From assembly GCA_938083015.1 (NCBI GenBank), contig CALKCX010000008.1, positions 11,196 through 75,195 on the forward strand: a DNA stretch of 64,000 nucleotides. Reading direction: 5' to 3'. The first letter of the stretch is position 1, and every line of letters begins with the position of its first letter. Below are positions 1 through 64,000 of this stretch, piece after piece. Position numbers and translations under genes: made by a program. The DNA is from an uncultured Candidatus Micrarchaeota archaeon. Its GTDB lineage: Archaea > Micrarchaeota > Micrarchaeia > Anstonellales > J096. The notes below the pieces were generated by a model. It made no database searches. It saw nothing but the letters and a program-made list of their open reading frames with translations, and was not told the DNA's origin.

Positions 1-1290
1 ACCTAATGTTCTTGCATATTCTCTTAATCTCTTAGCTAATTCTATCTCTGTAGCACCGCCCCCAATTACGTATAGACCGTCTCTTAATACTGAAGCTACT
101 GCACCTATAGAATCCTTAATAGCTCTCTCTACTTCACTTACTACATGATCTGTACCTCCTCTTATGAATATGGTTACGCTTTTAGAATCTTTTGCACCTT
201 CTACGAATATCATTGCTTCACCTCCTACTTTTCTCTCTTCTACCAACTCTGCATATCCTAGGTCTTTTTCATTCAAATCTTCAATAGATGTTGCTATTCT
301 TGCTCCTGTTGCTCTTGCTAATTTATCCATATCGCTTTTCTTTACTCTTCTAGCTGCTAATATACCATGCTTGGCCAAATAGTATTGGGCAACATCATCA
401 ATACCTTTTTGTACAAATACTACGTTAGCACCTACTCCTTTTATCTTTTCCACCATTCTTCTTAGTATTTCCTCTTCTTTCTTTAGGAAAGCTTCTAATT
501 GATCTGGAGATGTTATAGATATTCTAGCATCAGTCTCCGTCTTCTCTATCTCTAAAGGAGCATCTAACAATGCTATCTTTGCTTTCTCTACTCTTTTAGG
601 CATACCACTGTGTACTACTTCTTTATCTAATACTATACCTTTTATCAAAGTAGTATCGTTTACTGAACCTCCTGCTTTTTTCTCTATTTTAATTAAATCT
701 AAATCGATTACTGTTTTGTTATCGTATTTTTCAAGTATATGTGTAACAGCATCTACTACCATTTCAGCTATCATATCTTTATCCATATCTCCGCCTATAC
801 CTTTACTTCCTAATGCTACTTTTGCTATTTTCTTTAGATTTTCCTTGTTTTTCAAATCTACTTTGCCAGCTATTTCTTTCAATTCCTCTTGAGCTTTTTT
901 CTCTGCTAATTCATATCCTCTAACAATAGTGGTAGGATGTATGTTCTTATCTATTAATTGACTAGCATTTCTAAGTAAATTTCCTGCAATTACAACAGAT
1001 GTTGTCGTACCGTCACCAACTTCTTTATCTTGAGTTTTTGCTACTTCTACTAATAACTTGGCCGTAGGATGATCTACGTTCATTTCTTGTAATATAGTTG
1101 CACCATCATTCGTTATTATTATATCTCCGAGATCACTTACTAACATCTTATCCATACCCTTAGGACCTAGAGTAGTCTTTAGAAGTTGTGCTATAGCGTA
1201 TGCTATTGCTATGTTAAGTCGCATTGCATCTCTTCCTATTACTCTCTGAGATCCTTCAGGCATGACCTCTTGTGAAATCTTGTTTGCCAT
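1..1290 (-). CDS. ths: Thermosome / group II chaperonin subunit (first ~430 codons; the gene continues past the window start)
   Basis: Manual minus-strand translation from ATG at 1288-1290 gives [97 protein letters not shown]. Bases 1-60 still read [20 protein letters not shown] in the same frame. It is absent from the ORF track because there is no in-window stop. Confidence 0.9.
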
Positions 1291-1375
1291 TTTTCATCAC
1301 CGTTTTTATTAGAATAGAGATATTTTTTAAAACTTTATTAGTTTGGTTTTTATAGGTTATCGTGTATATAATAAC

Positions 1376-2626
1376 ATGGAAGGGTATAAGGAATTTAGAG
1401 GTTGGGTATACAGAATAAGGAAATTGGGAGATGATAAAATATTCATAGTTTTGAGAAATGCACATACTATAATTCAGGGTGTAATTAGAAAAGGAGCTGA
1501 TAGAAGATTATGGGAGATAGGAGAAAAATTATATATAGAAAGCTCAATCTTAATGGGAGGAAAAATACGTCAAGATAGTAGAGCACCTAATGGGTATGAA
1601 ATAGATATAGAGAAATTAGAACCTATACATATCGGTGAACCTTTTCCTATTTCTCGAGATCAATCTGAAGAATTTTTATTAGATAATAGGCATCTTTGGA
1701 TTAGATCTCAAAGATTGACAAAGATATTTCAGGCAAGACATTATTTGATTAAATATCTTGAAGAGTATTTACATAATAATGGTTTCTATAGATTTGATCC
1801 ACCGATAATCACAGTTTCAGGTGCAGAAGGAGGGGCAGATATGTTTGAATTAGAATATTTTAATAGAAAAGCTTATTTAACTCAAAGCTCACAGATGTAT
1901 GGAGAAGCTGGTATATTCGGATTAGAAAGAGTGTATACATTAGCTCCATCTTTTAGAGCAGAAAAGAGTAGGACGAGAAGACACTTAGCAGAGTATTGGC
2001 ATCTTGAACCAGAAGCGGCCTTTGTAGATTGGAAAGAAAACTTAAAAATACAAGAAGGTATGATAGAATACGCAGTACAGAAGTTTTTAAATAACCACCC
2101 TGAATTAGTAGAATACTTTCAAGTTAAAGATATGTTGAAGAATATCAAAGCACCATTTCCTATATTAACTTATTATCAAGCTGTAGATTTAGTAAATAGT
2201 CTAGGAGGTAAAATGGAATATGGACAAGACTTTGGTGCAGATGAAGAAGCTCTTATATCGTCAAAATACGATAGACCAGTATTTATAGTTAAATACCCTA
2301 AAAATATAAAAGCTTTCTATATGAAACAAGATCCTGATAATCCTGAATTAGTATTAAATGATGATTTAATAGCTCCGTATGGTCATGGAGAGATAATCGG
2401 TGGTAGTGAAAGAATCTGGGATTTAGAAGAGTTAAAAAATAGAATGAAAGAAGTGAATTTACCAGAAGAAAATTATAAATGGTATTTAGATTTAAGAAGA
2501 TTTGGATCAGTACCACATTCAGGATTTGGTTTAGGTATAGAGAGATTTGTTAAATTCGTACTAAATCTAGATCATATTCGAGATGCAATTCCATTCCCTA
2601 GAACTATAAATAGAGTGTATCCGTAA
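1376..2626 (+). CDS. asnS: Asparaginyl-tRNA synthetase (class IIb)
   Basis: Motifs YLTQSSQMYGE, FRAEKSRTRRHLAEYWHLEPEAAF and GFGLGIERFV...IPFPRTINRVYP. The track ORF starts at TTG 1343; I prefer the first ATG at 1376. The AsnRS versus AspRS choice rests on remembered motif variants. Confidence 0.75.
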   Translation: MEGYKEFRGWVYRIRKLGDDKIFIVLRNAHTIIQGVIRKGADRRLWEIGEKLYIESSILMGGKIRQDSRAPNGYEIDIEKLEPIHIGEPFPISRDQSEEFLLDNRHLWIRSQRLTKIFQARHYLIKYLEEYLHNNGFYRFDPPIITVSGAEGGADMFELEYFNRKAYLTQSSQMYGEAGIFGLERVYTLAPSFRAEKSRTRRHLAEYWHLEPEAAFVDWKENLKIQEGMIEYAVQKFLNNHPELVEYFQVKDMLKNIKAPFPILTYYQAVDLVNSLGGKMEYGQDFGADEEALISSKYDRPVFIVKYPKNIKAFYMKQDPDNPELVLNDDLIAPYGHGEIIGGSERIWDLEELKNRMKEVNLPEENYKWYLDLRRFGSVPHSGFGLGIERFVKFVLNLDHIRDAIPFPRTINRVYP

Positions 2627-2782
2627 GATTTTTAAAGATAAATTATATAATAAATAATATGCTCAAAAATTTTTACATATCAATATATAGAAGAGATAGA
2701 GACAAGTATAATATGTTTCCGATATGTTTGAAGCTTTTTGATTTTTCTTATCTTTCTTATGTTTTTGGTGTGGTGATCTGAT

Positions 2783-3181
2783 ATGGATGGTGAAATTTTG
2801 TTTGCAACTGGTAAAGATCTAAAAGTAGGAAAATATGTATTAATAGATGGTGTACCATGTAGAGTAGTAGAAATAGATATATCCAAACCTGGGAAGCATG
2901 GAGCTGCTAAGATGAGAATTACCGGTATAGGTATATTCGGGGGAGAGAAAAAAGTATTGTTAATTCCTGCAGATGCAGAAGTACAGATACCTGTAATAAA
3001 AAGAAGAACAGCTCAGGTGTTAAGTGTAATAAACGATACTGCCCAGGTTATGGATAAAGATACATATGAGACATTTGATGTAAGTATACCAGCTGAAATG
3101 AAAGATGAAGTAGGAGAAGGTAAAGAGGTTGAAATAATAGAGGCTATGGGAATGAGACAAATTGCCCGAACATTCAAATGA
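2783..3181 (+). CDS. eif5a: Translation initiation factor 5A (aIF5A)
   Basis: GKYVLIDGVPCRVVEIDISKPGKHGAAKMRITGIGIF contains the hypusine-loop KPGKHG signature. GGTGAT Shine-Dalgarno-like sequence lies upstream. Confidence 0.9.
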   Translation: MDGEILFATGKDLKVGKYVLIDGVPCRVVEIDISKPGKHGAAKMRITGIGIFGGEKKVLLIPADAEVQIPVIKRRTAQVLSVINDTAQVMDKDTYETFDVSIPAEMKDEVGEGKEVEIIEAMGMRQIARTFK

Positions 3182-3194
3182 TATTGGTGAGATT

Positions 3195-3491
3195 ATGAAT
3201 GTGAAAATTGTATCGAAAAGACCTAATATGATCCTGTCTAGAACCGAGTATATAGTAATCATTACATTCGAAGGGGCCACTCCTTCTATAAAGGATATAA
3301 GAAATACATTGATAACTAGTTTAGGAATTCCAGGAGATAGATTGATAATAAAGACTGTTGAACAAAAATATGGATCTAAGGAATTGAAGATAAATTGTTA
3401 TTCATACGAAAAACTAGATGTGTTGAAACAAATAGAGCCCGCATACGTATTAAGAAGAAACGGTCTATTGAATTCAGAACCTTCTAGATGA
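3195..3491 (+). CDS. rps24e: Ribosomal protein S24e
   Basis: MNVKIVSKRPNMILSRTEYIVIITFEGATPSIKDIR...EPAYVLRRNGL matches the S24e pattern. The ATG at 3195 is preceded by GGTGA. The track ORF start at 3162 overlaps the aIF5A end. Confidence 0.85.
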   Translation: MNVKIVSKRPNMILSRTEYIVIITFEGATPSIKDIRNTLITSLGIPGDRLIIKTVEQKYGSKELKINCYSYEKLDVLKQIEPAYVLRRNGLLNSEPSR

Positions 3492-3538
3492 TGACACCGT
3501 TCCAGTCTGACAGGTGATGACCAGAGTAGCTTCTGACT
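3486..3538 (+). ncRNA. C/D-box sRNA (2'-O-methylation guide)
   Basis: C box ATGATGA 3488-3494, 12-nt guide, D' CTGA 3507-3510, 4-nt spacer, C' TGATGA 3515-3520, 12-nt guide, D CTGA 3533-3536. This is the canonical archaeal layout. Confidence 0.85.
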
Positions 3539-4205
3539 ATTTTTCTAATTTTTTTATCAATTCCAATATTTTATTCAAATCCAATTCATCAGGTCTAAGG
3601 TTAGAATATTCATTAGGAACATTATCTAATATGTTTTTTATTTTCTTATTCTTATGAGAAAACAGTAATGTTACCCATTTATCAAATATCTTATCTCTAT
3701 CTCTTAGTTTCTCTATCTTAACAATTGTAGAGTCTACCTTTGGTATAGGACTAAAACAGTATTTACTTACTATCTTCAAAGGTCTAATATTAAAATAATA
3801 TTTACTAGATACAGATAGTCTACCATATCTTGGATTATCCGGAGTCATTAACATCTTATCTACGAATTCTTTTTGAAACATCAATATAGCTGATTTAAAT
3901 TTCCAATCTAAAAGTTTAAACAATATCGAAGATGAAATGTAATAAGGAATGTTACCTACAATGTAATCTACATCGAAAGGTTCTAATTCTAGAAAATCAC
4001 CTATAATTGTATTTTTTGTAATCTGTTTAAGTTTTGATTCAAATCTAGAATCAATCTCTACTGCCCAAACCTCTCCTTTTTCTATTAATAATTTTGTTAA
4101 TCTTCCATCTCCTGCCCCTATTTCAAGAATTTTACCATTAACTTGTTCTGCTATAAAAGATAATACTTTATTGTCTTTTAAGAATACTTGTCCTAATCTG
4201 TTCAT
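3537..4205 (-). CDS. rsmA: 16S rRNA (adenine-N6,N6)-dimethyltransferase RsmA/KsgA/Dim1
   Basis: LGQVFLKD, SAM motif ILEIGAGDGRLT, and VGNIPYYISS. Confidence 0.9.
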   Translation of the reverse strand: MNRLGQVFLKDNKVLSFIAEQVNGKILEIGAGDGRLTKLLIEKGEVWAVEIDSRFESKLKQITKNTIIGDFLELEPFDVDYIVGNIPYYISSSILFKLLDWKFKSAILMFQKEFVDKMLMTPDNPRYGRLSVSSKYYFNIRPLKIVSKYCFSPIPKVDSTIVKIEKLRDRDKIFDKWVTLLFSHKNKKIKNILDNVPNEYSNLRPDELDLNKILELIKKLEK

Positions 4206-5190
4206 AACTATATCTTAATGGATCTAATAAAAGATAATCGACCTTATGTAATTTATCTAATTGATCTACTCCTGTAAGAAACATTGCACCTTTAAGTTGA
4301 GATATTACTATATCGATTAGTCGATAGTCTTCTTTAATAACAGCTTCTAGAAATGGTCTGGCCATACCAAACATCTCTGCCCCAAGTACCAGGCATTTAT
4401 ATCCGTCTATACCATCACGAATCCCCCCGCTTGCTAAGAGCTTTACCTCTTTTTTATTCATCAATAATGCCAATGCCGTAGGTATCCCCCAATCTTGAAA
4501 TCCTGGAACAGCATTAGGGTTTCTCATATATTCTATTCTAGTCCAACTAGTTCCACCTGCACCAGCAACATCATAATACAATACTTTTGAATGTTTTAAG
4601 TTATCTATTACTCTATAACTTAGACCTGCTCCAACTTCTTTGACAATTACATTTAAGTTATCTGCTAATTCAATGATTTTATCTCTTACCCCTTCCCAAT
4701 TTAGATCACCTCCTTGGATTAGCTCTTGAGCAGGATTTAGATGAATTGCTATAGCATCTGCTTCTATACTATTAACAGCATCGATTATTTGAGATATACT
4801 GTATTCTTTAAGTTGCACACCTCCTATGTTAGCTATTAAAAATATATCTCTTGCCTTTTTAACATCATACGTATACTTAAGTGAAGGATTTTTTAACATT
4901 GCCCGTATACTTCCTAATCCTAATGGTATATTATATTTGTAAGCTAGATCTGCTAATTTAGAATTTATTCTCTCAGCTTCTTGGTATCCTCCTGTCATTC
5001 CCGAGATGTATATAGGGTAGTTAAAAACTCTATTAAACAGTTTTGTTTTCGTATCTATCTTATAATAATCTATCTCTGGTAAAGGGTTGTTTATTAGCAT
5101 TACGTATTCTAACCAATTAGATATTTTATATTGAGATTCTTGCTTAAGAGAATTTATCACATGTTCATATTTTCTTCTTTCTATATCCAT
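4168..5190 (-). CDS. fni: Isopentenyl-diphosphate delta-isomerase, type 2 (FMN-dependent)
   Basis: ISGMTGG, KEVGAGLS, DVAGAGGTSWTRIE and ASGGIRDGID. The 3' end overlaps the rsmA start by 38 nt. Confidence 0.9.
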   Translation of the reverse strand: MDIERRKYEHVINSLKQESQYKISNWLEYVMLINNPLPEIDYYKIDTKTKLFNRVFNYPIYISGMTGGYQEAERINSKLADLAYKYNIPLGLGSIRAMLKNPSLKYTYDVKKARDIFLIANIGGVQLKEYSISQIIDAVNSIEADAIAIHLNPAQELIQGGDLNWEGVRDKIIELADNLNVIVKEVGAGLSYRVIDNLKHSKVLYYDVAGAGGTSWTRIEYMRNPNAVPGFQDWGIPTALALLMNKKEVKLLASGGIRDGIDGYKCLVLGAEMFGMARPFLEAVIKEDYRLIDIVISQLKGAMFLTGVDQLDKLHKVDYLLLDPLRYSYEQIRTSILKRQ

Positions 5191-5232
5191 AATTTGATAT
5201 TGCTATTTATTTTTAAAGCATTTTATTTATAT

Positions 5233-5961
5233 ATGGTACTTTTAGATTTTGGAATGAAGATTGTAAAAGAAGGAGGAGAGATTTTAAAGAAAAGATTTTA
5301 CGAAAACATTCAAGAATACCAGAAGGGATTTGCAGATATAGTTACAGATGTAGATAAAGAAGTGGAAAATTATATAATAAAACGAATAAAAGATGAATAT
5401 CCTAATCATATGATATTGTCAGAAGAAATCGGAGAAATTGGAAAAGGTGATTATCTATGGATACTAGATCCAATAGACGGTACGACTAATTTTAGACATC
5501 ACATACCATATTTTGCAATTAGTCTTGCTTTGAAACATAAAAACAATACAATACTCGGAATAGTCTATAATCCAATATTGGATGAAATGTATTATGGATA
5601 TGAAGGTGCTTATCTAAATGGAATACCTATAAGACCATTAGAAGATATAGAACTTGATAAAGCTTTTCTAGGTATATGCCATTCTAATGATAAGTTAAGT
5701 ATTGATAGATTTGTCGCAGCTACAAGTTATTACAAATATAAGGTTAGAGAAATAAGAAGATTAGGTTGTGCTTCATTAGAAATATCTTACGTAGCATCGG
5801 GTAGATTAGGGGCATTTTTTGGTTATAATCTAAAACCTTGGGACTATGAAGGTGCTTTACATATAGCTAAGCAAGCAGGTTGTTATATAGAAACTCATGG
5901 AAATGATGTTAAAGTCTATGGATCGAGAAATATTAAAGCAAAATTAGAATTCGATCCATAA
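5233..5961 (+). CDS. suhB: Inositol monophosphatase / FBPase family protein (SuhB-like)
   Basis: DIVTDVDK, ILSEEIGE and WILDPIDGTTNF motifs. The start is moved to ATG 5233 (alternative 5254) because the track start at 5131 overlaps the divergent fni gene. Confidence 0.85.
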   Translation: MVLLDFGMKIVKEGGEILKKRFYENIQEYQKGFADIVTDVDKEVENYIIKRIKDEYPNHMILSEEIGEIGKGDYLWILDPIDGTTNFRHHIPYFAISLALKHKNNTILGIVYNPILDEMYYGYEGAYLNGIPIRPLEDIELDKAFLGICHSNDKLSIDRFVAATSYYKYKVREIRRLGCASLEISYVASGRLGAFFGYNLKPWDYEGALHIAKQAGCYIETHGNDVKVYGSRNIKAKLEFDP

Positions 5962-5966
5962 TACTA

Positions 5967-6039
5967 TGGGCCTGCCAGGATTCGAACCTGGGATCTCCGC
6001 TGTGTAAGAGCGGCGTCTTAACCCCTCGACTACAGGCCC
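5967..6039 (-). tRNA. tRNA-Val (anticodon UAC)
   Basis: The reverse complement GGGCCTGTAGTCGAGGGGTTAAGACGCCGCTCTTACACAGCGGAGATCCCAGGTTCGAATCCTGGCAGGCCCA folds as a cloverleaf with anticodon loop CTTACAC and T-loop TTCGAAT. No CCA is encoded. Confidence 0.93.
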
Positions 6040-6063
6040 TGTTTTTATATAGTAAAATAAGAT

Positions 6064-7485
6064 TTAAAAAGTAACACTTAGCAATTCCATGTTACGCAAA
6101 TTTAATATATACCCATAACCTACGTCTGGATTTAAATTAACTTTCTTCTGAAATGGAGTTTGATCTTGAAATGTACCTGGATTGATTATATACATACCTT
6201 TATACTTTATATGAAATCTCTTATGAATATGACCAAGAGGTAATACATGTGGTAGATCATCTATAACAAGCATATCATCATCAAATGGGGCCACAGGATT
6301 TCCATTTAATATTGACGATAAATGCCTTCTCTTTATCATTTCAATAGCAGCTTTGCCTCCATCTTGATAACTCATACCAGGAATAGTGTTTATATAAGAA
6401 TCAAGAGAAGTACCATGATAGATTAGATGTTTTACCCCATGTATATCTACATAAACTGGATTTGGTAAAGAGTATTTATACCTATCTACAAGATCTTTCA
6501 ATATTATATAATTGGGCTCATTTCTCATAGTAGCATCGTGATTACCAGGTATAAATATTGGAATTACATGATCAGGCAAGCTTTCTATAAAATCCATGAA
6601 TAGCTTGTATTGTTTATCTATCTCTGTTATTTCTAATTCTTTTTCTTGTTCAGGATATATACCTATTCCTTCTACATTGTCTCCGATAATTACTAGATAT
6701 TTTATAAAACTAGCTCTTTCATTATACTTTAGAAAGTCTATTACTTTGTATATTTTACGTTTATTAGTATGTTTACTACCAAAATGTAAATCCGATATGT
6801 ATAATATGCCGACATCGTATTCTGTTTTCTTAGCTAATATTTGTCTGCTAACATCCGGGTATTCTATATCTTTTACTATTCCTATATTGCCTAACCATTC
6901 AGCTTTAACTCTTATAACATCATCTTCTAACAAAGTATTTCTTTTTTCAAATAATGGATCGTCTTTTTTAATTACAAATCTTCTAATACCAAAATCATCG
7001 TAATTTCGATTACTAATCTCTAAATCTAATACCAGATTTCCTTCTTTAGATATATTTTTTCTAAATATCATACCAATAACTTGGACTTTTCTTTTAATAT
7101 TATCTAAATCATGATAATCATCAATATCAACATATTCATCGTTGATTTCTGGTGGAAACAATTTCGATATTTTCATATACCTTGATCTATAGAGATTTAC
7201 GAAATTATCTATATTGCCGACTATCTTTAATGGATTTTCATACTTTCTTACCTTTATATCTTCTTCTATATCACGAGCCAGTATTTGTTTACGGTTAACT
7301 ACTTCTACTAATTCAGCTCTTTTTTCCAGTATATTTATTATCTTAGATCTATCTAAGACTAATATAGAATATCGTTTAGAGTATTCTACAATATACTTGA
7401 TTTCTTCTTCTGAACATTTTAATAATAGATCTTCTGCATCTTTATAAAATCTTATACCATTTGCTCTTAAGATATCTAAATTCAT
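6064..7485 (-). CDS. dp1: DNA polymerase II (PolD) small subunit DP1
   Basis: Calcineurin-like phosphoesterase motifs ISDLHFGSK, VIIGDNVEG, IPGNHDA and LGHIH, with length and N-terminal region typical of archaeal DP1. Confidence 0.85.
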   Translation of the reverse strand: MNLDILRANGIRFYKDAEDLLLKCSEEEIKYIVEYSKRYSILVLDRSKIINILEKRAELVEVVNRKQILARDIEEDIKVRKYENPLKIVGNIDNFVNLYRSRYMKISKLFPPEINDEYVDIDDYHDLDNIKRKVQVIGMIFRKNISKEGNLVLDLEISNRNYDDFGIRRFVIKKDDPLFEKRNTLLEDDVIRVKAEWLGNIGIVKDIEYPDVSRQILAKKTEYDVGILYISDLHFGSKHTNKRKIYKVIDFLKYNERASFIKYLVIIGDNVEGIGIYPEQEKELEITEIDKQYKLFMDFIESLPDHVIPIFIPGNHDATMRNEPNYIILKDLVDRYKYSLPNPVYVDIHGVKHLIYHGTSLDSYINTIPGMSYQDGGKAAIEMIKRRHLSSILNGNPVAPFDDDMLVIDDLPHVLPLGHIHKRFHIKYKGMYIINPGTFQDQTPFQKKVNLNPDVGYGYILNLRNMELLSVTF

Positions 7486-7727
7486 TTTCTTGCCTCAAGC
7501 TCTGATATAAGATGCATTATTTTTATTCGTGAATGTTGACTTATATTTATATCGTTTACAGCTTTATCCAGTTCATATATGGCCAAACTTGCCCTAACAT
7601 TGATTGGTTTAGAACTATCGCTTAATATATTCTTAGCATTCATAAGTCCATTTCTTACGTTTTTAGGAATATTTTTTTCATTTAATAATCCATTGATTGC
7701 CTCTACAATGTCATCAAAATTATTCAT
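7482..7727 (-). CDS. UPF0147-family small helical protein
   Basis: The pattern IPKNVRNGLMNAKNIL...INVRASLAIYELD...HSRIKIMHLISELE resembles the archaeal UPF0147 family from memory. ATGA overlap with dp1. Confidence 0.55.
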   Translation of the reverse strand: MNNFDDIVEAINGLLNEKNIPKNVRNGLMNAKNILSDSSKPINVRASLAIYELDKAVNDINISQHSRIKIMHLISELEARK

Positions 7728-7794
7728 AAAAATTCACCAATATTTTTTTATCAGATCGTTTTTTAAAATTATCTTAGAATGATAAAACATAATT

Positions 7795-8427
7795 ATGAAA
7801 GACGATTTATTACTATTTGGTGAATATAGAGAAGCATTGTATAAAGCTTTATATGAAGACAATGTCACAGTATCTAATATAAACTTATTTATGATATGGG
7901 CCAAGAAAGAATTGCCTAATAGTTTACTAAATCTTGGTATTAGTAATGAAGAATTCTTAAAAGCTGCTTTAAAGATTATAATCAATAGTAATGGTAATAT
8001 AATAGAATTCTATAATGATTTAGATAGTAGAAAATACAGAAAGATTTTATTCTTACTTCTAGATAAGGCGAGACAAATAGAGATATTGAATCTTGATCCC
8101 GAGGCATTAGAATTTTTAAAAGATGCAAATAAAAACATAATAGAACAAAATCTCGATTTTTTGATATCTATAGCTAAAAATCCTAAACATCCTAATCAAT
8201 ATCTGGCCATATCTTTATTATCTAAAATCGTAGATAATGATAAAGTAAAAGAATTATATAAAGAATTATTATACGATTGGGATGAAAATGTTAGAAGATC
8301 TGTATTGATTGCAATTAGAGATAGTCGAAATCGAGAGTTAATAGAATACGTAAAAATCTTTAGTTCTGAAGAAGATGATGAAACTAATTTAAAAATAATT
8401 AAAGATATTTTAGATTATGGAAGGTAG
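7795..8427 (+). CDS. Hypothetical HEAT/ARM-like repeat protein
   Basis: All-helical repeat character, with WDENVRRSVLIAIRD resembling a HEAT unit. First gene of a coupled four-gene run. Confidence 0.5.
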   Translation: MKDDLLLFGEYREALYKALYEDNVTVSNINLFMIWAKKELPNSLLNLGISNEEFLKAALKIIINSNGNIIEFYNDLDSRKYRKILFLLLDKARQIEILNLDPEALEFLKDANKNIIEQNLDFLISIAKNPKHPNQYLAISLLSKIVDNDKVKELYKELLYDWDENVRRSVLIAIRDSRNRELIEYVKIFSSEEDDETNLKIIKDILDYGR

Positions 8428-8914
8428 TCTTTTAGTACCTAAGGTAAGGGTAGAATATTTTAGAAAAATTAAAGATAAATTGAATGATTTAGGTATTAAG
8501 ATAAGCTTAGAAGATAATAAGCTTGTATACGATTGCGAAGACCCATATATTGGTAGAATGATATTGACTGCAATTGCTAGAGGTTTTGATCTTGAAAACG
8601 CGATGATATTGCAAGATCCAGATTATTCTCTTTATATTATTGATCTAGACGAGTTTTTTAATACACAAAATAGAATTCGAGTAATAAAAGGAAGAGTAAT
8701 TGGTAGAGAAGGTAGTATAAAAATTGCAATAGAAGAAGCTACTAATAGTAAAATTGCAATATTTTATAATACAATAGCTGTAATAGCTCCTTATTATAGT
8801 TATAATTACGTAATTCGAGCTATTAATATGTTAATAAACGGTAGTAAACATGCTTCGGTATTGAATTTTCTGTCTAAAGCTAAAGATATGATAAAATTAG
8901 AAAGATTAAGATGA
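8417..8914 (+). CDS. KH-domain RNA-binding protein (Pno1/Dim2-like, COG1094-type)
   Basis: The two-KH layout and RVIGREGSIKIAIEEATNSKIAI (GxxG-like) are typical of archaeal Dim2p-like proteins. Confidence 0.7.
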   Translation: MEGSLLVPKVRVEYFRKIKDKLNDLGIKISLEDNKLVYDCEDPYIGRMILTAIARGFDLENAMILQDPDYSLYIIDLDEFFNTQNRIRVIKGRVIGREGSIKIAIEEATNSKIAIFYNTIAVIAPYYSYNYVIRAINMLINGSKHASVLNFLSKAKDMIKLERLR

Positions 8915-9465
8915 CAATAGAACAGATAAGAAAAGAGTATAGGCCTGAGATTAAACAAGAACAGAAGACGTATATTAATCAAAAGACTAAGCAAAAGATG
9001 GATGAAATGATGAAAGAAATAGCTAGAAGACAAACTATTGACAATACGATAAATCAAATTTACAATTCTTCAAAAGAAGAGATTGATGCAGAATTGAAGA
9101 ATAGAATGGGCTATAAGGATTTTGAAGAATTTAGATATGATGTAGATAGAATAATTAGAGATAGTAAATATAGAGAAGTATTAAAGAAGATAGATGAGAA
9201 ATTTCCAGAATTATCAAAGTTATTAGCTAATAAAGGTAATCTAATACTAAATTATTATATTATTAGACATGTGTTGCCGTATTTATTCGCAGGTGGAATG
9301 AGTAAAAAGAAGATCTTAGAAATTATAGAAAAGCTATTAGATAAGATGATAATTTACCCTAATTTTAGACAATTCTTTAAGAAGTTTGAAGAGTTTCTTA
9401 AAAAATATGCTACTCCGGATGGTGAAGCTGTTCGTATATTCATATCGACAGAGATGTGGAAATGA
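8911..9465 (+). CDS. Hypothetical protein (184 aa, helical, Lys/Glu-rich)
   Basis: Long ORF with ATGA overlap to the KH gene. No motif recognised. Confidence 0.6.
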   Translation: MTIEQIRKEYRPEIKQEQKTYINQKTKQKMDEMMKEIARRQTIDNTINQIYNSSKEEIDAELKNRMGYKDFEEFRYDVDRIIRDSKYREVLKKIDEKFPELSKLLANKGNLILNYYIIRHVLPYLFAGGMSKKKILEIIEKLLDKMIIYPNFRQFFKKFEEFLKKYATPDGEAVRIFISTEMWK

Positions 9466-10514
9466 CAGATATCTGGGATGAATTGGAAAGCGTACTTGAA
9501 GAGAATTTTCAAACAGATTATACATTGGCAAAAAATATAATTAGGAATGCTTATAAAGGTAGTTTTAGAGATATATTCTTTTTATCAATTTTGATTGATG
9601 ATCTTAAAGAAATTGATTACAAAGGTGAAAATGTTGAAACATATGTTCTTGTATGGGAAAGTTTACCTAGAAGCTATGGTGTTACGCCTTATGGTAGATA
9701 CTCTGATCCAGAATTCAAATTAGTCGTTAGTAACAATTTAGTAACATTAAACGGCAATGTGATAAATATGAAGTTAGATATAGATAATGTAACTATCTAT
9801 GGAATATGGGATAGGTTAGAAAAATCTATATTCATGAGTGATATCAACTCTTTGAATTTAAGTAAGGCCAATATTATATATATGCATCATGCTAATGGTA
9901 AAATAGAAGGGTGGACTATAAAGAAAGATCGTTTACCAACAGAATTATTACTTGCTTTAGCAGAAGCTGAAAAAAGAGGATATGGTGGGATAATTCGAGA
10001 TAATGTATTTTTTCCCACTAAAAAGTATATGTTAGAAGATGAGGTATATACTAAAAATATTACATCGCCAAATCAACATGAAAGATATAAGCTAATGTTA
10101 AGAGCAAGAAACTTCTATAAGTTTGCTGGTAATTTTATGGGAAATGTGATGAAATATCTTGAACAGGATAATGAACAATACGATCCGAGAAATACAAAGG
10201 TAGTTGTGCCCAAGAACTTACTACCAGAAATAGGAGAACACGTATCTTTGACATTACTTGAAACTGTAGTTGCATTTATAAATAGAAAAAATCTAGGTAG
10301 CTTTGTAATATTCCCTATAGGTAACGATATGTGGAAAATTAGAGAAAGTAAATACTATCAACCCGGAGATAGAGTGATAAGTTATTCATTGTTAGATCAA
10401 AATAGATTGAAGATTGATGTAAACTTAGGCAATGCCTTTTTCGATTACTTTTTATCAAAAACTTATCTTTACTATATTTCTAAATCTAAAGATGGAAAAA
10501 TCGTGATTATTTAA
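9456..10514 (+). CDS. Hypothetical protein (352 aa)
   Basis: Long ORF with a 10-nt overlap to the preceding ORF. No motif recognised. Confidence 0.6.
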   Translation: MEMTDIWDELESVLEENFQTDYTLAKNIIRNAYKGSFRDIFFLSILIDDLKEIDYKGENVETYVLVWESLPRSYGVTPYGRYSDPEFKLVVSNNLVTLNGNVINMKLDIDNVTIYGIWDRLEKSIFMSDINSLNLSKANIIYMHHANGKIEGWTIKKDRLPTELLLALAEAEKRGYGGIIRDNVFFPTKKYMLEDEVYTKNITSPNQHERYKLMLRARNFYKFAGNFMGNVMKYLEQDNEQYDPRNTKVVVPKNLLPEIGEHVSLTLLETVVAFINRKNLGSFVIFPIGNDMWKIRESKYYQPGDRVISYSLLDQNRLKIDVNLGNAFFDYFLSKTYLYYISKSKDGKIVII

Positions 10515-10536
10515 AATTATCTATGATAATATTAAT

Positions 10537-11217
10537 ATGAATCTAGAAGATATTAAGAATATGATTGTCGGTGATATAGTATTTAGTTCTAATGTAGGAG
10601 AGACTTTAAAAAAATGGAGAATAATATTTAAAGTTAGACAGAAAGAATTGGCTAAGGCAATGGGAATAAATCAGTCAATGCTTAGCGATTATGAAAATGG
10701 TAGACGACGAAGTCCTAATATAAGATTTATTAGAACTTTTGTTGAAAGTTTAATAAATATAGATACAAATAAAGGTGGAGAAATATTAAAGAAAATTGTA
10801 AATACAAGTAGTTCAGATTACTTTGAAAGAAAAAACTTTTCAAAGAGCATAACAATTCGAGAATTTATAAAACTAATCAACGGTAAAACAATTGTAGATA
10901 CGGGCAACATGGATTATCCTTTATATGGTTATACTATAGTTGATAGTATTCGTGTTATATTGGAAATGCCCCTTGATGATTTTCCTTTATTGTTTGGAGG
11001 TATAGCAGATAGGGCAATGATATTTTTAGGAGTAAGTACTGGTAGAAGTCCTATGGTAGTCATTAGAGTGGCACCTATAAAACCTAAAGTTGTCGTTTTC
11101 TTAAACTTAGATAAAGTAGATGATCTAGCAAAAGCAATAGCTAAGAGAGAAGGAATACCTATAGTATCCACATCTTTATCTATAGATGAACTTAGATCGA
11201 TCTTGTCTAAAATATAG
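10537..11217 (+). CDS. Archaeal HTH (XRE-type) transcriptional regulator with C-terminal domain
   Basis: LKKWRIIFKVRQKELAKAMGINQSMLSDYENGRRRSP is a classic XRE helix-turn-helix. Confidence 0.7.
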   Translation: MNLEDIKNMIVGDIVFSSNVGETLKKWRIIFKVRQKELAKAMGINQSMLSDYENGRRRSPNIRFIRTFVESLINIDTNKGGEILKKIVNTSSSDYFERKNFSKSITIREFIKLINGKTIVDTGNMDYPLYGYTIVDSIRVILEMPLDDFPLLFGGIADRAMIFLGVSTGRSPMVVIRVAPIKPKVVVFLNLDKVDDLAKAIAKREGIPIVSTSLSIDELRSILSKI

Positions 11218-11258
11218 ATTTAAAAAAGTTTATTATTAATTATAGGTTGTGAATAAAC

Positions 11259-11477
11259 ATGAGCAACGTGGATAGAAATAAACCTTATGATTATCTAAAT
11301 GCATGGTTAGATAAGCAAGTAAAGGTAAAACTAAAAGAAGGAAATGTAATAGAAGGAGTATTCGTAAGTTATGATATACATATGAATATAGTAATTCGAC
11401 AGAATAGAGAATTAGAAACCAGTCATATATTTATAAGAGGTGACAGTTTACTATATATTGAAAGACTAGATAGATGA
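11259..11477 (+). CDS. Sm-like archaeal protein (SmAP/LSm)
   Basis: Sm1/Sm2 pattern: VKVKLKEGNVIEGVFVSYDIHMNIVI...IFIRGDSLLYI. Confidence 0.85.
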   Translation: MSNVDRNKPYDYLNAWLDKQVKVKLKEGNVIEGVFVSYDIHMNIVIRQNRELETSHIFIRGDSLLYIERLDR

Positions 11478-12136
11478 TAAAACTCATTTTAGAGAGAATA
11501 AAGTATGCTAAATTAGAAGCACCAGTTTATCGAATGAAAAATATAACAGATACAAAAGAGAAGAAATTCGTATCTGCTTTTTTATCTACAAGAACTAAAG
11601 ATGAGGTAACTTTAGAAGTAATATTAAGAATTTATAGTAATTATAAGACGATATGGGGATTAAATAAAGATACTATTCAAAATCTTATCAAACCTGTTGC
11701 CTTTTATAGAGTTAAGGCAAATAATCTTTATAGAATAACTCAAAAATATGAAGATATACCTGAAGATCTAGAAAGTCTATTGACAATGCCTGGTGTAGGT
11801 CTAAAGGTCGCCAAAGTATTTTTAGCTGAACTTGGTAAAAGTTACATTGGAGTAGATACTCATGTACATAGAATAGCTAATCGAATTGGTATAGTTCAAA
11901 CTTCTAATCCAGAGCAAACAGATAGAATATTGAATGAAATCGTCGAAGATAAATTAAAACCAGAATTTAATACTCATTTAGTTGCTTTAGGTCAAACTAT
12001 ATGTAAAGCTAGAAAAGTAAACTGTAGTATATGTCCAATTAGAGATATTTGTAATTATAATTTAAAAACATATGAACAATATAAACATGGGAAGGCGGGG
12101 GCTAGGGGGCCCCTACATCCGCAACATCCCCTTTAG
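11474..12136 (+). CDS. nth: Endonuclease III (HhH-GPD DNA glycosylase)
   Basis: HhH motif LTMPGVGLKVAKVFL, VDTHVHRIANRIG, and the 4Fe-4S cluster C-x6-C-x2-C-x5-C (CKARKVNCSICPIRDIC). The last ~16 codons run into the SRP RNA gene. Confidence 0.85.
   Translation: MIKLILERIKYAKLEAPVYRMKNITDTKEKKFVSAFLSTRTKDEVTLEVILRIYSNYKTIWGLNKDTIQNLIKPVAFYRVKANNLYRITQKYEDIPEDLESLLTMPGVGLKVAKVFLAELGKSYIGVDTHVHRIANRIGIVQTSNPEQTDRILNEIVEDKLKPEFNTHLVALGQTICKARKVNCSICPIRDICNYNLKTYEQYKHGKAGARGPLHPQHPL
12061..12068 (+). promoter_or_regulatory. Putative TATA box for the SRP RNA gene
   Basis: TTTAAAAA is centred about 25 nt upstream of the first G-rich bases of the SRP RNA (about 12089), which fits archaeal promoter geometry. 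It lies inside the nth coding sequence. Confidence 0.4.
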
Positions 12137-12342
12137 CGGGCCGAAAGAGGGGGTGTAATAGGATCCTCAATAAGATCGTGATAGATGATATGATTGGGAT
12201 AGATAAGGTAATAGCTCCCTATACCGAACCGGGTCAGGCCGATAGGAGCAGCCCTAAAGTATAGGGACTGTTTACCTTATCTTGACCATGATCATCGATT
12301 CGCGATCGATTTGAGGGAAATCCTATTGCTAACCCCTCTCCC
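12089..12342 (+). ncRNA. Signal recognition particle RNA (7S/SRP RNA)
   Basis: GC-rich island in AT-rich DNA. It has a helix-8-like motif CCGGGTCAGGCCGATAGGAGCAGCCC, a long helix 5 (GATCGTGATAGATGATATGATTGGGATAGATAAGGTAA pairs with TTACCTTATCTTGACCATGATCATCGATTCGCGATC), and a G-rich 5' end that pairs with the CCCCTCTCCC 3' end. Ends are approximate. Confidence 0.85.
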
Positions 12343-12359
12343 AATTATAGGTGATAGAT

Positions 12360-12785
12360 ATGATCCAAGGAGCTGGAATCATATTGTTTAAGAATAATAA
12401 AATATTGATATTGAAAAGTGTCAAAGGTCATTATGATTTTCCAAAAGGTCATGTTGAACCTGGTGAAAGTTTATTAGAAGCTGCTATAAGAGAATTTGAA
12501 GAAGAGACCGGTTTAGACCATAAACATATAAAGATAATTGAAGATAAACAATATGTTATTGAATACTATGTAAAAGAACATGGTGAAATAGATTTAAAAC
12601 GGGTAACTTTCTTCTTGGCCGAATATCTTGGAGAAGATGATATAAGAATATCAAAAGAACATGAATCCTATGTCTGGTTAGATTTAAATGATGATTTAGA
12701 AAAAGCATTTAAATATAGACAGCATAAAGAGCTTGTGAAAAAGATTTTAAAGGATATTAGAGAATTACAAAAACATGGCCAATAA
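12360..12785 (+). CDS. Nudix hydrolase
   Basis: Nudix box GHVEPGESLLEAAIREFEEETGL. ATG 12360 is preceded by GGTGA. Confidence 0.85.
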   Translation: MIQGAGIILFKNNKILILKSVKGHYDFPKGHVEPGESLLEAAIREFEEETGLDHKHIKIIEDKQYVIEYYVKEHGEIDLKRVTFFLAEYLGEDDIRISKEHESYVWLDLNDDLEKAFKYRQHKELVKKILKDIRELQKHGQ

Positions 12786-13551
12786 TAAAGATAATTCTAT
12801 TGAAACATTGGTCAAAATGGCATATGATACAGACCCAAATGTTAGAATGTATGCTGCTGAACAACTTGGTGAATTAGATGAAGATCTTGCCTATCAAGTA
12901 TTGTTAGAATTAAGTAATGATAAAGATAATAATGTTAAAGAAGCGGCAAAGAAATCAATAGAGAAGTATAAACAAAGATATCAATCTAGAAATCCTAATC
13001 AAGTGTCTCCTTTGCTATCGACTATAAATCAGATAATAGCTAAACAGCAAGATTATATCGATGAGAATAAAATTGAAAATGAAGATGAAAAAATTCAGAG
13101 TTTTGATGTATTTAGCTATGTATACCAATCTTTAGATAGATATAGAGAAAAACCCCAGATAATGAAGAAGCATTTTGACAATCTTAGATCTTATTTATTA
13201 AGAGAACTTGATCTTATATATGAGCTTATAGAAAATGAAGATGCTTTTGATATTACTAAGATAAGAAATCGTATGAAAATATCGAATACAGGTGAGTTGA
13301 CAATAAAGAGTAAAGAGCTTAAAGAATTTGTTGAAAAGAAGAATAAGAAGAAGATAAATATGTATAGATTAATCGTAGAAGATCGATATGGTAGAGAAGG
13401 AGTAGTATATATAAATTACGATATGGGGCAGAAGCTTAATAAAGGTGATGTAATAAAAATAGTTAACTGTGAAGCTAGAACTATAAAAGGAACTGATGAA
13501 ACGGCAATATGGATATGGGATGAAGGGACAATAATATGGAAGAAATTATAG
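12775..13551 (+). CDS. Hypothetical HEAT-repeat / C-terminal OB-fold-like protein
   Basis: The N-terminus DPNVRMYAAEQLGELDEDLAYQVLLELSNDKDNNVKEAAKKSIE looks like a PBS-lyase HEAT pair. The C-terminus YRLIVEDRYGREGVVYINYD...LNKGDVIKIVNCEARTIKGTDE resembles an RPA-type OB fold. Confidence 0.5.
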   Translation: MANNKDNSIETLVKMAYDTDPNVRMYAAEQLGELDEDLAYQVLLELSNDKDNNVKEAAKKSIEKYKQRYQSRNPNQVSPLLSTINQIIAKQQDYIDENKIENEDEKIQSFDVFSYVYQSLDRYREKPQIMKKHFDNLRSYLLRELDLIYELIENEDAFDITKIRNRMKISNTGELTIKSKELKEFVEKKNKKKINMYRLIVEDRYGREGVVYINYDMGQKLNKGDVIKIVNCEARTIKGTDETAIWIWDEGTIIWKKL

Positions 13552-13913
13552 ATAAAAACAGTAAAATTCTAGTAATAGGTGTATCGGAAAATCGTAGTAA
13601 ATTTGGAACTAGAATTTTCTATACTTTGTTAGACAATGGTTATAATGTTTATGGTCTAGGTAGGAATAGTTTTCATGAAAGAGTATACACAATATTAGAT
13701 AAATTCGATTTCGATATCGCCATTATGGTAATTCCACCTAACTCTCAATCAGAGGTTATAGATAAGTTAGTGAATAGCAATGTAAAAATCGTTTGGTTTC
13801 AACCTGGTAGTGAGTGGGAAGAAGGTATAAGAAGACTAGAGAAAGCTGGCAAATTAGTAATATATGGAAAATGCATTATAGTCGATCATTTAAAACTTAA
13901 ATTTAGTTTTTAA
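13536..13913 (+). CDS. CoA-binding domain protein (YccU/YneT-like)
   Basis: KILVIGVSENRSKFGTRIF...VWFQPGSE is typical of the small CoA-binding family. Confidence 0.65.
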   Translation: MEEIIDKNSKILVIGVSENRSKFGTRIFYTLLDNGYNVYGLGRNSFHERVYTILDKFDFDIAIMVIPPNSQSEVIDKLVNSNVKIVWFQPGSEWEEGIRRLEKAGKLVIYGKCIIVDHLKLKFSF

Positions 13914-14193
13914 TACTTTCTAACAATTTTTTCAAATCTTCATTTGGTATTACTCGAAAAATGCCCATGATTTGATTTACATCTATATTAGGTGTTTTTC
14001 CTCTAAGAAGTTGTTCTTGTAACCATTTCATCTCTTCATTTACCCTTCTCCATTCTTCCATATTCTTAAATCTTAATCTTCCAGATTTGATAAATTCTAA
14101 TATTGTTACACATGAACCTTCATCAGATTTAGTTTTAATCTCAGGTCGATACTTAAAATTCTTATCGTCAATTTCTCTTTCTATTTTAATCAT
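13903..14193 (-). CDS. Hypothetical protein (96 aa)
   Basis: ORF only. It fits the intergenic space, and its 3' end overlaps the convergent gene by 11 nt. Confidence 0.45.
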   Translation of the reverse strand: MIKIEREIDDKNFKYRPEIKTKSDEGSCVTILEFIKSGRLRFKNMEEWRRVNEEMKWLQEQLLRGKTPNIDVNQIMGIFRVIPNEDLKKLLESIKN

Positions 14194-14212
14194 GTTAATT
14201 ATTTACATAAAA

Positions 14213-15475
14213 CTATTTAAAAATGACACTTATTACAATGAGCAATAAAAATATTGATGTTGTAAATGTTAATATTTTATTAGAATGTTGATCAAATACA
14301 GTTTTTATAACTTGGCCCCCATCTAGTAAATACAATGGCAACATATTCGTAATTCCGACTATTAAATTAATTGAAAACAACATGAATAAAATATTATAGA
14401 TAAATTCTAAAATTGGATTATCGTAAATTGCAGTTAACGATGAAGATGGCAATGGGGCGTATTTTACATATCTATCTAATACGAATTTTCCATAATTTGT
14501 ATCTAATACAGAATCATTCTTGAAGAAAGCATTTACACATGGTTGTCCATCTATAGTTTTGATTATAACAATCTTATCTTTAATTACATCATTGCTTATA
14601 CACGCACCTTTTATAGTATAAGGTTCGGTAATTAAATAAAAGCCCCAAAACATGAGAAAAAACACCATACTAAAAAATATATTTATACCTACTCCGGCCA
14701 ATAGTATATCAAGTTTAGCTTCTCTATCTTGAAATTCTGAAAATTCTTGTTCATCAGGTTCTACAAAAGCACCAACAGGTATACCTCCATAGGTAATTAG
14801 ACCAGTACTTTTTATATTTATATTTCTCGATACTGCTATTACTGCATGTGCAAGCTCATGGACTATCATAACAAATCCTAAAGCAATTATAGATTCTATA
14901 AATGGTAACGTTATACCTGGAATTAATGGAGTGACCATGTTACTACTAACATATCCCTGGGCATCTAATTCAGATAAAACTCTTCTAAACCCGATTATTA
15001 TTGAATATAAAAACCAACCTACAATTCCAAATAATACCAATAGTAACCCGGCTATTATATTTGTTCCAGTTGATTGTACATAGTAAAATTTAGATAAAGC
15101 TATTTGATACATTAAAGATAATACTAAAAGCGTAAATAGAGATGTGATATAGACTATAAATTTATGTTTATAATTGCTTGGGAATAAAAAATAGGAGAGA
15201 AACCCAAACATTATATTGAAAGATACCCTTGATAAAAATGTGATAAAATCGTTTAACCATCTGTATTTTAATATCGTAATATTAAATCTATCTGTCCTAA
15301 TCATGTTGAATATCCCCATAACAGGTTCAAATCTATGAAATATGAAAATACCGTAACTACTTATTACTCCCCAGATTAGTATTATTAATAATAGATAAAT
15401 TCCTGGTAATTGATACTGTATTAATAAAAGTATTAATACGAATGTACTTAATATAAAGGCTATAATTCCAACCAT
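14213..15475 (-). CDS. Site-2 protease family (M50) membrane metalloprotease
   Basis: Polytopic, with HELAHAV (HExxH) and NMLPLYLLDGG (NxxPxxxLDG). Confidence 0.85.
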   Translation of the reverse strand: MVGIIAFILSTFVLILLLIQYQLPGIYLLLIILIWGVISSYGIFIFHRFEPVMGIFNMIRTDRFNITILKYRWLNDFITFLSRVSFNIMFGFLSYFLFPSNYKHKFIVYITSLFTLLVLSLMYQIALSKFYYVQSTGTNIIAGLLLVLFGIVGWFLYSIIIGFRRVLSELDAQGYVSSNMVTPLIPGITLPFIESIIALGFVMIVHELAHAVIAVSRNINIKSTGLITYGGIPVGAFVEPDEQEFSEFQDREAKLDILLAGVGINIFFSMVFFLMFWGFYLITEPYTIKGACISNDVIKDKIVIIKTIDGQPCVNAFFKNDSVLDTNYGKFVLDRYVKYAPLPSSSLTAIYDNPILEFIYNILFMLFSINLIVGITNMLPLYLLDGGQVIKTVFDQHSNKILTFTTSIFLLLIVISVIFK

Positions 15476-16704
15476 TGTCCTGTTCCTATTGCAACAGCAT
15501 CATATCCTAACTCAGATCTAAGCTCTTCTTCAAATATATCAGAAGAATCAGAATGAACAAGTATTATCTTCTCAGGAGATACTTTATTAATATAGGCCAA
15601 TATGTCTTTTCTATCAGCATGTGCAGACAAATTAAAATGATATACGGGCAAGTCTACTTTAAGCTCAGTATTATCCAATTTTATCTTTCCATAATTTAAT
15701 AGTCTATACCCATTACTAGTCTTTACCTGGTAACCTGTTAATATTACAGAAGACTTTCTATTTAGATTAAATAAATAATGTATTGCTGGTCCACCTTCTA
15801 ACATTCCTGAAGATGAAACTATAATACCGGGTTTATCTGTAATCTTATGCCTCTTTACTCTATCTACTTCTTTCACATATTTTAGTTTTTTATCAAAAGA
15901 TTTATCTTTTAAATCATCTTTATAGCTTAGATATACTTTGTTTATCAATTTTCCCATACCGTCTACATATATAGGTACGCGGTCTTTGTATTTATCCACA
16001 AGTATCGATATCAATTCTTGAGTTCTACCTAATGCAAAAGATGGAAATAAAGCTACTCCACCATTATCTATCGTATTATCAACTACTTCAAAAATCTTCT
16101 CTATTTGTAATCTTCTATCAGTATGATCTTGATACCAATAAGTCGATTCTATTATCAATATATCTGCCTTAGGTGGATCTTTTGCCTTCTGTATTAATTC
16201 CGTATCTATATATTTAAAATCTCCCGTATATATTATTTTTTTATCTTTAATTTCAATATACGTAGATGCTGCTCCTAATAGATGTCCAGCTCTTATTGGT
16301 AATATCTTTACACCGTATATAGAATTCCATACATTATAATCTAATATTTCGACATTTTTCTTTACTTTTTCCAGATCTTTAATATTATAATCGGGTTTTC
16401 TATTATTAAGTTTAGCTACTTTTATATAATCCTTCCACATTACATCAGCTTCTAATAAAGTAGGTTTAGTTAGAAATATTGGAATATTGTTTAACACAGG
16501 TACATATCCAGAATGATCTAGATGTGCATGTGATAAAATAAGGAATTTTAGATTATCTTGTAATATTGGAAATTCTACAGATCTATCTTCGAGAATTTTT
16601 ACTCCTGCATCCATACCAAATCTAAGTCCATCGTGATCTATTATAATATGAGATCTTCCGACTTCTCTTCCAGCTCCACCGCAAAACAATTTCATAAACC
16701 TCAC
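15460..16704 (-). CDS. Beta-CASP metallo-beta-lactamase ribonuclease (aCPSF2-like)
   Basis: LSHAHLDHSG (HxHxDH), later ESTY and HADR motifs, and about 410 aa as for archaeal aCPSF2. Confidence 0.75.
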   Translation of the reverse strand: MRFMKLFCGGAGREVGRSHIIIDHDGLRFGMDAGVKILEDRSVEFPILQDNLKFLILSHAHLDHSGYVPVLNNIPIFLTKPTLLEADVMWKDYIKVAKLNNRKPDYNIKDLEKVKKNVEILDYNVWNSIYGVKILPIRAGHLLGAASTYIEIKDKKIIYTGDFKYIDTELIQKAKDPPKADILIIESTYWYQDHTDRRLQIEKIFEVVDNTIDNGGVALFPSFALGRTQELISILVDKYKDRVPIYVDGMGKLINKVYLSYKDDLKDKSFDKKLKYVKEVDRVKRHKITDKPGIIVSSSGMLEGGPAIHYLFNLNRKSSVILTGYQVKTSNGYRLLNYGKIKLDNTELKVDLPVYHFNLSAHADRKDILAYINKVSPEKIILVHSDSSDIFEEELRSELGYDAVAIGTGQWLEL

Positions 16705-16715
16705 TTTTAATAATA

Positions 16716-17243
16716 TTAATCTTTTAATAATCTTTTTCTTTTTAGATCTGATACTCCTTCTATTCTTTTAATGGCCTCATCCACGAATATATCTGGATCT
16801 TCTATAGCATCTAGCGAGAATTCACTAAGTTTTATATCAGTAGCAGCAGTCGAGATTATTACTTGACCAACATTTAATATTCTATGTATTATATCATATC
16901 TTATAGCTATGTTTTGTATTTTAATATAAGGTATTCTTTCTATTCTCTTAGTTATAATTCCGTATTTTAATACTAAGTTTTTATCAGTAAACATATAACT
17001 AAAATTTCTCCATTTTAATTCAATGTAAATATAATGCAATATTAGATAAAATATTAAAAATATTAGACCGATTAGTCCGTATACGAAAATTATATCTAAT
17101 ATAGGAAAACCTATCATTCCTAAGAATACCGATGCTAATAATATGACAATCAATGCTATTGTAGTAAAGCTTATTGCATTAAGCATCCATATTATTTTAA
17201 CTTTAGGTGATAATCTATATTCGACATTTAATTCTATTCTCAT
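16716..17243 (-). CDS. Membrane protein with bacterial-type PH (YdbS/DUF304-like) domain
   Basis: Two TM helices followed by FTDKNLVLKYGIITKRIERIPYIKIQNIAIRYDIIHRILNVGQVIIST. Confidence 0.6.
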   Translation of the reverse strand: MRIELNVEYRLSPKVKIIWMLNAISFTTIALIVILLASVFLGMIGFPILDIIFVYGLIGLIFLIFYLILHYIYIELKWRNFSYMFTDKNLVLKYGIITKRIERIPYIKIQNIAIRYDIIHRILNVGQVIISTAATDIKLSEFSLDAIEDPDIFVDEAIKRIEGVSDLKRKRLLKD

Positions 17244-17244
17244 A

Positions 17245-17472
17245 CTATTTAAATCGACTTTTCTCTTTTAAAACATTCTCTAAACGTTCAGCTAAATCAG
17301 TTAGTCTTAGTATACTGTTTACTATCTGTCTTGCCTTTACACTATTCCCGTGTATTTCTATTGATAATTTATCTTCATGTAACTCCATATTAAAGCCCCC
17401 AACTCTGTATATGGGGTAAAGTAAATTATAAATATGTTTTCCTTCATCATATTCAAATCTTATCTTTAGCAT
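17245..17472 (-). CDS. Possible KEOPS subunit Pcc1-like protein
   Basis: 75 aa. The LSIEIHGNSVKARQIVNSILRLTDLAERL pattern resembles Pcc1/CTAG. This is a weak, memory-based call. Confidence 0.35.
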   Translation of the reverse strand: MLKIRFEYDEGKHIYNLLYPIYRVGGFNMELHEDKLSIEIHGNSVKARQIVNSILRLTDLAERLENVLKEKSRFK

Positions 17473-17753
17473 TTTAAATCAAATACTTTGTAATAACCTT
17501 TATTTGTATGTAATATAACTGCTGTTGGACAACTATCTAATCGAATATTAGTAGTATTGTAAACTTGATTGTCTGGAAAAACAGTTAAAGAATATATTAC
17601 AATTTCCTCATTATAATATATCTGTAAAGTACCGTTATTGAATAGTATCTTTATGCTCTGCCCAGTATTGTTAAAAAGTCTCTCTGATCCAAAGATACTT
17701 AAAAGTATTGCAAATAACATTAACCAAAAAGATAAAATGTATTCTATTTTCAT
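17466..17753 (-). CDS. Small membrane/secreted protein (95 aa)
   Basis: N-terminal hydrophobic helix, several NxT sequons, and ATGA-type overlaps on both sides. Confidence 0.5.
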   Translation of the reverse strand: MKIEYILSFWLMLFAILLSIFGSERLFNNTGQSIKILFNNGTLQIYYNEEIVIYSLTVFPDNQVYNTTNIRLDSCPTAVILHTNKGYYKVFDLKC

Positions 17754-19207
17754 CTCACTTCACCGTTATCCGCATCATTATAACCGTATTCTGACATTAC
17801 AGCTTTCCACCAATTACCATTTACTTTCTTTAATTGTTCCTCAGCAGGCAAAGCTATATGTTCAGCTTCAACTACATGTCTTGCCAATACTAATTCTTCT
17901 TCATCTAATACAGCAAGGTCACCAGCAGCTCTTACTACTCCGCCGAGATATCTAAATCTTAATGTTAGACCATTGACCTTATCGTATCTCTTTGCTATTT
18001 TCTTAGACACATTTATAAGTTCATACAAGGCAGATATATGAAAATGGGGAATTTTAGCATCATTCTCTATTTCTTGTGCTACAAATTGATACGTTTTATA
18101 TATATTTTCTTCTGTTATAGGCATCCACGTATTTAATACTACTTCATATCCATATCCATTAATTCTACTTCTTAAAGCAGGATGTAAATTAGGCAAGTCT
18201 AATATGTTAATAGCACCTATAAGTATAAAATCACAAGGTACATTTTCTACTTTTACAACTGCCCCTGTTCCAGTAGTATTCTTAGCTACTATAGAATATT
18301 TTTTATCTTGCATTGCTGTTAACAACGCTCTTTGTATATTAGGTTCTAATGTAGATAATTCATCTATAAATAATACGCCTTCATGTGCCTCATGTACAGC
18401 ACCAGCTACTACTCTACTAAAATGAGGAGTCCCTAATTCTGGATGTGTTCCATATGGATCGTGTTCAACATCACCAAACAATTCAGATTCTGTCTTTGCT
18501 ATTACTTGGACAAACATCGATCTATCAAAAGGTACCAATACCTTTCTATCATTATTAGAATCTATTTTTCTTAGTATGTCTTCTGGTATAATATCTTTGA
18601 ATTCATATTTATAAACTTTCTCTCCATCTATAAAATATAACGTATTAATTGCCTCTCCTTCATTGTTGATATTTGGTCTAATTACGTAATTTTTCTTTTT
18701 AGGTGATTCGTAGAATGGATAAGAACTTCCTCTTTTCTTGCTACTACATTTCGGACACATATCTAAATTAGGTGCACTGTAATGTCCACAGTTTTTACAT
18801 CTTACATTTAGTTTCTCAGCTACATCTATAGGTAAAGCTATATAAGGTGGGGGTATTTCAGTAGGTTTTGTTATCGTATTATTATTTTCATTTTTTCTCT
18901 CTATTTTTAATATAGGTCTCTCTGGTCTAGAGGGGTTGTGTAGTATGACAATTTGCTCTTTTGGAGAAGGAAGAGTTGAAGATATGGCCTTTGCTATCAT
19001 GCTTTTTCCTACTCCTGGAGGCCCTACCAATAATAGATGTCTTCTCTGTTTAGCAGCTACCTTTGCCATTCTTATAGCATGATCTTGTCCAATTATTCTT
19101 TCAAATTCATCTTTCGGTACTGGTATATCTTTAGTCGAAAATATACTGTCAATGGTTTTTCTAAACATAAATGTATAATTGTTTATACTTTTTTTAAATC
19201 TTATCAT
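17750..19207 (-). CDS. LonB-like AAA+ ATPase lacking the protease domain
   Basis: IIGQDHAIRMAKVAAKQRRHLLLVGPPGVGKSM, GVLFIDELSTL, ALLTAMQDKKYSI, HPALRSRINGYGYEV and LRFRYLGGVVRAAGDLA all parallel archaeal LonB. The protein ends about 30 aa after the ATPase lid. Confidence 0.8.
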   Translation of the reverse strand: MIRFKKSINNYTFMFRKTIDSIFSTKDIPVPKDEFERIIGQDHAIRMAKVAAKQRRHLLLVGPPGVGKSMIAKAISSTLPSPKEQIVILHNPSRPERPILKIERKNENNNTITKPTEIPPPYIALPIDVAEKLNVRCKNCGHYSAPNLDMCPKCSSKKRGSSYPFYESPKKKNYVIRPNINNEGEAINTLYFIDGEKVYKYEFKDIIPEDILRKIDSNNDRKVLVPFDRSMFVQVIAKTESELFGDVEHDPYGTHPELGTPHFSRVVAGAVHEAHEGVLFIDELSTLEPNIQRALLTAMQDKKYSIVAKNTTGTGAVVKVENVPCDFILIGAINILDLPNLHPALRSRINGYGYEVVLNTWMPITEENIYKTYQFVAQEIENDAKIPHFHISALYELINVSKKIAKRYDKVNGLTLRFRYLGGVVRAAGDLAVLDEEELVLARHVVEAEHIALPAEEQLKKVNGNWWKAVMSEYGYNDADNGEVR

Positions 19208-19216
19208 TGTTATAAC

Positions 19217-20131
19217 ATGAAGAACTATTTAATTCCTTCGTCATCTAATCTTAAATATCTACTAAATTTGGATATAGAACATATATTTTATTTTAATCAC
19301 ACCATATATACGTACGAATTGAATAAAAAATTGGTAGAAGATACTTATAAGGGCGATGTAAAGAATATTGAAAAACTGTTTGAAGATATAAAAGGTATAG
19401 ACATAAAAATTCCTTTAAAAGATTTAGATGCTAGATTTTATTTAAAATTGAATAATTATGCAAAAAGCATAGAGGATTGTACTGATGAATTATTAAAAAT
19501 TAGAATGTATAAAAAAGACGAGGAATTTAATAAAATAAAAAAAGCGGCCATTAAAACTTTAAGATTACTCGATAAGATATCTTCAAAAATAGATAAAGAT
19601 ATGACTGAACAACAGATAGAGCGAATGATAATATCGTATGGGCATAGATTAGCTTTTGATCCTATTGTAGCTTCTTATAGAAATGCCAAGTATCCACATT
19701 ATAAGGCGAATAAAATAAAAATTAAAAGTGCGGTTTTAATAGATTTCGGTTTAGAATACAAATGGTATAAAGCAGATATTACAGATATGATCATATTTAA
19801 TAATGATAAATTAGAACAACTTTATAATAAACTTAGATCTATATTCAATTATATTGTTGATAGAATAAGACCTGGTATGGATGCAGCAGAATTAGATAAA
19901 ATATATAGAAAAGCTTACAAATACTATAATATGCCATTACCTCCCCATTCTATAGGGCATGGCATAGGTCTGGATATACACGAATACCCTATTATAGCTA
20001 ATAAATCAAAGCATATATTGAAGAATGTGGCAATTACTATTGAACCTGGGTATTACGATGATAAACTAGGTCTAAGATATGAGAGAGACGTATTAATATA
20101 TGAAGACGGTATAGAAATATTAGATATCTAA
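19217..20131 (+). CDS. M24-family Xaa-Pro aminopeptidase/dipeptidase
   Basis: HSIGHGIGLDIHEYP and TIEPGYY. The start is moved to ATG 19217 because the track start at 19037 overlaps the lon-like gene. Confidence 0.8.
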   Translation: MKNYLIPSSSNLKYLLNLDIEHIFYFNHTIYTYELNKKLVEDTYKGDVKNIEKLFEDIKGIDIKIPLKDLDARFYLKLNNYAKSIEDCTDELLKIRMYKKDEEFNKIKKAAIKTLRLLDKISSKIDKDMTEQQIERMIISYGHRLAFDPIVASYRNAKYPHYKANKIKIKSAVLIDFGLEYKWYKADITDMIIFNNDKLEQLYNKLRSIFNYIVDRIRPGMDAAELDKIYRKAYKYYNMPLPPHSIGHGIGLDIHEYPIIANKSKHILKNVAITIEPGYYDDKLGLRYERDVLIYEDGIEILDI

Positions 20132-20500
20132 TACTATTTCAAGAGTATTATTAGAATATCTTAAATTATGAAATGTAGCTGCTTTTATACGATTATACCA
20201 TCTGTCTTTAACATAAAATATCATTATCTTGGCCTTAAATTCTTCACAGTATTCTATTTTGTAACAAACAGGTTTTACTTCTCTTATTTCTAGCTCAGCA
20301 ATTAAAGTATTTATAAGATTGACGAAAAACATTTCCGGGATTTGCTCTTCTAAATCAATATAAAAAAACTCTCCAGAATTTGAACATTCTTTAGTTTTAG
20401 TTATATAACCGACTAAATCTCTAATTATTTCACATATATCGCCTTTTAATATTAATTTTACATCAGCTGTATGATCTTCAATTTTTAACATTCTTATCAT
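20120..20500 (-). CDS. Archease
   Basis: EDHTADVKL near the N-terminus and KAATFHNL near the C-terminus. Confidence 0.75.
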   Translation of the reverse strand: MIRMLKIEDHTADVKLILKGDICEIIRDLVGYITKTKECSNSGEFFYIDLEEQIPEMFFVNLINTLIAELEIREVKPVCYKIEYCEEFKAKIMIFYVKDRWYNRIKAATFHNLRYSNNTLEIVLDI

Positions 20501-20903
20501 TAAAATATTGATAATAACCAGGGCCCAATACTATAAATTCTCTTCTACCTAATTTTTCTATCTTTATAAAATTCCTGTTTAATAGATCTAACAATTCTTG
20601 ATTACTTAATCTTTTTCTTATCTCGCTTTTTGCCATCTTTCCATTCATCCTTAACAATCCCAAGACCTTAATTTGCCTATCTGATAGATCTTTATCGTCA
20701 TAATAAGTTGCTATTTTATCAATATACTCTGGTTTTATTTCCATTATTAATCTGTTGTTTTTTATTACTATATTTAAAACGGTTTTCTCATATTTTGTAT
20801 TTAACCTTTGAACTAACTCATTAATATCTTGATCTTTTATTTTATCTAATGGTAGACCATTAGGTTTTAAAAATAGAATTCCTTCTATGATTTCGTCATC
20901 CAT
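20478..20903 (-). CDS. scpB: Segregation and condensation protein B-like (ScpB)
   Basis: IIEGILFLKPNGLPLDKI start plus winged-helix-like repeats. It lies directly downstream of the ScpA-like gene. Confidence 0.55.
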   Translation of the reverse strand: MDDEIIEGILFLKPNGLPLDKIKDQDINELVQRLNTKYEKTVLNIVIKNNRLIMEIKPEYIDKIATYYDDKDLSDRQIKVLGLLRMNGKMAKSEIRKRLSNQELLDLLNRNFIKIEKLGRREFIVLGPGYYQYFNDKNVKN

Positions 20904-20905
20904 GA

Positions 20906-21505
20906 TTAACTCACCCTTATTATTTTAATATCATCAAAAGGCCTTTCTTGATAGAATTCTAATTTTCCTTCATTAGTTAAAAGCAACATTGATAAAAAAT
21001 TTTCCAATTTATCTCCAGGTATATTGGAAAACATTATTTCCTTTTCTATAAATTTTATAAATCTTTCAATTTTAATACTAAAGTCTTCTTCATCCATTAC
21101 TATAATTTCATTTAGGTCTTGTTCTATTGGCGTTGCACTTTGTAACATTCTAAGCTTTCTTATACGTTTATGTCTAGATATGTATTTACGAATTACTTTT
21201 ATCAAGTATTTCAAAGATATAGGTGCTTTTCGTGCAGGTCTAACTAATTCTATTTTAGTTTCATTATCATATTCTAAAGTTTGAGTTTCAGGAATATTTA
21301 TCATTAAGGCCCTGTATTTTAATATAATCGCATAAGCTAAAAGAAGATCTCCGCTTATTCTAAAATCCATACTTTTAATCTTCTCTCTTATCTTATTTGC
21401 TAATAATTCTAAATCTAAATCCCAAGGATCTAGTTTGTTTTTAATAACAAGATCGATTAGTATATGTTTCCAATCCGATCTTTCTACTATTTTTTCAATA
21501 TCCAT
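20906..21505 (-). CDS. scpA: Segregation and condensation protein A-like kleisin (ScpA)
   Basis: LIDLVIKNKLDPWDLDLELLANKIRE matches the ScpA N-terminal signature. Confidence 0.65.
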   Translation of the reverse strand: MDIEKIVERSDWKHILIDLVIKNKLDPWDLDLELLANKIREKIKSMDFRISGDLLLAYAIILKYRALMINIPETQTLEYDNETKIELVRPARKAPISLKYLIKVIRKYISRHKRIRKLRMLQSATPIEQDLNEIIVMDEEDFSIKIERFIKFIEKEIMFSNIPGDKLENFLSMLLLTNEGKLEFYQERPFDDIKIIRVS

Positions 21506-21538
21506 ATTTTATATTTGAACTTTATGTTTTTTAATATC

Positions 21539-21592
21539 TATCAGTCGCTGTCGGTCTCATCACAATTCAGAGGTTGTTTATTTCATCAACAA
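21539..21592 (-). ncRNA. C/D-box sRNA
   Basis: The minus strand reads TTGATGA-AATAAACAACCT-CTGA-ATTG-TGATGA-GACCGACAGCGA-CTGA, that is C, 12 nt, D', 4 nt, C', 12 nt, D. Confidence 0.8.
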
Positions 21593-21620
21593 TTAAATAA
21601 TAAACATATGTTTAAATAAC

Positions 21621-22478
21621 ATGCTTAAATTGATAAATAGACTTGTCAACATACCTACTGTTAGTACTAGAGAAGAGGTCTTTTTAGATATGTTTTTAGA
21701 TATAATCGAAGATTATGAGTTATATGGCAAAAATATATTGATTAGAGGCAAAGGTAATTGGTTTTTAGTTGCCCATTATGATAATATTGGATTTGTGTTA
21801 GAAGATTACCTGGCAAACGGCAAATATATGTATTCTACTAGAGGATTAGTAAACATTAAAGAAGGTTTGGTAAGATCTATATACAATGGTGAAGAAATTA
21901 TAGGAATATTAAAAGATAATGAAATAGAAATATTGGATTTTCAAGAAGAACTAAATGAATTGTATCCATTTGTATATTACGGTCATGTTAAAGATATAGG
22001 CGATAGATGGGTTGGTCCTAATCTTGATAATAAGCTTGGAGTAGCTGTTATTCTTGATATAAGAAAATATTACGATATAAATATTCTATTATTGGCCGGT
22101 GAAGAACAAGGAGTTACAAGACTAGGAAGAATAGCAAAAGAGTTTAAAAATAGTAATTTCATATGTATAGACGGTACTTCACAATATAATCCACACGATA
22201 TAAGAGGTATTGATAAAATAATGTATAGATCTATAGAAGGATCTGGTAGTAGGGCACCTAAGGAACTTGTAGATGTAATATCAAAATATATTCAAGATGA
22301 AGCTCAAACTTATTCTGAATATCAAATAAGTGATGCGACCACATTTTATAGATACGGAATGAAGGCCATAAATATATCTTATCCAATTAAATATTTACAC
22401 AGTCCAAACGAGATTGTTTATAAAAACAACGTATTTAAATTAAGAGAGCTTTTAATAAAAATTATAGAAGATCTTTAA
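21621..22478 (+). CDS. M42-family (TET/Frv-like) aminopeptidase, short form
   Basis: AHYDNIGFVL, PNLDNKLGVAV, LAGEEQGV, ICIDGT and YPIKYLHSPNEIV parallel M42 motifs. Confidence 0.6.
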   Translation: MLKLINRLVNIPTVSTREEVFLDMFLDIIEDYELYGKNILIRGKGNWFLVAHYDNIGFVLEDYLANGKYMYSTRGLVNIKEGLVRSIYNGEEIIGILKDNEIEILDFQEELNELYPFVYYGHVKDIGDRWVGPNLDNKLGVAVILDIRKYYDINILLLAGEEQGVTRLGRIAKEFKNSNFICIDGTSQYNPHDIRGIDKIMYRSIEGSGSRAPKELVDVISKYIQDEAQTYSEYQISDATTFYRYGMKAINISYPIKYLHSPNEIVYKNNVFKLRELLIKIIEDL

Positions 22479-23979
22479 ACATATACCTATGAATTAGACG
22501 ATAACCAAGTTTTCTATAGTATTCTCTTACTCCGACTGCCGATATTACAGATATGTTAAGATTATTATCTTGAGCTATCTCTTCTGCTTTTTTCATCAAC
22601 ATCTTACCTATGCCCCTATGTTGTATTTTACCTACTTCTCCTATTCTAGTTTCTTTTCCATATACATGCAATTCTCTAACAATGGCCGTATTTTCTATTT
22701 CAGATACACTCCATTCATTCGGTATTCTTAACCTAAGAAAACCGTATATTAGCGATCTATCTTTAGATTCCATAGATAAAAAATATTCAATACCATCATT
22801 AGCTTGATATTTAATTTCAAATATTTGAGAGTTTTCAAAATCGAATTCAATATCTGCTTTTCGACCAACTTCATTCGTTCTAATTTCATCTATATGTATT
22901 CCATTCATATTGGCAAATTCAATAGCTAATTCTCGAATATTGGCCTTCTTTACTCCGGCCTCTATTTTATGAGACGGTATATCTCTATTAATTCTCTGAA
23001 TTCTAACATATCTAGGTATATATTTGAATATTTGAGCTATTACCTGTGCAGCAGTTTCATCATCATATGGCACATATTCCTTCTTAACATATTGCTCGTA
23101 TAATCTTGAACCTTTTATCACCAACGTAGGGTATATCTTTAGCATATCTGGTCTAAATCTCTGATCTTCAAATAATGTTTTAAACATCTCAATATCTCTT
23201 TTAGGATCGCTACCTGGTAGACCTAACATCATATGATATAATATCTTATAACCTGCATTTCTTAATTGAGTTGTGGCCTTTATAACATCGCTTACACTAT
23301 GTCCCCGATTTACATTATATAATACATCATCATAAAGAGATTGGACACCTAATTCTATTTTAGTAGCTCCGTAATATAACAATTCATCGATATTATAAAC
23401 ATCTGGTCTAGTTTCAATAGTTAAACCTACTACTCTTCTTTCTGCTTTCTCGTTTATCAATTTTGCCTGATCCAGATTATTAGATATTACATCGTTTATA
23501 GCATCGTATATAGATTTAATAAAATAGTATTTGTAATCATTATCCATATCTAAAAATGTGCCCCCCATAACTATGACATCTAATTTCTGAGCATGATGAT
23601 TCTGGATTTGATAATGATGTAACCGGGCCTTAACTTGAAGATAAGGATCGTAGTTTACTGCTCTAGCTCTAAGAGAAGTAGGCTCGTATCCAGTATAGCT
23701 TTTTGGTGCTATATTAGATATAGGACAATAACTACATTTCCATTTACACGATCCCTGTGGTCTGACCATTACTGCTACAGGTGCAACTCCAGATAATGTT
23801 CGAGAAGGCTTTCTAATAAAAGATTCGCCCAATTTCTCTTTTAATAAATCGTATAATTCTGAATTTTTAGGTACTCTCTCTATCTTAGATTCGGCCGCAG
23901 CTAATCTCTTAGCTTTATTTATATCCTTCAATTCTTCGAAGTATTTAAGAAAAATCTTGAAAAATTCTTGGGTTACCAT
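22462..23979 (-). CDS. elp3: Elp3-type radical SAM / GNAT tRNA-modifying enzyme
   Basis: Radical SAM CKWKCSYCP and C-terminal GNAT HRGIGKMLMKKAEEIA, with length typical of archaeal Elp3. Confidence 0.85.
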   Translation of the reverse strand: MVTQEFFKIFLKYFEELKDINKAKRLAAAESKIERVPKNSELYDLLKEKLGESFIRKPSRTLSGVAPVAVMVRPQGSCKWKCSYCPISNIAPKSYTGYEPTSLRARAVNYDPYLQVKARLHHYQIQNHHAQKLDVIVMGGTFLDMDNDYKYYFIKSIYDAINDVISNNLDQAKLINEKAERRVVGLTIETRPDVYNIDELLYYGATKIELGVQSLYDDVLYNVNRGHSVSDVIKATTQLRNAGYKILYHMMLGLPGSDPKRDIEMFKTLFEDQRFRPDMLKIYPTLVIKGSRLYEQYVKKEYVPYDDETAAQVIAQIFKYIPRYVRIQRINRDIPSHKIEAGVKKANIRELAIEFANMNGIHIDEIRTNEVGRKADIEFDFENSQIFEIKYQANDGIEYFLSMESKDRSLIYGFLRLRIPNEWSVSEIENTAIVRELHVYGKETRIGEVGKIQHRGIGKMLMKKAEEIAQDNNLNISVISAVGVREYYRKLGYRLIHRYMFKDLL

Positions 23980-24530
23980 TTATTATACAATATCGTAAGG
24001 CCAAGTATTATCAATGTTACTATAATTTTAAATACGAAATTGCTTGCCCAAAATCCTCCTACTCCCCAGAAATGAATTAATATAAGGCCGATCATTAGGT
24101 ATGGTAAATATGAAAATATTGGGTCAAGAATCTTAAGTATTCGAAGTTGAGTTAAAAGTATTACTATGAAGATTATCGATGCTAGTATACCAGCAATTAT
24201 TCCTAGAATACTATTGTATTTTAACATAAGACTTATATTGAATCCATATAATAACAATTGAGAAGTTATAAAGTGCAACAATAAGAAAATAAGAGTAAAG
24301 GCGTTTAATAATAATCTGTTATTATGTAATAATGCACTTAATTGACTTGGGTATTTTGAGTATATTTTCGATACTAATGCTGTAAATATTATGTTAAGCA
24401 TTGCCAATATTCCAAATGAAGCTACTAAATACTTATCGGCCTGTATAGGTGATTCGATAAGTAATGTAATCGATATTACAAATAGTATGATAATTGAATA
24501 AGCTATTACTAATCTAATATCAATGTTCAT
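23973..24530 (-). CDS. Polytopic membrane protein, unknown function
   Basis: 185 aa, almost entirely hydrophobic helices, coupled to elp3. Confidence 0.55.
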   Translation of the reverse strand: MNIDIRLVIAYSIIILFVISITLLIESPIQADKYLVASFGILAMLNIIFTALVSKIYSKYPSQLSALLHNNRLLLNAFTLIFLLLHFITSQLLLYGFNISLMLKYNSILGIIAGILASIIFIVILLTQLRILKILDPIFSYLPYLMIGLILIHFWGVGGFWASNFVFKIIVTLIILGLTILYNKW

Positions 24531-24551
24531 GTTCTTATTATAATGTTGAAT

Positions 24552-25472
24552 TTAAAAAACAACATTTTGTCCTTTTATTAATTTTATCATTTTTCTATAA
24601 CCATCTGGGTTAACAATAGGTTTTTTGTATTGTTCTATATCATCTACTATTCTTGGACAAGCAGTATTTATCAAAGCTTCTATAAATAAAAAATTAGATA
24701 TACTATTAGGGTCTAGATTGTTACTTACAAGTATATAAGCTTGTTTTCCCAATGTTATCAATTCTTGTTTCATTTTAATAGCTAATCTATAACTGTATTG
24801 TCCTGGTTTAGTAGATACTAATATACCGAAGGATTTTGCTTGTGCGGCCTTTATTATAGATGCTATTCTTCTTTTATGCAATTTCTCTATCTGATCATTG
24901 ACAAGAACGTATTTTTTTGTAAATGGGTCTAGACCATATACTGGTATTTTCTTAGCTATATTATAGGGAATTGCAGTCCAATGAAATGTCCCGTCTGCTA
25001 TAACTAAAACAGCTTTAACATCATCACCTACTGCTGTACCATCACAGCCTAATACTTGACCATACTCTGTACATAATGGTCCTTTCTTTACTCTATTTTC
25101 TATTCCTGCATTTTTAAAATACTGTTCGATTTTATAATATAGATGATGATACTGGGCAGTAGTTAGTATTGAAATTCTATCTAATTGATTTTTCTTTAAT
25201 TCATCTATTAAATCTGGCCAATCTATTTCAATATCTATGTTATATGGAATATATTCTACGATAATTCCGTTTATGCTTCTTTTTAATGGAAAATACGTAT
25301 GTCCTATGTGAACTATTTTATCTGCGCCTATTGCCTTTGCTTCATCTATTGCAATATCGCATCCACCATACATGGGCGAGGCCGATATGACCACATCTTC
25401 AAGATTATACTTCTCTATAATGTCTATTGCTTTGTGTTTCAATCCTTCTGGTAATTGCAATAATATTGTCAT
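24552..25472 (-). CDS. dph2: Diphthamide synthesis protein Dph2
   Basis: LQLPEGLK start, GGCD, and overall Dph1/2 family resemblance. Confidence 0.75.
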   Translation of the reverse strand: MTILLQLPEGLKHKAIDIIEKYNLEDVVISASPMYGGCDIAIDEAKAIGADKIVHIGHTYFPLKRSINGIIVEYIPYNIDIEIDWPDLIDELKKNQLDRISILTTAQYHHLYYKIEQYFKNAGIENRVKKGPLCTEYGQVLGCDGTAVGDDVKAVLVIADGTFHWTAIPYNIAKKIPVYGLDPFTKKYVLVNDQIEKLHKRRIASIIKAAQAKSFGILVSTKPGQYSYRLAIKMKQELITLGKQAYILVSNNLDPNSISNFLFIEALINTACPRIVDDIEQYKKPIVNPDGYRKMIKLIKGQNVVF

Positions 25473-25522
25473 AAATGTAATGTGTGAAAACCAATTTAAA
25501 ATTTATTTACATATATAAGATC

Positions 25523-25699
25523 ATGAATGATGATGATTATTATCAATATGAATACGAATCTGAACTTAGAAATCTTACACTTGAACTTATGAGATTAGCT
25601 TATATGAGTGGTAAGCCGTTTAAAAAAATAGCTAAAGAGTATATTAAAAATGTGTTATTACTTAGTAAAATGATCGAAGATATGAGAGATGAGTCTTGA
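25523..25699 (+). CDS. Small hypothetical protein (58 aa)
   Basis: ORF from ATG 25523, downstream of TATA-like ATATATAA. It overlaps the next gene by 11 nt. Confidence 0.4.
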   Translation: MNDDDYYQYEYESELRNLTLELMRLAYMSGKPFKKIAKEYIKNVLLLSKMIEDMRDES

Positions 25700-27293
25700 T
25701 GTAAAACCTGCTATACAAATTACTAGAATATTAGGATTTAGAGTAGGGTATTTACAATTAATAGTCTTGATATTATTACTTACGATAGTTTATGTTTACT
25801 TAGGAATGATTAAACTAGTTGCAATGCTATTAATATATTTTGCTATACTTTATCTAGTATTAAAAGAAGTAATTGATATAAAGAAGATAGTTATAATATT
25901 CACGATAACGTATATTACAGGTATTGTATTTTACATTTCACTTCATTTTCCAATATTCATAGTATTATTAGTCTTAATACTCGTGTTACTAATATTCGTA
26001 TTAAGTTATGTCTTGGCCAATAATATAGCATTTCTAATATCGACTTTATATTTACCTACGCTTTACTTTATAATATCAGAATCTGAAGCTTGGAACCAGA
26101 TGTTTTTAAATTCATTGATAATATGGGCGATATTTACAATAACTTTTTTCTATTTTATAACATCAGCTACATTGAGATTATTCAATATTAGTATAAAAAA
26201 TCTATTTTCAAAATTCTTCATAAGTTGGTTTTACGATGATCCAGCTTTAGAAGAAGTATTAAACAAGATAGGTAAGACTAAAGAAGTAGACGTAGATGTA
26301 ATATACTTAAAAATTGGAGACGATATTATATATTTGTTAATACCGAATTTTCATTTTGGTCCATTTGGTTCTATAGGTAGTGCAGATGCACCAGCAGTAT
26401 TCAATCAAACTATGCCAAACAATTTAGTTTTTCATGGTCTAAACCACCATGATAGAGATGTTACTAGTAGAGAACAAATAGAAAAATTAGCTGTAGAGAT
26501 AGCAAAAACTCCTATTGGTGAATTTAAAAAACTTAGAATGAAATATAAGAGATACGATAAAGATAATGCTAGAGCTGATGTAATATTTACAGATGATTTA
26601 ACCTTAGTAGGACTAACTAGGTATCCTGAAGTAACTGAAGATGTATCTAGCTTAGGTGGAGAACTACTTAGAGCAGAGTTAAAAACATTGGTAAAAAATC
26701 CTATAATATTTGATCAACACAATTCAGATGCTAAAGTCATTAAATATTTTTCAACTGATACACAGGAATTTCAAGAGTATTTAGGAGTAATAAGAAAGAT
26801 AAGACCACAAGATGACTTAAATCCAAGTAAAGGTAAATATACGAAGATTGCCTATAGTACTGATATTGGATTAGGATCAAACGGTATAAATATATTGCAA
26901 CTATTAGCAGGGGGGCAGAAAATAGCTATTGTAAACATAGATGGTAATGGTATTTCATCTAATAGTTATGTAAAGATTGAACAAATAGCAAAAAAATACG
27001 GATATAATTTGATTTTATGTACAACAGATTCTCATGAAAATAATGATGTAGTCGGAATTGTTAATGACGTAGATCTTAGCGATTTTACTATAAATTCTAT
27101 AGAAAATGTATTAAAAGTAGATCCTTCAAATGACGTGTATTATAATTATAAAAAGTTTAAATTCGAATTAAACATGTTAGGTGAAGAGACGTCTGCTAGA
27201 CTTTTAACTTATCTTAGAATGAGTGTAAATTTTCTAGTTTGTACCTTAGTATCGGCAATACTTATAAACGCATACTATATATTAATACTATGA
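25689..27293 (+). CDS. Membrane protein, DUF2070-like
   Basis: About 6 N-terminal TM helices, then a soluble domain with PNFHFGPFGSIGS and CTTDSHE, and a C-terminal TM. The resemblance to archaeal DUF2070 is from memory. Confidence 0.5.
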   Translation: MSLDVKPAIQITRILGFRVGYLQLIVLILLLTIVYVYLGMIKLVAMLLIYFAILYLVLKEVIDIKKIVIIFTITYITGIVFYISLHFPIFIVLLVLILVLLIFVLSYVLANNIAFLISTLYLPTLYFIISESEAWNQMFLNSLIIWAIFTITFFYFITSATLRLFNISIKNLFSKFFISWFYDDPALEEVLNKIGKTKEVDVDVIYLKIGDDIIYLLIPNFHFGPFGSIGSADAPAVFNQTMPNNLVFHGLNHHDRDVTSREQIEKLAVEIAKTPIGEFKKLRMKYKRYDKDNARADVIFTDDLTLVGLTRYPEVTEDVSSLGGELLRAELKTLVKNPIIFDQHNSDAKVIKYFSTDTQEFQEYLGVIRKIRPQDDLNPSKGKYTKIAYSTDIGLGSNGINILQLLAGGQKIAIVNIDGNGISSNSYVKIEQIAKKYGYNLILCTTDSHENNDVVGIVNDVDLSDFTINSIENVLKVDPSNDVYYNYKKFKFELNMLGEETSARLLTYLRMSVNFLVCTLVSAILINAYYILIL

Positions 27294-28123
27294 AAGATAT
27301 CCCTACTTTTATATATAGAAAATTGGATGAAAATAACAAAGACGATCGAGAAAAAATAGGTATTATAATAAGACAGTTATATTATTTAAGTCAACGATAT
27401 CCAGAGAAATTTAATCCTAGTAGAAAACAATGGGAAGAATTAATTAAAAATGTGTTTAGAATGTCGAAAGTTCTAAGTTATTATTCTCATGAACCTTATG
27501 AGAGATATAAGAAGCTTGAAAAGATCTTAACTCTTCTTATATCAGAAGTTGTACACGCATCTAATCCTTCTTTTAGTCATGTTCAAGATAAACCTAATTT
27601 GATAATAAAAGTTTTAGATACGTATATAAGAATGTCTAAGATGATGGATAGTTTCAATATTAGATACGATCCGTCTAGAGTCTATAGATTTTTAGAATGG
27701 TTTGTCACTATTGGTAATTTAGCAGAAGGAAAAAAAGATTCTGAGATGATTGAAATACTTGGAAGTAGAAGAAGATTCTCTGAAGCTGAATTACTTATAA
27801 CTTATATGCATATTGGTAAACAGAGACACGAAATTATGATAGCGAGATCGATGTCAAATTATATAGCTTTGGTAAAAGATATAAAATACGAGAAATTATT
27901 CATGTACTCTAGTTTAGATCCAATAGGAGCTGTATTAATTGGATTAATAGCACATGAAAAGGGCATGTACATAAAAGATATTGACTCTTGGATATTAGAA
28001 AAGATAATGTCTTATGATTTTAGAAGAGATATTGTTGAAAATTTTGATATTAATCTTGATAAATTAAAAGAATTTTTAGATAAGATCGAACGTATTAGAA
28101 GTGCATCCAGAAATATATATTAA
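27290..28123 (+). CDS. Hypothetical protein (277 aa)
   Basis: ATGA overlap with the preceding stop (27290-27293). No motif recognised. Confidence 0.55.
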   Translation: MKDIPTFIYRKLDENNKDDREKIGIIIRQLYYLSQRYPEKFNPSRKQWEELIKNVFRMSKVLSYYSHEPYERYKKLEKILTLLISEVVHASNPSFSHVQDKPNLIIKVLDTYIRMSKMMDSFNIRYDPSRVYRFLEWFVTIGNLAEGKKDSEMIEILGSRRRFSEAELLITYMHIGKQRHEIMIARSMSNYIALVKDIKYEKLFMYSSLDPIGAVLIGLIAHEKGMYIKDIDSWILEKIMSYDFRRDIVENFDINLDKLKEFLDKIERIRSASRNIY

Positions 28124-28146
28124 AAAGCTTTAGCTATAAATAATTG

Positions 28147-29652
28147 ATGTTACTAATATTACTATTGATAGGGGCCTATGCATATCAATGTAATACGACT
28201 ATTGATGTTAACTTCCTTGCCATATCAGGTAGTATTGGTAAATTGGTACCATCTAAGATAGTATTGAATGGTGAAGGTCAGGATTTATTTTTAAAAATAA
28301 TGTATACGACTGATAGAGATACGCAAATATCTTTTTTAAATGCTTATAGATTATCATCGATAAACTGCAATGTATTCGCCGATATAAGTACAGATGTATC
28401 TGGTAGCTCAGGAGGATTGTTATTTTACATCGTATTAAAATACAAAACTAATTTAACTGGGGCCACAGGAGATGTAGATGGACTTGGCAATGTAAGACCA
28501 ATTTCAGGTCTTTATGAAAAGTTAAAAGCTGGACAAGAAGTATATCAAAATTTCGTCGTACCTATAGGTTCAATATACCAGTATTATGTCACTAAACTTT
28601 TTCCTTATAATATAACGTATGTTCAGCATGTTAATGAATTAACTTATAAAAATGGTAGAGTATACGGAACAATAGAGCCGACGAAATCGATATTTCAATT
28701 ACCTAAACTTCCTATTAGAGAATCTAAGTATAACAGCTCATTGCTTAGACCTGTTTATGAAGAATTGAGAGAATTCTATAAAAACATCGGCCCTATAAAG
28801 ATAGACGATCCAAGGATAGAAGAATATTATAACGAATATCTAAATATAGTTGATAAAATTGCTGAAATGGGATATTACTACACAGCATCTAATTATCTTT
28901 TTATTACATCTTCACATCGTAACGCTTTATATAGTATATCAAATAACATAGATCCTGAAAATTTAAAAGTCAAAGCTATGGAATGTTTAAGAAGTTTAGA
29001 TATAAAAGGTAATTCTGAAAATGATATAGCTGCATTAACTAGATACGAATGGGCGAAAGAGGCCCTTGGAAAAAACTATGGTGGATTGCATGAAGAGAAA
29101 TATGCAAGATATTACGATTATACTCAGGCCTATCTATGGTGTAAACTATCTAAACGTATATATGAAAACAAGATTTTAGAATATAATAATACTAAAGAAT
29201 TGATTATGGATTGGTTAAGTTTATCTATAAAAGATACTACTATAAATCCTTTAGATAATTCTAGATATAGAATAGCTATTTCTAAGATTATCGAGGATCC
29301 ATTGATAGCTTTATATAATTTGGCGTTTATCGTTAGAAAAGATACCACTCTAAGGAATGAATATAATTCAATATGGGCAAATATATACGCGTCTCAAGCA
29401 GATTATCTAATTCAAACTGAAGGGTTTTCCTCTGAGATAAGTCAATTAGCATCTTTATCTAATAATTTAGAGGAAATATTTAACAATAATCCAAGATTAA
29501 TAACAAATCTATCTAAATCAGAAATCAAATGGACAATTATAGCAATAGCAATAGTATTGACAATAATAGTATTTATTAGAATTCTAGATTTTATACTAAA
29601 GATCTTACTAATATTATTGCTTTTATTATTGTTATTACTATGGGTTTTGTAA
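28147..29652 (+). CDS. Exported, C-terminally anchored protein with Lon-protease (S16)-like domain
   Basis: Signal-like N-terminus MLLILLLIGAYAYQ. SGSSGGLLFYIV...ATGDVDGLGNVRPISGLYEKLKAG aligns with Lon GPSAG...TGEI.L.G.V.PIGG.KEK (Ser-Lys dyad). C-terminal TM with a poly-Leu tail. Confidence 0.65.
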   Translation: MLLILLLIGAYAYQCNTTIDVNFLAISGSIGKLVPSKIVLNGEGQDLFLKIMYTTDRDTQISFLNAYRLSSINCNVFADISTDVSGSSGGLLFYIVLKYKTNLTGATGDVDGLGNVRPISGLYEKLKAGQEVYQNFVVPIGSIYQYYVTKLFPYNITYVQHVNELTYKNGRVYGTIEPTKSIFQLPKLPIRESKYNSSLLRPVYEELREFYKNIGPIKIDDPRIEEYYNEYLNIVDKIAEMGYYYTASNYLFITSSHRNALYSISNNIDPENLKVKAMECLRSLDIKGNSENDIAALTRYEWAKEALGKNYGGLHEEKYARYYDYTQAYLWCKLSKRIYENKILEYNNTKELIMDWLSLSIKDTTINPLDNSRYRIAISKIIEDPLIALYNLAFIVRKDTTLRNEYNSIWANIYASQADYLIQTEGFSSEISQLASLSNNLEEIFNNNPRLITNLSKSEIKWTIIAIAIVLTIIVFIRILDFILKILLILLLLLLLLLWVL

Positions 29653-30398
29653 ATTATTATAAAGCTAGAAAAAGATATTACAGTATGTTGATATACATTA
29701 AAATCTATTCAGAAAAGAAGAATGTTGAAGAGCTAAATAATCTTAGCGAGGAGTTTCATAAACAAAAAGAATTAGTTATTGAAGACGAATTACCTTTGTT
29801 TGAAAGAATACTTGATATTGAAGATATGTTATTGAATTGTGATGAAGAACAGTTTAAAATACAATTTGAAAACAAATTAGGTGAATACTATCAAGCTTTG
29901 ATAGAGAGAGAAGAATTATATAAAAACATATTTGAAAAAACTCAAGTTATAAACATATTATATTCTATAGATCGGATAAGACCGATATTGATAAAGGGAA
30001 AACTTGATCAACCTTATGAAATAGAAAATCCAGATATATTGGAACCTTTACTAAATTACATAGGAATAAATGTTATTAGTAATGGTAATCAGTTAATTCC
30101 AGCTGAGCGTAATATGTATGAAATAATGATCAGTGCCCCCTATAAGTATTTAGTTAGATTAGATAAAAAAGAGTATGTTAAATCTATACTAGATGAGATA
30201 GATAGGGTACAATCGAAATTACAACTTGAAATAGCTTTAAGACAGATAGAAGATCCGGATAAAGATAGAGAAGAGGATTTTGTTAAAAACCAAGAATATT
30301 ATCTAGAACTTAGAAAGAAAATCGATAAATACGATTTAACATATCTAATTGAACAAGTTAGAACAGTTTTCAAACTTAACAGGGTTGATAACCAATAG
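29640..30398 (+). CDS. Hypothetical coiled-coil protein (252 aa)
   Basis: Glu/Lys-rich helical ORF that overlaps the upstream stop by 13 nt. Confidence 0.5.
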   Translation: MGFVNYYKARKRYYSMLIYIKIYSEKKNVEELNNLSEEFHKQKELVIEDELPLFERILDIEDMLLNCDEEQFKIQFENKLGEYYQALIEREELYKNIFEKTQVINILYSIDRIRPILIKGKLDQPYEIENPDILEPLLNYIGINVISNGNQLIPAERNMYEIMISAPYKYLVRLDKKEYVKSILDEIDRVQSKLQLEIALRQIEDPDKDREEDFVKNQEYYLELRKKIDKYDLTYLIEQVRTVFKLNRVDNQ

Positions 30399-30779
30399 TC
30401 TATTCTTAATATCCAATGTTCTCTTATCTTGAGAATCTATTTGAATTATATAATTGTCATTATCCAAATATATTTCCAATGTGCATAGTAGATTACTCGT
30501 ATTAATATTATTATAATAGCACCTATCTTTATCGTATACATAAACTTGTTTCACCATTTTTCCATAATTAAGACCGATCTGAGTAAGTAAATCGACTCCA
30601 CATTGATAGATCTTAATTGGATCATCATTTATTACATAAATTAAAATTAGATTTTTCTTATTCACAATATTTGATAGAGAATCTAATACAGAAACGTCTT
30701 TATTAATATCGTAGATATTCCAAAATAAATATATGAATGGTATGAGCAAGCTAATTATTATTTTCCACATATCTTTCAA
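30345..30779 (-). CDS. Small N-terminally anchored Cys-containing protein (144 aa)
   Basis: N-terminal TM. It shares an I-Y-[IV]-I-N-x-x-P-x(3,4)-Q-C-G motif with the upstream 646-aa protein. Confidence 0.55.
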   Translation of the reverse strand: MKDMWKIIISLLIPFIYLFWNIYDINKDVSVLDSLSNIVNKKNLILIYVINDDPIKIYQCGVDLLTQIGLNYGKMVKQVYVYDKDRCYYNNINTSNLLCTLEIYLDNDNYIIQIDSQDKRTLDIKNRLLVINPVKFENCSNLFN

Positions 30780-32691
30780 GATCGCTTATTATGTATTTGC
30801 ATCTGTCCATATCGTTTAAATTTATATATACTTGAATCTGATTAATCGGATGCCCTAATATTATAATACTAGACTTATCCGTAGTAGTTCTTAATATTAA
30901 ACTATTAGCTTCTATCTGTTTACAATCAATCTCTAAATCTCTAGAAGTACATTTGTCGTTGTGTTTAATAAAATAGCTCATGTTTTTTACACAATCCTTT
31001 AATCTTTCTTCTTCAATAATTATAGATCCATTCATAGATTTGATCTCATTGTACATCTTGTATATGTTAATATTAGTTGGAATTAGAGAATAGTAAGCGT
31101 AAATTAGATTTGCTAGGACTAATATTATGTATAGAGAAAACACGTATCTTAATAGCTTTGCTTCGGTCAATACCGTTTTTATTATGTATATAAGAATGAA
31201 TATTAAAGATGATAATAGCAATGCTGTAGATATAGAAAGTACTACTCTTAACAAATCTGGACTAAGATTTACATATCTTGATATGTTTAAGTATACCCAG
31301 TATATGTTTACAAAATACCTTGGTTCAACATCGTCTTTTTTATATCTATTATTTATAAGATCAGTCAAATCTATCGTTTTATTTATTATAATATCTAAAT
31401 TATCGCCTAAAATAGGAGGCGTATATAATTTTATAGTATCATAATACCTTCTCGATATATCTTCATCGTTGGGGTTAATAGTAATATAGACAAAATACTT
31501 GCCTTTTAGCATATCTTCCATTTCTTTTAATTCTAATAATAATTTATTAGCATGTTCGATATTATCTAATAGTCTCTTTTCATAGAATTTGGCCTTATCA
31601 AGATAATAATCAAAATCGGTAACATTTCTATTATCCATCTTATTTTTTAATAGATTAATAGTTTCTCTATAATCTTGATAGTATTTAGTTAGATTTGAAA
31701 ATACTATATTGGCAATTACCTTATTGTATTTATTTGTAACATCATCAACTTTCTCCATTAATAATCTATAGCGAGGAAAAACGTCTTTTATCTTAAGATT
31801 CGTTTCATATATTTCTAATCTTACAGGTGTGTTTAATTGTATACTTTCAATTATATTATTCATATTCAATAATAAATCGGGTTCCATATCTTTGGTCTTA
31901 TTTAAAGCTTGATAAAGCTCAGAAGTATTATGAATTATAGGGAAACATATGTTATAACAGTCTGAACAAGTTCTACTAGTAGCAATTCTAAATCTAGTAT
32001 TCATCATTCTATCTGAAAGGTTTATCAATAATCTTATATCGGATTTTATACTGTTTAGCTCTTCTCTATATCTTGCTAGATCGATATTATCTGATAGTTT
32101 TTTAATAAGTCTTTCTATTATTGGGTCGATATTATAACTTGCATTCATAAAGTCGATTACCTGTGGTTTTACTTCATTAAACAGTCTTGCATCACAATCT
32201 AATGCATTTGGTCTACATATATAATAGGTAAGGCAATGATAATAATCATTCTGACATAATCCGACTTTAGGGATAAGTCCATCTCCAAGAGCTAATCTAC
32301 ATGCAAATTCTTCTACTTTGCCTAGATATTTGTATTTTGGATTAGTTTCATCGTATCTAGATATGTTATAAATCAATATTCGATTTATCAATTCAGTTCT
32401 TTTATCTTTAAGACTATTAAATTCATCTTGTGCCATCTTGGTTATTATATTACTAATAGTTTTATTATCCGTAATTACTTCATTACCACACTGTAAAAGA
32501 GAAGGTATATTGTTAATATACCATATTCTGCATTGTTTTCCATCGACTTGTTTTATTAGATCTTTTATACTAGTATTCTGTTCATTTGGAAGAAGATAAT
32601 CTCTTATACTTCCCCCTAATCCATATGATAATATTAGCGTTATTAATATTAGAAGCATAATTAAAAATTTATATAAAGATTTAAAAATCAT
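30751..32691 (-). CDS. Large Cys-rich, sequon-rich surface/membrane protein (646 aa)
   Basis: N-terminal TM, a long helical ectodomain with many Cys and many NxS/T sites, two TM helices near residues 500-560, and a Cys-containing C-terminal tail. The start is moved to ATG 32691 to avoid overlap with psmA. Confidence 0.6.
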   Translation of the reverse strand: MIFKSLYKFLIMLLILITLILSYGLGGSIRDYLLPNEQNTSIKDLIKQVDGKQCRIWYINNIPSLLQCGNEVITDNKTISNIITKMAQDEFNSLKDKRTELINRILIYNISRYDETNPKYKYLGKVEEFACRLALGDGLIPKVGLCQNDYYHCLTYYICRPNALDCDARLFNEVKPQVIDFMNASYNIDPIIERLIKKLSDNIDLARYREELNSIKSDIRLLINLSDRMMNTRFRIATSRTCSDCYNICFPIIHNTSELYQALNKTKDMEPDLLLNMNNIIESIQLNTPVRLEIYETNLKIKDVFPRYRLLMEKVDDVTNKYNKVIANIVFSNLTKYYQDYRETINLLKNKMDNRNVTDFDYYLDKAKFYEKRLLDNIEHANKLLLELKEMEDMLKGKYFVYITINPNDEDISRRYYDTIKLYTPPILGDNLDIIINKTIDLTDLINNRYKKDDVEPRYFVNIYWVYLNISRYVNLSPDLLRVVLSISTALLLSSLIFILIYIIKTVLTEAKLLRYVFSLYIILVLANLIYAYYSLIPTNINIYKMYNEIKSMNGSIIIEEERLKDCVKNMSYFIKHNDKCTSRDLEIDCKQIEANSLILRTTTDKSSIIILGHPINQIQVYINLNDMDRCKYIISDLERYVENNN

Positions 32692-32709
32692 TCTATCTAT
32701 TAGATTATC

Positions 32710-33399
32710 ATGTATCCTAATACTCCACAACAAGCTTATGATAGGGCAATTACAGTTTTTAGTCCAGACGGTAGATTATTTCAAGTTGAATATGCAAGAG
32801 AAGCTGTTAGAAGAGGCTCACCTAGTGTAGGTGCAGTTTGTAAACAAGGTATTGTAATAGTAGCTGCTAAGAAAATAGAAAACAATTTAGTTGTTAAAGA
32901 TACTATACGTAAAATAGAGGTAATAAATGATAGATTGTTTTTAGCGACAGCAGGACTAGTAGCAGATACAAAGAGAGTATTAGATTATGTAAAAGATCTA
33001 TCAATAAGCTATAGAAATATGTTTAATGAAGATTCTTCACCTATATATATGGTAAAACAACTTTCTAATCTATTCCAAAGCTATACACAATATGGCGGAG
33101 TAAGACCATTTGGTATATCTATTCTTGTAGCTGGTTATCAAGATGATTCACCAGTATTATACGAAATAGATCCTTCTGGTGCTTATACTGGTTATTATGC
33201 AGTAGTCATTGGGGGAAAGAAGAAGGAAATTGAAGGTCAAATCGCCCCTAAATACGATTACAAGATGCCGATATCTAAATTAGAAGATCTTATAATATCT
33301 TCTATAAGATCAGTTGGTGATAAAGACGAATATAACTATCTCGAAGTTCTAATAAGTAAAGGCGGAAAACTTAGCTATGAATTAAAAGAACTAAAATGA
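32710..33399 (+). CDS. psmA: Proteasome alpha subunit
   Basis: YDRAITVFSPDGRLFQVEYAREAV signature. Confidence 0.93.
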   Translation: MYPNTPQQAYDRAITVFSPDGRLFQVEYAREAVRRGSPSVGAVCKQGIVIVAAKKIENNLVVKDTIRKIEVINDRLFLATAGLVADTKRVLDYVKDLSISYRNMFNEDSSPIYMVKQLSNLFQSYTQYGGVRPFGISILVAGYQDDSPVLYEIDPSGAYTGYYAVVIGGKKKEIEGQIAPKYDYKMPISKLEDLIISSIRSVGDKDEYNYLEVLISKGGKLSYELKELK

Positions 33400-34379
33400 T
33401 CTTCTCTCCAGATATAGGTAGATTTGAAAGACATCTATCAATATCTGTATTTTCACATACGTTAAATTATTCTGACGGACTATTTGAAGGTATGAGTTTA
33501 GTAATCAAAGATAGGGTGTCTTTATTTCATCCTGAATTGAATTATGAGAGAATGCAATATGGTGCAGAAGTGTTAAATTATGATTACAAAATAGATACTA
33601 TTAAGGCAATTAATACAGTATTTTATCTATATTTAATGAATAACATAAATAGTAAGAGAGTATACGTAAGACCATTACTTTACATGGATAATAATTCTGT
33701 TAGTCTTAGAGCCAGAGAAGAATATAAGTTAATGCATTACCTAATGCCTATGGGAGAATATATTGAAAAAGACGGTCTAAAGGTGATCACATCTAATATA
33801 ACAAGAGAATTACCATTTGCTAGATTAAAAGTCGTTAGTAATTATCAATTATCTAAATACGCTTTAAGGACTATGCCTAAAGGTTTTGATGAAGTAGTCT
33901 TTCTAGATAGAAATGGTAAAATAATAGAAGGATCAGGAGAGAATATTGTGTTTATAAAAGACAATACATTATATACGGATAGACAAAATTCTCTTCCAGG
34001 TATAACTTTGAGATTTGTAATTGCAATAGCTAAACAATTAGGGGTTGATGTAAAATACGATTCGTTTAGACCGGATGAACTTGACGATGTTATGATGTTC
34101 ATGACTGGTAATGCAATAGGAGTAAAAGCTGTTAGCGAGGTATATCACAATGGTAAATCTTATGTAATAGATGGTGATAGAGATATTTTCAACAAAATTA
34201 AGACAGAATATGAAAAGATATTTTACGGACAAGACGAACAATACCATATGTTCTTAGATGAATTTATTGATATAGATAAATATAGACAGGGAAAGATTGA
34301 TTTAAACAATAAACCAGAAAGGTATGAGAAAGTTGTAAAAGAGAATTTAGAATATCTAGGTATTAAAAGATTTAGGTAG
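33396..34379 (+). CDS. Class IV (branched-chain/D-amino acid) aminotransferase-like protein
   Basis: LNYSDGLFEGM, LKVVSNYQLSKYAL (PLP Lys region) and EGSGENIVFIKDNTLYT. Confidence 0.7.
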   Translation: MIFSPDIGRFERHLSISVFSHTLNYSDGLFEGMSLVIKDRVSLFHPELNYERMQYGAEVLNYDYKIDTIKAINTVFYLYLMNNINSKRVYVRPLLYMDNNSVSLRAREEYKLMHYLMPMGEYIEKDGLKVITSNITRELPFARLKVVSNYQLSKYALRTMPKGFDEVVFLDRNGKIIEGSGENIVFIKDNTLYTDRQNSLPGITLRFVIAIAKQLGVDVKYDSFRPDELDDVMMFMTGNAIGVKAVSEVYHNGKSYVIDGDRDIFNKIKTEYEKIFYGQDEQYHMFLDEFIDIDKYRQGKIDLNNKPERYEKVVKENLEYLGIKRFR

Positions 34380-34745
34380 ATATTTTTTTAGATTGTCCCA
34401 TTGTTTACCTCTCCAATAGTATCTATGACATTTAGGACAATAATATTTATTCGATATTTTATCTAATTTTACATTACATAGATAACAATATGGGTTGTCT
34501 ATATCTAATTTTATTCCTAAACTAACTAATTTTTCAATAATCTTTCTTAGATCTTTTTCTTCAACATATATTGAATTTGACCATCTAATACTAAGCTCAC
34601 GATCAGAAGTTATTAAAATATCATCTTTGTTTAGCATTTTCAATATCTGATTATCGTCTAAACTTGGATTTAAATATATGCAGCTAACTCCAAATACTCT
34701 TAAAATTCTAGCTAATTTGCCATGCATAGAATCTATGTATATCAT
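34356..34745 (-). CDS. Mut7-C (DUF82) PIN-like RNase with C-terminal zinc ribbon
   Basis: MHGKLARILRVFG... and CYLCNVKL...CPKCHRYYWRGKQW. Confidence 0.7.
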   Translation of the reverse strand: MIYIDSMHGKLARILRVFGVSCIYLNPSLDDNQILKMLNKDDILITSDRELSIRWSNSIYVEEKDLRKIIEKLVSLGIKLDIDNPYCYLCNVKLDKISNKYYCPKCHRYYWRGKQWDNLKKYLPKSFNT

Positions 34746-35449
34746 TTGAATAATTTAGAATATACTTCCATTATACTTAGTTGATCTCTATAAAATTCAT
34801 AATCTTTTACTCGTCCAATATCAGTCCAATATTCATCAGATACATAATGACCTATTTTTTTACCATCTTTTAGTAATTTTGGAAAAACATCTTTTGCAAA
34901 ATCATCTCCTATTTTTATATAATTGAATATCTCTTTGTTTAATACATAAATGCCGGTGTTTATATAATATTGGTATGTAGGTTTTTCATCAAATCCAACT
35001 ATGAATTCTTGTTCTACCTTTGCTACTCCGTATTCTATGATTACATTATAAGGTTTTAAAGCAATAGTAGCTATTACATTACTCTTAATATGTTTATTAT
35101 ACATATCCATAACGTCTATCGTAGTAATATGATCCCCCATTAATACTATGAAATTCTCTTCTAATACATTTTTCATTTTTAATAAACATCCAGCTGTTCC
35201 TTCTAGCTCTTTTTCTCTATAATATTCTATTTTTATCCCGTTCCATTCTGATCCTAAATAATCTTCTATCATATGACCAAGATGACCTATAGCTATAATT
35301 ACTTTATCTAAACCTGCTCTTTTAACATTTCCTAGCACATATTCAATTAATGTTTTACTTCCCAATCTTACCAATGGTTTAGGTAGATTCTCTGTATAAG
35401 GTCTTAATCTTGTACCTTTGCCTCCTGCTAAGATTATAACTTTATGCAT
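34742..35449 (-). CDS. Sugar-1-phosphate nucleotidylyltransferase
   Basis: ILAGGKGTRLRPYTENLPKPLV signature. Confidence 0.8.
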   Translation of the reverse strand: MHKVIILAGGKGTRLRPYTENLPKPLVRLGSKTLIEYVLGNVKRAGLDKVIIAIGHLGHMIEDYLGSEWNGIKIEYYREKELEGTAGCLLKMKNVLEENFIVLMGDHITTIDVMDMYNKHIKSNVIATIALKPYNVIIEYGVAKVEQEFIVGFDEKPTYQYYINTGIYVLNKEIFNYIKIGDDFAKDVFPKLLKDGKKIGHYVSDEYWTDIGRVKDYEFYRDQLSIMEVYSKLFK

Positions 35450-35498
35450 AGATAAATTATAAGATAGTTTTTTAAAAATAGATTAAAAGTATATTGAC

Positions 35499-36227
35499 AT
35501 GATAATACAAAATGTTAAAGTCACAGTTGATCAAAAGACAATATTGGATGGACTTAATATGTCTATAGAAGATATTGATGTAATCATGGGCCCAAATGGG
35601 TCTGGAAAAAGTACATTGAGTAAAGCTATAATCGGCGATCCAATTTATCAAGTAGAAGGTCAAATAATAATTAATGGAGAAAACATATTAGAATACAAGA
35701 TGAATGAGAGAGTTAATAAATTTGGAATATTTTTATCTTTTCAATCCCCTCCATATCTTGAAGGTATATCTTTAAGACAGTTACTTAAAAAAATATATTA
35801 TAGACGTATGGGGTACCAAGAAAGAGATCTTAGTAAGATTAAAGAATTCAATGAAGAATTAGATAAATGGTTATCTGTTTTAGGAATAAATAGAGAGTTT
35901 GTTGATAGAGAAGTAAATAAAGATCTATCTGGAGGAGAGAAGAAGAAAAGTGAGACATTGCAGCTTCTTATGTTTAGGCCCAGAATATTAATATTGGATG
36001 AAATCGATTCAGGATTAGATATAGATTCTTTAAGACGTATTACAGAAGCTATAAATATCTATTATAATTTGCATAAACCTAAGATATTGATTATAACTCA
36101 TTATAATAGAATACTTAAATACATAATACCTAAAAGAGTGCATATAATGAAGAATGGTAGAATTGTAAAAACTTCGGGTCCAGAATTGATAGAAGAAGTT
36201 GAAACCTATGGATACGATCATTTCTGA
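35499..36227 (+). CDS. sufC: Fe-S cluster assembly ATPase SufC
   Basis: GPNGSGKSTL, LSGGEKKKSETLQL and ILILDEIDSGLD. Confidence 0.88.
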   Translation: MIIQNVKVTVDQKTILDGLNMSIEDIDVIMGPNGSGKSTLSKAIIGDPIYQVEGQIIINGENILEYKMNERVNKFGIFLSFQSPPYLEGISLRQLLKKIYYRRMGYQERDLSKIKEFNEELDKWLSVLGINREFVDREVNKDLSGGEKKKSETLQLLMFRPRILILDEIDSGLDIDSLRRITEAINIYYNLHKPKILIITHYNRILKYIIPKRVHIMKNGRIVKTSGPELIEEVETYGYDHF

Positions 36228-37314
36228 TTTCCCCATATTTTATAAATACCCGGATTTAATCTATTTAGATAATGCGGCAACTACTCAAAAACCAAAACAG
36301 GTAATAGAAGCTTTAGAAGAATTTTACTATAATTATAATTCGAATATACATCGCGGAGTTTATAGATTAAGTGAAATAGCTACTGAAGTATATGAAAAGG
36401 CCAGAGAGAGGGTAGCTCAATACATACATGCTGATCCAGATCAAATAGTATTTGTAAAGAATGCTACAGAGGCCTTGAATATAGCTATATATAATCTTAG
36501 AGATCGATTTATTCATACTTCTTATTATGAACATCACAGTATGTTATTGCCCATATATAGATACGCTAAAGGTTATAAATTGTGTGAAAACATAGAAGAT
36601 ATAAAAGCAGATACTATAGCTATTACTCATGCTAGTAATGTTACTGGTAAAATATACGATGTTAAATTAGTAAGAGAAAACAATATAAAAGCTACAATAA
36701 TAGTAGATGGGGCCCAGTATGTTCCACATTACAAACCAGATATGAAAAAAATGGATGTTGATATGTATGCCTTTTCTTCTCATAAGATGCTTGGTCCTAC
36801 TGGATTAGGCGTATTGTATATCAAAGATCCCTATAGATATGAACCTTTGTTATTAGGTGGGGGAATTGTTAGTAATGTTACCGATAGTATGTATAGACTA
36901 TTGGATAATATTGAAAGGTATGAAGCAGGAACACCGCCTATAGCTGAAGCATATGCATTTACAGTAGCATTATCTTATTTAGAATCAAAACTAGACGTAT
37001 TACATAGATTAGATCAAGAGATTATAAGAAAATCTACATCTCTATTTGAAGAATACGATATTAGACCTATAAATACAGATCAAGATATACCTATATTTTC
37101 GTTTTATTTTAAAAATATACATGCACATGATGTTGCAGAGATGTTAGATAATTATAACATATGCGTTAGATCTGGGTATCATTGTGCTCAGCCTTTACAC
37201 GAATACTTAAATATCGGACCTACTGTAAGAGCTAGTTTTTATATTTATAATAACATATATCAATTAGAAAAATTAGTAAAGACTTTAAAACAAATAGTTA
37301 AGATATTTAAATGA
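36199..37314 (+). CDS. sufS: Cysteine desulfurase (SufS/class V aminotransferase)
   Basis: YLDNAATTQKP, SSHKMLGPTG (PLP Lys) and RSGYHCAQP (catalytic Cys). Confidence 0.88.
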   Translation: MKPMDTIISDFPIFYKYPDLIYLDNAATTQKPKQVIEALEEFYYNYNSNIHRGVYRLSEIATEVYEKARERVAQYIHADPDQIVFVKNATEALNIAIYNLRDRFIHTSYYEHHSMLLPIYRYAKGYKLCENIEDIKADTIAITHASNVTGKIYDVKLVRENNIKATIIVDGAQYVPHYKPDMKKMDVDMYAFSSHKMLGPTGLGVLYIKDPYRYEPLLLGGGIVSNVTDSMYRLLDNIERYEAGTPPIAEAYAFTVALSYLESKLDVLHRLDQEIIRKSTSLFEEYDIRPINTDQDIPIFSFYFKNIHAHDVAEMLDNYNICVRSGYHCAQPLHEYLNIGPTVRASFYIYNNIYQLEKLVKTLKQIVKIFK

Positions 37315-37694
37315 TGAACCTGTATAGAGACGATATTATAGCTATATATAAAAATCCACTTAAAATGGGCAAACTTCAAGATTATGATCTTGTATTAGAA
37401 GGAGAAAATGGAAGCTGTGGTGATAAAATTAAGATATATATCAAGTTAGACGGGGATAGAATTGATAAAATATCTTTTGAAGGACAAGGGTGTGTTATTA
37501 GCATAGTCTCAACCGATTTATTATTACAATATATTGAAGGTAAGAGTATTATGCAAATTCAAGATATTGAAGAAGAAGATATGTACGTATTAGTTGGTAT
37601 AGATCTATCTGAAAATCCATCTAGGAAGAAGTGTATGATGCTATCCTTAGAGACTTTACGAAAGTTGACAATTCCAAATTCCGATTCTGTTTGA
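37311..37694 (+). CDS. sufU: SufU/IscU-type Fe-S scaffold protein
   Basis: Three-Cys pattern: GSCGDKI, GQGCVIS and RKKCMML. Confidence 0.8.
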   Translation: MMNLYRDDIIAIYKNPLKMGKLQDYDLVLEGENGSCGDKIKIYIKLDGDRIDKISFEGQGCVISIVSTDLLLQYIEGKSIMQIQDIEEEDMYVLVGIDLSENPSRKKCMMLSLETLRKLTIPNSDSV

Positions 37695-38165
37695 TCTAGC
37701 TTTTTGTTCTAATTCTAAACATTGTCCTGTATAGGAATCTCTTGAAGATCTATAATAACAGAATGCAAGTCCTTGCTCTACCATAATCAATCCTAAGACT
37801 TGAGTTTCTGTCATAAATATAGCTAATGTTCTATTGTATTTATCTTTTTTACCATTGGTCTTTACGTATTTTATATTTTTTTCAACAAAATCCATAGCTA
37901 ATCTAGCATAGGTTTCCATACAGCTTTTATTTAAATCGAATTCTTTTACCCATCTATCTTTTTGATTTTTACCTATCTCAGGTGCATCGATAATCATATC
38001 TCTGTAAACAACACCATTTATTTCAACAGTATCTCCGTCTATAATTCTATAATTGTTATTTAAATATACCTTTTCATATACTTCTGTTGATATGAATAAA
38101 ATTGCTATTAATACTATCGTCAATATAAAAACCAGTAATAGAATTAGACCAAGCTCATTTCCCAA
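37656..38165 (-). CDS. Membrane-anchored staphylococcal-nuclease (SNase/thermonuclease) homologue
   Basis: N-terminal TM LILLLVFILTIVLIAILFI, then IIDGDTVEING...YRDMIIDAPEIG...KYNRTLAIF...GLAFCYYR. Confidence 0.75.
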   Translation of the reverse strand: MGNELGLILLLVFILTIVLIAILFISTEVYEKVYLNNNYRIIDGDTVEINGVVYRDMIIDAPEIGKNQKDRWVKEFDLNKSCMETYARLAMDFVEKNIKYVKTNGKKDKYNRTLAIFMTETQVLGLIMVEQGLAFCYYRSSRDSYTGQCLELEQKARSNRIGIWNCQLS

Positions 38166-38728
38166 ATATCTTCACCTATTTTTGCGTAGACTTTAGAATT
38201 TTTCCTATCTATTCCTATTATAGTTGGAAAATTATCAAAATAATAAAACCACCCCATAATTCTTATTATTTCTCCTTCGTGACCTATATTTATCGAACCT
38301 TGGTATTTAGAGCTTAACCAGATAGTAAAAGGGTTTATTTGAATAGGGTAGCCATTTGTCACATTTAAAAAAGCTTCTTTGACTGTCTGATAATAATCTA
38401 ATATCTCGGTTTCATAATTGGCAATTGAAACTCGATAGAGAAGTTTCTTTAATTGTTCTGTCTTTATATCATAAGGTACTAATACACTTATCACCATAGG
38501 ATGCTTTTCATACAATATAACTATTTTTCCATTTCTAGTTTCATAAGATCTAAATCTTTCAAGTATTTCTTCTGGTTTAATTCTAGATAAATGCATTGCG
38601 TATCTTAATTCATTCATACTATTTTTACCATCCGGTATAGGTGTTATCTCTCCTTCTCTCTTTTTTCTTTCAAATTGATATTGTGGTATAGGTTTTAATT
38701 GCCATTGAGGAGGCGTACTAATTCTCAT
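38144..38728 (-). CDS. Hypothetical protein (194 aa)
   Basis: ORF between the secretion-type ATPase and the nuclease. It overlaps the nuclease start by 22 nt. Confidence 0.55.
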   Translation of the reverse strand: MRISTPPQWQLKPIPQYQFERKKREGEITPIPDGKNSMNELRYAMHLSRIKPEEILERFRSYETRNGKIVILYEKHPMVISVLVPYDIKTEQLKKLLYRVSIANYETEILDYYQTVKEAFLNVTNGYPIQINPFTIWLSSKYQGSINIGHEGEIIRIMGWFYYFDNFPTIIGIDRKNSKVYAKIGEDIWEMSLV

Positions 38729-38757
38729 ATTTAATATTATTTAGAATGTTTTAAAAA

Positions 38758-41037
38758 TTATGCTGATTGTTGTTTTAATAATTTTAATTCTAGCTCTACC
38801 ATAGAAGGAAATGCGGCATCGAATATTTTCTGTGCTTCTCCAAAATCCACTTCTCCGAATTCCTGTTCCATATCGTATATTATTTTATTTGCAAAATTAT
38901 TAGTTTTTAAATAGAAATCTAATTTCATCAATTCTTTATTATCGGTAATCTTTGCGGCCTGATATACCTTATATATCACATATCCTTTATAGAATGCCTG
39001 CATTATTAAATCTTCTGGTTTAAGACCGTTATCTTCTGCTCTTTTTTGAATTATAGGTGGAATAAATTCTAAATCTAATTCTTTATACATCTTCGATATA
39101 TCTAATTTATCCCAGTCTTTCTTATTAGCTTCAGGATTTTTTATAAACAAAGCTTTTAATATAGTATCATTTATACTATTTCCTCTTTCTAATTCAAATA
39201 TTTTTTCAAACTTCTTATCTTTTCTATTACTTTCATATTCAAATCCTACTAATCTATAAGTCCTACCTTTTCTTGTGTATTTAATCTTCTTTAGAAATGT
39301 ATACCTATCTGTAGCTAACATAGAACTTGAAGGTATACCGAATACTAATTCCAATCTATCTCTTACATCAGCAAGACTCTCTGCATGTAGATTATACAAT
39401 AAGAAAACTCCTGGTTGTGTATTAAGCAAATTAATTATACCTTGTACATTTGATTTAGATCTTACTTCATTGATTATCAAAGCAGCATCTCCCATTCTTA
39501 GTAATGCATTTGCCATAGCTACTAAATCTAACTCTGCTAAATCTCTATTTAGATGTTCCATATCTAATGAAGCTATCTTAGCAGCACCTATATGGAATCC
39601 CCTTTTTCTATAGGCCCTAACTGGAATTTCCCATATATCTTGTACAGGTATTATTCTTCTTCTAGTACCTATAGCAGCTATCTTAGCAGCAGTAAACGAG
39701 GTCTTACCAACTCCTTTTACTCCTAATACGGCCTCTGAAGATCCATAGGTTACTAGAACATCATCATAACCTGCAAACATAGGTGTCATAGATTGATAAT
39801 AAAGATACTGTGCATATGTGAAAGGTTCTTCTGACATCAATCTTAAAGCTCCTTGTAATTCTCCAAATGTAGCTGGTGGTCTTTGTAAGTGACATCTCAT
39901 AGATGCCCTTGCACTTACTACGTCTACTACTGGTGAATTAGAATCGAATTTCTTACCTTTCTCAGATAATACCATATTCTTAAATGCTCTCTCTAATTGT
40001 TCACGATTATATCTATATAAAGTATGAGTTATACCGAACTCTCTATGATCTAAATATATAGGGGCATTTTCACTATCTATATATATATCTGTAACATTAT
40101 CTCTATCTAATGCTATATTCTCTATAGGTGCACCAAAACCTATTACCCAAGATGCTGTATCTCTCGCCATTAGTAATGCCTGTCTAGGTGTTATTGGAAT
40201 ATTCCTTATCAATGCAGCTTCAAGAAAGAATTGTTTATATTCATTTATCTTATAATTATACAACACATTATAATCTTGATTTATGAAATTCTCTTTAAGC
40301 TGATTAATTATCAATTCTCTTAAAAGAATTCTAAGATCAGGATTTAGCTTTTCAAGTTCAGGTTGTCGAATGTCATATATGTAAATATCTTTTTCAGGAA
40401 TTTCATAGATTTGTACTTCTACTCCATATGGCAAATTATATCTTCCTTCTTTTCTAGTTATCTTAACGGCATCTGATGGTACATCTAACATTACTAAATC
40501 TATGTAATTTAATGTTGATAAATTGACTAAATTTAAGAATGCTTCTTTTACTCCTCCTCTTGCTAGAACAAGATTATAAAATTTAGTGTTTTTCAATTTA
40601 TTTATCATATATTGTAGTGTATTCATGAATACTTCATAACTTTTCATTAGACCTGCTCTATCTGGTAAAGGTTCTCTATAATTTTCTAAGAATCTTACAG
40701 CATCTACCGGATTAGTATAAGATGTAGTTAAAAATCTTTTTACAACTTCAGTTCTTCTAGTATACATAGGGTCTCTCGGATCACCGTATATCTCTTTTTT
40801 TAGATATATCGCCTCTATTTCAGCTAATGTCCTTGCATATTCTACAAGTATTTGAGTACTTTCTTTTGATAATACATAAGTTATCTCTTCTTCGTATATT
40901 ATCTGTTCTACATCATGATCTTGGACAAAACTTACAAGATTTCTAAAATGATAATTTAAGAATTCAGTTGAACCAAACTCAAATGATGCTTTCGATAAAT
41001 CAACATAAGCTTTCTTTCCCTGTGCCACAAGTTCCAT
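38758..41037 (-). CDS. FlaI/VirB11/GspE-superfamily secretion ATPase with large N- and C-terminal extensions (759 aa)
   Basis: Walker A LGVKGVGKTSF, Asp-box-like IIPVQDIWEI, Walker B region AALIINEVRSKSNVQG, and His-box LLYNLHAES. The start is moved to ATG 41037 (MELVAQGKK) because the track N-terminus reads through tRNA-Gly. Confidence 0.75.
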   Translation of the reverse strand: MELVAQGKKAYVDLSKASFEFGSTEFLNYHFRNLVSFVQDHDVEQIIYEEEITYVLSKESTQILVEYARTLAEIEAIYLKKEIYGDPRDPMYTRRTEVVKRFLTTSYTNPVDAVRFLENYREPLPDRAGLMKSYEVFMNTLQYMINKLKNTKFYNLVLARGGVKEAFLNLVNLSTLNYIDLVMLDVPSDAVKITRKEGRYNLPYGVEVQIYEIPEKDIYIYDIRQPELEKLNPDLRILLRELIINQLKENFINQDYNVLYNYKINEYKQFFLEAALIRNIPITPRQALLMARDTASWVIGFGAPIENIALDRDNVTDIYIDSENAPIYLDHREFGITHTLYRYNREQLERAFKNMVLSEKGKKFDSNSPVVDVVSARASMRCHLQRPPATFGELQGALRLMSEEPFTYAQYLYYQSMTPMFAGYDDVLVTYGSSEAVLGVKGVGKTSFTAAKIAAIGTRRRIIPVQDIWEIPVRAYRKRGFHIGAAKIASLDMEHLNRDLAELDLVAMANALLRMGDAALIINEVRSKSNVQGIINLLNTQPGVFLLYNLHAESLADVRDRLELVFGIPSSSMLATDRYTFLKKIKYTRKGRTYRLVGFEYESNRKDKKFEKIFELERGNSINDTILKALFIKNPEANKKDWDKLDISKMYKELDLEFIPPIIQKRAEDNGLKPEDLIMQAFYKGYVIYKVYQAAKITDNKELMKLDFYLKTNNFANKIIYDMEQEFGEVDFGEAQKIFDAAFPSMVELELKLLKQQSA

Positions 41038-41070
41038 AAATAGATAATAGCATATGTATTTTAAAATGTA

Positions 41071-41141
41071 TGCGGCCACCGGGATTCGAACCCGGGTCTT
41101 CAGCTTGGAAGGCTGACATCCTACCACTAGACTATGGCCGC
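41071..41141 (-). tRNA. tRNA-Gly (anticodon UCC)
   Basis: The reverse complement GCGGCCATAGTCTAGTGGTAGGATGTCAGCCTTCCAAGCTGAAGACCCGGGTTCGAATCCCGGTGGCCGCA has anticodon loop CTTCCAA and T-loop TTCGAAT. Confidence 0.93.
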
Positions 41142-41175
41142 CAATTCTATTATGTTAAGTTAAGATTAAAAATCT

Positions 41176-42459
41176 TTATAATGATTGTTCATACTCTATA
41201 GATGAATTGTAAAACGAGTATTCTTTTAATTCCTGTTGTTTTATGTTTAAATATTCGGCAATTGTAGTTGAATCTATAAAATCTTTTAGATAAGATTTAT
41301 CAGATTGGAAATTTTCTAATACTGCTCCTAAAGAGTTTGGGAATTTTTCTATCTTCTTCTCTTTAAGATCTTTAATAGTCATCAATTTCGGAGATGTCGG
41401 CACTTCATATTCTAAACTAATGCCCTTTTTTATCCCATCATATCCAGCTGCAAGAATTGCTGTTAAAGATAGAAAAGGATGGGCAGAGCTATCAGGAAAT
41501 AACAATGTAATTCCTCCTTGATCTATCTCTATTGCAGCACCAACAGTTTTATTCTTAGAATAACATATGTAAAAGTTCTCATTCATCAATCTTCTATATG
41601 AATTCACATCCGGATTAGTAAATATCATAAGACTAGGAATATGATCTAGTATACCGGCAACGAAATTCTCTTTTTTATCTTGAAAATTACCGCTAATTCT
41701 AATCTCTAATGAATTGCCCTTTTGATAAGGAAATAGATATGGCATATAGCTTATGTTTATATTCAATATAGAACTCATAGCTCCTGAAATATACTTCATG
41801 TCAGCTATAGTAATAGCAGCATTAATAGGATCAGAATAATCTAATACAATTTTGTGCTGTGATATTGAACTAGAATGATAATGAGCTTCTACATCATGAT
41901 TGAACATTTTAAGATTATCAACTAATTGTTTTCTTATATTATTGTAAGCATCTGCAGGATAAGAAGAAAATAGATTCTCATTTTGAGACATAACTCTATT
42001 ATTCCATCTTCCTTCTCTGGTATCTATGTTTATTACAGGTCCTTTATCTTTGGCAATTCTATCTATACTGGTATTTTCTATTACATAATATTCAATAGAA
42101 GGTTGTATTAATACATCTATACCATAGCTTTTTAGAGAATTGATTACTTTTTCTAATCCTGTTAACATATCTGCTTCATAGTATTCGCCATCTAAAACAG
42201 TTATTCTAGATATAAATCTTGCTGAAAAGATATACCATGGTATAATCGTGTATGTATTCAAAATAGGTTTTAAGTATACTTGTTCACCGAACATCATCTG
42301 TAAATCTCTATTAGAATATCCTACATCTATTAACTCTTGATTTAATCTATTTACATTTATATACACTTCTTTAGTTTCACCAAGTATATTATAGAACTGT
42401 AATACAATATTTTCGATTTTATCATTTTCCAATCTTGTTTTTAAAGTCTCTAAATCCAT
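41176..42459 (-). CDS. Glutamine synthetase-family protein (divergent)
   Basis: GS-like length and layout, with NSYRRL and a catalytic-domain pattern around HYHSSSISQHKI. ATG 42459 is preferred over 42477. Confidence 0.55.
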   Translation of the reverse strand: MDLETLKTRLENDKIENIVLQFYNILGETKEVYINVNRLNQELIDVGYSNRDLQMMFGEQVYLKPILNTYTIIPWYIFSARFISRITVLDGEYYEADMLTGLEKVINSLKSYGIDVLIQPSIEYYVIENTSIDRIAKDKGPVINIDTREGRWNNRVMSQNENLFSSYPADAYNNIRKQLVDNLKMFNHDVEAHYHSSSISQHKIVLDYSDPINAAITIADMKYISGAMSSILNINISYMPYLFPYQKGNSLEIRISGNFQDKKENFVAGILDHIPSLMIFTNPDVNSYRRLMNENFYICYSKNKTVGAAIEIDQGGITLLFPDSSAHPFLSLTAILAAGYDGIKKGISLEYEVPTSPKLMTIKDLKEKKIEKFPNSLGAVLENFQSDKSYLKDFIDSTTIAEYLNIKQQELKEYSFYNSSIEYEQSL

Positions 42460-42509
42460 AGTTAAAATTAAGTACATATGTTTTTAAATAGAAATGTATA
42501 TTAACAATT

Positions 42510-43088
42510 ATGTATTTGGAATTACCTAAATTACCATACGCTTACGATGCATTAGAACCTGTTATAAGCTCTAAGATAATGGAATTGCATCATAAGAAAC
42601 ATCATCAAAGCTATGTCGATGGTGCAAATCGAGCTATGGATAAATTGATAAAATATCGAAAAGGTGAAATTGAAATAGATGTTAGAGCAACTTTAAGAGA
42701 CCTATCTTTTCATCTAAACGGTCATGAGTTACATTCGTTGTTTTGGAATATCATGAGACCACCTAGAGAGAACAATCTTCCTTTAGGTAAGATATTAGAG
42801 ATTATAGAAAGAGATTATATGAATTTTCAGACTTTTAAAAAAGAGTTTAGTGAAGCTGCAAAGACTACTGAAGGTTCTGGTTGGAGTATAGCAATATTGT
42901 ATAATGGCAATTTACACATATTTACTATAGAAAAACACAATTTAATGCATATAGCAAATAGTAAAGTAATACTGGCATTAGATGTATGGGAACACGCATA
43001 TTATCTTCAATATCAAAACGATAGAAATAGTTACGTTGAAAATTGGTGGAAATTAGTTAATTGGGATTATGTAAATAGAATACTATGA
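42510..43088 (+). CDS. sod: Fe/Mn superoxide dismutase
   Basis: LPKLPYAYDALEP, HHKKHHQSY and DVWEHAYYLQYQN. Confidence 0.93.
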   Translation: MYLELPKLPYAYDALEPVISSKIMELHHKKHHQSYVDGANRAMDKLIKYRKGEIEIDVRATLRDLSFHLNGHELHSLFWNIMRPPRENNLPLGKILEIIERDYMNFQTFKKEFSEAAKTTEGSGWSIAILYNGNLHIFTIEKHNLMHIANSKVILALDVWEHAYYLQYQNDRNSYVENWWKLVNWDYVNRIL

Positions 43089-44257
43089 AATTCGTAAAAG
43101 TAAAATGGAGAGGTCGAGAGATCGACGCTCTATTAATAAATCAATATTCAGATTTAGTAGAATTAAAATTAAAAAACGGTTATAATATCATATTAGATAT
43201 ATCTGAAATTGATATAATTAATGAACAGGAAATAGAAGAGAAAAAACCAGAGATAGTTCAAGAGAATGGTGAATATACTGTAATAATGACAGGTGGTACT
43301 ATAATGTCTAAAGTAGATTATTCTACTGGTGCAGTTTATCCTTCTTATGATCTATCTGAAATAATACCTATATCAAGTCGAAAAAGATTTCTAGATGAGA
43401 TAAAATTTAGTGAAGGTATTGGTCCAAGAGATTGGGAGAAGATAGCTAATATGGTTTATGAAGAATTAAAAGATGGGCAAAAGGTAATAGTTTTACATGG
43501 AACAGATACATTGACATATACTTCATCTGCTATAGGCTTTTCTATATCTAACTTAAATCATCCTGTAGTATTTGTAGGATCTCAAAGATCTAGTGATAGA
43601 CCAAGTAGTGATCAATATATTAATATAAAATCTTCATTTAAAATAGCTAATAGTGATATAGGTGAGAGTATTATTGTAATGCACGATACCATTCAAGATA
43701 CTTCAATTGGAGTATTTAGGGCAGTTAGAACTAGAAAATCGCATACCTCTAGAAGAGATGCTTTTAAGGCAATTGGTTCTGGTAAAATAGGTCGGTATTA
43801 TGTATTAGAAGATAGATTAGAAATATTTGAAGATTATAAAAAGACTGGAGAATTGGGAGAATTTAAAGGAAAATTTAGTGAAAAAGTAGCAATGTTATAT
43901 TTCTATCCTGGAATGGAAGGTTGGATTATAGAAGAATTCTCTCGAAGATATTTAGGAATTGTTATCATAGGAACAGGTCTAGGCCATATAGATCCAAATT
44001 TAATTAAATACATAAACAAAGATAAAGTATTCGTTATGACATCTCAAACTATAGAAGGAAGAGTTAATATGTATGTATATCGAACTGGTAGAGATCTTAT
44101 AGAAGCTGGTGTAAGAGGCAATATGACAGATATGTTACCAGAAGTTGCCTATGTAAAACTAAGCTGGTTATTCGGTAATAATCTTAGTATAGATCTCTAT
44201 GAAAAAAACCTAATTGGAGAAATAACTAAAAGAAGTGTTTATTCATCAGGAGCGTAA
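43085..44257 (+). CDS. gatD: Glutamyl-tRNA(Gln) amidotransferase subunit D
   Basis: Small N-terminal domain plus asparaginase motifs MTGGTI and VLHGTDTL. Confidence 0.8.
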   Translation: MKFVKVKWRGREIDALLINQYSDLVELKLKNGYNIILDISEIDIINEQEIEEKKPEIVQENGEYTVIMTGGTIMSKVDYSTGAVYPSYDLSEIIPISSRKRFLDEIKFSEGIGPRDWEKIANMVYEELKDGQKVIVLHGTDTLTYTSSAIGFSISNLNHPVVFVGSQRSSDRPSSDQYINIKSSFKIANSDIGESIIVMHDTIQDTSIGVFRAVRTRKSHTSRRDAFKAIGSGKIGRYYVLEDRLEIFEDYKKTGELGEFKGKFSEKVAMLYFYPGMEGWIIEEFSRRYLGIVIIGTGLGHIDPNLIKYINKDKVFVMTSQTIEGRVNMYVYRTGRDLIEAGVRGNMTDMLPEVAYVKLSWLFGNNLSIDLYEKNLIGEITKRSVYSSGA

Positions 44258-44694
44258 TAATAAAATCTATCCCTTTCCCAGGCGATTATTTCAGAAGGAT
44301 TAAAGAATAGAGTTATCTCTCGAATTGCTGCCTCTTGACTATCGCTAGCATGAATTAGATTTCTTGAAAAACTATTAGATAAATCTCCTCTTATAGTACC
44401 AGGTTGAGCTTTTCTTGAATTAGTTGCACCAACCAGATTTCTAACAACATCTACTACTTCTTTACCTTCTACTACCATAGCTATTACTGGTCCAGATGTT
44501 ATAAACTTTTCTAAATCAGGATAGAATGGTTTGTTAACATGTGCTTCATAATGTTTTTTTGCCAATGCTTGATCGATTTTAATCATTTTCATTGCCACTA
44601 TCTTTAATCCTTTATCTTCTAATCTAGATATAATACGACCTATAAGTCCTCTTTGAATTGCATCGGGTTTTATTAAAACAAGAGTTCTATCCAT
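44239..44694 (-). CDS. ndk: Nucleoside diphosphate kinase
   Basis: RTLVLIKPDA and NLIHASDS. Confidence 0.93.
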   Translation of the reverse strand: MDRTLVLIKPDAIQRGLIGRIISRLEDKGLKIVAMKMIKIDQALAKKHYEAHVNKPFYPDLEKFITSGPVIAMVVEGKEVVDVVRNLVGATNSRKAQPGTIRGDLSNSFSRNLIHASDSQEAAIREITLFFNPSEIIAWERDRFYYYAPDE

Positions 44695-44851
44695 TCTTAT
44701 TCACCCATTTTACTTTTTTAGGATCTCTATTTAATATCAACATAGATCTTCTGCATTTAGATGAACAAAATACATAAGATTTACCATTTGATTGATAGTA
44801 TATTATAGCTTTATGTATTTTTACTTCATCACCACAAAACGTACATTTCAT
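44687..44851 (-). CDS. rpl24e: Ribosomal protein L24e (54 aa; not in the ORF track)
   Basis: Manual translation gives MKCTFCGDEVKIHKAIIYYQSNGKSYVFCSSKCRRSMLILNRDPKKVKWVNKNG, a zinc-ribbon L24e pattern. Its TAG stop overlaps the ndk ATG region. Confidence 0.85.
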   Translation of the reverse strand: MKCTFCGDEVKIHKAIIYYQSNGKSYVFCSSKCRRSMLILNRDPKKVKWVNKNG

Positions 44852-44856
44852 AAATT

Positions 44857-45069
44857 TCACCCTATTTCCTTAGCTTCTCTCTCAGTCTCTCTTAATACTA
44901 TTTTCATACCTTTAAATACTGGTCCTTTGATATTTCTCAATATAGTTCTTCCTTGATCAGGTCCTTCTAGTATGTTAACTAAGCATTGATGTATCTCTCC
45001 ATATACTCCACTTCTACCTTTAATTTCTACAATCTCAGCTAAATATGCACCACCTTCAGTATCTCCCAT
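44857..45069 (-). CDS. rps28e: Ribosomal protein S28e
   Basis: [41 protein letters not shown]. Confidence 0.9.
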
Positions 45070-45070
45070 A

Positions 45071-45427
45071 TTATTCCACCTTAGGTAACTTTGCCATTAA
45101 CTCTTCAAATTTAGACTTAGCATTTCCAAAATCGATTATAGCGACTGATGATGCACTTACAGTTTTACCAGCTGCATTTCCAAGTTGATCTTTACTATCA
45201 ACATATACCAAAGCTATTTTTTTCTCCTTGGCCATCTTTGGTAGATGAGCTACTAATTCAGGTGGATTTACATCTTTAGCTACCAATATTAATTTAGCTG
45301 TACCTCTCTGCAATGCTTTTGTTACTTCATTTACTCCTACTTTTACTTTACCTCCAGAGTTTACTAATTCTTTTAGACTTTCTATTATCTGTTTTTTTAC
45401 TTCATCGGATACTTCCATAATTAACAC
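45071..45427 (-). CDS. rpl7ae: Ribosomal protein L7Ae (kink-turn binding)
   Basis: [33 protein letters not shown]... Confidence 0.92.
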
Positions 45428-45483
45428 CTCAGCATGTTAATATATGGAAAAACATTTAAATTATTATCAATATTACATTATGT

Positions 45484-46533
45484 ATGAAAATAGGTATTCT
45501 GTCAGATACTCATATAGGATTAACTAGAGATAGCTTTAAAGATGAGATAAAGAGAAATTATAAAAAAGCTATAGAAATTCTAAAGGACTGCGATTTAATT
45601 ATACACGCTGGAGATATTTTCGATAGGAATGTCGTAGATGTTAATATGTTAACTACTTTTTTAGAACCTATTAGAGCTTATAATCTAAAATTATTCTATA
45701 TTTTAGGTAATCACGATATTATGAGAAGTAATCTTGAACCTGCTCTTGATAAATATTCTAAATTAAAAGGAGAACAAAATCAGTTTTTATCTAAACTTGA
45801 TAACGAGAGATTAAGACAGTATAGTAATGATATTGTAAATATCGTTGGTATAGATTATGATGATAGACTAATAAAAGAGAAATTAGAATTAGCTAAAACT
45901 AGATTAGATAAATCAAAATATAATATATTGGTTATACATCAAGATTTAGCTGATTTTTTACAAACTGAATTTGCAATAAGTTCTAATTATTTATTAAATC
46001 TAGGTTTTCAATTGGTAATAAATGGTCACATTCATAAATATTCTATTAAAAGAAATTTGTTAATTCCAGGGTCTACTTCTATTACAACATTTGATAAAGA
46101 GGATTTAACAAGTATAAAATATGTACATATTCTTGATACTAATAGACAAGAGATTCAATCTATACCAATACCTGATCAAACTTCAGGTTATTATTTTGAA
46201 ATGGATGAAGTTGGTAAAACTCAAGAGCAAATACAAGAAGACATATCTAAATTGATAGATCAATATAAGAATAAATTTATTAAAATAGTATTGAAAACGG
46301 ATAGGCCTGTGTCATTGGGAAGTATTGTTGATAATCCCTATATAAGTTTGGAAAGATCTATAATAACTAAAGATGCTGAAAGCTTAGATTTTAAATTAAT
46401 AGACATAGATGTTGAATTGAAGAAGGATTGGAAATACGATTATAGTTATGAAGAATTTATAAAAATACTGGATGAAGATCTAGAAGATACGCAACAAAGA
46501 ATAGAGTTGTTGATAAATTTAAAAAAGATGTAG
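45484..46533 (+). CDS. Mre11/SbcD-family metallophosphoesterase
   Basis: Motifs LSDTHIG, AGDIFD, GNHD, VIHQDL and NGHIHK. Confidence 0.65.
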   Translation: MKIGILSDTHIGLTRDSFKDEIKRNYKKAIEILKDCDLIIHAGDIFDRNVVDVNMLTTFLEPIRAYNLKLFYILGNHDIMRSNLEPALDKYSKLKGEQNQFLSKLDNERLRQYSNDIVNIVGIDYDDRLIKEKLELAKTRLDKSKYNILVIHQDLADFLQTEFAISSNYLLNLGFQLVINGHIHKYSIKRNLLIPGSTSITTFDKEDLTSIKYVHILDTNRQEIQSIPIPDQTSGYYFEMDEVGKTQEQIQEDISKLIDQYKNKFIKIVLKTDRPVSLGSIVDNPYISLERSIITKDAESLDFKLIDIDVELKKDWKYDYSYEEFIKILDEDLEDTQQRIELLINLKKM

Positions 46534-46544
46534 TTAGATAAATT

Positions 46545-47663
46545 ATGGAAGTTGTTGTACTTGCTGGTGGATTTTCAAAGAGAATGAGACCATTTGAATT
46601 AAAGCCCGTATTAACAATAGCTGGAAAAACAATAATAGATAGAGCTTTAGAAAGTTGGAAAGGCCATAATATATACGTGGTTTATAGAGATGAAAGAATT
46701 AAAGATTATGTTAAAACAGAAGGGGTAACTTTTGTAGAACAACTTGAAGATATGCCAGGTACTGCAGGAGCTATTTATTCTGTCAAACAATATATCAAAG
46801 GTAATAGTTTTTTCGTAATTTCATCTGATCATGTTCTTGATCCTAAAATATATGAAAAGATGCAGAAATCTAAGCCTAATACTGTGTGTATAAAAAGAGT
46901 AAATAATCCTGAAAAATACGGTGTTGTTGTACTTGAAAAAAATAAAATATCTGAAATTGTGGAAAAACCTTCTAATCCAAAGACGAATTTAGTAAACATA
47001 GGTATATATCATTTCAATAGAAGTATATTTAATGAAATCTCTAAAATAGATATTTCTCCAAGAGGTGAATATGAGATTACAGATACTCTTATAGGTAAAA
47101 ACGCCCTAATAATAGAAGATGAGGTATGGATGGATCTTGCATATCCTTGGGAATTACTTGAAGCTGCAAGGTATATCATAAGCGAATTAGAACCTGAGAG
47201 AAATGAAGGTGAATTAATAGGTCAAAATACCATATTGGGCAAGGTCATAATAGAGAAAAGTGCTCGTATAATTAATTCTACTATAGAAGGACCTGTATAC
47301 ATAGGTAAAAACGTTTCCATAGGTCCGTATTCATATATAAAAGGACCAGCTAGTTTAGAAGATAGTGTAGACATAGGTATAGGGACAACTGTAAAAAATT
47401 CTATATTAATGCAGGGAACTAAGGCAAAGCATTTAAATTATATTGGTGATTCTGTTATCGGTAAACATGTAAACTTTGGAGCTGGATCTGTAATAGCTAA
47501 TCTAAGATTTGATGAAGCTCCTATACAACCTATGAATACTAGAAAATTTGGTGCTGTTATTGGAGATAATGTAAAATTAGGAGTAAATAGTATGATAATG
47601 CCTGGTAGTATTATACAAAACAACACCATAATATATCCAGGACAATTATATAAGAATACTTAG
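46545..47663 (+). CDS. Bifunctional-type sugar-1-phosphate nucleotidylyltransferase with left-handed beta-helix (GlmU-like)
   Basis: VLAGGFSKRMRP N-terminal domain plus C-terminal hexapeptide repeats (IGKNVSIGPYSYI..., IGDSVIGKHVNFGAGS...). Confidence 0.75.
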   Translation: MEVVVLAGGFSKRMRPFELKPVLTIAGKTIIDRALESWKGHNIYVVYRDERIKDYVKTEGVTFVEQLEDMPGTAGAIYSVKQYIKGNSFFVISSDHVLDPKIYEKMQKSKPNTVCIKRVNNPEKYGVVVLEKNKISEIVEKPSNPKTNLVNIGIYHFNRSIFNEISKIDISPRGEYEITDTLIGKNALIIEDEVWMDLAYPWELLEAARYIISELEPERNEGELIGQNTILGKVIIEKSARIINSTIEGPVYIGKNVSIGPYSYIKGPASLEDSVDIGIGTTVKNSILMQGTKAKHLNYIGDSVIGKHVNFGAGSVIANLRFDEAPIQPMNTRKFGAVIGDNVKLGVNSMIMPGSIIQNNTIIYPGQLYKNT

Positions 47664-50044
47664 AATAGTTTAATCTTTTCCAAATATTCGTCTAATGTTA
47701 TTAACTGTACTTTATCATTTCTAACATATTGTATTATCATCATTCCAAGATTATTACTATAAAGCTGACTTTGAAGATCTTTTAGATCGAAATAATCTTT
47801 GGTTATAACTATTACTTCTCCATATTGATTAAGGGCATCGAGAATACTTTTAAATATACTATTGACTTTAGAGCTATCATATAGATATACTATACCTTCT
47901 CCATATTCGCTTATATATTTGACTGCACTTTCCTTTTGTAAATCTAATTCATACAGTATTCCATATTCTAGACCTGTATCTCTTAATATTCTATACATTA
48001 CCAATTGTTCTACATTTAATCCACTTTTTGATTCCCAATCTGCAAGTATATAATAATCTCGATACTTTTTCAATACCCCTCTAAGAACATAGGTATTTAA
48101 TGTTACTGATAAAGAATTATAATCGATTACTCCTGTTTCAAGATTAATATCAATACTGCTAAGACCTTCAGATATCTCTTTTTCTGTAAGAGGTACGTAT
48201 TTCCATTTATAATAACTTTCTACATATTCAAATAGTTTTCTCAATTTATCTTCATCCAATCTATACTCTTGAGTATCTATAGGTGGGAAAACATCTGGAA
48301 TATCTATACTGTATGTTATCGGTGGTCTTGGTTTAAGAAAATTAGATCCAAATACGATTAATACTGATATTACAATAGTAGCTAGACCGAGAGGATTTCC
48401 TAATATTAGTCTATCTATAGATGTTCTAGGTAATACTCTAAATGTTGCCTGATATTCAATATTCTTAATATTAAATGTTATAGTATAATTGCCTACTGGT
48501 AAAGGTTGATCCAAATTTATAGTTATGCCAGAACTATCGACAAATCTTTCTTCTCTAATTTTTTCTTCCCAAGGTAATTTAAATTTAACATTATCTACGT
48601 AAACAGGACTACCGTCAAAAGAATAGAAGTATATTTTAAGAAATCTACCTTGTCTATTATCAAAATACTGAGCTTTTGGATATACACTAGAAGCTACTAC
48701 TATACTTCTAGATAATAATACGCCTGTTGTTTCCCTTAATTCTATCATATAAGTACCTTCTTCAAGATTAAGAGATCTTCTGTATTCTGTAGATATCTTT
48801 GGTTCAATATTACCAACGGCAAACGAAGCTAATTTTGAATTTGAAACATTATACAAAATCAATTCTAGATTTCTACGTTCAGTTCTAAGACCGTAAGGTT
48901 CATATCTAACATCAAATGCTTGTTCAGTCTTTGGTAAAAAGAACCTATCTTTTGCCAATACTGCACCTCTACTAAATGGATATATATTGGAAACTAGTAA
49001 AAATGGTTTATAAGGATCAATTGATCGAATGTAAACATTAGGTCTAATCTTATCTAAGTTTATTACTAAAAATCTATGTCCTGGATTAATAGAAGTAGTT
49101 GATCTTGGTCCTGATATTCCATTTATCCATGCCCCATTTTCTAAATGTAGCTTCAATATTTCATATGCTTTTTCTACACTTTCAAGTATTTCATCATTTA
49201 AATCTACAGGATAAAACAAATATAATTTCGATCTTCCTTCATCATAGAAATAGCTTAGAAAATCAAATACTGCTGAATCTGGTATCATATAGTTTACTCT
49301 AAAAGATGAACTACCTAATATATAAGCTATTATTGGGTTTTTTTCACTTTTTTTATTCTGAATTAATGGAAAAACAAATAGATTATGAGAAATGGGCGAA
49401 GATAATGGATCTGGTTTGTAAAAAGCTGGTAATCTAGAAGATATGAATATGAAGTTAAGTTTCTTATTAGAATTTTGAATAACATCGTATACTTTTTTAT
49501 CAAGTACCTGTCCAAAATGTAATACAAAAGCACCATTAGGTAAGCTATCTATTTGTTCTGGTTCTATAATTCTAAATTTGTAATCCATATACTGCGTTAA
49601 TTCATACATTGCATTTTCATATTGTTCACCTCCAGATTTGAGAAGATAAAATTCTTTGATAATAGGATGATCCGAAGCTACAATTTGTACATCATAGCTA
49701 ATGTTTTTATCATTATCAATATTAAAAACAGGTAATAAAGCAGAGCTACCTAAGGTACCGAAATGTGCATAGAAAGCTTCTAATATCTCAGGAGGATCGT
49801 AAATTACAGGTTCAACGTTGATTATATTTTGCAAACTTAACAATTGTAAAAACCCATAAAACAATAAACCTAAGAAAAACAATACTGAAACTATACTAAT
49901 TATAAATCCTGTATTGTCTTTATCTTTGATTTTTGTAAAATATCTCTTTTCAAATTCTTCTTTACTAACTTTACCTGTATATTGTTTAATTACCTGTATT
50001 TTAAACAACTTGGCCACAAAATTTTTAACTATTTGAAACCTCAC
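47660..50044 (-). CDS. Large bitopic membrane protein (794 aa), unknown function
   Basis: GTG start overlaps the upstream TAG (TAGTG). There are TM helices near residues 46-68 and 555-575, with about 480 aa between them and a C-terminal tail of about 220 aa. Confidence 0.6.
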   Translation of the reverse strand: MRFQIVKNFVAKLFKIQVIKQYTGKVSKEEFEKRYFTKIKDKDNTGFIISIVSVLFFLGLLFYGFLQLLSLQNIINVEPVIYDPPEILEAFYAHFGTLGSSALLPVFNIDNDKNISYDVQIVASDHPIIKEFYLLKSGGEQYENAMYELTQYMDYKFRIIEPEQIDSLPNGAFVLHFGQVLDKKVYDVIQNSNKKLNFIFISSRLPAFYKPDPLSSPISHNLFVFPLIQNKKSEKNPIIAYILGSSSFRVNYMIPDSAVFDFLSYFYDEGRSKLYLFYPVDLNDEILESVEKAYEILKLHLENGAWINGISGPRSTTSINPGHRFLVINLDKIRPNVYIRSIDPYKPFLLVSNIYPFSRGAVLAKDRFFLPKTEQAFDVRYEPYGLRTERRNLELILYNVSNSKLASFAVGNIEPKISTEYRRSLNLEEGTYMIELRETTGVLLSRSIVVASSVYPKAQYFDNRQGRFLKIYFYSFDGSPVYVDNVKFKLPWEEKIREERFVDSSGITINLDQPLPVGNYTITFNIKNIEYQATFRVLPRTSIDRLILGNPLGLATIVISVLIVFGSNFLKPRPPITYSIDIPDVFPPIDTQEYRLDEDKLRKLFEYVESYYKWKYVPLTEKEISEGLSSIDINLETGVIDYNSLSVTLNTYVLRGVLKKYRDYYILADWESKSGLNVEQLVMYRILRDTGLEYGILYELDLQKESAVKYISEYGEGIVYLYDSSKVNSIFKSILDALNQYGEVIVITKDYFDLKDLQSQLYSNNLGMMIIQYVRNDKVQLITLDEYLEKIKLF

Positions 50045-50745
50045 TAATCAATCACCTTTAAGTATTTTTCCTTTACTAAAAAGTCAAGATTATCGTTTAC
50101 TCTACTTTCAGGAAGATTGTAATACTTAGCAAATTCTATAGTATTGATATAACCATTATTCTCTTTTATCCATTCTATTAGTTTTTCTCTAATCATATCA
50201 TCACTCATAGATTCGTATTTTCTTAATTTTAACATAGCTTTCTCTAATTCTTCACTAGTTTCTATCAATTTTCTTTCTATTTCAGCTTTTTCAATCTCTA
50301 ATTTTGCCAATCTCTTTTCAAGAGTATTTATCTGAGTCCTAAGTTGTTCTACTTTCATCAATTCTTCTTTAACATTTGAAGGTACTGATTGAAAGATATC
50401 ATTGATAGCATAGTCAATTATCTTAATCATATCCGATATATCAAGATCGTAATAGCTGGCAACTTGACTTATAATAGGTATTGCCTTTTTTATAACATCC
50501 CATCTTCTAAATGCTTCTTCATATCCGACTTCAGTATAACTTATTTCTATACTATCTTGTCCAAAATGTAATATGTAATAACTTTCAGGATTACCGTTTA
50601 CATCTTTACGTTCTAAATAAGCTACTTCTATACTATCTCCTCTTTCTAAATAGTAAAATCCGGTCATAGATTTTAATATAGATTTTATCCTATCCAGACT
50701 TTTCAGTTTGGCCTTTATCGTTATTTTCTTTGCCATCAACATCAC
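50044..50745 (-). CDS. Hypothetical coiled-coil protein with C-terminal winged-helix-like region (233 aa)
   Basis: Central heptad-like stretch EQLRTQINTLEKRLAKLEIEKAEIERKLIETSEELEKAMLKL, and C-terminal INTIEFAKYYNLPESRVNDNLDFLVKEKYLKV. The start may be ATG 50736. Confidence 0.55.
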   Translation of the reverse strand: MMLMAKKITIKAKLKSLDRIKSILKSMTGFYYLERGDSIEVAYLERKDVNGNPESYYILHFGQDSIEISYTEVGYEEAFRRWDVIKKAIPIISQVASYYDLDISDMIKIIDYAINDIFQSVPSNVKEELMKVEQLRTQINTLEKRLAKLEIEKAEIERKLIETSEELEKAMLKLRKYESMSDDMIREKLIEWIKENNGYINTIEFAKYYNLPESRVNDNLDFLVKEKYLKVID

Positions 50746-51124
50746 CTATAGTTTCAGGTTCAGAGTGAATATCAGGAATATATCTTGTATATACTACAGC
50801 GAATAGTACTAATAATGTTATCAATATTAAACTTATTAAAGAATTTATAGCTTGATTAAGATTAGCTCCGTTTAATATAGACAATATTCCTGTAAACCAG
50901 ATTAAAGCTACTAATACAGATGCCCACATTAGAGATTTCTCAAACTCTTTTCTTCTTTTTTTATAGTCTTCTAGGTTTTGTTTTGATACATACAATTCAT
51001 TACCTTGATATGTTTTCAACATCTTCTTTATATTGGCGAGAGTGTTTATAATAAAATCTTTTTTTATACGATAAGCTTGACTTCCAGGTGCTAGAGGTTC
51101 TTTCGATATAATATCTATTTTCAT
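50690..51124 (-). CDS. Small membrane protein: polar ~65-aa N-region plus two hydrophobic helices (144 aa)
   Basis: ATGA overlap with the ATPase gene stop. The helices are MWASVLVALIWFTGILSIL and INSLISLILITLLVLFAVVY. Confidence 0.55.
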   Translation of the reverse strand: MKIDIISKEPLAPGSQAYRIKKDFIINTLANIKKMLKTYQGNELYVSKQNLEDYKKRRKEFEKSLMWASVLVALIWFTGILSILNGANLNQAINSLISLILITLLVLFAVVYTRYIPDIHSEPETIGDVDGKENNDKGQTEKSG

Positions 51125-52686
51125 GGTTTCACCTCTATAATTCTCTCTCCACCTTTAATTTTTATTTGAGCTCTTTGAATGGCCTTTGCTATAGTTTGAT
51201 CTTCAACTCCTAATTCTTTTAAGAATTCTATAATATCTTTTCTCTCCACTCCTTCTAATAACATCAATCTTACGAATTCTATTATATCTAATCTATTGTT
51301 ATTCTTCTCAAACATATTGCTCATGTTTTCAATTACCTTCATATCCATTCCCATCATCTTAAGTTTAGATCTAAATTGTTCTCTAGTCATTGATACACTT
51401 CCCATAGTATCACCTTCAATAACATTTAACATGATAAAGTAATCTTTTACTATCTCTTCTCCTTCTATCTTTTTTATTAAAACAGTATTTGAAAAGTTTC
51501 CAGATATGTAATAAGAGAGATACATTGCAGCTTGTCCTACTCCAAAAGATTGTATTTTTTCTCTAATAAAATCACTAAATCTAAGACTTCCTTGAAGATA
51601 ATTTAAATAATTTTCAAATTTTACCTTTAATATCAACACAGTACCGCTGTTACTAAAAATGGCCTCTGCTATATCTGTTGGGTTTTGACTAGCTATTATC
51701 ATACTAAATCCATACTTTCTTCCTTCTCTGACAATCATGACAACATCACTGTTTTCCTCTTTACTAATCTTCCAAGCTTCATCTATAACCACAAATAATC
51801 TAACACCTTTAACTTTTCTAAAGTCTTCTGTTCTCATCTTTTCTTTTATGAATTGTAATACAGTTAAAGCACCTAAAGCACGCATTGTCTCATTAGGTAA
51901 AGTAGATAAATCTAAATCTACTAAACCTGAAGTTATAAGTTCATCTAATGATACTGTACTTTTATTAGCAAAGTAATCATCACCAGGTCTTGTAAATTGT
52001 TTTAACTTATGTACAAGAGTTTGTATTTCTCTTTTTATATATGGATTAGATTCTAATTCTATCTTTTCTTCTAAAAGCTTTACCACGTCTTTTAATGTAG
52101 GCGGTTCTAAAGGTCTACCAAGGGGATCAAATTGTTCATTCGAATCTAATTTAAATCCGGCATTAGAATAAGCTGTTTCTAAGGCCCATTCTAATAATCT
52201 CTTTTGTTCTTCTTCTGCCGATATCCCTATTAGAAGATTTAAAGTCTCAACGATTTGCTGTATTCTAGCATATGGTTTCATTCCACCTAAATCCATGATA
52301 TTAAGATAATTCCCCCCACCTAAAGATAATACCTTACCATTAGTCTGCATTACCCAATCTTTATATTCTCCTGCCCAATCTATTATTATTGCATTTGCAT
52401 TCCAAACATAACTGGCCCGAAGTAGGAAAGTTTTAATTGTAAAAGATTTACCAGATCCACTAATACCTACTATGACTATATGAGGATTAGTTAAATACTT
52501 AGGATTCCAATATACAGGAGTATTTAAAAATTCCGTTACACCTAAATATATTCCATCTGTTGGATTACTAAACAATAATTCAGGAGGAGGTTGAGGTAGG
52601 TATTGTAAAGGCACTCTAGCTGCTATTTCAGAATTATTTATTTCATTGAACTTTAAATTTCCCCCCAATACGCCCATGTTATACAC
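51121..52686 (-). CDS. VirB4/TraC-like ATPase (FtsK-HerA superfamily)
   Basis: Walker A IVGISGSGKSFT, Walker B RLFVVIDEAWK, and IIASQNPTD. Confidence 0.7.
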   Translation of the reverse strand: MYNMGVLGGNLKFNEINNSEIAARVPLQYLPQPPPELLFSNPTDGIYLGVTEFLNTPVYWNPKYLTNPHIVIVGISGSGKSFTIKTFLLRASYVWNANAIIIDWAGEYKDWVMQTNGKVLSLGGGNYLNIMDLGGMKPYARIQQIVETLNLLIGISAEEEQKRLLEWALETAYSNAGFKLDSNEQFDPLGRPLEPPTLKDVVKLLEEKIELESNPYIKREIQTLVHKLKQFTRPGDDYFANKSTVSLDELITSGLVDLDLSTLPNETMRALGALTVLQFIKEKMRTEDFRKVKGVRLFVVIDEAWKISKEENSDVVMIVREGRKYGFSMIIASQNPTDIAEAIFSNSGTVLILKVKFENYLNYLQGSLRFSDFIREKIQSFGVGQAAMYLSYYISGNFSNTVLIKKIEGEEIVKDYFIMLNVIEGDTMGSVSMTREQFRSKLKMMGMDMKVIENMSNMFEKNNNRLDIIEFVRLMLLEGVERKDIIEFLKELGVEDQTIAKAIQRAQIKIKGGERIIEVKP

Positions 52687-53509
52687 CTTGTTGTTTTGGA
52701 CTAACTTTGCCTATCTCTTTATACATTTCATCAGTATTTGTAGGTATAATATATTCCATTTCAAGTACTTTTAACAAATCTGGGCCTTTTATTTCATAAG
52801 CTTCTGCTCTTAAAGCTGTTTGCATCTGAGTTTTCAATTCATCCATATCTGCTTTACTTTTTTCTATAACTTCGTCTTTACTATTACCTTTAACAGTAAC
52901 CTGACAATATATTATTATGTCCATAGGTCTTAATCCCTGTTCTAATCTTTGTATCTGTTGATTCCAATATGCCTTTTCTCTCTCTAGTCTTTCTATAGTT
53001 AACAAATCCGGAGATGGAGATTCTCTAGCTTTTTGCAGTCTTAAAGATATTTCACTTCTCTTAGTTTCTAATTCTTTCTTCTTTGCACTGATATCTATAG
53101 AATACATCAAGTATGATATTTTGAAAGGTTTTTTATAATTTATCACAGCTTGTTCAAATTGTTTCTTCAAAGTCATTACTCCGTCAGGGTTATCAGAAAA
53201 AGCTTCGTATAATTTTAGACCAAAAAATCTACTTGCATAGTATTCGTCACCTACTTGTTTGATTACAACATCCATACTTGGAGGGATTTCATGTTTAGTG
53301 TGATTCATTACAATTACTACATTTTTAAGTTTAGCTAAGAATGGAAATGTTTGATCACCGTAAAGAAGCATCATAGCTACTATTATTGTAGACAATGCCG
53401 TTATTACTAATATTATTGGATTATTAAATGTAAATGCTAATAACAATGATACTACTGCTATTCCTATAACAATGTATTTTTGAGTATTAGTATCACCGGG
53501 TAACATCAA
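52679..53509 (-). CDS. Membrane protein with two N-terminal TM helices plus a soluble/coiled-coil domain (276 aa)
   Basis: TM helices YIVIGIAVVSLLLAFTF and PIILVITALSTIIVAMMLLYG. It overlaps the ATPase start by 8 nt. Confidence 0.55.
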   Translation of the reverse strand: MMLPGDTNTQKYIVIGIAVVSLLLAFTFNNPIILVITALSTIIVAMMLLYGDQTFPFLAKLKNVVIVMNHTKHEIPPSMDVVIKQVGDEYYASRFFGLKLYEAFSDNPDGVMTLKKQFEQAVINYKKPFKISYLMYSIDISAKKKELETKRSEISLRLQKARESPSPDLLTIERLEREKAYWNQQIQRLEQGLRPMDIIIYCQVTVKGNSKDEVIEKSKADMDELKTQMQTALRAEAYEIKGPDLLKVLEMEYIIPTNTDEMYKEIGKVSPKQQGV

Positions 53510-53552
53510 ATTTCACCTAATATTATAAAAAAGATAACTATTTAAAAAACAT

Positions 53553-55265
53553 ATGTTGTTCATTGATCTATGTAAGATATTGGAAAGAATAGCAGAAGAT
53601 AGGGGAAGACTTAGAATAATAAGCATATTATCAGAATTATTTTCTAATATATCTCCTAATGAAGCAAAAATAGTAAGTTATCTTATAATTGGTCAAATAG
53701 CTCCACCTTATGTAAAATTAGAATTAGGGGTATCGTCGAATACTATTTTAAATGCCTTATCTCAAGTCTCTGGTATAGATAAGACTAAATTAGAAAATAT
53801 GTTAAGACGAGTTGGAGATATCGGAGATCTTACTTATAAAGTTCTTGAAAATAGAAAATTAAGATTATTAGATGAAAACAGATATCTAAGTTTAGATTAC
53901 GTATTTAATATTTTACATAAAATAGCTAGAGATAGTTCAATAAAAGTTAAAACAGATTTATTAGTATCTTTATTTGGTAGAATTTCTAGTTTAGAAGGTA
54001 AGTATTTAGCTAGATTAATTGTAAATAAAACTAGAGTTGCCATAGGTGTTGCAACAGTATTAGATAGTTTAGCTACTGCTAAAAATCTTGATAAAGAACG
54101 TGTAAGAAAAATATACTATATGACATCTGATATAGGTGAAACGACTTATAGAATACTGTCTAATAACCTTGATATTGATATCAATCTTTATCGTCCTATA
54201 CAGCCTGCATTAGCTGAAAGAGTAAAAGATAGTCAAGAGATGTTAGAAAAGTCTCCAGAATTGTTTGTAGAATATAAATACGATGGATTTAGAATACAAT
54301 TGCACAAAGGAGATGATGTAAAAATATTCTCAAGGAAATTAGAAGATATAACTGATCTTCTACCAGAAATTGTCGAAGATTCAAAAAAATATCCAGGTAA
54401 ATTTATAGTTGAAGGTGAGGCCGTTTCTATATTAGATGGAAAACCATTGCCATTTCAAGAGATTATAAAGAGAAAGAGAAAGTATAACATTGATGAGTAC
54501 ATTGATATAATACCAATTCATGTTTATTTATTCGATATATTATATTTAGATGGGCAAAAATTGATAGATCTTCCTTTTCGAGATAGAAGGGCAATATTAG
54601 AAAATTTTGTAAATAATAATTTTAGTAGACTTAAACTTAGTTACGGTAAATACACATCGAGTAAACAAGAGATAGACGATATATTTCAAAGATCAATAGC
54701 TGAACATATGGAAGGAATTATTGGTAAAAAACCAGATGCCCCGTATACTCCTGGTCAGAGAAATCATAATTGGATGAAGTTAAAACATGGTAAAGATACT
54801 ATAGACGCTGTAATAGTAGGCTATTTTTATGGTCAAGGTAGATTAAAAGGTTATCCTGGCTCTTTATTGATATGTGTATATGATGAAGATAATGATGAAT
54901 ATCAAACTATAGCAAAGGTATCTTCTGGATTATCAGAAGAAGAATTAATAGAGCTAAGTAATAAATTAATAGCTACTAATAGACCAGGTATAGGAATTGT
55001 ATCAAACATTGAACCGGATGTATGGGTGGAACCAGATGTTGTAGTAGAAGTAACCTATGATGAAATTACCTTATCGCCAGTACATACATGTGCAAAAGAC
55101 GTATTTAAAAATAGAGGTCTTGCATTAAGATTTCCAAGAATAATTAGAATAAGAGACGATAAGTCTATATATGAGGTAACAAGAGTTTCAGAAATGATAT
55201 CTTTGTATAAATCACAAGGACCAAGGCGACAAGTAGAATTGGAAGAAAAGGAAGAGTCTTTTTAA
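53553..55265 (+). CDS. lig: ATP-dependent DNA ligase
   Basis: Adenylation motif EYKYDGFRIQLH, EGEAV, NWMKLK and LRFPRIIRIRDDK. Confidence 0.93.
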   Translation: MLFIDLCKILERIAEDRGRLRIISILSELFSNISPNEAKIVSYLIIGQIAPPYVKLELGVSSNTILNALSQVSGIDKTKLENMLRRVGDIGDLTYKVLENRKLRLLDENRYLSLDYVFNILHKIARDSSIKVKTDLLVSLFGRISSLEGKYLARLIVNKTRVAIGVATVLDSLATAKNLDKERVRKIYYMTSDIGETTYRILSNNLDIDINLYRPIQPALAERVKDSQEMLEKSPELFVEYKYDGFRIQLHKGDDVKIFSRKLEDITDLLPEIVEDSKKYPGKFIVEGEAVSILDGKPLPFQEIIKRKRKYNIDEYIDIIPIHVYLFDILYLDGQKLIDLPFRDRRAILENFVNNNFSRLKLSYGKYTSSKQEIDDIFQRSIAEHMEGIIGKKPDAPYTPGQRNHNWMKLKHGKDTIDAVIVGYFYGQGRLKGYPGSLLICVYDEDNDEYQTIAKVSSGLSEEELIELSNKLIATNRPGIGIVSNIEPDVWVEPDVVVEVTYDEITLSPVHTCAKDVFKNRGLALRFPRIIRIRDDKSIYEVTRVSEMISLYKSQGPRRQVELEEKEESF

Positions 55266-55788
55266 TAATTACTTGTTTACCAAGATTATTATAAACGTAT
55301 TCTTTATCTATAAGCTTTCCGTCTATGGTAACCTCTCCTATTAGATTATAATCTACTTTTTTAATTTCATATAATTTATCTTTGAATAGAATTATGCCTA
55401 GGTAAGACAATAGAATTGAAAAAAATGGATTTAAAAACATTACAATCAACACAAAAATTGTATAGGAAATACTATAACTAACTGAAATGGCCAATATAGA
55501 AGATATTATAAGAACATCGATAAAATATATGTTAAGATGAATTGCCAATACAGGTAATATTAAGACCTCTGCATCTCCGAATACATTTAATTTATATAGT
55601 AAATAAGCTAATAGAGTATAAATTACAATATATACTAATGAATCTGTTATAAAGGCCTGGTATATACCTATGCCATACATAAACCATACTAAAAAATCAG
55701 GTACATTCTTATTGTTTTTTATATCGTAATATGACAATATGGCCAATATAGATAAGTATATTATACTAAATATATCAAAATTGGACAT
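55165..55788 (-). CDS. Probable A24-family prepilin/preflagellin peptidase
   Basis: Polytopic. The candidate catalytic Asp residues lie in YYDIKNNKNVPD and NVFGDAEVL, about 50 aa apart. Confidence 0.5.
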   Translation of the reverse strand: MSNFDIFSIIYLSILAILSYYDIKNNKNVPDFLVWFMYGIGIYQAFITDSLVYIVIYTLLAYLLYKLNVFGDAEVLILPVLAIHLNIYFIDVLIISSILAISVSYSISYTIFVLIVMFLNPFFSILLSYLGIILFKDKLYEIKKVDYNLIGEVTIDGKLIDKEYVYNNLGKQVIIKKTLPFLPILLVALVLVIYTKISFLKLLLPHI

Positions 55789-56458
55789 CTATTAACATTT
55801 GATATAATTTTCCATCTATTTTTCCTAATCCGTATAATAACTCTAAACTCATCTGGTAAAGAGTTTTGTTTTTAGCTAAAAATATCTTGTAAGTCTGGGC
55901 AGCTTTATAAGCATTTATAGACATCAATACCATATTCCATTTATCGTATATATGTTCAGTTACACTTAGTATATTTAAATTCTCATCGATTATCAATTCT
56001 AATACTTTACCATCATGTTCATCTCTAAACGCATAGATCATATCTAAAAACATAGACATCCAATCTCTCTCTTCATCTTTAAGGTATTTCATAGCAGCTT
56101 CCTTTACATTATCTAACATATCATCTCTGCCTAGTATTATAATATTATTGATTAACATAACATAATAATCCAATATCTCTATACCTTTATCTAATAATCT
56201 ATATAAATTATCTAATCTTTCAACGTCATCTTCTATTACTATAGAAGATATGAATTCTCTATATTCTGGTGGCATTGACATGTAAATTTGATTGGCCAAA
56301 TCATATTCTTCAAGATCTAGATAAGCTCGATACAATAGATACGCCTCGTTTATAGATTTTGGTTCTGATAATAATTCTATTACACCTTCCAAATATATTT
56401 TATTGCCGGTTGATTTAAATAAATTGTAATAAGACTTGGCCAATCTATATTCGTTCAT
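55775..56458 (-). CDS. Hypothetical helical protein (227 aa)
   Basis: ORF coupled to neighbours on both sides. No motif recognised. Confidence 0.55.
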   Translation of the reverse strand: MNEYRLAKSYYNLFKSTGNKIYLEGVIELLSEPKSINEAYLLYRAYLDLEEYDLANQIYMSMPPEYREFISSIVIEDDVERLDNLYRLLDKGIEILDYYVMLINNIIILGRDDMLDNVKEAAMKYLKDEERDWMSMFLDMIYAFRDEHDGKVLELIIDENLNILSVTEHIYDKWNMVLMSINAYKAAQTYKIFLAKNKTLYQMSLELLYGLGKIDGKLYQMLIDVQF

Positions 56459-57165
56459 GGTAACAATATACTACCTTGATGATCTTGATCTTGTATTATC
56501 TTCACAATATTCTCTATATTTGCATTTGTAAAATATATAGGTATACGTGATCTCTTTGCTATCTTTAAAGCGAATATATCAAATACGAAATTCTCTCCAG
56601 CTCTTCTCTCATCAAAATTATTTGCTATTTTAATAAATTCATCTATAGTTGTAGTTTTAATCAATTTTGCATCTTGATGTATATTAGGATTTTTATCGTA
56701 TAAATAAGCAGTATTAGATATGTTTATAATCTTACTAGCTCTTATAGATTCGGCAATTAAAGCAGCTACAGCATCAGTAGTAATACCAGGGAAAAAACCA
56801 CCACTGCATAACCAATCGTATTGATTTATAGCTATAGAGGCCTCTTCTGCATTGTATAAAAGTTTAGGATAAACTAATAGATCTTTCAATGAATATAAAA
56901 TTAAGGTTGCGTTTTTTCTAGTTTCCCATATTGCCAACATATCATTTTCATATTCTGTTAATCCTAATCTTCTTCCTTCTTCGATAAACTCTCTAGCTAG
57001 TCCACCACCACCTACTACAATTGCCCCTTTTATGTTTTGTAAGCTTTTTATAAAATTCAAGAATAGTTGTATGAATTCATGGTTTATACCTTTACCTTTC
57101 TCGTAGAATACACTTCCTCCTAAAGAAAAGACCAATCTATTCGAATATGATTGTTGTTGTTTCAT
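56455..57165 (-). CDS. pyrH: Uridylate kinase (archaeal type)
   Basis: LVFSLGGSVF, AIVVGGGGLAREF and WETRKNATL match archaeal UMP kinase. Confidence 0.75.
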   Translation of the reverse strand: MKQQQSYSNRLVFSLGGSVFYEKGKGINHEFIQLFLNFIKSLQNIKGAIVVGGGGLAREFIEEGRRLGLTEYENDMLAIWETRKNATLILYSLKDLLVYPKLLYNAEEASIAINQYDWLCSGGFFPGITTDAVAALIAESIRASKIINISNTAYLYDKNPNIHQDAKLIKTTTIDEFIKIANNFDERRAGENFVFDIFALKIAKRSRIPIYFTNANIENIVKIIQDQDHQGSILLP

Positions 57166-58090
57166 TCTCCCATACCTTTCTAATGTTTACATTATATATT
57201 TTCATTCTCTCGTATATTCCTTTCCTTGTACCTTGATCGTAATTCTTGAAACTACTTCCATCAGCTATCATATTTTTAGGTTTGAAGAATTCCATGTAAT
57301 TTATATATAAGTCGGGCACAAAGTAAATACCATAAGCATTCCAACTAAAGTAATTACAATTATGTTTATATCTTTGATCTATATTGAATCTTTGAAGACC
57401 ACCGTTTTCCACGTCTAATAACATGATAATACAGTTATTACCTTTACTGATCTTCAATATTAGCCCCATGTTTCCGGGATTGCTTTTTAAGTAATCCTCA
57501 CCAGCTTGTAATACTTCTATTTTATAATTAGCTATTTCAAGAACATCGCCTTTATCAAGATATATATCAAAACTACCGTTGTAATAATACATGATGTTTC
57601 TTGGAGCTATTGTTTTTCCTATTTCAAAATCTTTCTTAAGTCTATCTAATGTCTCAAAATTTAGATTTTTACCAGAAGGAATTATCACATATTCTATATC
57701 ATCACTATAAGATTTTATATAACTATAAGCTTTAGGATAACTTTCATTTGGTACACTCCATATGTATACATCTGAATCACCTCTTCTTAATAATACCAAT
57801 CTACCTTGTTTCTCTCCATAACCGACATTAAAGAATGTTATATAAAGAGGATCTCTATCCGAGAATGTATAATTTAACAAATTCTTAGCTCTAATTTCAG
57901 GTCTATCTCCCCAATCTATAGGCACATCTGTTTTATTATCTTTAGGAATATAGCTTACTTCTTCTTTTTCTCTTTCTTTTACTATATCTATTCCTCCTTT
58001 ATCTGTCTTATCTGTAATTGGAGTCTTATTAGACTGTGGTTCACCAATACATCCTAATAATAACAATATAGCTAACAATACCTTGATCAT
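57137..58090 (-). CDS. Lipobox-bearing secreted protein with degenerate ComEC-type metallo-beta-lactamase fold
   Basis: MIKVLLAILLLLGCIG (lipobox-like LLGC). LYITFFNVGYGEKQ parallels ComEC flDVGQGD, and GLILKISKGNNCIIMLLDVENGG parallels the ComEC l.l.yg..sfLftGD segment. The HxHxDH position reads IIPSGKNLNF. Confidence 0.45.
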   Translation of the reverse strand: MIKVLLAILLLLGCIGEPQSNKTPITDKTDKGGIDIVKEREKEEVSYIPKDNKTDVPIDWGDRPEIRAKNLLNYTFSDRDPLYITFFNVGYGEKQGRLVLLRRGDSDVYIWSVPNESYPKAYSYIKSYSDDIEYVIIPSGKNLNFETLDRLKKDFEIGKTIAPRNIMYYYNGSFDIYLDKGDVLEIANYKIEVLQAGEDYLKSNPGNMGLILKISKGNNCIIMLLDVENGGLQRFNIDQRYKHNCNYFSWNAYGIYFVPDLYINYMEFFKPKNMIADGSSFKNYDQGTRKGIYERMKIYNVNIRKVWENETTTIIFE

Positions 58091-58174
58091 GTTTTATTTA
58101 TCTTAATCTTTCTTTTAAATCATTTTCGTTAATCTTATCTCCGAACATTGTAAACAATTTTAAAATATGTTCTA

Positions 58175-58783
58175 TCATAGTATTGTAAACATCGGTTCTG
58201 TTTTAAAAAATATCTCTGATATCATCTGTTTACTCTTCAATATTTCTATGTCTTTATCAATTATTACATCAATTTCAAAATTCTTATGTTTCATCATATC
58301 TAAAGTACCTACTAGCATAAACACACCTCTTTGTATAGTTCTGGTCTGCATTACTTCTAAAAATTTTGATAGAGAATTAGCTTCGTTTTTTTCTAATGCT
58401 GAATCAACTGTTAGTATTACAGTAAATACCGGTATTGATAATTTTGATATTACAGAATTGTATTCATAAGATATATCATTTAGTAAGCTTGGCGAGTCTA
58501 TAAATATTACGCGATTATCTTCATATTCAACTCTATTTGATTTTGAATATGCATCTATGATTAGATTAAGACGATTAGGTACTCTAGATCTTCTTAGTTT
58601 TTGCTCTAATGTATACCAGCTTTCTCTAAATGTAATTAAAACATTATAACTTTCCTTGCCCATCATTGGAAATACGATATGACTGTTATAATTGTTAGAA
58701 GGGATTTTTACAAATATGCTGTCTCCTTCTCGAAATCCTCCGTCTAAAATATAATTAAGTTCTTCTAGAAAAGTCTCTATCAT
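58175..58783 (-). CDS. KaiC/RecA-like fold protein lacking a P-loop (hypothetical)
   Basis: LNYILDGGFREGDSIFVKIPSNNYNSH resembles the KaiC/RadA-like LD.lLgGGl..Gs...i.G..G..KT segment but has no GxxGxGKT. Confidence 0.35.
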   Translation of the reverse strand: MIETFLEELNYILDGGFREGDSIFVKIPSNNYNSHIVFPMMGKESYNVLITFRESWYTLEQKLRRSRVPNRLNLIIDAYSKSNRVEYEDNRVIFIDSPSLLNDISYEYNSVISKLSIPVFTVILTVDSALEKNEANSLSKFLEVMQTRTIQRGVFMLVGTLDMMKHKNFEIDVIIDKDIEILKSKQMISEIFFKTEPMFTIL

Positions 58784-59724
58784 GCTTTTCTCCTTTTCAT
58801 CTTATCTATAAAATTGAACAGCTCTTCACCGTATTCATTGCTTTTTGAAAACAATCTTTGCATCTCTCGATCTATTTGATTAAAATACTCTTCTAATCTA
58901 TTTTCCGTATACTCTATACCACCACCTTGTTCAATAAGCTCTATTGCCCTTCTTTTATCATCATCATTTGAGCTATGAGAATTTAGTATATTAATCAATT
59001 CATTTCTATGCTTTTCATCTAAATTACTAAGAGCGTGTACTACCATAAGCGTTCTCTTTCCTTCTGTTATATCATCTGCCCATTTCTTTCCATATTCTTC
59101 TGTAGCTTTTAGATTTAGTAAATCATCTTGTATTTGAAATGCCATTCCTATCAATCTACCTAGGCGAAAATAACTAGGATCGTCTTTACCAGCTAGATAT
59201 GCACCGATATGCATACTTAGACCAATCAAAGCACCTGTTTTTCTAGCTATCATCTGATAATATTGATCTTCATTTGGAAATTCACCTTTTTCTCTCCAAT
59301 ATATGTCCATTGCCTGTCCTTCTACTACTTGGGTAAACGTATCTATATAATCAATTCTCAATCTTTTATCATCTAATCTATTGATTAATGAAAGAACCAG
59401 AGTATATAAAGCATCTCCAGTATTTAAGGCCAATGGAATTCCATATTGAACATGCAATGTAGGCTTTCCTCTTCTTAATTCTGACCCATCTTCTATATCA
59501 TCATGTATCAATGTAAAAGAATGGAATAATTCTATTATAGCTCCATGATATAGTATGTCATGATAATAACCGGTAAAACTACCATATGTTAAAAATGTTA
59601 ACATTGGTCTAAATCTCTTCCCACCTCTAGATAAATACTCTCTAATTCCTAAGTACATAAGACTTTTATCTTCAGGCACTAAGGCATATAGATATTCGTT
59701 AAACAATTCTATATTGACTGGCAT
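58780..59724 (-). CDS. Polyprenyl (geranylgeranyl) diphosphate synthase
   Basis: FARM LIHDDIEDGSELRRGKPT and SARM FQIQDDLLN. The start is moved to ATG 59724 because the track N-terminus overlaps the divergent rplX gene. Confidence 0.88.
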   Translation of the reverse strand: MPVNIELFNEYLYALVPEDKSLMYLGIREYLSRGGKRFRPMLTFLTYGSFTGYYHDILYHGAIIELFHSFTLIHDDIEDGSELRRGKPTLHVQYGIPLALNTGDALYTLVLSLINRLDDKRLRIDYIDTFTQVVEGQAMDIYWREKGEFPNEDQYYQMIARKTGALIGLSMHIGAYLAGKDDPSYFRLGRLIGMAFQIQDDLLNLKATEEYGKKWADDITEGKRTLMVVHALSNLDEKHRNELINILNSHSSNDDDKRRAIELIEQGGGIEYTENRLEEYFNQIDREMQRLFSKSNEYGEELFNFIDKMKRRKA

Positions 59725-59775
59725 AAATCTATAATATGATAAACTTTTTAAATATTGTATAGTATTAAATCTAAC

Positions 59776-59955
59776 ATGCAGAAATTCATTATAAAGGCAA
59801 TCTATTTTGGTAAAATTCATGAACATAGAATTGAAGGGCATTCAGAAGCACATGCTATTAATAAATTCTACGGTATACTTGGATCAAAGAATAGATTAAC
59901 TAGATCTAAGATAAAAATATTAGAGGTGAAGACAGATGGAACAGAATCTAAATGA
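59776..59955 (+). CDS. rplX: Ribosomal protein LX (eL20/L18Ae family)
   Basis: ...EAHAINKFYGILGSKNRLTRSKIKILEVK matches the LX C-terminal pattern, and the conserved rplX-pfdA-ftsY order supports the call. Confidence 0.65.
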   Translation: MQKFIIKAIYFGKIHEHRIEGHSEAHAINKFYGILGSKNRLTRSKIKILEVKTDGTESK

Positions 59956-60319
59956 ACAAGCAACATTATTGAACAACCGATTGAATGAACTTAGAGCACA
60001 TCTACAAGTTATAGGTCAAGAAATTACAGATATAGACAGAGCTTTATTAACATTAGAAGGTTTAAAATCGAATTCTAAAATGATATTCAACATAGATAAA
60101 TTGATTATGGTAAAAACAGAACATCTTAAAATAGATAGTATGTATCTTGTAATAGATAATACGCATAGATTAGAGATGTCTCCAGAACAAGCTGAGAAAT
60201 ATTTAAAAGAAAGAAGAGAAAAACTAAAACAAAAATACGAAAACATGGAAAAAGAATTAAAAACTATTCAAGAGGAAATAGTAAAATTGTTAAAATCTAT
60301 GGGCAGAGATGCTAGATAA
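59936..60319 (+). CDS. pfdA: Prefoldin alpha subunit
   Basis: Coiled coil, beta-hairpin region, coiled coil. It sits between rplX and ftsY, with GAGGTGA upstream. Confidence 0.75.
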   Translation: MEQNLNEQATLLNNRLNELRAHLQVIGQEITDIDRALLTLEGLKSNSKMIFNIDKLIMVKTEHLKIDSMYLVIDNTHRLEMSPEQAEKYLKERREKLKQKYENMEKELKTIQEEIVKLLKSMGRDAR

Positions 60320-61193
60320 GTTAAAAAAAGCTTTTGATAGATTAATTGGTAAAGATAATTCTATAGGTTTAGTTAAAGAAGCTATAGCAGGTATAATACA
60401 GATAAGATTAAATCAATCTGAAATAGAGCGTATATCTAATCAATTGTTTTACGATTTATTAGATGCGGATGTACCATTTGAATTAGCAAGTTATATAAAA
60501 AAGCAATTAATCAAAGAATTGGAACAGAGTAGATTTAGTAAAGATTATAAACAAGAGATTAGAGAGATATTAAAAAGAATACTTTTACAATATATACGTA
60601 CAGCTTCTATTCCAGATAAAGGTATAATGATGTTAATAGGCCCTAATGGTTATGGTAAAACTACTACAGCTGTTAAAATAGGTTATATGTTAAAGAAATC
60701 TGGCAAGATTGTAAAGATAATCGGAGCAGATGTGTTTAGAGCAGCAGCTAGAGAACAATTAAAAGAATTAGCATCTAAATACAATATTGATTATTATATA
60801 GATCAATCTGATAGACCAATAAATACAATATATCGTGGTTTAATAGATAAACATAAATACGATTGGATTTTAATAGATACAGCAGGTAGACAAGATATGC
60901 GGGTGAATTTACTTAAAGAATTACAATCTATACAAGATAAGGTAAAACCAGATGTTACATTATATGTTGTTGAAAGCTCTGTAGGAAATTCTATTCTTAA
61001 TCAACTTAGAGATTATAGAAGATTTATTAAAATAGACGGTATAATCTATACTAAGATGGATTTAGATAGTGCAGGCGGTAGTATACTGGCAGCCGGATAT
61101 TACGATTTTCCAATATATTTTATTACTACAGGTCAAGATATAGATAGTATCGAAATTCCCAATCCTAATAGTCTTGTTGAAAGAATACTATGA
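60309..61193 (+). CDS. ftsY: SRP receptor FtsY
   Basis: LIGPNGYGKTTT, DTAGRQ and TKMD GTPase motifs. Confidence 0.9.
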   Translation: MLDKLKKAFDRLIGKDNSIGLVKEAIAGIIQIRLNQSEIERISNQLFYDLLDADVPFELASYIKKQLIKELEQSRFSKDYKQEIREILKRILLQYIRTASIPDKGIMMLIGPNGYGKTTTAVKIGYMLKKSGKIVKIIGADVFRAAAREQLKELASKYNIDYYIDQSDRPINTIYRGLIDKHKYDWILIDTAGRQDMRVNLLKELQSIQDKVKPDVTLYVVESSVGNSILNQLRDYRRFIKIDGIIYTKMDLDSAGGSILAAGYYDFPIYFITTGQDIDSIEIPNPNSLVERIL

Positions 61194-61510
61194 AAGTCGT
61201 AGATACTAGTTTTATGATAGAAGCTGTGAAGAAGAAAATACAGATTTTAGATAAAATACTAATACCTGGTTCTGTTTACAGAGAGATTAGAGCTATGGCA
61301 AGGAATAGGGGCAAGAAAGGTAGTTATGCTAGGACAGCATTAGATATTATAGCAAAAAATGGGTATGTAATACCAAGCAATCTTGAACCTGATCAAGCTG
61401 CTTTGGATGTTGCCAATAAATATGATCTTGAATTACTTACGTTTGATCTTAGATTAAAAAGTATGGCAAAGAGAAAAGGAGAGATAAAAGGCAATTATGT
61501 TGAATATTGA
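61190..61510 (+). CDS. Small PIN-domain-like protein
   Basis: MKVVDTSFMIE start and a distal acidic residue in LLTFD. Weak call. Confidence 0.4.
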   Translation: MKVVDTSFMIEAVKKKIQILDKILIPGSVYREIRAMARNRGKKGSYARTALDIIAKNGYVIPSNLEPDQAALDVANKYDLELLTFDLRLKSMAKRKGEIKGNYVEY

Positions 61511-62108
61511 ATTGCTTAGAATATTAGCTATGCTTACCATGTTTATAGATCATCTAGGAGTAGTATTAAGTATAGATTTATTTAGAATAATCGGAAGAAT
61601 CGCATTTCCAATATTCGGTTATATTTTAATAAGAAATTTAATTGAAAAGAATGTATATGAGAAATACTTAATAAGATTGTTGTTATTTGGTCTTATATCA
61701 CAATTTCCTTTTTATCTAATATCTGGTAGTATTATGTTAAACATAATGTTTCAATTCTTAGGCACAATTATGTTTTTAAAATCAGAAGATTGGAAAAAAT
61801 GGATGGGGTTTATTATAAGTATAATAAGCGACTACTCAATATTTGGTCTAATCTATATGATCTCTGTTTATAACTTCATAAAACATGGCAATTCTATAGA
61901 ATTATTATTGTCAAGTTTACTATTAAACATATCATTTCTAAATATTCTACATGTTTTAATAACGATATTGACAGTATTTTTCTTAATAAAATTTCATGAA
62001 AGATTAGAATTTAAAGGTAGAATACTTCCATATTATGTATTCTATCTATTCTATCCCGCCCATCTATTATTATTATATTGGGTGAAAATATGGTTAGACG
62101 TTTTTTAG
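61497..62108 (+). CDS. TraX-family polytopic membrane protein
   Basis: LRILAMLTMFIDHLG N-terminal signature and overall hydrophobic layout. Confidence 0.6.
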   Translation: MLNIELLRILAMLTMFIDHLGVVLSIDLFRIIGRIAFPIFGYILIRNLIEKNVYEKYLIRLLLFGLISQFPFYLISGSIMLNIMFQFLGTIMFLKSEDWKKWMGFIISIISDYSIFGLIYMISVYNFIKHGNSIELLLSSLLLNISFLNILHVLITILTVFFLIKFHERLEFKGRILPYYVFYLFYPAHLLLLYWVKIWLDVF

Positions 62109-62554
62109 CATTTGATGTTCAATCAAATAAATCAATAGACGATGTTTATAATTACTTTTCTAAAATACCACAAGTACGCATATCTAAATTTAGACATGTC
62201 ACATTGAGTTTTTTAGAAAACATAGATATCGATTTAGAATATTTAAAAAGCTTTTTCAATCAAAAGAAGGCATTCAAAGTACAATATCAAGGAATTGGGG
62301 GGTTTCCAAGATTAGATCGAGCTAGAGTAATCTGGATAGGTGTAAACATGGAATACGATATAATGAAAGATTTTAAATATCCGAAAAATGAAGTTTATCA
62401 TCTTACCATAGGTAGGACTAATAGCTTAGATTTGAGAAATTTAAATATTCCACAGATCATTCATGAGCATAAGGTAAACTTAATAAAATTATACCAGACG
62501 ATAATTCCAGGTAAAGAGTATAGAGAACTTATCTCTTTTTATCTTCAAGACTAA
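62090..62554 (+). CDS. thpR: 2H-phosphoesterase (RNA 2',3'-cyclic phosphodiesterase ThpR/LigT-like)
   Basis: Two HxT/S motifs, HVTLSF and HLTIGR. ATG 62090 is preceded by GGTGA. Confidence 0.7.
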   Translation: MVRRFLAFDVQSNKSIDDVYNYFSKIPQVRISKFRHVTLSFLENIDIDLEYLKSFFNQKKAFKVQYQGIGGFPRLDRARVIWIGVNMEYDIMKDFKYPKNEVYHLTIGRTNSLDLRNLNIPQIIHEHKVNLIKLYQTIIPGKEYRELISFYLQD

Positions 62555-62777
62555 ATAAGCTATACATATAAGATATTGCCGAAATATATAGAAGTTTTTT
62601 ATCTTCATCCAATATATATTGTTTTAAAAAATGAGATTCGTATGCTATTAAAGATAAAGATCCTAATAACACACCTGCCATAATATTACTTATTCTTAGC
62701 ATTCTAATTTTTAGATCTTCTTCAACATCAACATTTAATTTTTTATCTTGTTCTTGCTTTACTTGTAACTTGAGCAT
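62529..62777 (-). CDS. Small membrane protein (82 aa)
   Basis: ORF with one clear hydrophobic helix (IMAGVLLGSLSLIAY). Its 3' end overlaps thpR by 26 nt. Confidence 0.4.
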   Translation of the reverse strand: MLKLQVKQEQDKKLNVDVEEDLKIRMLRISNIMAGVLLGSLSLIAYESHFLKQYILDEDKKLLYISAISYMYSLFSLEDKKR

Positions 62778-62826
62778 ATATTTATAATAGCTAAATCTAT
62801 TAAAACACGATAGATAAAATATATGA

Positions 62827-62880
62827 AGATGATGAACCTTACGCAGCTCTGATAGGTGATGAGATGACTTGACGCTGAGT
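62827..62880 (+). ncRNA. C/D-box sRNA
   Basis: C ATGATGA 62829-62835, 13-nt guide, D' CTGA 62849-62852, TAGG spacer, C' TGATGA 62857-62862, 12-nt guide GATGACTTGACG, D CTGA 62875-62878. Confidence 0.8.
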
Positions 62881-62887
62881 GATTATT

Positions 62888-63679
62888 ATGAAGCTTAGAG
62901 ATATTCTAGGTTTGCCCATAACTTCATACGATATAATAGGAGATATAGCTTTAGTTCACATACCAGAAGAATACTTAGATAAATCTAAAGATATAGCATT
63001 GGCGATAATTAAAACACATCCTAGAGTTAAGACTGTATTTAGAAAAAGACCTGTAATAGGCGAGTATCGTACTAGAGAATTAGATCTTATATATGGAGAA
63101 GATAGAACTGAAACTATTACTAGAGAAAACGGTATTGTATTAAAATTAGACGTAGATCAAGTATTTTATTCTCCTAGAATGGCATACGATAGATTAAGAA
63201 TATCGTCTATGGTCAAAGACGGAGAACATGTATTTATACCATTTGCAGGAATAGGACCATATGCAATACTTATAGCAAAGACCCATAAGAATTGTAAAAT
63301 AATAGCAGTTGAAAAAAACCCTATAGCTGTTAAATACATGTATGAGAATATAAAATTGAATAAAGTGAAAAATATAGATGTGATTGAAGGCGATGTAATT
63401 GATGTAATAGATCGATATAAAGACTGGGCAGATAGAATAATAATGCCTTTACCTAAAGACGCTCATAACTATCTTGACCCTATATCAAATGTAGCTAAAG
63501 ATAAAGGTATTCTACATGTTTATCTCTTTGTAAATTCTTCTAATCCATTAGATCACGGATTAGAGTTGATAAAAACTAATCTTAAATCAAAATTTGAAAT
63601 AATCGAACATAGAAGACTAAGAAGTTATAGTAAAAGCATAGATGAATATGTATTTACGATTAGATTGTATAAAACTTAA
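62888..63679 (+). CDS. trm5: tRNA (guanine37-N1)-methyltransferase Trm5 / Taw22 (Met-10+ family)
   Basis: FYSPRMAYDRLRI and SAM motif FAGIGPYAI. The ATG is at 62888. Confidence 0.8.
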   Translation: MKLRDILGLPITSYDIIGDIALVHIPEEYLDKSKDIALAIIKTHPRVKTVFRKRPVIGEYRTRELDLIYGEDRTETITRENGIVLKLDVDQVFYSPRMAYDRLRISSMVKDGEHVFIPFAGIGPYAILIAKTHKNCKIIAVEKNPIAVKYMYENIKLNKVKNIDVIEGDVIDVIDRYKDWADRIIMPLPKDAHNYLDPISNVAKDKGILHVYLFVNSSNPLDHGLELIKTNLKSKFEIIEHRRLRSYSKSIDEYVFTIRLYKT

Positions 63680-64000
63680 AACTCTTCCTGGAACATATTT
63701 GATAGAATAGTACTAGCTTTATTAATAACAACGACTCCATCCGATATATGAATATCACCATTCTTACCATTAGGTAAAATAATTGTATAATCGCTTTTAA
63801 CTCTATTATCAAATATCCAAACCTTATCTTTGCGCGGATGAAATATTCTTATACCGGCTTTTGTAGTAGTATATGTATAATCCATACTATCGTAAACTGC
63901 CCATCCTTCTGGTATAATGGCATAAAAAGGCAATTCAACCTGTCCTTCTGATTTAATATGAAATATACGTGTTAATGCCGTATTTATCGGTATCGATATA
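63676..64000 (-). CDS. Hypothetical protein, 3' part (the frame stays open to the window end)
   Basis: The minus-strand frame reads ...ISIPINTALTRIFHIKSEGQVELPFYAIIPEGW... with no stop up to base 64000, so the track start at 63933 is a TTG inside a longer ORF. Confidence 0.5.
   Translation of the reverse strand, partial: ISIPINTALTRIFHIKSEGQVELPFYAIIPEGWAVYDSMDYTYTTTKAGIRIFHPRKDKVWIFDNRVKSDYTIILPNGKNGDIHISDGVVVINKASTILSNMFQEEF

Follow-up and report, generated by a model that had tools for sequence, protein, structure and literature searches.

What does a secretion-superfamily ATPase do in a neighbourhood that holds neither a polytopic platform gene nor a pilin-like ORF? The question is raised by a gene in a stretch of Micrarchaeota DNA (the window; 64,000 nucleotides, analysed as a whole). 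At a probability of about 0.6, we answer that the gene descends from the long 'system 2' assembly ATPases of archaeal type IV filaments (T4F) and has since been orphaned and neofunctionalised.

The ATPase gene and its superfamily

The gene and its upstream elements are as follows.

38758..41037, minus strand: orphan secretion-superfamily (PilT-like/T2SSE) ATPase gene, 759 aa, ATG at 41037
41057..41066, minus strand: TATA-box-like TTTTAAAATA, about 25 nt 5' of the ATPase ATG (sequence reading)
41071..41141, minus strand: tRNA-Gly(UCC) gene, upstream boundary of the ATPase gene (ARAGORN)

The first-pass annotation gave the locus as 38144-41037, a span that contains the ATPase gene and also takes in the 194-aa gene that follows it; the ATPase proper is confined to 38758-41037. 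Its start codon is consistent with 79 orthologues, and a 789-aa, GTG-started frame that crosses the tRNA gene was rejected as spurious. The TATA-like TTTTAAAATA suggests a putative promoter of the ATPase's own and a leaderless mRNA. With a GC content of 29%, AT-rich motifs are frequent.

The product is a member of the PilT-like/T2SSE secretion ATPase superfamily, and hexamer formation and ATP hydrolysis are predicted for it. This assignment follows from matches to the NCBIfam TadA model and to the structures of CpaF, GspE and FlaI, together with the fold, the Pfam T2SSE model being silent. The best NCBIfam model is TadA TIGR03819 (E = 1.7e-15, 57 bits where the cut-off is 373), and PDB sequences are matched in the order CpaF (1.3e-8, query residues 266-565), GspE (1.4e-6) and FlaI (1.5e-4). 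Foldseek, run on a model whose core has low pLDDT, aligned about 580 columns with afGspE (3.6e-12) and with FlaI (1.6e-10), both at probability 1.00; an N-domain and RecA-like C-domain fold as in GspE/FlaI is present in this model. Pfam T2SSE (PF00437) gives no match to the ATPase at E<=0.1, the gene is absent from the PF00437 matches of its genome, and a precomputed match is found in 3 of the 120 orthologues listed.

FlaI/ArlI (PDB 4ii7/4ihq) and Archaeoglobus GspE (PDB 2oap) are the best structural matches and have the same order of Walker A, Asp box, Walker B and His box. However, they share 13-16% identity with our ATPase, which has an extra 178-aa N-terminal domain, a longer C-terminus and no archaellum genes nearby; the NCBIfam FlaI model NF058587 reaches 30.1 of the 550 bits required, and no ArlJ-type platform is adjacent. 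TadA/CpaF, the bacterial Tad motor (PDB 8rkd, 9e24), is the best sequence match among solved structures, but the score is far under the cut-off, the organism is archaeal and no TadB/TadC gene is adjacent. The VirB11/TrbB models all score below their cut-offs: TIGR02788 gives 33.9 bits (cut-off 250), PRK13900 19.7 (389) and TIGR02782 15.6 (305). Automatic labels such as 'Flp pilus assembly ATPase TadA' or 'VirB11' are unsupported by family thresholds. Placement relative to the FlaI, PilB and VirB11 clades is read from HMM, PDB and Foldseek ranks only, and not from the tree described below.

Domain plan and origin of the extensions

Four regions can be distinguished in the protein.

40504..41037, minus strand: N-terminal extension domain, residues 1-178, a small beta-sheet and helical bundle (AF2 model)
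39748..40503, minus strand: FlaI/GspE-type N-terminal domain, residues ~179-430, aligned to CpaF from residue 34, afGspE from 134 and FlaI from 141
39238..39747, minus strand: RecA-like ATPase core, residues ~431-600 (alignment)
38758..39237, minus strand: C-terminal region, residues 601-759 (alignment and secondary structure)

Residues 1-178 are modelled with confidence (pLDDT 93.9, pTM 0.88), yet yield no functional clue, as a fold search against the PDB returned no analogue (best E = 0.3). Long T4F ATPases begin with a collinear region, 17-20% identical to these residues, and 28 of the 178 columns are invariant among 20 diverse family members; the N-domain alignment, A4, takes in L095 and L096. 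In the next domain, where mean pairwise identity within the family is 63%, lie the predicted arginine fingers R381 and R399. FlaI residues 141-472 align to query residues 317-656, and afGspE 134-377 to 305-563. The RecA-like core shows 83% mean pairwise identity, with 94 of 170 columns invariant in 20 diverse members, and its AF2 model is of low confidence (pLDDT <50 at 454-528). The C-terminal region (mean identity 52% across the family) contains a beta-hairpin subdomain, an insert of about 26 aa (~634-660) specific to the family, and a helical tail whose ending, G-x-VD-F/Y..A...W/F, is common to long T4F ATPases.

It had been proposed that the core is embedded between an N-terminal region of about 450 aa and a C-terminal helical extension of about 170 aa. 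On the N-terminal side, about 178 aa are truly extra and the remainder is mostly the N-domain that archaeal secretion ATPases ordinarily have; the C-terminal figure shrinks to about 60 aa plus the 26-aa insert. A match of the extensions to known FlaI N-domains, named beforehand as evidence against a non-canonical motor, is indeed seen in part: most of the supposed extension matches the FlaI/GspE N-domain, and the rest is common to long system-2 pilus ATPases (PMC13705601).

System-2 T4F ATPases have been described with extended N- and C-terminal regions (PMC13705601). We compared those of 700-800 aa from Micrarchaeota, Altiarchaeales and Hadarchaeales (P0137-P0149, P0207, P0265), which are the best non-family matches of our ATPase (21-24% identity by alignment, 24-31% in the genome search). 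These long, Makarova clade 2-type proteins have the same domain order, an N-terminal extension of about 175 aa and a C-terminal helical tail. By alignment, the extensions of the orphan ATPase are not unique, since its whole length is collinear with them. The two groups differ in motifs, the orphan family having QD for ED, NE for GE, YNLHAE for GTIHG and INLLNTQPG for EAMRVG, as well as in the 26-aa insert, a long stem branch and much slower later evolution.

A slowly evolving family

An exhaustive search returned a single cluster (50% identity, full length) at 1102 bits, the next matches lying at about 160 bits. In our tree the family is a clade with 100% support, whose stem measures 2.56 substitutions per site against crown branches of 0.1-0.3; the position of its sister group is poorly supported (SH-aLRT 82) and open to long-branch artefacts. 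A full-length orthologue, always in one copy, is carried by 68/68 sampled genomes of the order to which the window belongs and by 11/133 other Micrarchaeota genomes, the latter representing five families outside this order. Between genomes whose ATPases are 85-87% identical, identity is only 60-71% for PsmA (proteasome alpha), SufC, SufS and IscU. Judged by these comparisons, the family evolves extremely slowly after its very long stem branch. A literature search found no paper on it, and the 2016 and 2026 surveys of T4F systems are silent on the family.

Platforms, pilins and prepilin peptidase

The loci of long T4F ATPases hold the ATPase, a single platform of 630-770 aa and 5-7 small ORFs, in agreement with PMC13705601. 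The orphan ATPase differs in adjoining neither a large platform nor such ORFs; the window as a whole has no platform gene, and none is linked to the family in any locus examined. A system-2 platform profile matches exclusively genomes with canonical long ATPases, next to these. It has no match in the window's genome (best E = 0.13; genome 84% complete) or in more than 60 genomes of the order, where it was found in 5 sampled genomes only, in 4 of these beside an extra long paralogue. As the window's genome is 84% complete, a partner gene could have been missed.

The earlier statement that the ATPase has no FlaJ/TadC-like partner is correct for the locus and has to be amended for the genome, another contig of which bears two loci composed of an ATPase and a TadC-type platform, each platform with its own ATPase. 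The two genes downstream of the orphan ATPase are, as had been noted, no polytopic platforms: the 194-aa protein has no predicted TM segment and the nuclease has a single N-terminal hydrophobic segment. Two other candidate partners were discarded. A 660-aa membrane protein at 30751-32733 (weak T2SSF match, E = 0.08), with an N-anchor and two C-terminal TMs, does not meaningfully resemble system-2 platforms or those of its own genome. A third T2SSE match in the genome, on contig C10 (24055-25479), is a separate gene for an MJ1533-like PIN-ATPase.

The reported absence of archaellin or pilin genes nearby agrees with our inspection of the neighbourhood and with a crude scan of the window's contig for class III signal peptides, which found none. 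The 'probable A24 prepilin peptidase' at 55165-55788 fares less well: it has D-x5-VPD and FGD motifs, but matches PF01478 only at E = 0.32 (11.9 bits, where 26.5 are required), and a genome-wide search with PF01478 gave no match.

These data bear on the reading that this is an ordinary T4F assembly ATPase whose platform, pilins and peptidase are scattered in the genome, as is common in DPANN. T4F genes are often dispersed in Nanobdellati/DPANN (PMC13705601), T2SSF-type platforms occur in 61/61 genomes of the order, the catalytic residues are all intact (see below), and 22/80 loci have tandem pilin-like genes at 1-2 kb from the ATPase. However, these pilin-like genes belong to one clade only, where they occupy the opposite strand beyond a convergent aminotransferase gene, and no homologue of them is detectable in the window's genome; both platform sets of this genome have an adjacent ATPase of their own, and the system-2 platform type is absent from it and from nearly the whole order. 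In addition, a long stem, remodelled motifs and a constraint above that of proteasome alpha are atypical of pilus ATPases. We thus consider a scattered but ordinary pilus system improbable, though well short of negligible.

Catalytic motifs

The claim that the 759-aa protein has a complete secretion-ATPase core is borne out by the ORF and by the recovery of all four motifs.

39697..39723, minus strand: Walker A GVKGVGKTS, residues 439-447 (alignment)
39625..39651, minus strand: Asp box IPVQDIWEI, residues 463-471, aligned to CpaF VVTCEDAAEL, afGspE VVSIEDTREI and long T4F IEDTxEI
39457..39489, minus strand: atypical Walker B with catalytic Glu, DAALIINEVRS, residues 517-527 (alignment)
39376..39399, minus strand: His box LYNLHAES, residues 547-554 (alignment)

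In Walker A, all 20 members compared have K445 and T446. The first acidic position of the Asp box is a glutamine (Q466), an invariant E-to-Q change, while D467 and E470 are retained; E470 is invariant and, in the alignment to CpaF and afGspE, sits where ED..E has its second Glu. In PilT-like ATPases, from which we take the roles of catalytic residues, the Asp-box glutamate coordinates Mg2+ and is completely conserved (PMC5424180). E470 is the candidate for this Mg-coordinating residue, given the spacing of its motif to the catalytic Glu. Walker B has NE in place of the usual GE; LIINE524VR is matched to IIVGEVR in CpaF and afGspE, and neither E524 nor R526 varies; residues 522-533 of the ATPase read INEVRSKSNVQG. 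The His-box residue H551 is likewise invariant. As far as alignment can tell, the orphan ATPase retains all universally conserved PilT-like catalytic residues: K445, T446, E470, E524, H551, R381 and R399 are all invariant and at canonical positions.

The substitutions might alternatively point to a catalytically dead or very slow pseudo-ATPase, acting as a nucleotide-sensing scaffold or regulator. In its favour are the Asp-box E-to-Q change, the shifts from GE to NE in Walker B and from GTIHG to YNLHAE in the His box, and the failure of Pfam T2SSE to detect the protein. Against it, the Walker A Lys/Thr, Asp-box Glu, catalytic Glu, both Arg fingers and the His-box His are retained without variation, and the 83% identity of the core speaks for a working active site; we hold this reading to be very unlikely.

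The downstream pair and other neighbours

Two genes follow the ATPase on the same strand.

38144..38728, minus strand: 194-aa fast-evolving ORFan, no predicted TM, in a tight pair with the nuclease gene
37656..38165, minus strand: membrane-anchored staphylococcal-nuclease-family (SNase) protein, 169 aa, PF00565 E = 5.5e-17, N-terminal TM

TM prediction and PF00565 agree with their earlier description as a soluble 194-aa protein and a membrane-anchored nuclease. The 194-aa protein has only a self match among 5.8 billion proteins; its positional counterpart in L015 is 25% identical over 122 aa, and identity among counterparts is <=25%. The nuclease gene overlaps the 194-aa gene by 22 nt, and its product is 35-41% identical to its L015/L016 counterparts. 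The gap between the ATPase stop and the 194-aa gene is 29 nt and holds the motif TTTTTAAAA; a TATA-like motif lies 5' of the 194-aa gene.

Conservation of the gene order ATPase, 194-aa protein, nuclease had been suggested as a check. The order is confined to two near relatives: L015 and L016, both at 85-87% ATPase identity, are the only cases in 80 related loci, and the ATPase there is followed by the next gene after about 170 nt. A third relative in this identity range, L017, has no downstream flank sequence. In more distant family members the ATPase neighbours are unrelated housekeeping genes, and across the 80 loci no gene neighbour is conserved between clades. SecF-SecD, considered as an upstream partner under the idea of an archaeal SecA substitute, was seen in 2 of the first 3 loci; in the full set it is restricted to one clade (28/80 loci), at about 60 nt to 3.5 kb from the ATPase with kinases in between, and we treated it as synteny.

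Nucleotide scavenging by DPANN archaea is plausible, and the common strand, the 29-nt gap and the arrangement kept in L015 and L016 would suit the first proposal, in which a T4P/T2SS-type motor takes part in nucleic-acid acquisition together with the 194-aa protein and the membrane-anchored nuclease; this we regard as exceedingly improbable, however, given linkage in 2/80 loci, a wider gap in both, rates about tenfold apart (87% ATPase identity against 25-41% for the downstream genes), the lack of homologues of the 194-aa protein elsewhere, the TATA-like motif ahead of its gene, unrelated neighbours in other members and the universality in the order of the ATPase but not of the nuclease linkage. 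The 194-aa/nuclease pair is not part of the ATPase system but a local coincidence, and the case is a warning against inferring ATPase function from an adjacent nuclease.

A probably neofunctionalised motor

Descent from the long system-2 ATPases, followed by loss of the ancestral context, remains our preferred reading, and the orphan ATPase has probably been neofunctionalised. Of the initial proposal of a 'non-canonical use of a T4P/T2SS-type motor', we retain an atypical motor without cognate partner and drop nucleic-acid acquisition. The ATPase gene would have its own promoter and be transcribed alone, and its product would still be an ATP-hydrolysing hexameric motor. The conserved N- and C-terminal extension domains may dock onto an equally conserved partner, most probably membrane-embedded: either a T4F platform encoded elsewhere and used in trans, which is possible because all 61 order genomes carry T2SSF-type platforms, or a non-T4F complex. 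The neighbouring 194-aa/nuclease pair would be an independent, genus-level module.

Secretion-superfamily ATPases outside secretion contexts are known in Archaea: the MJ1533-like PIN-ATPase-KH proteins (COG1855) are never found in secretion-system contexts (PMC4858521). The orphan ATPase resembles them in this respect, but lacks PIN and KH domains. The bacterial retraction ATPases PilT and PilU, of the same superfamily, are usually encoded apart from the platform gene, work in trans on a machine that a different ATPase has built and rank with the most conserved proteins of the pilus (PMC5424180, PMC6762196). PilT-family members are absent from Archaea (PMC4858521). The likeness is a functional analogy only, with no specific sequence relationship, and PilT has no long extensions. 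As a speculation to which we attach a low probability, the orphan ATPase might be a platform-less second motor acting in trans, that is, a PilT/PilU-like counterpart driving disassembly or retraction, or switching resident T4F machines, or else the engine of a non-pilus membrane machine peculiar to these host-dependent Micrarchaeota, for example for exchange through the cell-cell contact with their host; our analysis found no evidence for retraction. Such a second motor would explain the orphan state, the universality in the order and the constraint above that of the proteasome.

The source organism is a tiny symbiotic archaeon with a 0.5-Mb genome stripped of almost everything dispensable. 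Universal single-copy presence in the order and a constraint stronger than that of core housekeeping genes, in a genome of this size, mark the orphan ATPase as functionally important. This bears on two questions, namely what motor retracts archaeal pili, given that Archaea lack PilT, and which molecular machines DPANN symbionts employ at the host interface; the orphan ATPase gives structural and interaction studies a concrete and well-delimited object.

A divergent secretion ATPase with the architecture of long archaeal motors

38758-41037 (-): orphan ATPase ORF, 759 aa, from ORF finding

Judged from sequence and model comparisons, the orphan ATPase belongs to the PilT-like secretion ATPase superfamily, of which it is a strongly diverged representative. 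This assignment is drawn from NCBIfam, PDB and Foldseek matches, despite the missing Pfam match: T2SSE does not match the protein at E<=0.1 and a genome-wide PF00437 search does not recover its gene. The best NCBIfam model is TadA (1.7e-15, far below its cut-off), with the VirB11, FlaI and TrbB models scoring weaker, and the protein stays under the curated thresholds of all four. Sequence matches in the PDB are CpaF (1.3e-8), Archaeoglobus GspE (1.4e-6) and FlaI (1.5e-4). Foldseek, run on an AF2 model of mean pLDDT 71.6 that is reliable towards both ends (residues 1-300 and 570-759) but of low quality in the core, returned afGspE (3.6e-12) and FlaI (1.6e-10) over ~580 aligned columns.

The first-pass annotation described this core as embedded between an N-terminal region of about 450 aa and a C-terminal extension of about 170 aa. 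FlaI 141-472 aligns with residues 317-656 and afGspE 134-377 with residues 305-563; because both align over that part, residues ~180-430 are the N-domain that archaeal secretion ATPases normally have. Most of the supposed N-terminal extension is thus ordinary, and only residues 1-178 are extra; likewise, the C-terminal extension reduces to ~60 genuinely additional residues and a 26-aa insert. Modelled alone, domain 1-178 reaches a pLDDT of 93.9, and a fold search of this model against the PDB found no analogue (best E=0.3).

Nor are these extra parts unique to the orphan family. In an exhaustive search, the best matches outside the family are 700-800-aa ATPases of Altiarchaeales, Hadarchaeales and other Micrarchaeota, which are of the type of the long type IV filament (T4F) ATPases known as system 2 (PMC13705601). 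Long system-2-type ATPases are collinear with the orphan ATPase over its full length, N-terminal domain included, and share its terminal G-x-VD-[FY]..A...W helix. In their classic loci, the ATPase precedes a single TadC-like platform of two repeats (630-770 aa) and 5-7 small ORFs.

Both groups include longer variants. Some long archaeal ATPases of the three lineages carry an intein in Walker A, and several canonical long T4F ATPases with 1260-1780 aa are found in Micrarchaeota. In one of these, P0148 (L095:8001-11864), a LAGLIDADG intein splits Walker A (GAGKC...HNTSLL); in P0161, P0167, P0226, P0231 and P0264, an intein is inferred from length and split matches. Six orphan-family members (P0036, P0043, P0050, P0104, P0109 and P0114; alignment A1) have 805-855 aa and carry an acidic/Pro-rich low-complexity linker at the C-terminus. 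The tail at its end (..SLLEKLREKKK..) is conserved, basic and amphipathic-looking, and recalls a membrane-targeting helix. Neither linker nor tail is present in the protein of the window.

Platform partners

The source genome (518 kb, 84% complete, ~29% GC) is placed in Micrarchaeota/Anstonellales from the organism names of close relatives. The ATPase had been described as lacking a FlaJ/TadC-like partner. Two TadC-type sets do exist on C3, another contig of this genome, each with its own, adjoining ATPase. In one, the ATPase has 491 aa and the two platform genes encode 268 and 352 aa; in the other, the ATPase has 424 aa and the platform 519 aa. A system-2 platform profile built from eight sequences finds no match in the genome (best E=0.13).

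A two-sequence platform profile, A3, matches in 30/201 Micrarchaeota genomes. Its strong matches fall in exactly those families that have canonical long ATPases (f13, f14, f17, f19-22 and f25), and wherever such an ATPase was also located, no more than a few kilobases separate the two. A3 also matches in four genomes of the family to which the window belongs, every match standing beside an additional long paralogue. One more match, a weak one in G007 (a genome of family f5 in the window's order), falls within a T2SSF-type platform gene of ~306 aa; a short ATPase of ~525 aa lies ~1.5 kb upstream of that gene. In their distribution, the orphan family and complete system-2 loci nearly complement each other, the four genomes of the window's family being the exception, and on this ground an origin of the orphan ATPase from a system-2 ATPase after loss of platform and pilins would fit. 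Families f10, f11 and f12 contain neither the orphan ATPase nor a system-2 locus.

Platforms elsewhere and, in one clade, pilin-like genes are what might favour an ordinary pilus motor whose components are simply scattered. In DPANN, however, the platform normally lies next to the ATPase or at most five genes away, and mismatched extension domains hinder cross-complementation (PMC13705601); both observations speak against this trivial explanation, which we regard as rather unlikely. T2SSF platforms occur in 61/61 sampled genomes of the order, beside short ATPases where checked, and one of them could conceivably be used in trans by the orphan ATPase. A more speculative possibility is a motor that has no platform and acts in trans, either retracting or switching archaeal pili in the manner of PilT/PilU or serving as the engine of a host-interface machine.

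Three further proteins touch on this question:

C10:24055-25479 (-): MJ1533-like PIN-domain secretion-superfamily ATPase, 474 aa
30751-32733 (-): 660-aa protein, anchored at the N-terminus, with a large middle part containing Cys and two TMs at the C-terminus
55165-55788 (-): putative prepilin peptidase, with two Asp motifs and a polytopic profile

The first, on contig C10, accounts for the third T2SSE match; with it, this 0.5-Mb genome has a second secretion-family ATPase that lies outside any secretion context. We rejected the 660-aa protein as a platform, its weak T2SSF match (E=0.08) being spurious. The third had been called a probable A24 prepilin peptidase; statistics do not bear this out (PF01478 E=0.32, and no match in a PF01478 search over the whole genome), but the protein does have the Asp motifs SYYDIKNNKNVPD and FGDAEVL, and it may be a class III signal peptidase that has diverged very far.

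Catalytic residues

The four secretion-ATPase motifs reported earlier are all present in the 759-aa protein. Their differences from system-2 ATPases, established by alignment, are all invariant inside the orphan family.

Motifs of the orphan ATPase, and consensus in system-2 ATPases versus the orphan family
Walker A: GVKGVGKTS, residues 439-447; G[SA]RGxGKTS versus G[VL]KG[VS]GKT[SA]
Asp box: IPVQDIWEI, residues 463-471; IEDTxEI versus [VI]QDIxEI
Walker B region: INEVRSKSNVQG, residues 522-533; I[IV]GEVR versus IINE[VI]RS
Helix following Walker B: EAMRVG versus INLLNTQPG
His box: LYNLHAES, residues 547-554; GTIHG versus YNLHAE

For PilT-like ATPases, complete conservation is reported of the Walker A Lys/Thr, one Mg2+-coordinating Glu in the Asp box and the catalytic Glu, as well as a pair of Arg fingers and the His of the His box (PMC5424180). 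The orphan ATPase keeps this whole set (K445/T446, E470, E524, R381/R399 and H551). The E-to-Q change of the family falls on the first acid of the Asp box, a position that, by motif spacing, would not be the Mg ligand. Since the catalytic residues are retained and the Gln would lie off the ligand position, the protein is expected to be active, and with the catalytic set intact we hold a pseudo-ATPase to be very improbable.

Gene neighbourhood and the nuclease pair

41176-42477 (-): glutamine-synthetase-like protein (PF00120)
41071-41141 (-): tRNA-Gly(UCC) gene, between the glnA-like gene and the ATPase
38144-38728 (-): 194-aa cytoplasmic ORFan, no predicted TM, downstream of the ATPase on the same strand
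37656-38165 (-): 169-aa staphylococcal-nuclease-family protein with one N-terminal hydrophobic anchor (PF00565, 5.5e-17)

The ATPase starts at the ATG at 41037, a position matched by 79/79 orthologues having an intact 5' end. A 789-aa GTG-start frame is an artefact, its first 30 codons traversing the tRNA gene. The first-pass annotation had the ATPase itself right, but its span also took in the 194-aa gene. The glutamine-synthetase-like protein has a strong catalytic domain (4.4e-48) and a sub-threshold N-terminal beta-grasp match (17 bits versus a cut-off of 33.4). Directly after the tRNA gene, sequence reading reveals TTTTAAAATA ~25 nt upstream of the ATG, which suggests a leaderless ATPase mRNA.

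The two downstream genes are as first described, a 194-aa protein without predicted TM and an anchored nuclease on the same strand. This arrangement recurs only in L015 and L016, the loci of two near relatives, where a ~170-nt gap follows the ATPase and the 194-aa-like gene and nuclease abut or overlap. In the window, the gap is 29 nt and holds a TATA-like TTTTTAAAA, and the two genes overlap by 22 nt. We conclude that the pair probably forms a separate two-gene module and infer that the ATPase has its own promoter and is transcribed separately. Both module proteins change very rapidly: identity is 25% or less for the 194-aa protein and 35-41% for the nuclease, against 60-87% for neighbours. 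The nuclease may be accompanied by its cognate inhibitor or chaperone, or the pair may serve in nucleotide scavenging. The suggested tie of the ATPase to nucleic-acid acquisition is not supported, and the lack of conserved linkage makes a nuclease-coupled DNA acquisition motor very improbable.

Across the 80 genome loci and the metagenome contigs compared, no neighbour gene of the ATPase is conserved between clades. One large clade presents secF-secD, zero to two Ser/Thr kinases, the ATPase, a convergent aminotransferase and, on the other strand, a pilin-like tandem (SecD at 28/80 loci, kinase and pilin-like genes at 22 each). The tandem, confined to this clade, consists of small genes 1-2 kb from the ATPase with class-III-signal-peptide-like N-termini (RGFASLD..., MQTLEAALSLL...), at L033:11806-12604, L063:11774-12142 and 20 further loci; no homologue is detectable in the window's genome. 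Neighbours in other clades are a PP-loop/Asn-synthase-like gene, a DRG-type GTPase or a DUF192 gene.

Distribution and constraint of the orphan family

Among 1.84 billion representatives searched, the family forms one full-length 50%-identity cluster (1102 bits), plus fragments; the next matches are system-2-type ATPases at ~160 bits. In a maximum-likelihood tree, it is a clade with 100% support, whose stem measures 2.56 substitutions per site and whose internal branches are 0.1-0.3. The long stem and short inner branches speak for rapid early change and then strong constraint. Hadarchaeales-type long ATPases are its sister, with weak support (SH-aLRT 82). A full-length single-copy orthologue (41-100% identity, E<=1e-143) is present in 68/68 sampled genomes of the window's GTDB order and in 11/133 genomes from other orders of the class (families f15, f16, f18, f23 and f24), the remainder giving weak paralogue matches only. 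Mean pairwise identity among 20 diverse members is 83% in the core, 63% in the N-domain, 57% in the N-extension and 52% at the C-terminus.

Identity between the window and its two closest relatives
Orphan ATPase: 85-87%
Proteasome alpha: 71%
SufC: 69-71%
SufS: 67-68%
IscU: 66%
Nuclease: 35-41%
194-aa protein: 25% or less

The initial observation of an orphan motor is confirmed in part, and its interpretation as a non-canonical use is likewise supported in part. We favour, with a probability of about 0.6, the view that the orphan ATPase derived from a system-2 T4F ATPase and was orphaned and neofunctionalised. It would be a catalytically competent hexameric motor, whose conserved extension domains may bind an equally conserved partner.

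Follow-up and report, generated by a model that had tools for sequence, protein, structure and literature searches.

The chromosome of a Micrarchaeota (DPANN) archaeon was found to carry a VirB4-like ATPase gene among genes for membrane proteins, which raises the question of whether the locus is a mobile element, part of the cell's own housekeeping or an apparatus of the cell envelope. Micrarchaeota are a phylum of tiny symbiotic archaea. The DNA analysed, referred to below as the window, is 64 kb in length. No published description of the operon was found.

Organization of the operon

The ORFs of the window include five on the minus strand, designated A to E, and the picture of a single tightly coupled set, given in an earlier note on this DNA, was reproduced, with all five ORFs and their coupled junctions present. 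Gene A (52679..53509, minus strand; 276 aa, likely start ATG 53506) is followed by gene B (51121..52686, minus strand; 521 aa as an ORF). The 8-nt overlap reported between them holds if B begins at GTG 52686, but not with ATG 52677, which lies one base past the TAA of A and is preceded by AAGGTG. From the sequence, ATG 52677 appears to be the more likely start and would give a protein of, probably, 518 aa; alignments of B homologues begin at residue 4, and a length of 518 aa is also given by the public gene prediction for this contig. Gene C (50690..51124, minus strand; 144 aa) adjoins B at an ATGA junction. Its overlap with gene D (50044..50745, minus strand; 233 aa, likely start ATG 50736) is 56 nt with a GTG start and 47 nt with ATG 50736, in agreement with the earlier figure of about 50 nt. 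Gene E (47660..50044, minus strand; 794 aa) adjoins D at TAGTG, and this junction and ATGA were both read in the sequence as had been described.

Shine-Dalgarno-like motifs of the GGTG type are situated ahead of each of the five starts. The sole non-coding DNA upstream of the operon is a 43-bp stretch (53510..53552) that separates gene A from the divergently oriented gene for DNA ligase; it contains an AT-rich TATA-like run and AGGTGA ahead of the gene A start, and is presumed to be the promoter region. The motor B is translationally coupled to the membrane proteins A, C and E and to the soluble protein D.

The ATPase encoded by gene B

The motifs quoted previously for the 521-aa protein (IVGISGSGKSFT, LFVVIDEAWK and IIASQNPTD) are all found within B. 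Walker A (GISGSGKS, residues 74-81), Walker B (VVIDEAW, residues 299-305) and the residues adjoining them are invariant across 63 homologues. More than 1000 homologues of B were observed, with identities of 52-95%, nearly all of them named Micrarchaeota, and pairwise identity across loci was at least 50% (median 69%). One orthologue contains an intein inside the P-loop.

Pfam matches were to DUF87 (the top match, 8e-16), P-loop_TraG and AAA_10. The best NCBIfam models were VirB4-like CD1110 (92 bits), Mbov_0397 VirB4 (87.5 bits) and CedB (87 bits), and by profile score the HerA and DndH models trail the VirB4 models only modestly. The best PDB sequence match was the VirB4 C-terminal domain 4AG5 (5e-11). 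Foldseek comparison of the AF2 model of B (pLDDT 84) gave TM scores of 0.79-0.80 for 4AG5 (rmsd 3.4 Å) and 0.76 for DndH-C. In addition, 1027 of the 1207 plasmids matching B (85%) are conjugative, with TraC among the matches. It is on the NCBIfam scores, the sequence and fold match to 4AG5 and the matches to conjugative plasmids that B is placed with VirB4, TraC and CedB. Profile scores and modelled fold thus bear out the earlier assignment, and show B to be a predicted P-loop ATPase of the VirB4 C-terminal-domain type and not HerA. HerA sensu stricto was rejected, with TM scores of no more than 0.57, NCBIfam HerA models at no more than 56 bits and no HAS-barrel found in the PDB sequence and fold comparisons.

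The VirB4 N-terminal domain is absent from B, in which about 45 residues precede the ATPase domain. An extra C-terminal domain (residues ~386-511) consists of beta strands and two helical hairpin modules, and has a weak match to the (HhH)2 region of Topo V (E=0.004).

Distribution and genomic context

Matches were obtained in 198 GTDB species-level genomes. Eighty of the related loci were fetched and examined, and in all 65 that were long enough for a gene-order call the A-B-C-D-E order is intact; the set of ORFs is therefore no chance arrangement. Operon-bearing contigs reach 1.03 Mb and have housekeeping surroundings, with purB upstream of the operon in 45 of 70 loci. The housekeeping flanks previously noted in the window are GatD, a metallophosphoesterase and an NTP-transferase on one side, and DNA ligase, an amino-acid kinase and a polyprenyl synthetase on the other.

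The matches of the ATPase to the PADLOC models HerA, mad8 and DndH (75-64 bits) and to TraC of conjugative plasmids might suggest an integrated element, conjugative or otherwise mobile, or else an anti-phage defence island built on HerA. Such an origin is very improbable, being contradicted by the same gene order in stable housekeeping contexts throughout the sampled genomes of the phylum, by a GC content that is uniform and does not shift at the operon, by nearest tRNAs more than 6 kb from the cluster and by flanking repeats that are only AT-rich and at chance level, with no att repeat among them. Neither an integrase, a relaxase, VirD4 nor an effector (Sir2, DUF4297 or nuclease) was detected within or beside the operon. 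Inheritance of the operon is vertical, and it forms part of the core gene set of the Micrarchaeota across the phylum; the earlier view of a chromosomal locus, rather than an integrated conjugative element, was correct.

Pilin genes upstream of the operon in one clade

In one clade, two or three tandem genes for VirB2/TrbC-type pilins are located directly upstream of gene A, on the same strand. They adjoin A-B-C-D-E in five GTDB loci and in 10 of the 10 metagenome contigs that reach far enough. The encoded proteins combine a signal peptide with two TM helices and a basic loop; 12 of 13 match Pfam T4SS_pilin (best 8e-7), 11 of 13 match TrbC/VirB2, and one tested member attains the T4SS_pilin gathering score. 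The pilin-A-B string is collinear with virB2-virB3-virB4. In this clade the pilins belong to the same gene string, two to three pilin genes and then A to E; adjacency to the operon is confined to this clade, and no pilin genes are present in the 64-kb window. This evidence, which was absent from the earlier note, strengthens the T4SS reading.

The partner proteins

Gene A, seen in 80 related loci and always immediately ahead of B, occupies the position of VirB3 in T4SS operons, directly upstream of the ATPase. Topology prediction gives an N-in TM hairpin (residues ~12-50) and a cytoplasmic domain of about 220-224 residues (224 follow the hairpin) that holds a long helical or coiled-coil stretch, which fits the hairpin and soluble domain of about 200 aa described before. 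Mean column identity in the family is 54% (75 sequences). None of the 75 members has a family-level Pfam match, and gene A has no NCBIfam or PDB profile match. Gene order and topology fit the proposal that A may be a VirB3 counterpart that also supplies the VirB4 N-terminal domain.

Gene C, the two-helix small membrane protein described after the ATPase, has a cytoplasmic N-domain of ~60 aa, a conserved KRKxFE motif, a TM hairpin (helices predicted at ~65-85 and 95-115), a YxPAxE motif and a variable tail. In a 33-member alignment, most relatives have a CxxC...C treble-clef or zinc-ribbon N-domain and a Lys/Arg-rich tail; DUF2116, a 'probable treble clef', is matched by 8 members and DUF2207_C by 17. 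The cysteines have been lost in the lineage of the window. The cytoplasmic zinc-ribbon N-domain and basic C-tail place both ends of C inside the cell and make it unlike a pilin, and no pilin or VirB3 family is matched.

The bitopic giant described previously, with about 480 aa between its TM helices, is the product of gene E, for which topology prediction gives ~470 residues. A basic cytoplasmic N-tail is followed by TM1 (44-71), the ectodomain, TM2 (548-570 by topology prediction, 551-570 in the domain layout) and a cytoplasmic part. The AF2 model, built from an 88-sequence alignment (pLDDT 86), resolves the ectodomain into an alpha/beta domain (86-310) and approximately three beta-sandwich (Ig/FN3/MG-like) domains (314-537); past TM2 there are a conserved DIPDFPP linker, a winged helix (598-667) and an alpha/beta domain (678-793). 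Conservation in E is highest in the linker and winged helix (0.62-0.64, versus 0.43-0.50 for the ectodomain). Foldseek searches of PDB and BFVD returned generic Ig/FN3/MG arrays only. The family is closed, with 199 clusters in 1.84 billion representatives, and its full-length members are ~780-920 aa.

The product of gene D is soluble and cytoplasmic. Its N-terminal ~110 aa form an alpha/beta-like domain, and a coiled coil (~120-185) leads on to a winged helix at the C-terminus (~190-233; 50-member alignment), in line with the coiled coil and wHTH-like region recognized earlier. The winged helix matches that of CdvB (ESCRT-III; PDB 2XVC), and 25 of the 50 family members match EAP30/Vps36, with a best value of 1.1e-6. 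These ESCRT-related similarities would suit a housekeeping translocase of the FtsK/HerA type, working on the cell's own chromosome in segregation or clearance at division, with A, C and E as membrane anchor and D as a Cdv/ESCRT-related coiled-coil adaptor; the phylum-wide presence and strongly conserved ATPase, as in housekeeping genes, and the candidate DNA-binding modules of the operon proteins would suit it as well. It is nevertheless improbable, since the ATPase resembles VirB4 more closely than FtsK (the Pfam FtsK_SpoIIIE score of 20 bits falls short of the cut-off), the Snf7 core is missing from D, one clade has pilin genes linked to the operon, and a large, rapidly evolving ectodomain would be unexpected in an internal segregation machine. 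Moreover, FtsZ, MinD and SepF are encoded for division in cultivated Micrarchaeota (PMC8784108).

T4SS or Ced components were looked for among the partners. Family-wide Pfam and NCBIfam comparisons of A, C, D and E yielded no match to VirB3, VirB6/CedA, VirB8 or VirB2, and the operon has no polytopic channel protein of the VirB6/CedA/TedA type. As judged from sequence, the four partner proteins are without known relatives.

Proposed function

On balance, and with modest confidence, the data favour a T4SS-derived cell-envelope machine, encoded by a core operon of the phylum and used for DNA passage at contacts. A would anchor the ATPase ring at the membrane in the manner of VirB3, and would perhaps provide in trans the N-domain missing from B. 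A, C and E, with two TM helices each and presumably multimeric round a hexameric ATPase, could stand in for a VirB6-type channel. The fast-evolving ectodomain of E would cross the pseudoperiplasm and S-layer and touch a partner cell or pilus, while D and the conserved cytoplasmic winged-helix domain of E would dock onto the motor. Our first preference is for ATP-driven DNA passage through the envelope at cell-cell contacts, similar to Ced/Ted import, with or without a VirB2-like pilus; our second is for passage of another macromolecule. DNA is favoured as the substrate, which we infer from weak domain similarities such as the Topo V match. The candidate nucleic-acid modules, all cytoplasmic, are the winged helices of D and E, the HhH-like hairpins of B and the zinc ribbon and Lys/Arg tail of C. 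Winged helices bind proteins too.

Import or host contact may be the function of the operon, and contact could take the form of a portal or a docking/gating complex rather than a DNA pump. Multimers of E would then be an envelope-spanning scaffold that takes host nanotubes or moves proteins or metabolites either way, and the ATPase would drive assembly or gating. Such a portal is consistent with the faster evolution of E's large surface-exposed ectodomain than of its cytoplasmic part, with the unidentified 21-nm barrel-like docking platform seen by cryo-ET where host nanotubes enter the Micrarchaeota ARM-1 (10.1101/2024.05.20.594898), with VirB4/TraG-like ATPase domains in nanohaloarchaeal giant surface proteins (PMC10266531) and with the Patescibacteria T4SS being required for epibiotic growth (PMC12102498). 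It is judged unlikely, though worth keeping in view; winged-helix, zinc-ribbon and basic-tail modules in the cytoplasm are more usual in proteins that handle nucleic acids. Micrarchaeota lineages for which less dependence on a host is predicted probably retain the operon as well, which would count against a portal.

Comparison with known systems

B shares the FtsK-HerA P-loop superfamily with HerA (HerA-NurA, Sir2-HerA, DUF4297-HerA), but lacks the HAS-barrel N-domain, and the operon has membrane-protein partners in place of NurA or an effector. The last ~45 residues of D can be aligned to the winged helix of CdvB (E=7e-5), and half of the D family matches EAP30/Vps36 of ESCRT-II; D, however, has neither the Snf7/ESCRT-III core nor the tandem winged-helix architecture of ESCRT-II, and is found in a VirB4 operon and not among cdv genes.

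Conjugative VirB4/TraC/TrbE proteins (4AG5) have the ATPase fold and DEAW Walker B context in common with B, and the order of pilin, two-TM protein and ATPase is that of the pilin-bearing clade. B corresponds to the C-terminal domain alone, as 250-450 residues precede it in VirB4, and gains the C-terminal beta-plus-helical domain; VirD4, VirB11 and a relaxase partner are missing from the operon.

The MPF-FATA-like T4SS of the Patescibacteria (CPR) is likewise found across its phylum, on the chromosome and mostly without a relaxase. It is centred on VirB4, belongs to an ultrasmall, host-dependent lineage and has VirB2-like pilins (PF18895/PF04956) nearby; the best NCBIfam models for B are monoderm VirB4 families (CD1110, Mbov_0397). 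The Patescibacteria T4SS keeps recognizable homologues of VirB3/PrgI, VirB6 and TrsD and a full-length VirB4, whereas none of these was seen at profile level in the Micrarchaeota operon, whose partners are of winged-helix, zinc-ribbon and Ig-ectodomain types.

Ced/Ted of the Thermoproteota (CedA/A1/A2/B, CedD/E; TedA/B/C) differs in its CedA/TedA channel (VirB6-like, 6-7 TM), in having no counterpart of A, C, D or E, and in Ced genes that are partly dispersed rather than gathered in a single strictly conserved operon; the Micrarchaeota ATPase, for its part, is without any N-domain. Both are nevertheless chromosomal, relaxase-free archaeal T4SS derivatives around a VirB4-like ATPase, with small two-TM partner proteins, and VirB2-like pilins are part of Ced/Ted and operon-linked in one Micrarchaeota clade. 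In Ced the function of the VirB4 N-domain is split over CedB and CedD, and A and B may do likewise. The best reading is that the operon encodes a machine comparable to Ced/Ted (PMC9905601) and the Patescibacteria T4SS (PMC12102498), which are precedents for chromosomal, relaxase-free T4SS derivatives.

Organization of the operon

In an earlier note, five coupled ORFs on one strand had been claimed for this region. All five were recovered from the minus-strand ORF listing with exactly the coordinates and lengths proposed, namely A (53509..52679, 276 aa), B (52686..51121, 521 aa), C (51124..50690, 144 aa), D (50745..50044, 233 aa) and E (50044..47660, 794 aa). Their coupling was confirmed by direct reading of the sequence at the A/B, B/C, C/D and D/E junctions. 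The A/B overlap is 8 nt if a GTG is taken as the B start, the B/C junction consists of ATGA, the C/D overlap is 47–56 nt and the D/E junction consists of TAGTG. The ATG at 52677, 1 base past the A stop codon and 8 nt past the sequence AAGGTG, appears to be the better start for B; alignments of B homologues begin near residue 4, and B is 518 aa in the public gene call for the same 79.7-kb contig. The three motifs quoted for the 521-aa protein, including LFVVIDEAWK and IIASQNPTD, are all present in B. Hydropathy scans also bore out the TM hairpin in A, the two helices in C and the two distant TM helices in E, which are separated by approximately 470 residues (approximately 480 in the earlier note).

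The flanking genes are of the housekeeping type, as had been proposed, and encode GatD, Ndk, S28e, L7Ae, a metallophosphoesterase, an NTP-transferase, DNA ligase, an amino-acid kinase and a polyprenyl synthetase. An Mre11-like metallophosphoesterase gene (window 45484–46533, plus strand) is situated approximately 1.1 kb from the operon, and a corresponding gene is absent among the conserved neighbour families of related loci. Since this gene is on the opposite strand, is one gene removed from the operon and has no conserved neighbourhood, it provides no evidence for a HerA-Mre11 link.

Three other genes of the window, all on the minus strand, deserve mention. A 207-aa polytopic membrane protein (55165–55788), encoded two genes from the operon, had no Pfam match at E≤0.01; its motifs YYDIKNNKNVPDF and FGDAEVLILP recall the A24 prepilin peptidases. 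A 485-aa AAA+ protein of the Mg-chelatase/MCM-like type (17750–19207) has its Walker A region at approximately residues 58–79, and matches to the remainder of the domain begin only at approximately residue 240, which suggests an inserted segment of approximately 150 aa. Finally, a 169-aa SNase protein (37656–38165; Pfam SNase, 5.5e–17) bears an N-terminal hydrophobic membrane anchor and is probably a nuclease exposed at the cell surface, which makes it interesting with regard to DNA scavenging.

Distribution and inheritance

More than 1000 homologues of the ATPase were found, with identities of 52–95%. Those that are named derive nearly all from Micrarchaeota (Anstonellales, Bilamarchaeaceae and Micrarchaeia), and the contigs that carry homologues reach 0.8–1.0 Mb. 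When one genome per species was scanned, relatives were observed in 198 genomes, from which 80 loci were retrieved. Conservation of gene order, which the earlier note had put forward as a check, was determined using HMMs of the window proteins. It is apparent that the order A-B-C-D-E, on one strand, is maintained in 65 of 65 sufficiently long loci; the remaining 18 loci stop at a contig edge. Any two loci have ATPases that are at least 50% identical (median 69%). At one locus (L014:4313–7545) the A and ATPase genes, tightly coupled in all the others, are approximately 830 nt apart, which may represent an insertion or an assembly problem.

The surroundings of the operon vary by clade, yet they are of the housekeeping type. 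In 45 of 70 loci an adenylosuccinate lyase gene precedes the operon, and genes for a TFIIE-alpha-like protein and a glycosyltransferase are found downstream in approximately 30 of 65. The GC profile of the window revealed no shift, no tRNA was found within 6 kb of the operon, and the search for bracketing repeats around it yielded nothing beyond chance-level AT-rich matches. Neither a relaxase, a VirD4 coupling protein nor an integrase was detected in the operon or its flanks, as judged from Pfam, NCBIfam and the neighbouring genes. Given the fixed order throughout the phylum, the housekeeping context and the absence of a GC shift, tRNA or repeats, the cluster is a vertically inherited core operon, rather than an integrated element or a defence island. 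A conjugative element, whether ICE or plasmid, is excluded by the lack of mobility genes and att repeats and by the universal and syntenic distribution. That distribution, with no att site, tRNA or integrase, bears out the chromosomal, non-ICE reading with which the analysis began.

Three loci (L024, L025 and L074) are titled 'Candidatus ainarchaeum sp.', and their ATPases are 88–95% identical to ones labelled as Micrarchaeota. The taxonomic labels of the three loci look inconsistent, and they provide no evidence for a spread of the operon beyond Micrarchaeota.

Properties of the ATPase

The Walker A and Walker B residues of B are invariant in 63 homologues. The protein matched the Pfam families DUF87 (8e–16), P-loop_TraG, AAA_10 and TrwB_AAD_bind. 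Its top NCBIfam matches, each a single contiguous alignment over residues ~43–380, were VirB4-like CD1110 (92 bits), the Mycoplasma ICE VirB4 (87.5) and CedB (87), with CedD (72), TraC (60) and HerA (56 or less) at lower ranks; all of these scores are far below the respective equivalog cut-offs, which for HerA are 800 or more. Since the PADLOC models for HerA, mad8 and DndH reach 75–64 bits with B, the preference for VirB4 is real but modest at the sequence level. Among plasmid matches, 1027 of 1207 records were conjugative, with TraC prominent.

An AlphaFold model of B, obtained with a 63-sequence alignment (pLDDT 84), was compared with known structures using Foldseek. The target-normalised TM score was 0.79–0.80 (rmsd 3.4 Å) against the VirB4 C-terminal domain (4AG5/4AG6), 0.76 against DndH-C and at most 0.57 against HerA structures; 4AG5 is the best PDB match both by sequence and by fold. 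The profile and fold comparisons both rank VirB4, and in the profiles CedB, ahead of HerA. As judged from its profiles and its predicted fold, B is a VirB4-family ATPase of the C-terminal P-loop domain type. The P-loop domain starts at approximately residue 45 and is preceded by a conserved PPEPP peptide. The model contains no VirB4 N-terminal domain and no HAS-barrel at its N-terminus, the sequence has no CagE_TrbE_VirB or TraC_F_IV match, and no TM segment was detected in the hydropathy scan.

Several other assignments were considered for B. HerA sensu stricto was rejected in view of the missing N-terminal barrel, the low TM and HerA profile scores and the lack of an adjacent NurA gene. An FtsK/SpoIIIE translocase was rejected as well, the Pfam FtsK_SpoIIIE score being 20.3 bits vs a cut-off of 24 and confined to the P-loop; B also has no TM segment that could serve as an anchor, and the matches of its C-terminal domain are weak and HhH-like. 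Defence and viral readings were likewise rejected: the only matches of B in PADLOC and PHROGs were to generic P-loop models of the HerA, DndH and terminase-like kinds, and the partner proteins had none.

B also possesses an extra C-terminal domain (residues ~386–511), consisting of beta strands and two 'L-R-x-x-G-L-s-e-x-x-I' helical hairpins. Weak matches of this domain to the (HhH)2 region of Topo V (E=0.004) and to a segment of Csa3, possibly its wHTH domain, offer only a hint of nucleic-acid binding. In one metagenome locus (L085:7359–10976) the ATPase ORF is 1205 aa long. Here ~680 aa are inserted after Walker A (GITGSGKS), with VHNS as the last residues of the insertion, which suggests a P-loop intein.

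The partner proteins

Protein A, with a mean column identity of 54%, had no Pfam, NCBIfam or PDB-profile match in searches that covered, for Pfam, all 75 family members. Its N-terminal TM hairpin, together with the position and orientation of its gene directly before that of the ATPase, recalls VirB3; none of the 75 members matched the VirB3/PrgI models.

Protein C comprises an N-domain, a conserved KRKxFE motif, the TM hairpin, a YxPAxE motif and a Lys/Arg-rich tail. In most members the N-domain is a CxxC...C treble-clef/zinc-ribbon (DUF2116 was matched by 8 of 33), the cysteines of which are replaced (D-I-I-S ... V-S) in the window lineage and its nearest relatives. The layout around the hairpin would place both ends in the cytoplasm. 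Protein C was rejected as a pilin on the basis of that predicted topology, the zinc-ribbon N-domain and the basic tail.

In protein D, for which 50 members were aligned, an N-domain is followed by a coiled coil, and a winged helix forms the C-terminus. The coiled-coil protein with a wHTH-like region described in the earlier note was thus recovered; the closest counterpart reported for its winged helix is the one in Sulfolobus CdvB (2XVC, E=7e–5), and 25 of the 50 members matched EAP30/Vps36. Cdv/ESCRT division machinery was rejected, as the likeness is limited to the 45-residue winged helix and no Snf7 or Vps4 match was found in the operon.

A model of E was obtained with an 88-sequence alignment (pLDDT 86). 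From the N-terminus, the protein contains TM1, an alpha/beta ectodomain (86–310), approximately three beta-sandwich domains, TM2, a DIPDFPP linker, a cytoplasmic winged helix and an alpha/beta domain. Conservation is highest in the linker and winged helix and lowest in the ectodomain. In Foldseek searches with the whole model, the top 50 matches comprised only generic Ig/FN3/macroglobulin-type arrays, in the viral structures of BFVD as well as in PDB, and none of them was VirB8-like (NTF2). In PDB profile searches, E gave only insignificant matches to FliL and SGBP-B. When 1.84 billion representatives were searched exhaustively with HMMER, family E amounted to 199 clusters, with full-length members of approximately 780–920 aa and shorter matches that look like fragments. 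As delimited by this search, the family is closed. A word-indexed search with the window E sequence had returned only four close relatives, and a concatenated profile of A and the E C-terminus found only six E proteins and no A. Profile-profile comparison revealed no internal homology among A, D, E and the ATPase.

A polytopic partner of the VirB6/CedA type, for which the earlier note had allowed, was not found: A, C and E have two TM helices each, there were no TrbL/VirB6 or CedA matches, and no conserved polytopic gene was present in the flanks of 83 loci. Since two is the largest number of TM helices in any of the five proteins, the operon lacks a channel of the VirB6/CedA/TedA type.

Pilin genes upstream of the operon in one clade

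No VirB2/TrbC/CedA1/TedC-type pilin is encoded in the operon or elsewhere in the 64-kb window. Clustering of flanking ORFs revealed, however, that in five GTDB loci (L028, L034, L039, L044 and L051), which belong to one clade of Micrarchaeia, gene A is immediately preceded by two to three small genes, arranged in tandem and sharing its strand. These VirB2/TrbC-type pilin paralogues, at L028:3820–5047 and likewise in the other four loci and in metagenome loci L085–L100, each specify a protein with a signal peptide, a basic loop (QFFGAExRAK) that connects two hydrophobic helices, and a pair of conserved cysteines. Pfam T4SS_pilin was matched by 12 of the 13 upstream small proteins (best 8e–7) and TrbC/VirB2 by 11; one member checked singly scored 27.2 bits vs the T4SS_pilin gathering score of 26.6. 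A metagenome scan with the pilins identified 18 contigs, and A, B, C, D and E are next downstream in all 10 that reach far enough. One distant contig, L099, has pilins with no operon downstream.

The order in this clade, pilin, two-TM protein and ATPase, is the same as that of virB2-virB3-virB4. The linkage is new evidence for a T4SS ancestry of the operon. Together with the rapid evolution of the E ectodomain, it makes a role of the operon in chromosome segregation or division less likely, and the possession of FtsZ, MinD and SepF by cultivated Micrarchaeota (PMC8784108) also argues against such a role.

Proposed machine and substrate

The T4SS-derived machine proposed here is centred on a motor with the VirB4 C-terminal domain, inseparably coupled to A, C, D and E throughout the phylum and linked to VirB2-type pilins in one clade. 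A would anchor this motor and might complement the ATPase in trans, multimers of A, C and E may stand in for VirB6, E could reach through the envelope, and D and the cytoplasmic domain of E would dock onto the ATPase. DNA is weakly favoured as the substrate, since winged-helix, HhH-like, zinc-ribbon and basic-tail modules are concentrated on the cytoplasmic face; it may be added that ARM-1, a cultivated micrarchaeon, is without nucleotide biosynthesis (PMC8784108) and that the membrane-anchored SNase described above is encoded in the window.

A serious alternative to a DNA pump is a host-contact portal. In its favour, cryo-ET of ARM-1 has revealed a 21-nm barrel-like docking platform at the entry of host nanotubes (10.1101/2024.05.20.594898). 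A bolder reading is a T4SS-derived 'receiver' portal of Micrarchaeota, in which E, A and C subunits, arranged as a ring above a hexameric VirB4-like motor, would form the ARM-1 barrel. DNA or other macromolecules would enter the symbiont through this ring, brought by host nanotubes or by VirB2-like pili, and no VirB6-type channel would be needed. We consider this reading improbable.

Relation to known systems

The system resembles a T4SS derivative, outright in its ATPase and, in one clade only, in its pilins. As the ATPase alone agrees throughout and no VirB6 was found in the operon or its flanks, it is not placed in Ced, Ted or any MPF class. No description of the cluster was found in the literature searched, nor any report linking Micrarchaeota with VirB4, HerA, CedB or DUF87 for the operon. 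To our knowledge, no archaeal counterpart of the T4SS of Patescibacteria has been described.

Four of the five components represent families without known relatives, and the operon is among the best-conserved lineage-specific gene sets of the whole phylum. It bears on how DPANN archaea gain host material and on what builds the structures at contact sites, for which it provides a concrete candidate, a conjugation-type motor physically linked in one clade to conjugative-type pilins. Specific proteins are thereby offered for cryo-ET and proteomics of the cultivated Micrarchaeota ARM-1, A_DKE and Mia14. If the proposal is true, the 'domesticated T4SS' idea of Ced/Ted would extend to DPANN, and a T4SS-type machine would operate without the VirB6 channel.

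In Sulfolobales, the VirB4 N-domain is divided between CedB and CedD, each with its own portion, a relation that only structure comparison could demonstrate (10.1101/2024.09.27.615246). The systems closest in logic to the operon described here include the VirB4-powered DNA-import systems Ced and Ted (PMC9905601) and the chromosomal, relaxase-free T4SS of Patescibacteria (PMC12102498).

Follow-up and report, generated by a model that had tools for sequence, protein, structure and literature searches.

Two described systems are among the closest to the locus analyzed here. Patescibacteria encode a near-universal chromosomal type IV secretion system (T4SS), a VirB4 machine that is not carried on a mobile element and has tandem arrays of divergent VirB2-like pilins (PMC12102498), and Crenarchaeota possess the Ced/Ted DNA-import systems, domesticated archaeal T4SS derivatives that combine a VirB4-like ATPase with small hairpin membrane proteins (PMC9905601). 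The locus lies in a 64,000-nucleotide stretch of DNA (hereafter the window) from an uncultured Candidatus Micrarchaeota archaeon. As in Patescibacteria, a genome-reduced, host-dependent lineage carries a chromosomal VirB4 machine (PMC12102498), although the system here is archaeal, its VirB4 is apparently split, and its 144-, 233-, and 794-aa partners have no recognised bacterial counterparts. As in Ced/Ted, an archaeal T4SS derivative pairs a VirB4-like ATPase with small hairpin membrane proteins; however, NCBIfam CedB scored only 87 bits here against a cut-off of 700 bits and CedD 72 against 600 bits, the operon lacks a CedA/TedA-like gene with 6–7 transmembrane (TM) segments, and its 144-aa protein was unrelated to CedA1, CedA2, and TedC by every test that we ran.

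This 144-aa protein is encoded at 50690..51124 (like every feature given with coordinates here, on the minus strand), and both the list of open reading frames and the sequence contain the ORF as an earlier note on this DNA had described it. Its ATG overlaps the stop codon of the ATPase gene as ATGA, with a Shine-Dalgarno-like GAGGTGA motif just 5' of the start. Comparison with an 80%-identical orthologue (L004) gave a dN/dS of 0.124/1.67, or about 0.07; when 1.84 billion proteins were searched, 173 representative clusters matched the protein at E ≤ 1e-3; and a family-profile search recovered homologues in 177 of the 201 genomes of the phylum. Because of this low ratio and these many homologues, we conclude that the ORF is a real gene under strong purifying selection rather than a chance ORF. 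Together with hydropathy and AlphaFold2 modelling, these searches describe its product as a predicted 2-TM membrane protein with a cytoplasmic N-domain, from a family limited to Micrarchaeota as far as the matches are named. Searches of Pfam, NCBIfam, and PHROGs returned only sub-threshold matches arising from TM composition (DUF2207_C, SLATT, DUF2069), the modelled fold had no significant Foldseek match (best E 2 in the PDB and 0.6 in BFVD), and a profile search of the PDB with the family gave no meaningful match. The family is new, with neither a Pfam entry nor a structural match, and literature searches on Micrarchaeota or DPANN with VirB4, CedB, HerA, or type IV secretion turned up neither it nor the operon. 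Membership in DUF2207 and identity as a SLATT-type pore effector were both considered and rejected, every score being far under its cut-off.

The adjoining gene (51121..52686) encodes a 521-aa ATPase without a TM segment by hydropathy, in which intact Walker A (GISGSGKS) and Walker B (LFVVIDEAW) motifs can be read directly. It matched DUF87 (8e-16), CD1110-type VirB4 (3e-26), and CedB (1e-24), and its best solved relative is 4AG5, a VirB4 C-terminal domain (5e-11). Judging from these matches, it is an ATPase of the VirB4/CedB/HerA type, more precisely a motor of the VirB4 C-terminal-domain kind, in agreement with the earlier note. On its other, upstream side lies a gene for a 276-aa protein (52679..53509) that AlphaFold2 modelled with medium confidence (pLDDT 74.9) as an N-terminal 2-TM hairpin followed by a domain like the VirB4 N-terminal domain. 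The ten best Foldseek matches of this model in the PDB were all TrwK/VirB4 of R388 (best E 2e-3, probability 1.00), with E-values that are borderline and TM-scores that are low, and neither Pfam, NCBIfam, nor a family-profile search of the PDB gave a sequence-level match. On this model the 276-aa protein looks like a VirB3-like hairpin joined to a VirB4 N-domain and, since the 521-aa ATPase would be the corresponding C-domain, VirB4 appears to be split between the two proteins. Beyond the 144-aa gene, profile searches indicate that the 233-aa gene (50044..50745) encodes a probable cytoplasmic protein in which an N-terminal domain and a coiled coil precede a winged-helix-like domain at the C terminus (weak matches to the CdvB winged helix 2xvc at 0.0017 and to EAP30 at 7.5e-4), and the 794-aa protein (47660..50044), which matched no known family, is predicted from hydropathy and family comparison to have two TM helices around an outside domain of ~480 aa and a conserved cytoplasmic C-domain. 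Profiles of the 276-, 233-, and 794-aa proteins against the PDB yielded nothing beyond coiled-coil noise and the weak CdvB winged-helix match.

The 144-aa family and the ATPase travel together. The ATPase is likewise present in 177 of the 201 genomes, nearly the same ones that encode the 2-TM family, and presence or absence of the two is concordant in at least 196 of the 201, bearing out the co-occurrence that the earlier note had proposed as a check. The order ATPase, 2-TM gene, 233-aa gene was found at 30/30 order-level and 14/14 class-level loci (44/44), a few of which had their 2-TM gene found by family-profile search rather than BLAST. Conserved gene order, shared presence and absence, and the ATGA coupling together strongly support the assignment of the 144-aa protein to the neighbouring ATPase system; the gene shows the co-occurrence and conserved operon linkage expected of a subunit of a VirB4-centred machine. 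Over most of the phylum, this new protein family and a VirB4-type motor are thereby seen to be inseparable.

As the sequence had suggested and hydropathy confirmed, the protein consists of a polar N-region, two hydrophobic helices, and an acidic tail, with exactly two TM-grade segments by hydropathy, at residues 65–83 (LMWASVLVALIWFTGILSI) and 93–111 (INSLISLILITLLVLFAVV). AlphaFold2 modelled it with a mean pLDDT of 92.1 and a pTM of 0.77. In this model, and consistent with column counts across the family, residues 1–64 (50933..51124) comprise a small alpha/beta domain (strands 2–4, 16–20, and 43–47; helix 24–35) and then a basic helix (48–64) that runs directly into TM helix 1 (residues 65–84; 50873..50932), giving one continuous helix from 48 to 84. 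The loop NGANLNQA (residues 85–92; 50849..50872), eight uncharged residues that hydropathy and family charges predict to be extracellular, connects to TM helix 2 (residues 93–112; 50789..50848). There follow a segment (residues 113–125; 50750..50788) with the motif Y115-x-P117-x-I-E, conserved by column counts (Y in 82 and P in 96 of 98 family members) and modelled as a beta-strand at 119–125, and an acidic tail of low model confidence (residues 126–144; 50693..50749). From the secondary-structure listing of the model we infer that strand 119–125 pairs with the N-domain sheet, as all remaining strands occur within the N-domain. Lysine and arginine outnumber aspartate and glutamate 15 to 8 in the N-region (1–65) of the window protein, with 4 against 8 in its tail (113–144); across the 98 members, net charge is +6 in the N-region, 0 in the loop (median length 8), and +5 in the C-region. 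This charge distribution, in the window protein as in the family, predicts that the N- and C-termini both lie in the cytoplasm.

This architecture bears on whether the protein forms a filament. A mature conjugative pilin consists of little more than a hairpin of two or three helices whose ends lie outside the cytoplasm, membrane-stored F-pilin has the topology opposite to one with both termini cytoplasmic, and CedA1 has no long N-extension. In the propilins F TraA, VirB2, and TedC, the leader is a signal peptide that signal peptidase I removes (PMC9905601). The earlier note had read the 144-aa protein as a propilin of the TraA/VirB2/Ced/Ted kind with a long cleaved leader, which in full would mean that ~65 aa are removed and that the hairpin, together with lipid, polymerises into a TraA/VirB2/CedA1/TedC-like pilus driven by the ATPase. 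A pilin-sized pair of hydrophobic helices with a short loop beside a VirB4-type ATPase is indeed shared with F TraA, VirB2/TrbC, CedA1, and TedC (PMC9905601), and the strict co-occurrence with the ATPase would suit such a subunit, yet the 144-aa protein shows no signal peptide by hydropathy, has a folded and conserved cytoplasmic N-domain, and has the opposite predicted topology. Residues 1–60 were free of hydrophobic stretches throughout the 98 members (12-residue hydropathy at most 1.6, median 0.83), and a search for a cleavage site across the same members found neither a hydrophobic signal core nor a cleavage-type motif. The modelled hairpin carries an alpha/beta N-domain and a C-terminal strand, and Foldseek matched it to no pilin. 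None of the pilin families PF05513, PF04956, and PF18895 matched the window protein at E ≤ 1, no pilin family was among the 25 families most often matched by the 98 members, and no pilin chain was found at E ≤ 10 when the family profile was compared with the PDB. What was found, an N-region predicted to be a folded cytoplasmic domain with no cleavage, is the outcome that the earlier note had itself named as speaking against its proposal: membership in the ATPase system stands, the role as filament subunit does not, and we regard the propilin reading as extremely improbable.

Archaeal type IV pilins have a short basic leader and a [KR]-[GAS] cleavage site immediately ahead of a single N-terminal hydrophobic helix, which leads into a beta-rich globular domain. 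This class (class III signal peptide) was rejected for the 144-aa protein, whose hydrophobic part begins only at residue 65, behind a folded domain, and whose first TM helix is succeeded by another one instead of a globular domain. Prepilin peptidase cleavage at EKS|LMW was likewise set aside, the -1 position being N/S/T/D in the family, the leader being 64 residues long and folded, and a second TM helix being present.

Contigs C2 and C14 of this genome encode three proteins with a Sec signal and two helices. They belong to a VirB2-like family whose phyletic pattern is the same as that of the ATPase; among 18 of its members, 9 matched PF18895 T4SS_pilin (best 4.7e-6) and 7 PF04956 TrbC/VirB2 (best 9.7e-6). 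VirB2-like genes adjoin the upstream side of the operon in some relatives; in one (L048), three of them lie directly upstream, in virB2-virB3-virB4 order, filling the virB2 slot. An hhalign comparison of the 144-aa family with this VirB2-like family revealed no similarity between the profiles (probability 7.8%). The filament role fits these separate genes, which from their sequences would make much better pilin candidates than the 144-aa protein. A wrong candidate for the filament subunit is thus removed and the right candidates are indicated.

Conservation within the 144-aa family peaks in the N-region, at 2.43 bits per column versus 1.8–1.9 for the TM helices (98 members), and 64 of the 98 members carry a full C-C-C-[C/D/H] putative metal site there. 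Given this conservation and this site, the N-domain is best regarded as a functional domain and not a leader. In zinc ribbons and treble clefs, a knuckle and the start of a helix together provide four metal ligands. Relatives of the window protein show a knuckle formed by CxxC, with another CxxC/D/H where strand meets helix, much as small archaeal treble-clef or zinc-ribbon proteins (Pfam DUF2116) do, although here a TM hairpin is attached to the module and the window protein lacks the ligands: C4, C7, C47, and C/D/H50 of the relatives are D4, S7, S47, and N50 in it, and it would therefore not bind zinc in that way. Weak DUF2116 "treble clef" matches occurred in 7 of the 98 members, all under curated cut-offs. 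The alpha/beta domain of residues 1–47 probably descends from a treble-clef-like zinc module with four ligands, which were lost in the window's hot-spring clade, such that the N-domain in this clade appears to be a degenerate treble-clef or zinc-ribbon-like domain.

The metal site invites a different reading, in which the protein is a substrate receptor or coupling adaptor that captures nucleic acid or a protein substrate by its zinc module and basic tail and passes it to the ATPase. VirD4 fills this role in classical systems, and the operon has no VirD4-like gene. The CxxC...CxxC module and a lysine-rich C-terminal tail are found in most members, one homologue is labelled a nucleic-acid-binding Zn-ribbon protein in one annotation source, and the next gene (233 aa) ends in a winged-helix-like domain. 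We nevertheless consider this unlikely: in the window's clade none of the four ligands is left and the tail is acidic, yet the gene keeps its place in the operon and is strongly constrained by purifying selection, and the conserved function would therefore be independent of those features. The loss of metal site and basic tail in this thermophilic clade provides a natural experiment on which features the conserved function needs.

The explanation that we favor, with a probability of roughly 60%, is that the 144-aa protein, uncleaved and set in the inner membrane, is an accessory part of a machine derived from a T4SS, where it tethers or organises the ATPase and does not form the filament. The protein would be an integral membrane protein with both termini in the cytoplasm and only its eight-residue loop outside; its basic helix would lead from the N-domain straight into TM1, and the strand after TM2 would rejoin the N-domain sheet, so that the soluble part would sit compactly against the cytoplasmic side of the membrane, like a cap. 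It would serve a chromosomal machine as an obligate accessory subunit. That machine looks T4SS-derived because of the ATPase matches and because the top ten structural matches of the 276-aa model were exclusively VirB4, with the apparently split VirB4 (276-aa protein plus 521-aa ATPase) as motor and the VirB2-like proteins with Sec signal peptides as probable filament. The ATPase would need an anchor because it has no TM segment, and the likeliest role of the 144-aa protein would be to tether this soluble ring to the membrane or organise it there; since the 276-aa protein already provides a membrane hairpin, the machine could in principle do without another anchor. The TM hairpin would add to an inner-membrane platform formed with the 276- and 794-aa proteins. 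VirB3 (TrwM, PrgI) offers a close parallel, as a small TM-hairpin protein encoded beside virB4 that plausibly holds the ATPase at the membrane. In contrast to VirB3, the 144-aa gene lies downstream of virB4 rather than upstream, its product has a 64-residue folded N-domain, and the VirB3-like position is already filled by the 276-aa hairpin; VirB3 (PF05101) gave no match to the 144-aa protein at E ≤ 1.

A membrane-embedded protein translationally coupled to a motor could instead be the translocation channel, with six or more copies of the hairpin ringing the ATPase pore and forming or lining a conduit in place of VirB6 within the operon, which contains no polytopic VirB6-like gene; Pfam TrbL/VirB6 had no match in the genome. 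This also seems improbable to us, as the outside loop is just eight uncharged residues, the TM helices are less conserved than the N-region, Foldseek gave no structural precedent, and the genome carries, at C1:22876-30279 and C10:47085-56662, two arrays of six polytopic paralogues each, from which a channel could come (four of these paralogues matched no Pfam family). Small size, a fold without known match, and tight coupling to the ATPase gene would also suit a regulator or assembly factor, such as a chaperone or an inhibitor that acts on the ATPase from the membrane and is no structural part of the working machine; this we hold to be very unlikely, since one-to-one conservation with all four other operon genes over a class-level span better fits a stoichiometric subunit.

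Extending the accessory-subunit reading, we tentatively suggest, as a possibility we would not bet on, that the 144-aa family supplies a core subunit, specific to this lineage, of a T4SS-derived organelle not yet described and found across most Micrarchaeota, coupling the motor to a membrane channel. Such an organelle would comprise the split VirB3/VirB4 motor, the zinc-module hairpin, the winged-helix protein, the large ecto-domain protein, and VirB2-like pilin arrays, possibly along with the six-paralogue polytopic arrays. Micrarchaeota are tiny, host-dependent archaea, and through a channel of this kind DNA or other macromolecules would be exchanged between them and their hosts. With its compact, confidently modelled fold and clear partners, the 144-aa family is a tractable target in cultured Micrarchaeota. 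At its far end, the 144-aa gene overlaps the start of the 233-aa gene by 56 nt, and pS within this overlap is 0.20, compared with 0.74–0.86 elsewhere.

The 144-aa ORF described in the earlier note is present at 50690-51124 (minus strand), and its claimed layout holds, with transmembrane-grade segments by hydropathy at residues 65-83 and 93-111, the linker NGANLNQA between them, a basic N-region (15 K+R vs. 8 D+E) and an acidic tail. The gene's ATG follows a GAGGTGA motif and shares an ATGA with the stop codon that ends the ATPase gene upstream, while its 3′ end overlaps the downstream 233-aa gene by 56 nt in a different frame (50690-50745). A dN/dS of 0.124/1.67, from comparison with an orthologue of 80% identity, shows strong purifying selection on the gene. 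Synonymous divergence (pS) is 0.20 across residues 114-144, which contain the 56-nt overlap, vs. 0.74-0.86 in the remaining gene, so that suppressed synonymous change is confined to the region shared with the 233-aa gene. In relatives, the corresponding genes also overlap, by ~29-38 nt. The source genome comprises 518 kb at 29% G+C, and the closest relatives in public data are MAGs from hot springs that are labeled Micrarchaeota or Anstonellales.

A word-based search with the 144-aa protein returned only 3 proteins; a profile search across 1.84 billion representatives returned 173 clusters with full-length matches at E ≤ 1e-3. The protein is thus the founding member of a real protein family (hereafter the 2-TM family), whose named members are Micrarchaeota in every case; of a 201-genome sample spanning the phylum, 177 carry its gene. 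In a 98-member alignment, conservation per column is highest in the N-region (2.43 bits), compared with 1.8-1.9 bits in the TM helices and 1.2 bits in the tail. Cysteine occupies window-protein positions 4, 7 and 47 in 89, 71 and 72 members, respectively, position 50 is C, D or H in 35, 30 and 17, and the complete CCC[C/D/H] set is found in 64 of the 98; at these positions, the 144-aa protein and those most closely related to it carry D, S, S and N. Median net charge across the family is +6 in the N-region, 0 in the 8-residue loop and +5 in the C-region, which under the established positive-inside rule predicts that both ends are cytoplasmic.

With the 98 sequences as input, AlphaFold2 modeled the 144-aa protein at a mean pLDDT of 92.1 and a pTM of 0.77. 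The model places strands at residues 2-4, 16-20 and 43-47, a helix at 24-35, an unbroken helix at 48-84 that combines a basic helix with TM1, TM2 at 89-114, and a final strand at 119-125. Because the N-domain strands are the only possible partners for this last strand, the segment following TM2, which carries a conserved Y115-x-P117 motif, probably folds back to pack against the N-domain, with both lying on one side of the membrane, as judged from secondary structure. The relatives' ligand positions map to the first strand and turn and to the point where strand 43-47 meets the following helix, suggesting a treble-clef-like arrangement with which weak matches to DUF2116 ('treble clef') in 7 of the 98 members are consistent. 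Foldseek searches with the model gave nothing significant (best E = 2 in PDB and 0.6 in BFVD), and no pilin was among the listed matches.

The earlier note had suggested, from a TraA/VirB2-propilin-like layout, that this protein could be a filament or conduit subunit. TedC and bacterial VirB2-type pilins carry signal peptides cleaved by signal peptidase I, CedA1 is unprocessed and lacks a long extension, and a VirB6-like protein with 7 TM segments belongs to Ced/Ted as well (Beltran et al., PMC9905601); set against these systems, the 144-aa family lacks all of the listed features. No signal-like hydrophobic stretch was found in the N-region of any of the 98 members, and neither family profiles nor a PDB profile search gave a pilin match for the protein or its family. 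The N-region is instead predicted to be a folded, uncleaved cytoplasmic domain, an outcome that the earlier note had itself named as refuting its proposal. A propilin with a cleaved leader is rejected on the basis of the absent signal core, the absent pilin match, the folded and conserved N-domain and the opposite predicted topology.

Proteins encoded elsewhere in the same genome look like the real pilin candidates, judging by their sequences. A six-frame scan detected a weak Pfam TrbC match on contig C2, where VirB2-like genes of 110 aa (C2:15638-15970, minus strand) and 116 aa (C2:15946-16296, minus strand) lie in tandem, and a third gene of 110 aa with the same layout is located on contig C14 (C14:12400-12732, plus strand). 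Each of the three proteins combines a Sec-type signal peptide with two hydrophobic helices, which are linked by a basic loop (GQxLPxExKAR), and has cysteines at the C-terminus and where helix 1 begins. Among 18 aligned members of this VirB2-like family, 9 match PF18895 T4SS_pilin (best 4.7e-6) and 7 match PF04956 TrbC/VirB2 (best 9.7e-6), and hhalign gives a probability of 7.8% against the 144-aa family, i.e., no profile similarity. The VirB2-like family occurs in 2-9 copies, often in tandem, in all 61 genomes of the order, and in 177 of 201 genomes of the phylum, being absent from the same families as the ATPase. In one relative (genome G093, locus L048), three tandem VirB2-like genes (L048:4248-5449) lie directly upstream of, and on the same strand as, a block (L048:5554-9186) encoding in order a 273-aa protein, the ATPase, a Cys-bearing 2-TM protein of 147 aa and a 247-aa protein. 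The genes follow the classical virB2-virB3-virB4 order, and the 2-TM zinc-module gene comes next after that of the ATPase; G168, G051, G200 and G039 seem to share this arrangement, judging from listed coordinates. Pilin-like arrays at L068:9095-14403 (G091) and L071:4642-9875 (G136) adjoin secreted proteins of ~1400 aa, and lie near ~500-aa proteins with 8-10 TM segments whose N-termini resemble ArnT/PMT-type glycosyltransferases by eye only.

The other part of the earlier proposal, membership in the neighboring ATPase system, is confirmed by very strong linkage. In other genera of the order, 30/30 loci have a 2-TM homologue flanked on one side by the ATPase gene (50-56% identity) and on the other by the 233-aa gene, and the entire five-gene set is kept at similar lengths in 14/14 class-level loci. 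The ATPase (E ≤ 1e-30) is found in 177 of the 201 phylum genomes, as is the 2-TM family, and the genomes lacking each form near-identical lists (families f13, f14, f17 and f19-f22); G146 and G193 are the two genomes known to disagree, each through weak matches. Many order-level genomes also carry a second, diverged ATPase copy at ~47-48% identity (e.g., G189:C120:2821-4290, G156:C35:31491-32966 and G005:C16:1658-3121), and in some the 2-TM family is itself present in 2-3 copies, which suggests paralogous copies of the machine.

The 521-aa ATPase (51121-52686, minus strand) matches CD1110-type VirB4 (3e-26), Mbov_0397 VirB4 (5e-25), CedB (1e-24) and DUF87/HerA (8e-16), all under family cut-offs and covering only the C-terminal ATPase part of the models; its best solved relative is a VirB4 C-domain (4AG5, 5e-11), and hydropathy revealed no TM segment. 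Upstream, the 276-aa protein (52679-53509, minus strand) combines an N-terminal 2-TM hairpin with a soluble domain that has no sequence-level family match. The ten best Foldseek matches of its AlphaFold2 model (pLDDT 74.9) are all TrwK/VirB4 of the R388 T4SS, over 185-226 aligned columns (best E = 2e-3, probability 1.00). These models point to a split VirB4, with a VirB3-like hairpin and N-domain in the 276-aa gene and the C-domain in the ATPase gene, a reading of moderate confidence given borderline E-values and low TM-scores. Downstream, the 233-aa protein (50044-50745, minus strand) contains a coiled coil and ends in a winged-helix-like domain, its family's ~45 C-terminal residues weakly matching the archaeal CdvB winged helix (2xvc, 0.0017) and Pfam EAP30/Vps36 (7.5e-4). 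The 794-aa protein (47660-50044, minus strand) has an ecto-domain of ~480 aa between two TM helices and matched no known family in Pfam or a PDB profile search. Elsewhere in the window, a 207-aa polytopic protein (55165-55788, minus strand) shows a very weak match to Peptidase_A24 (prepilin peptidase; E = 0.32), and its gene's 3′ end overlaps a convergent DNA ligase gene by ~100 nt.

Collectively, the 144-aa protein is modeled as a non-cleaved hairpin with both ends inside and a compact cytoplasmic cap, and its gene is both coupled to that of a VirB4-type motor and inherited together with it. We propose that it is a stoichiometric inner-membrane subunit, which would tether or organize the soluble ATPase ring and add its TM helices to the platform. 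It might alternatively form a channel-lining ring, but the channel could be supplied by two tight arrays in the same genome, each made up of six polytopic membrane paralogues (C1:22876-30279, plus strand; C10:47085-56662, minus strand). These share a motif like 'ILRxFxPTKxxGGxLIxL...P', gave no Pfam match in scans of four of them, and are possible VirB6-like channel components. After the C10 array comes a gene for a secreted giant protein of 1363 aa. The zinc module and lysine tail would suit a substrate-receptor adaptor, yet the ligands and basic tail are lost in the window clade while the gene remains under selection, which argues against reception as the conserved function. A regulator is a further alternative.

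On our reading as a motor-associated membrane subunit, the 144-aa protein founds a new family of accessory subunits within an archaeal machine derived from a T4SS. Its closest functional analogue is VirB3/PrgI, although it does not belong to that family; among archaeal relatives Ced/Ted come closest, and at the level of whole systems the best parallel is the chromosomal T4SS of Patescibacteria with its VirB2 arrays (PMC12102498). Our literature search found no paper describing the operon or the 144-aa family. One study assigns VirB4/TraG-like ATPase domains to the giant proteins of Nanohaloarchaeota (PMC10266531).
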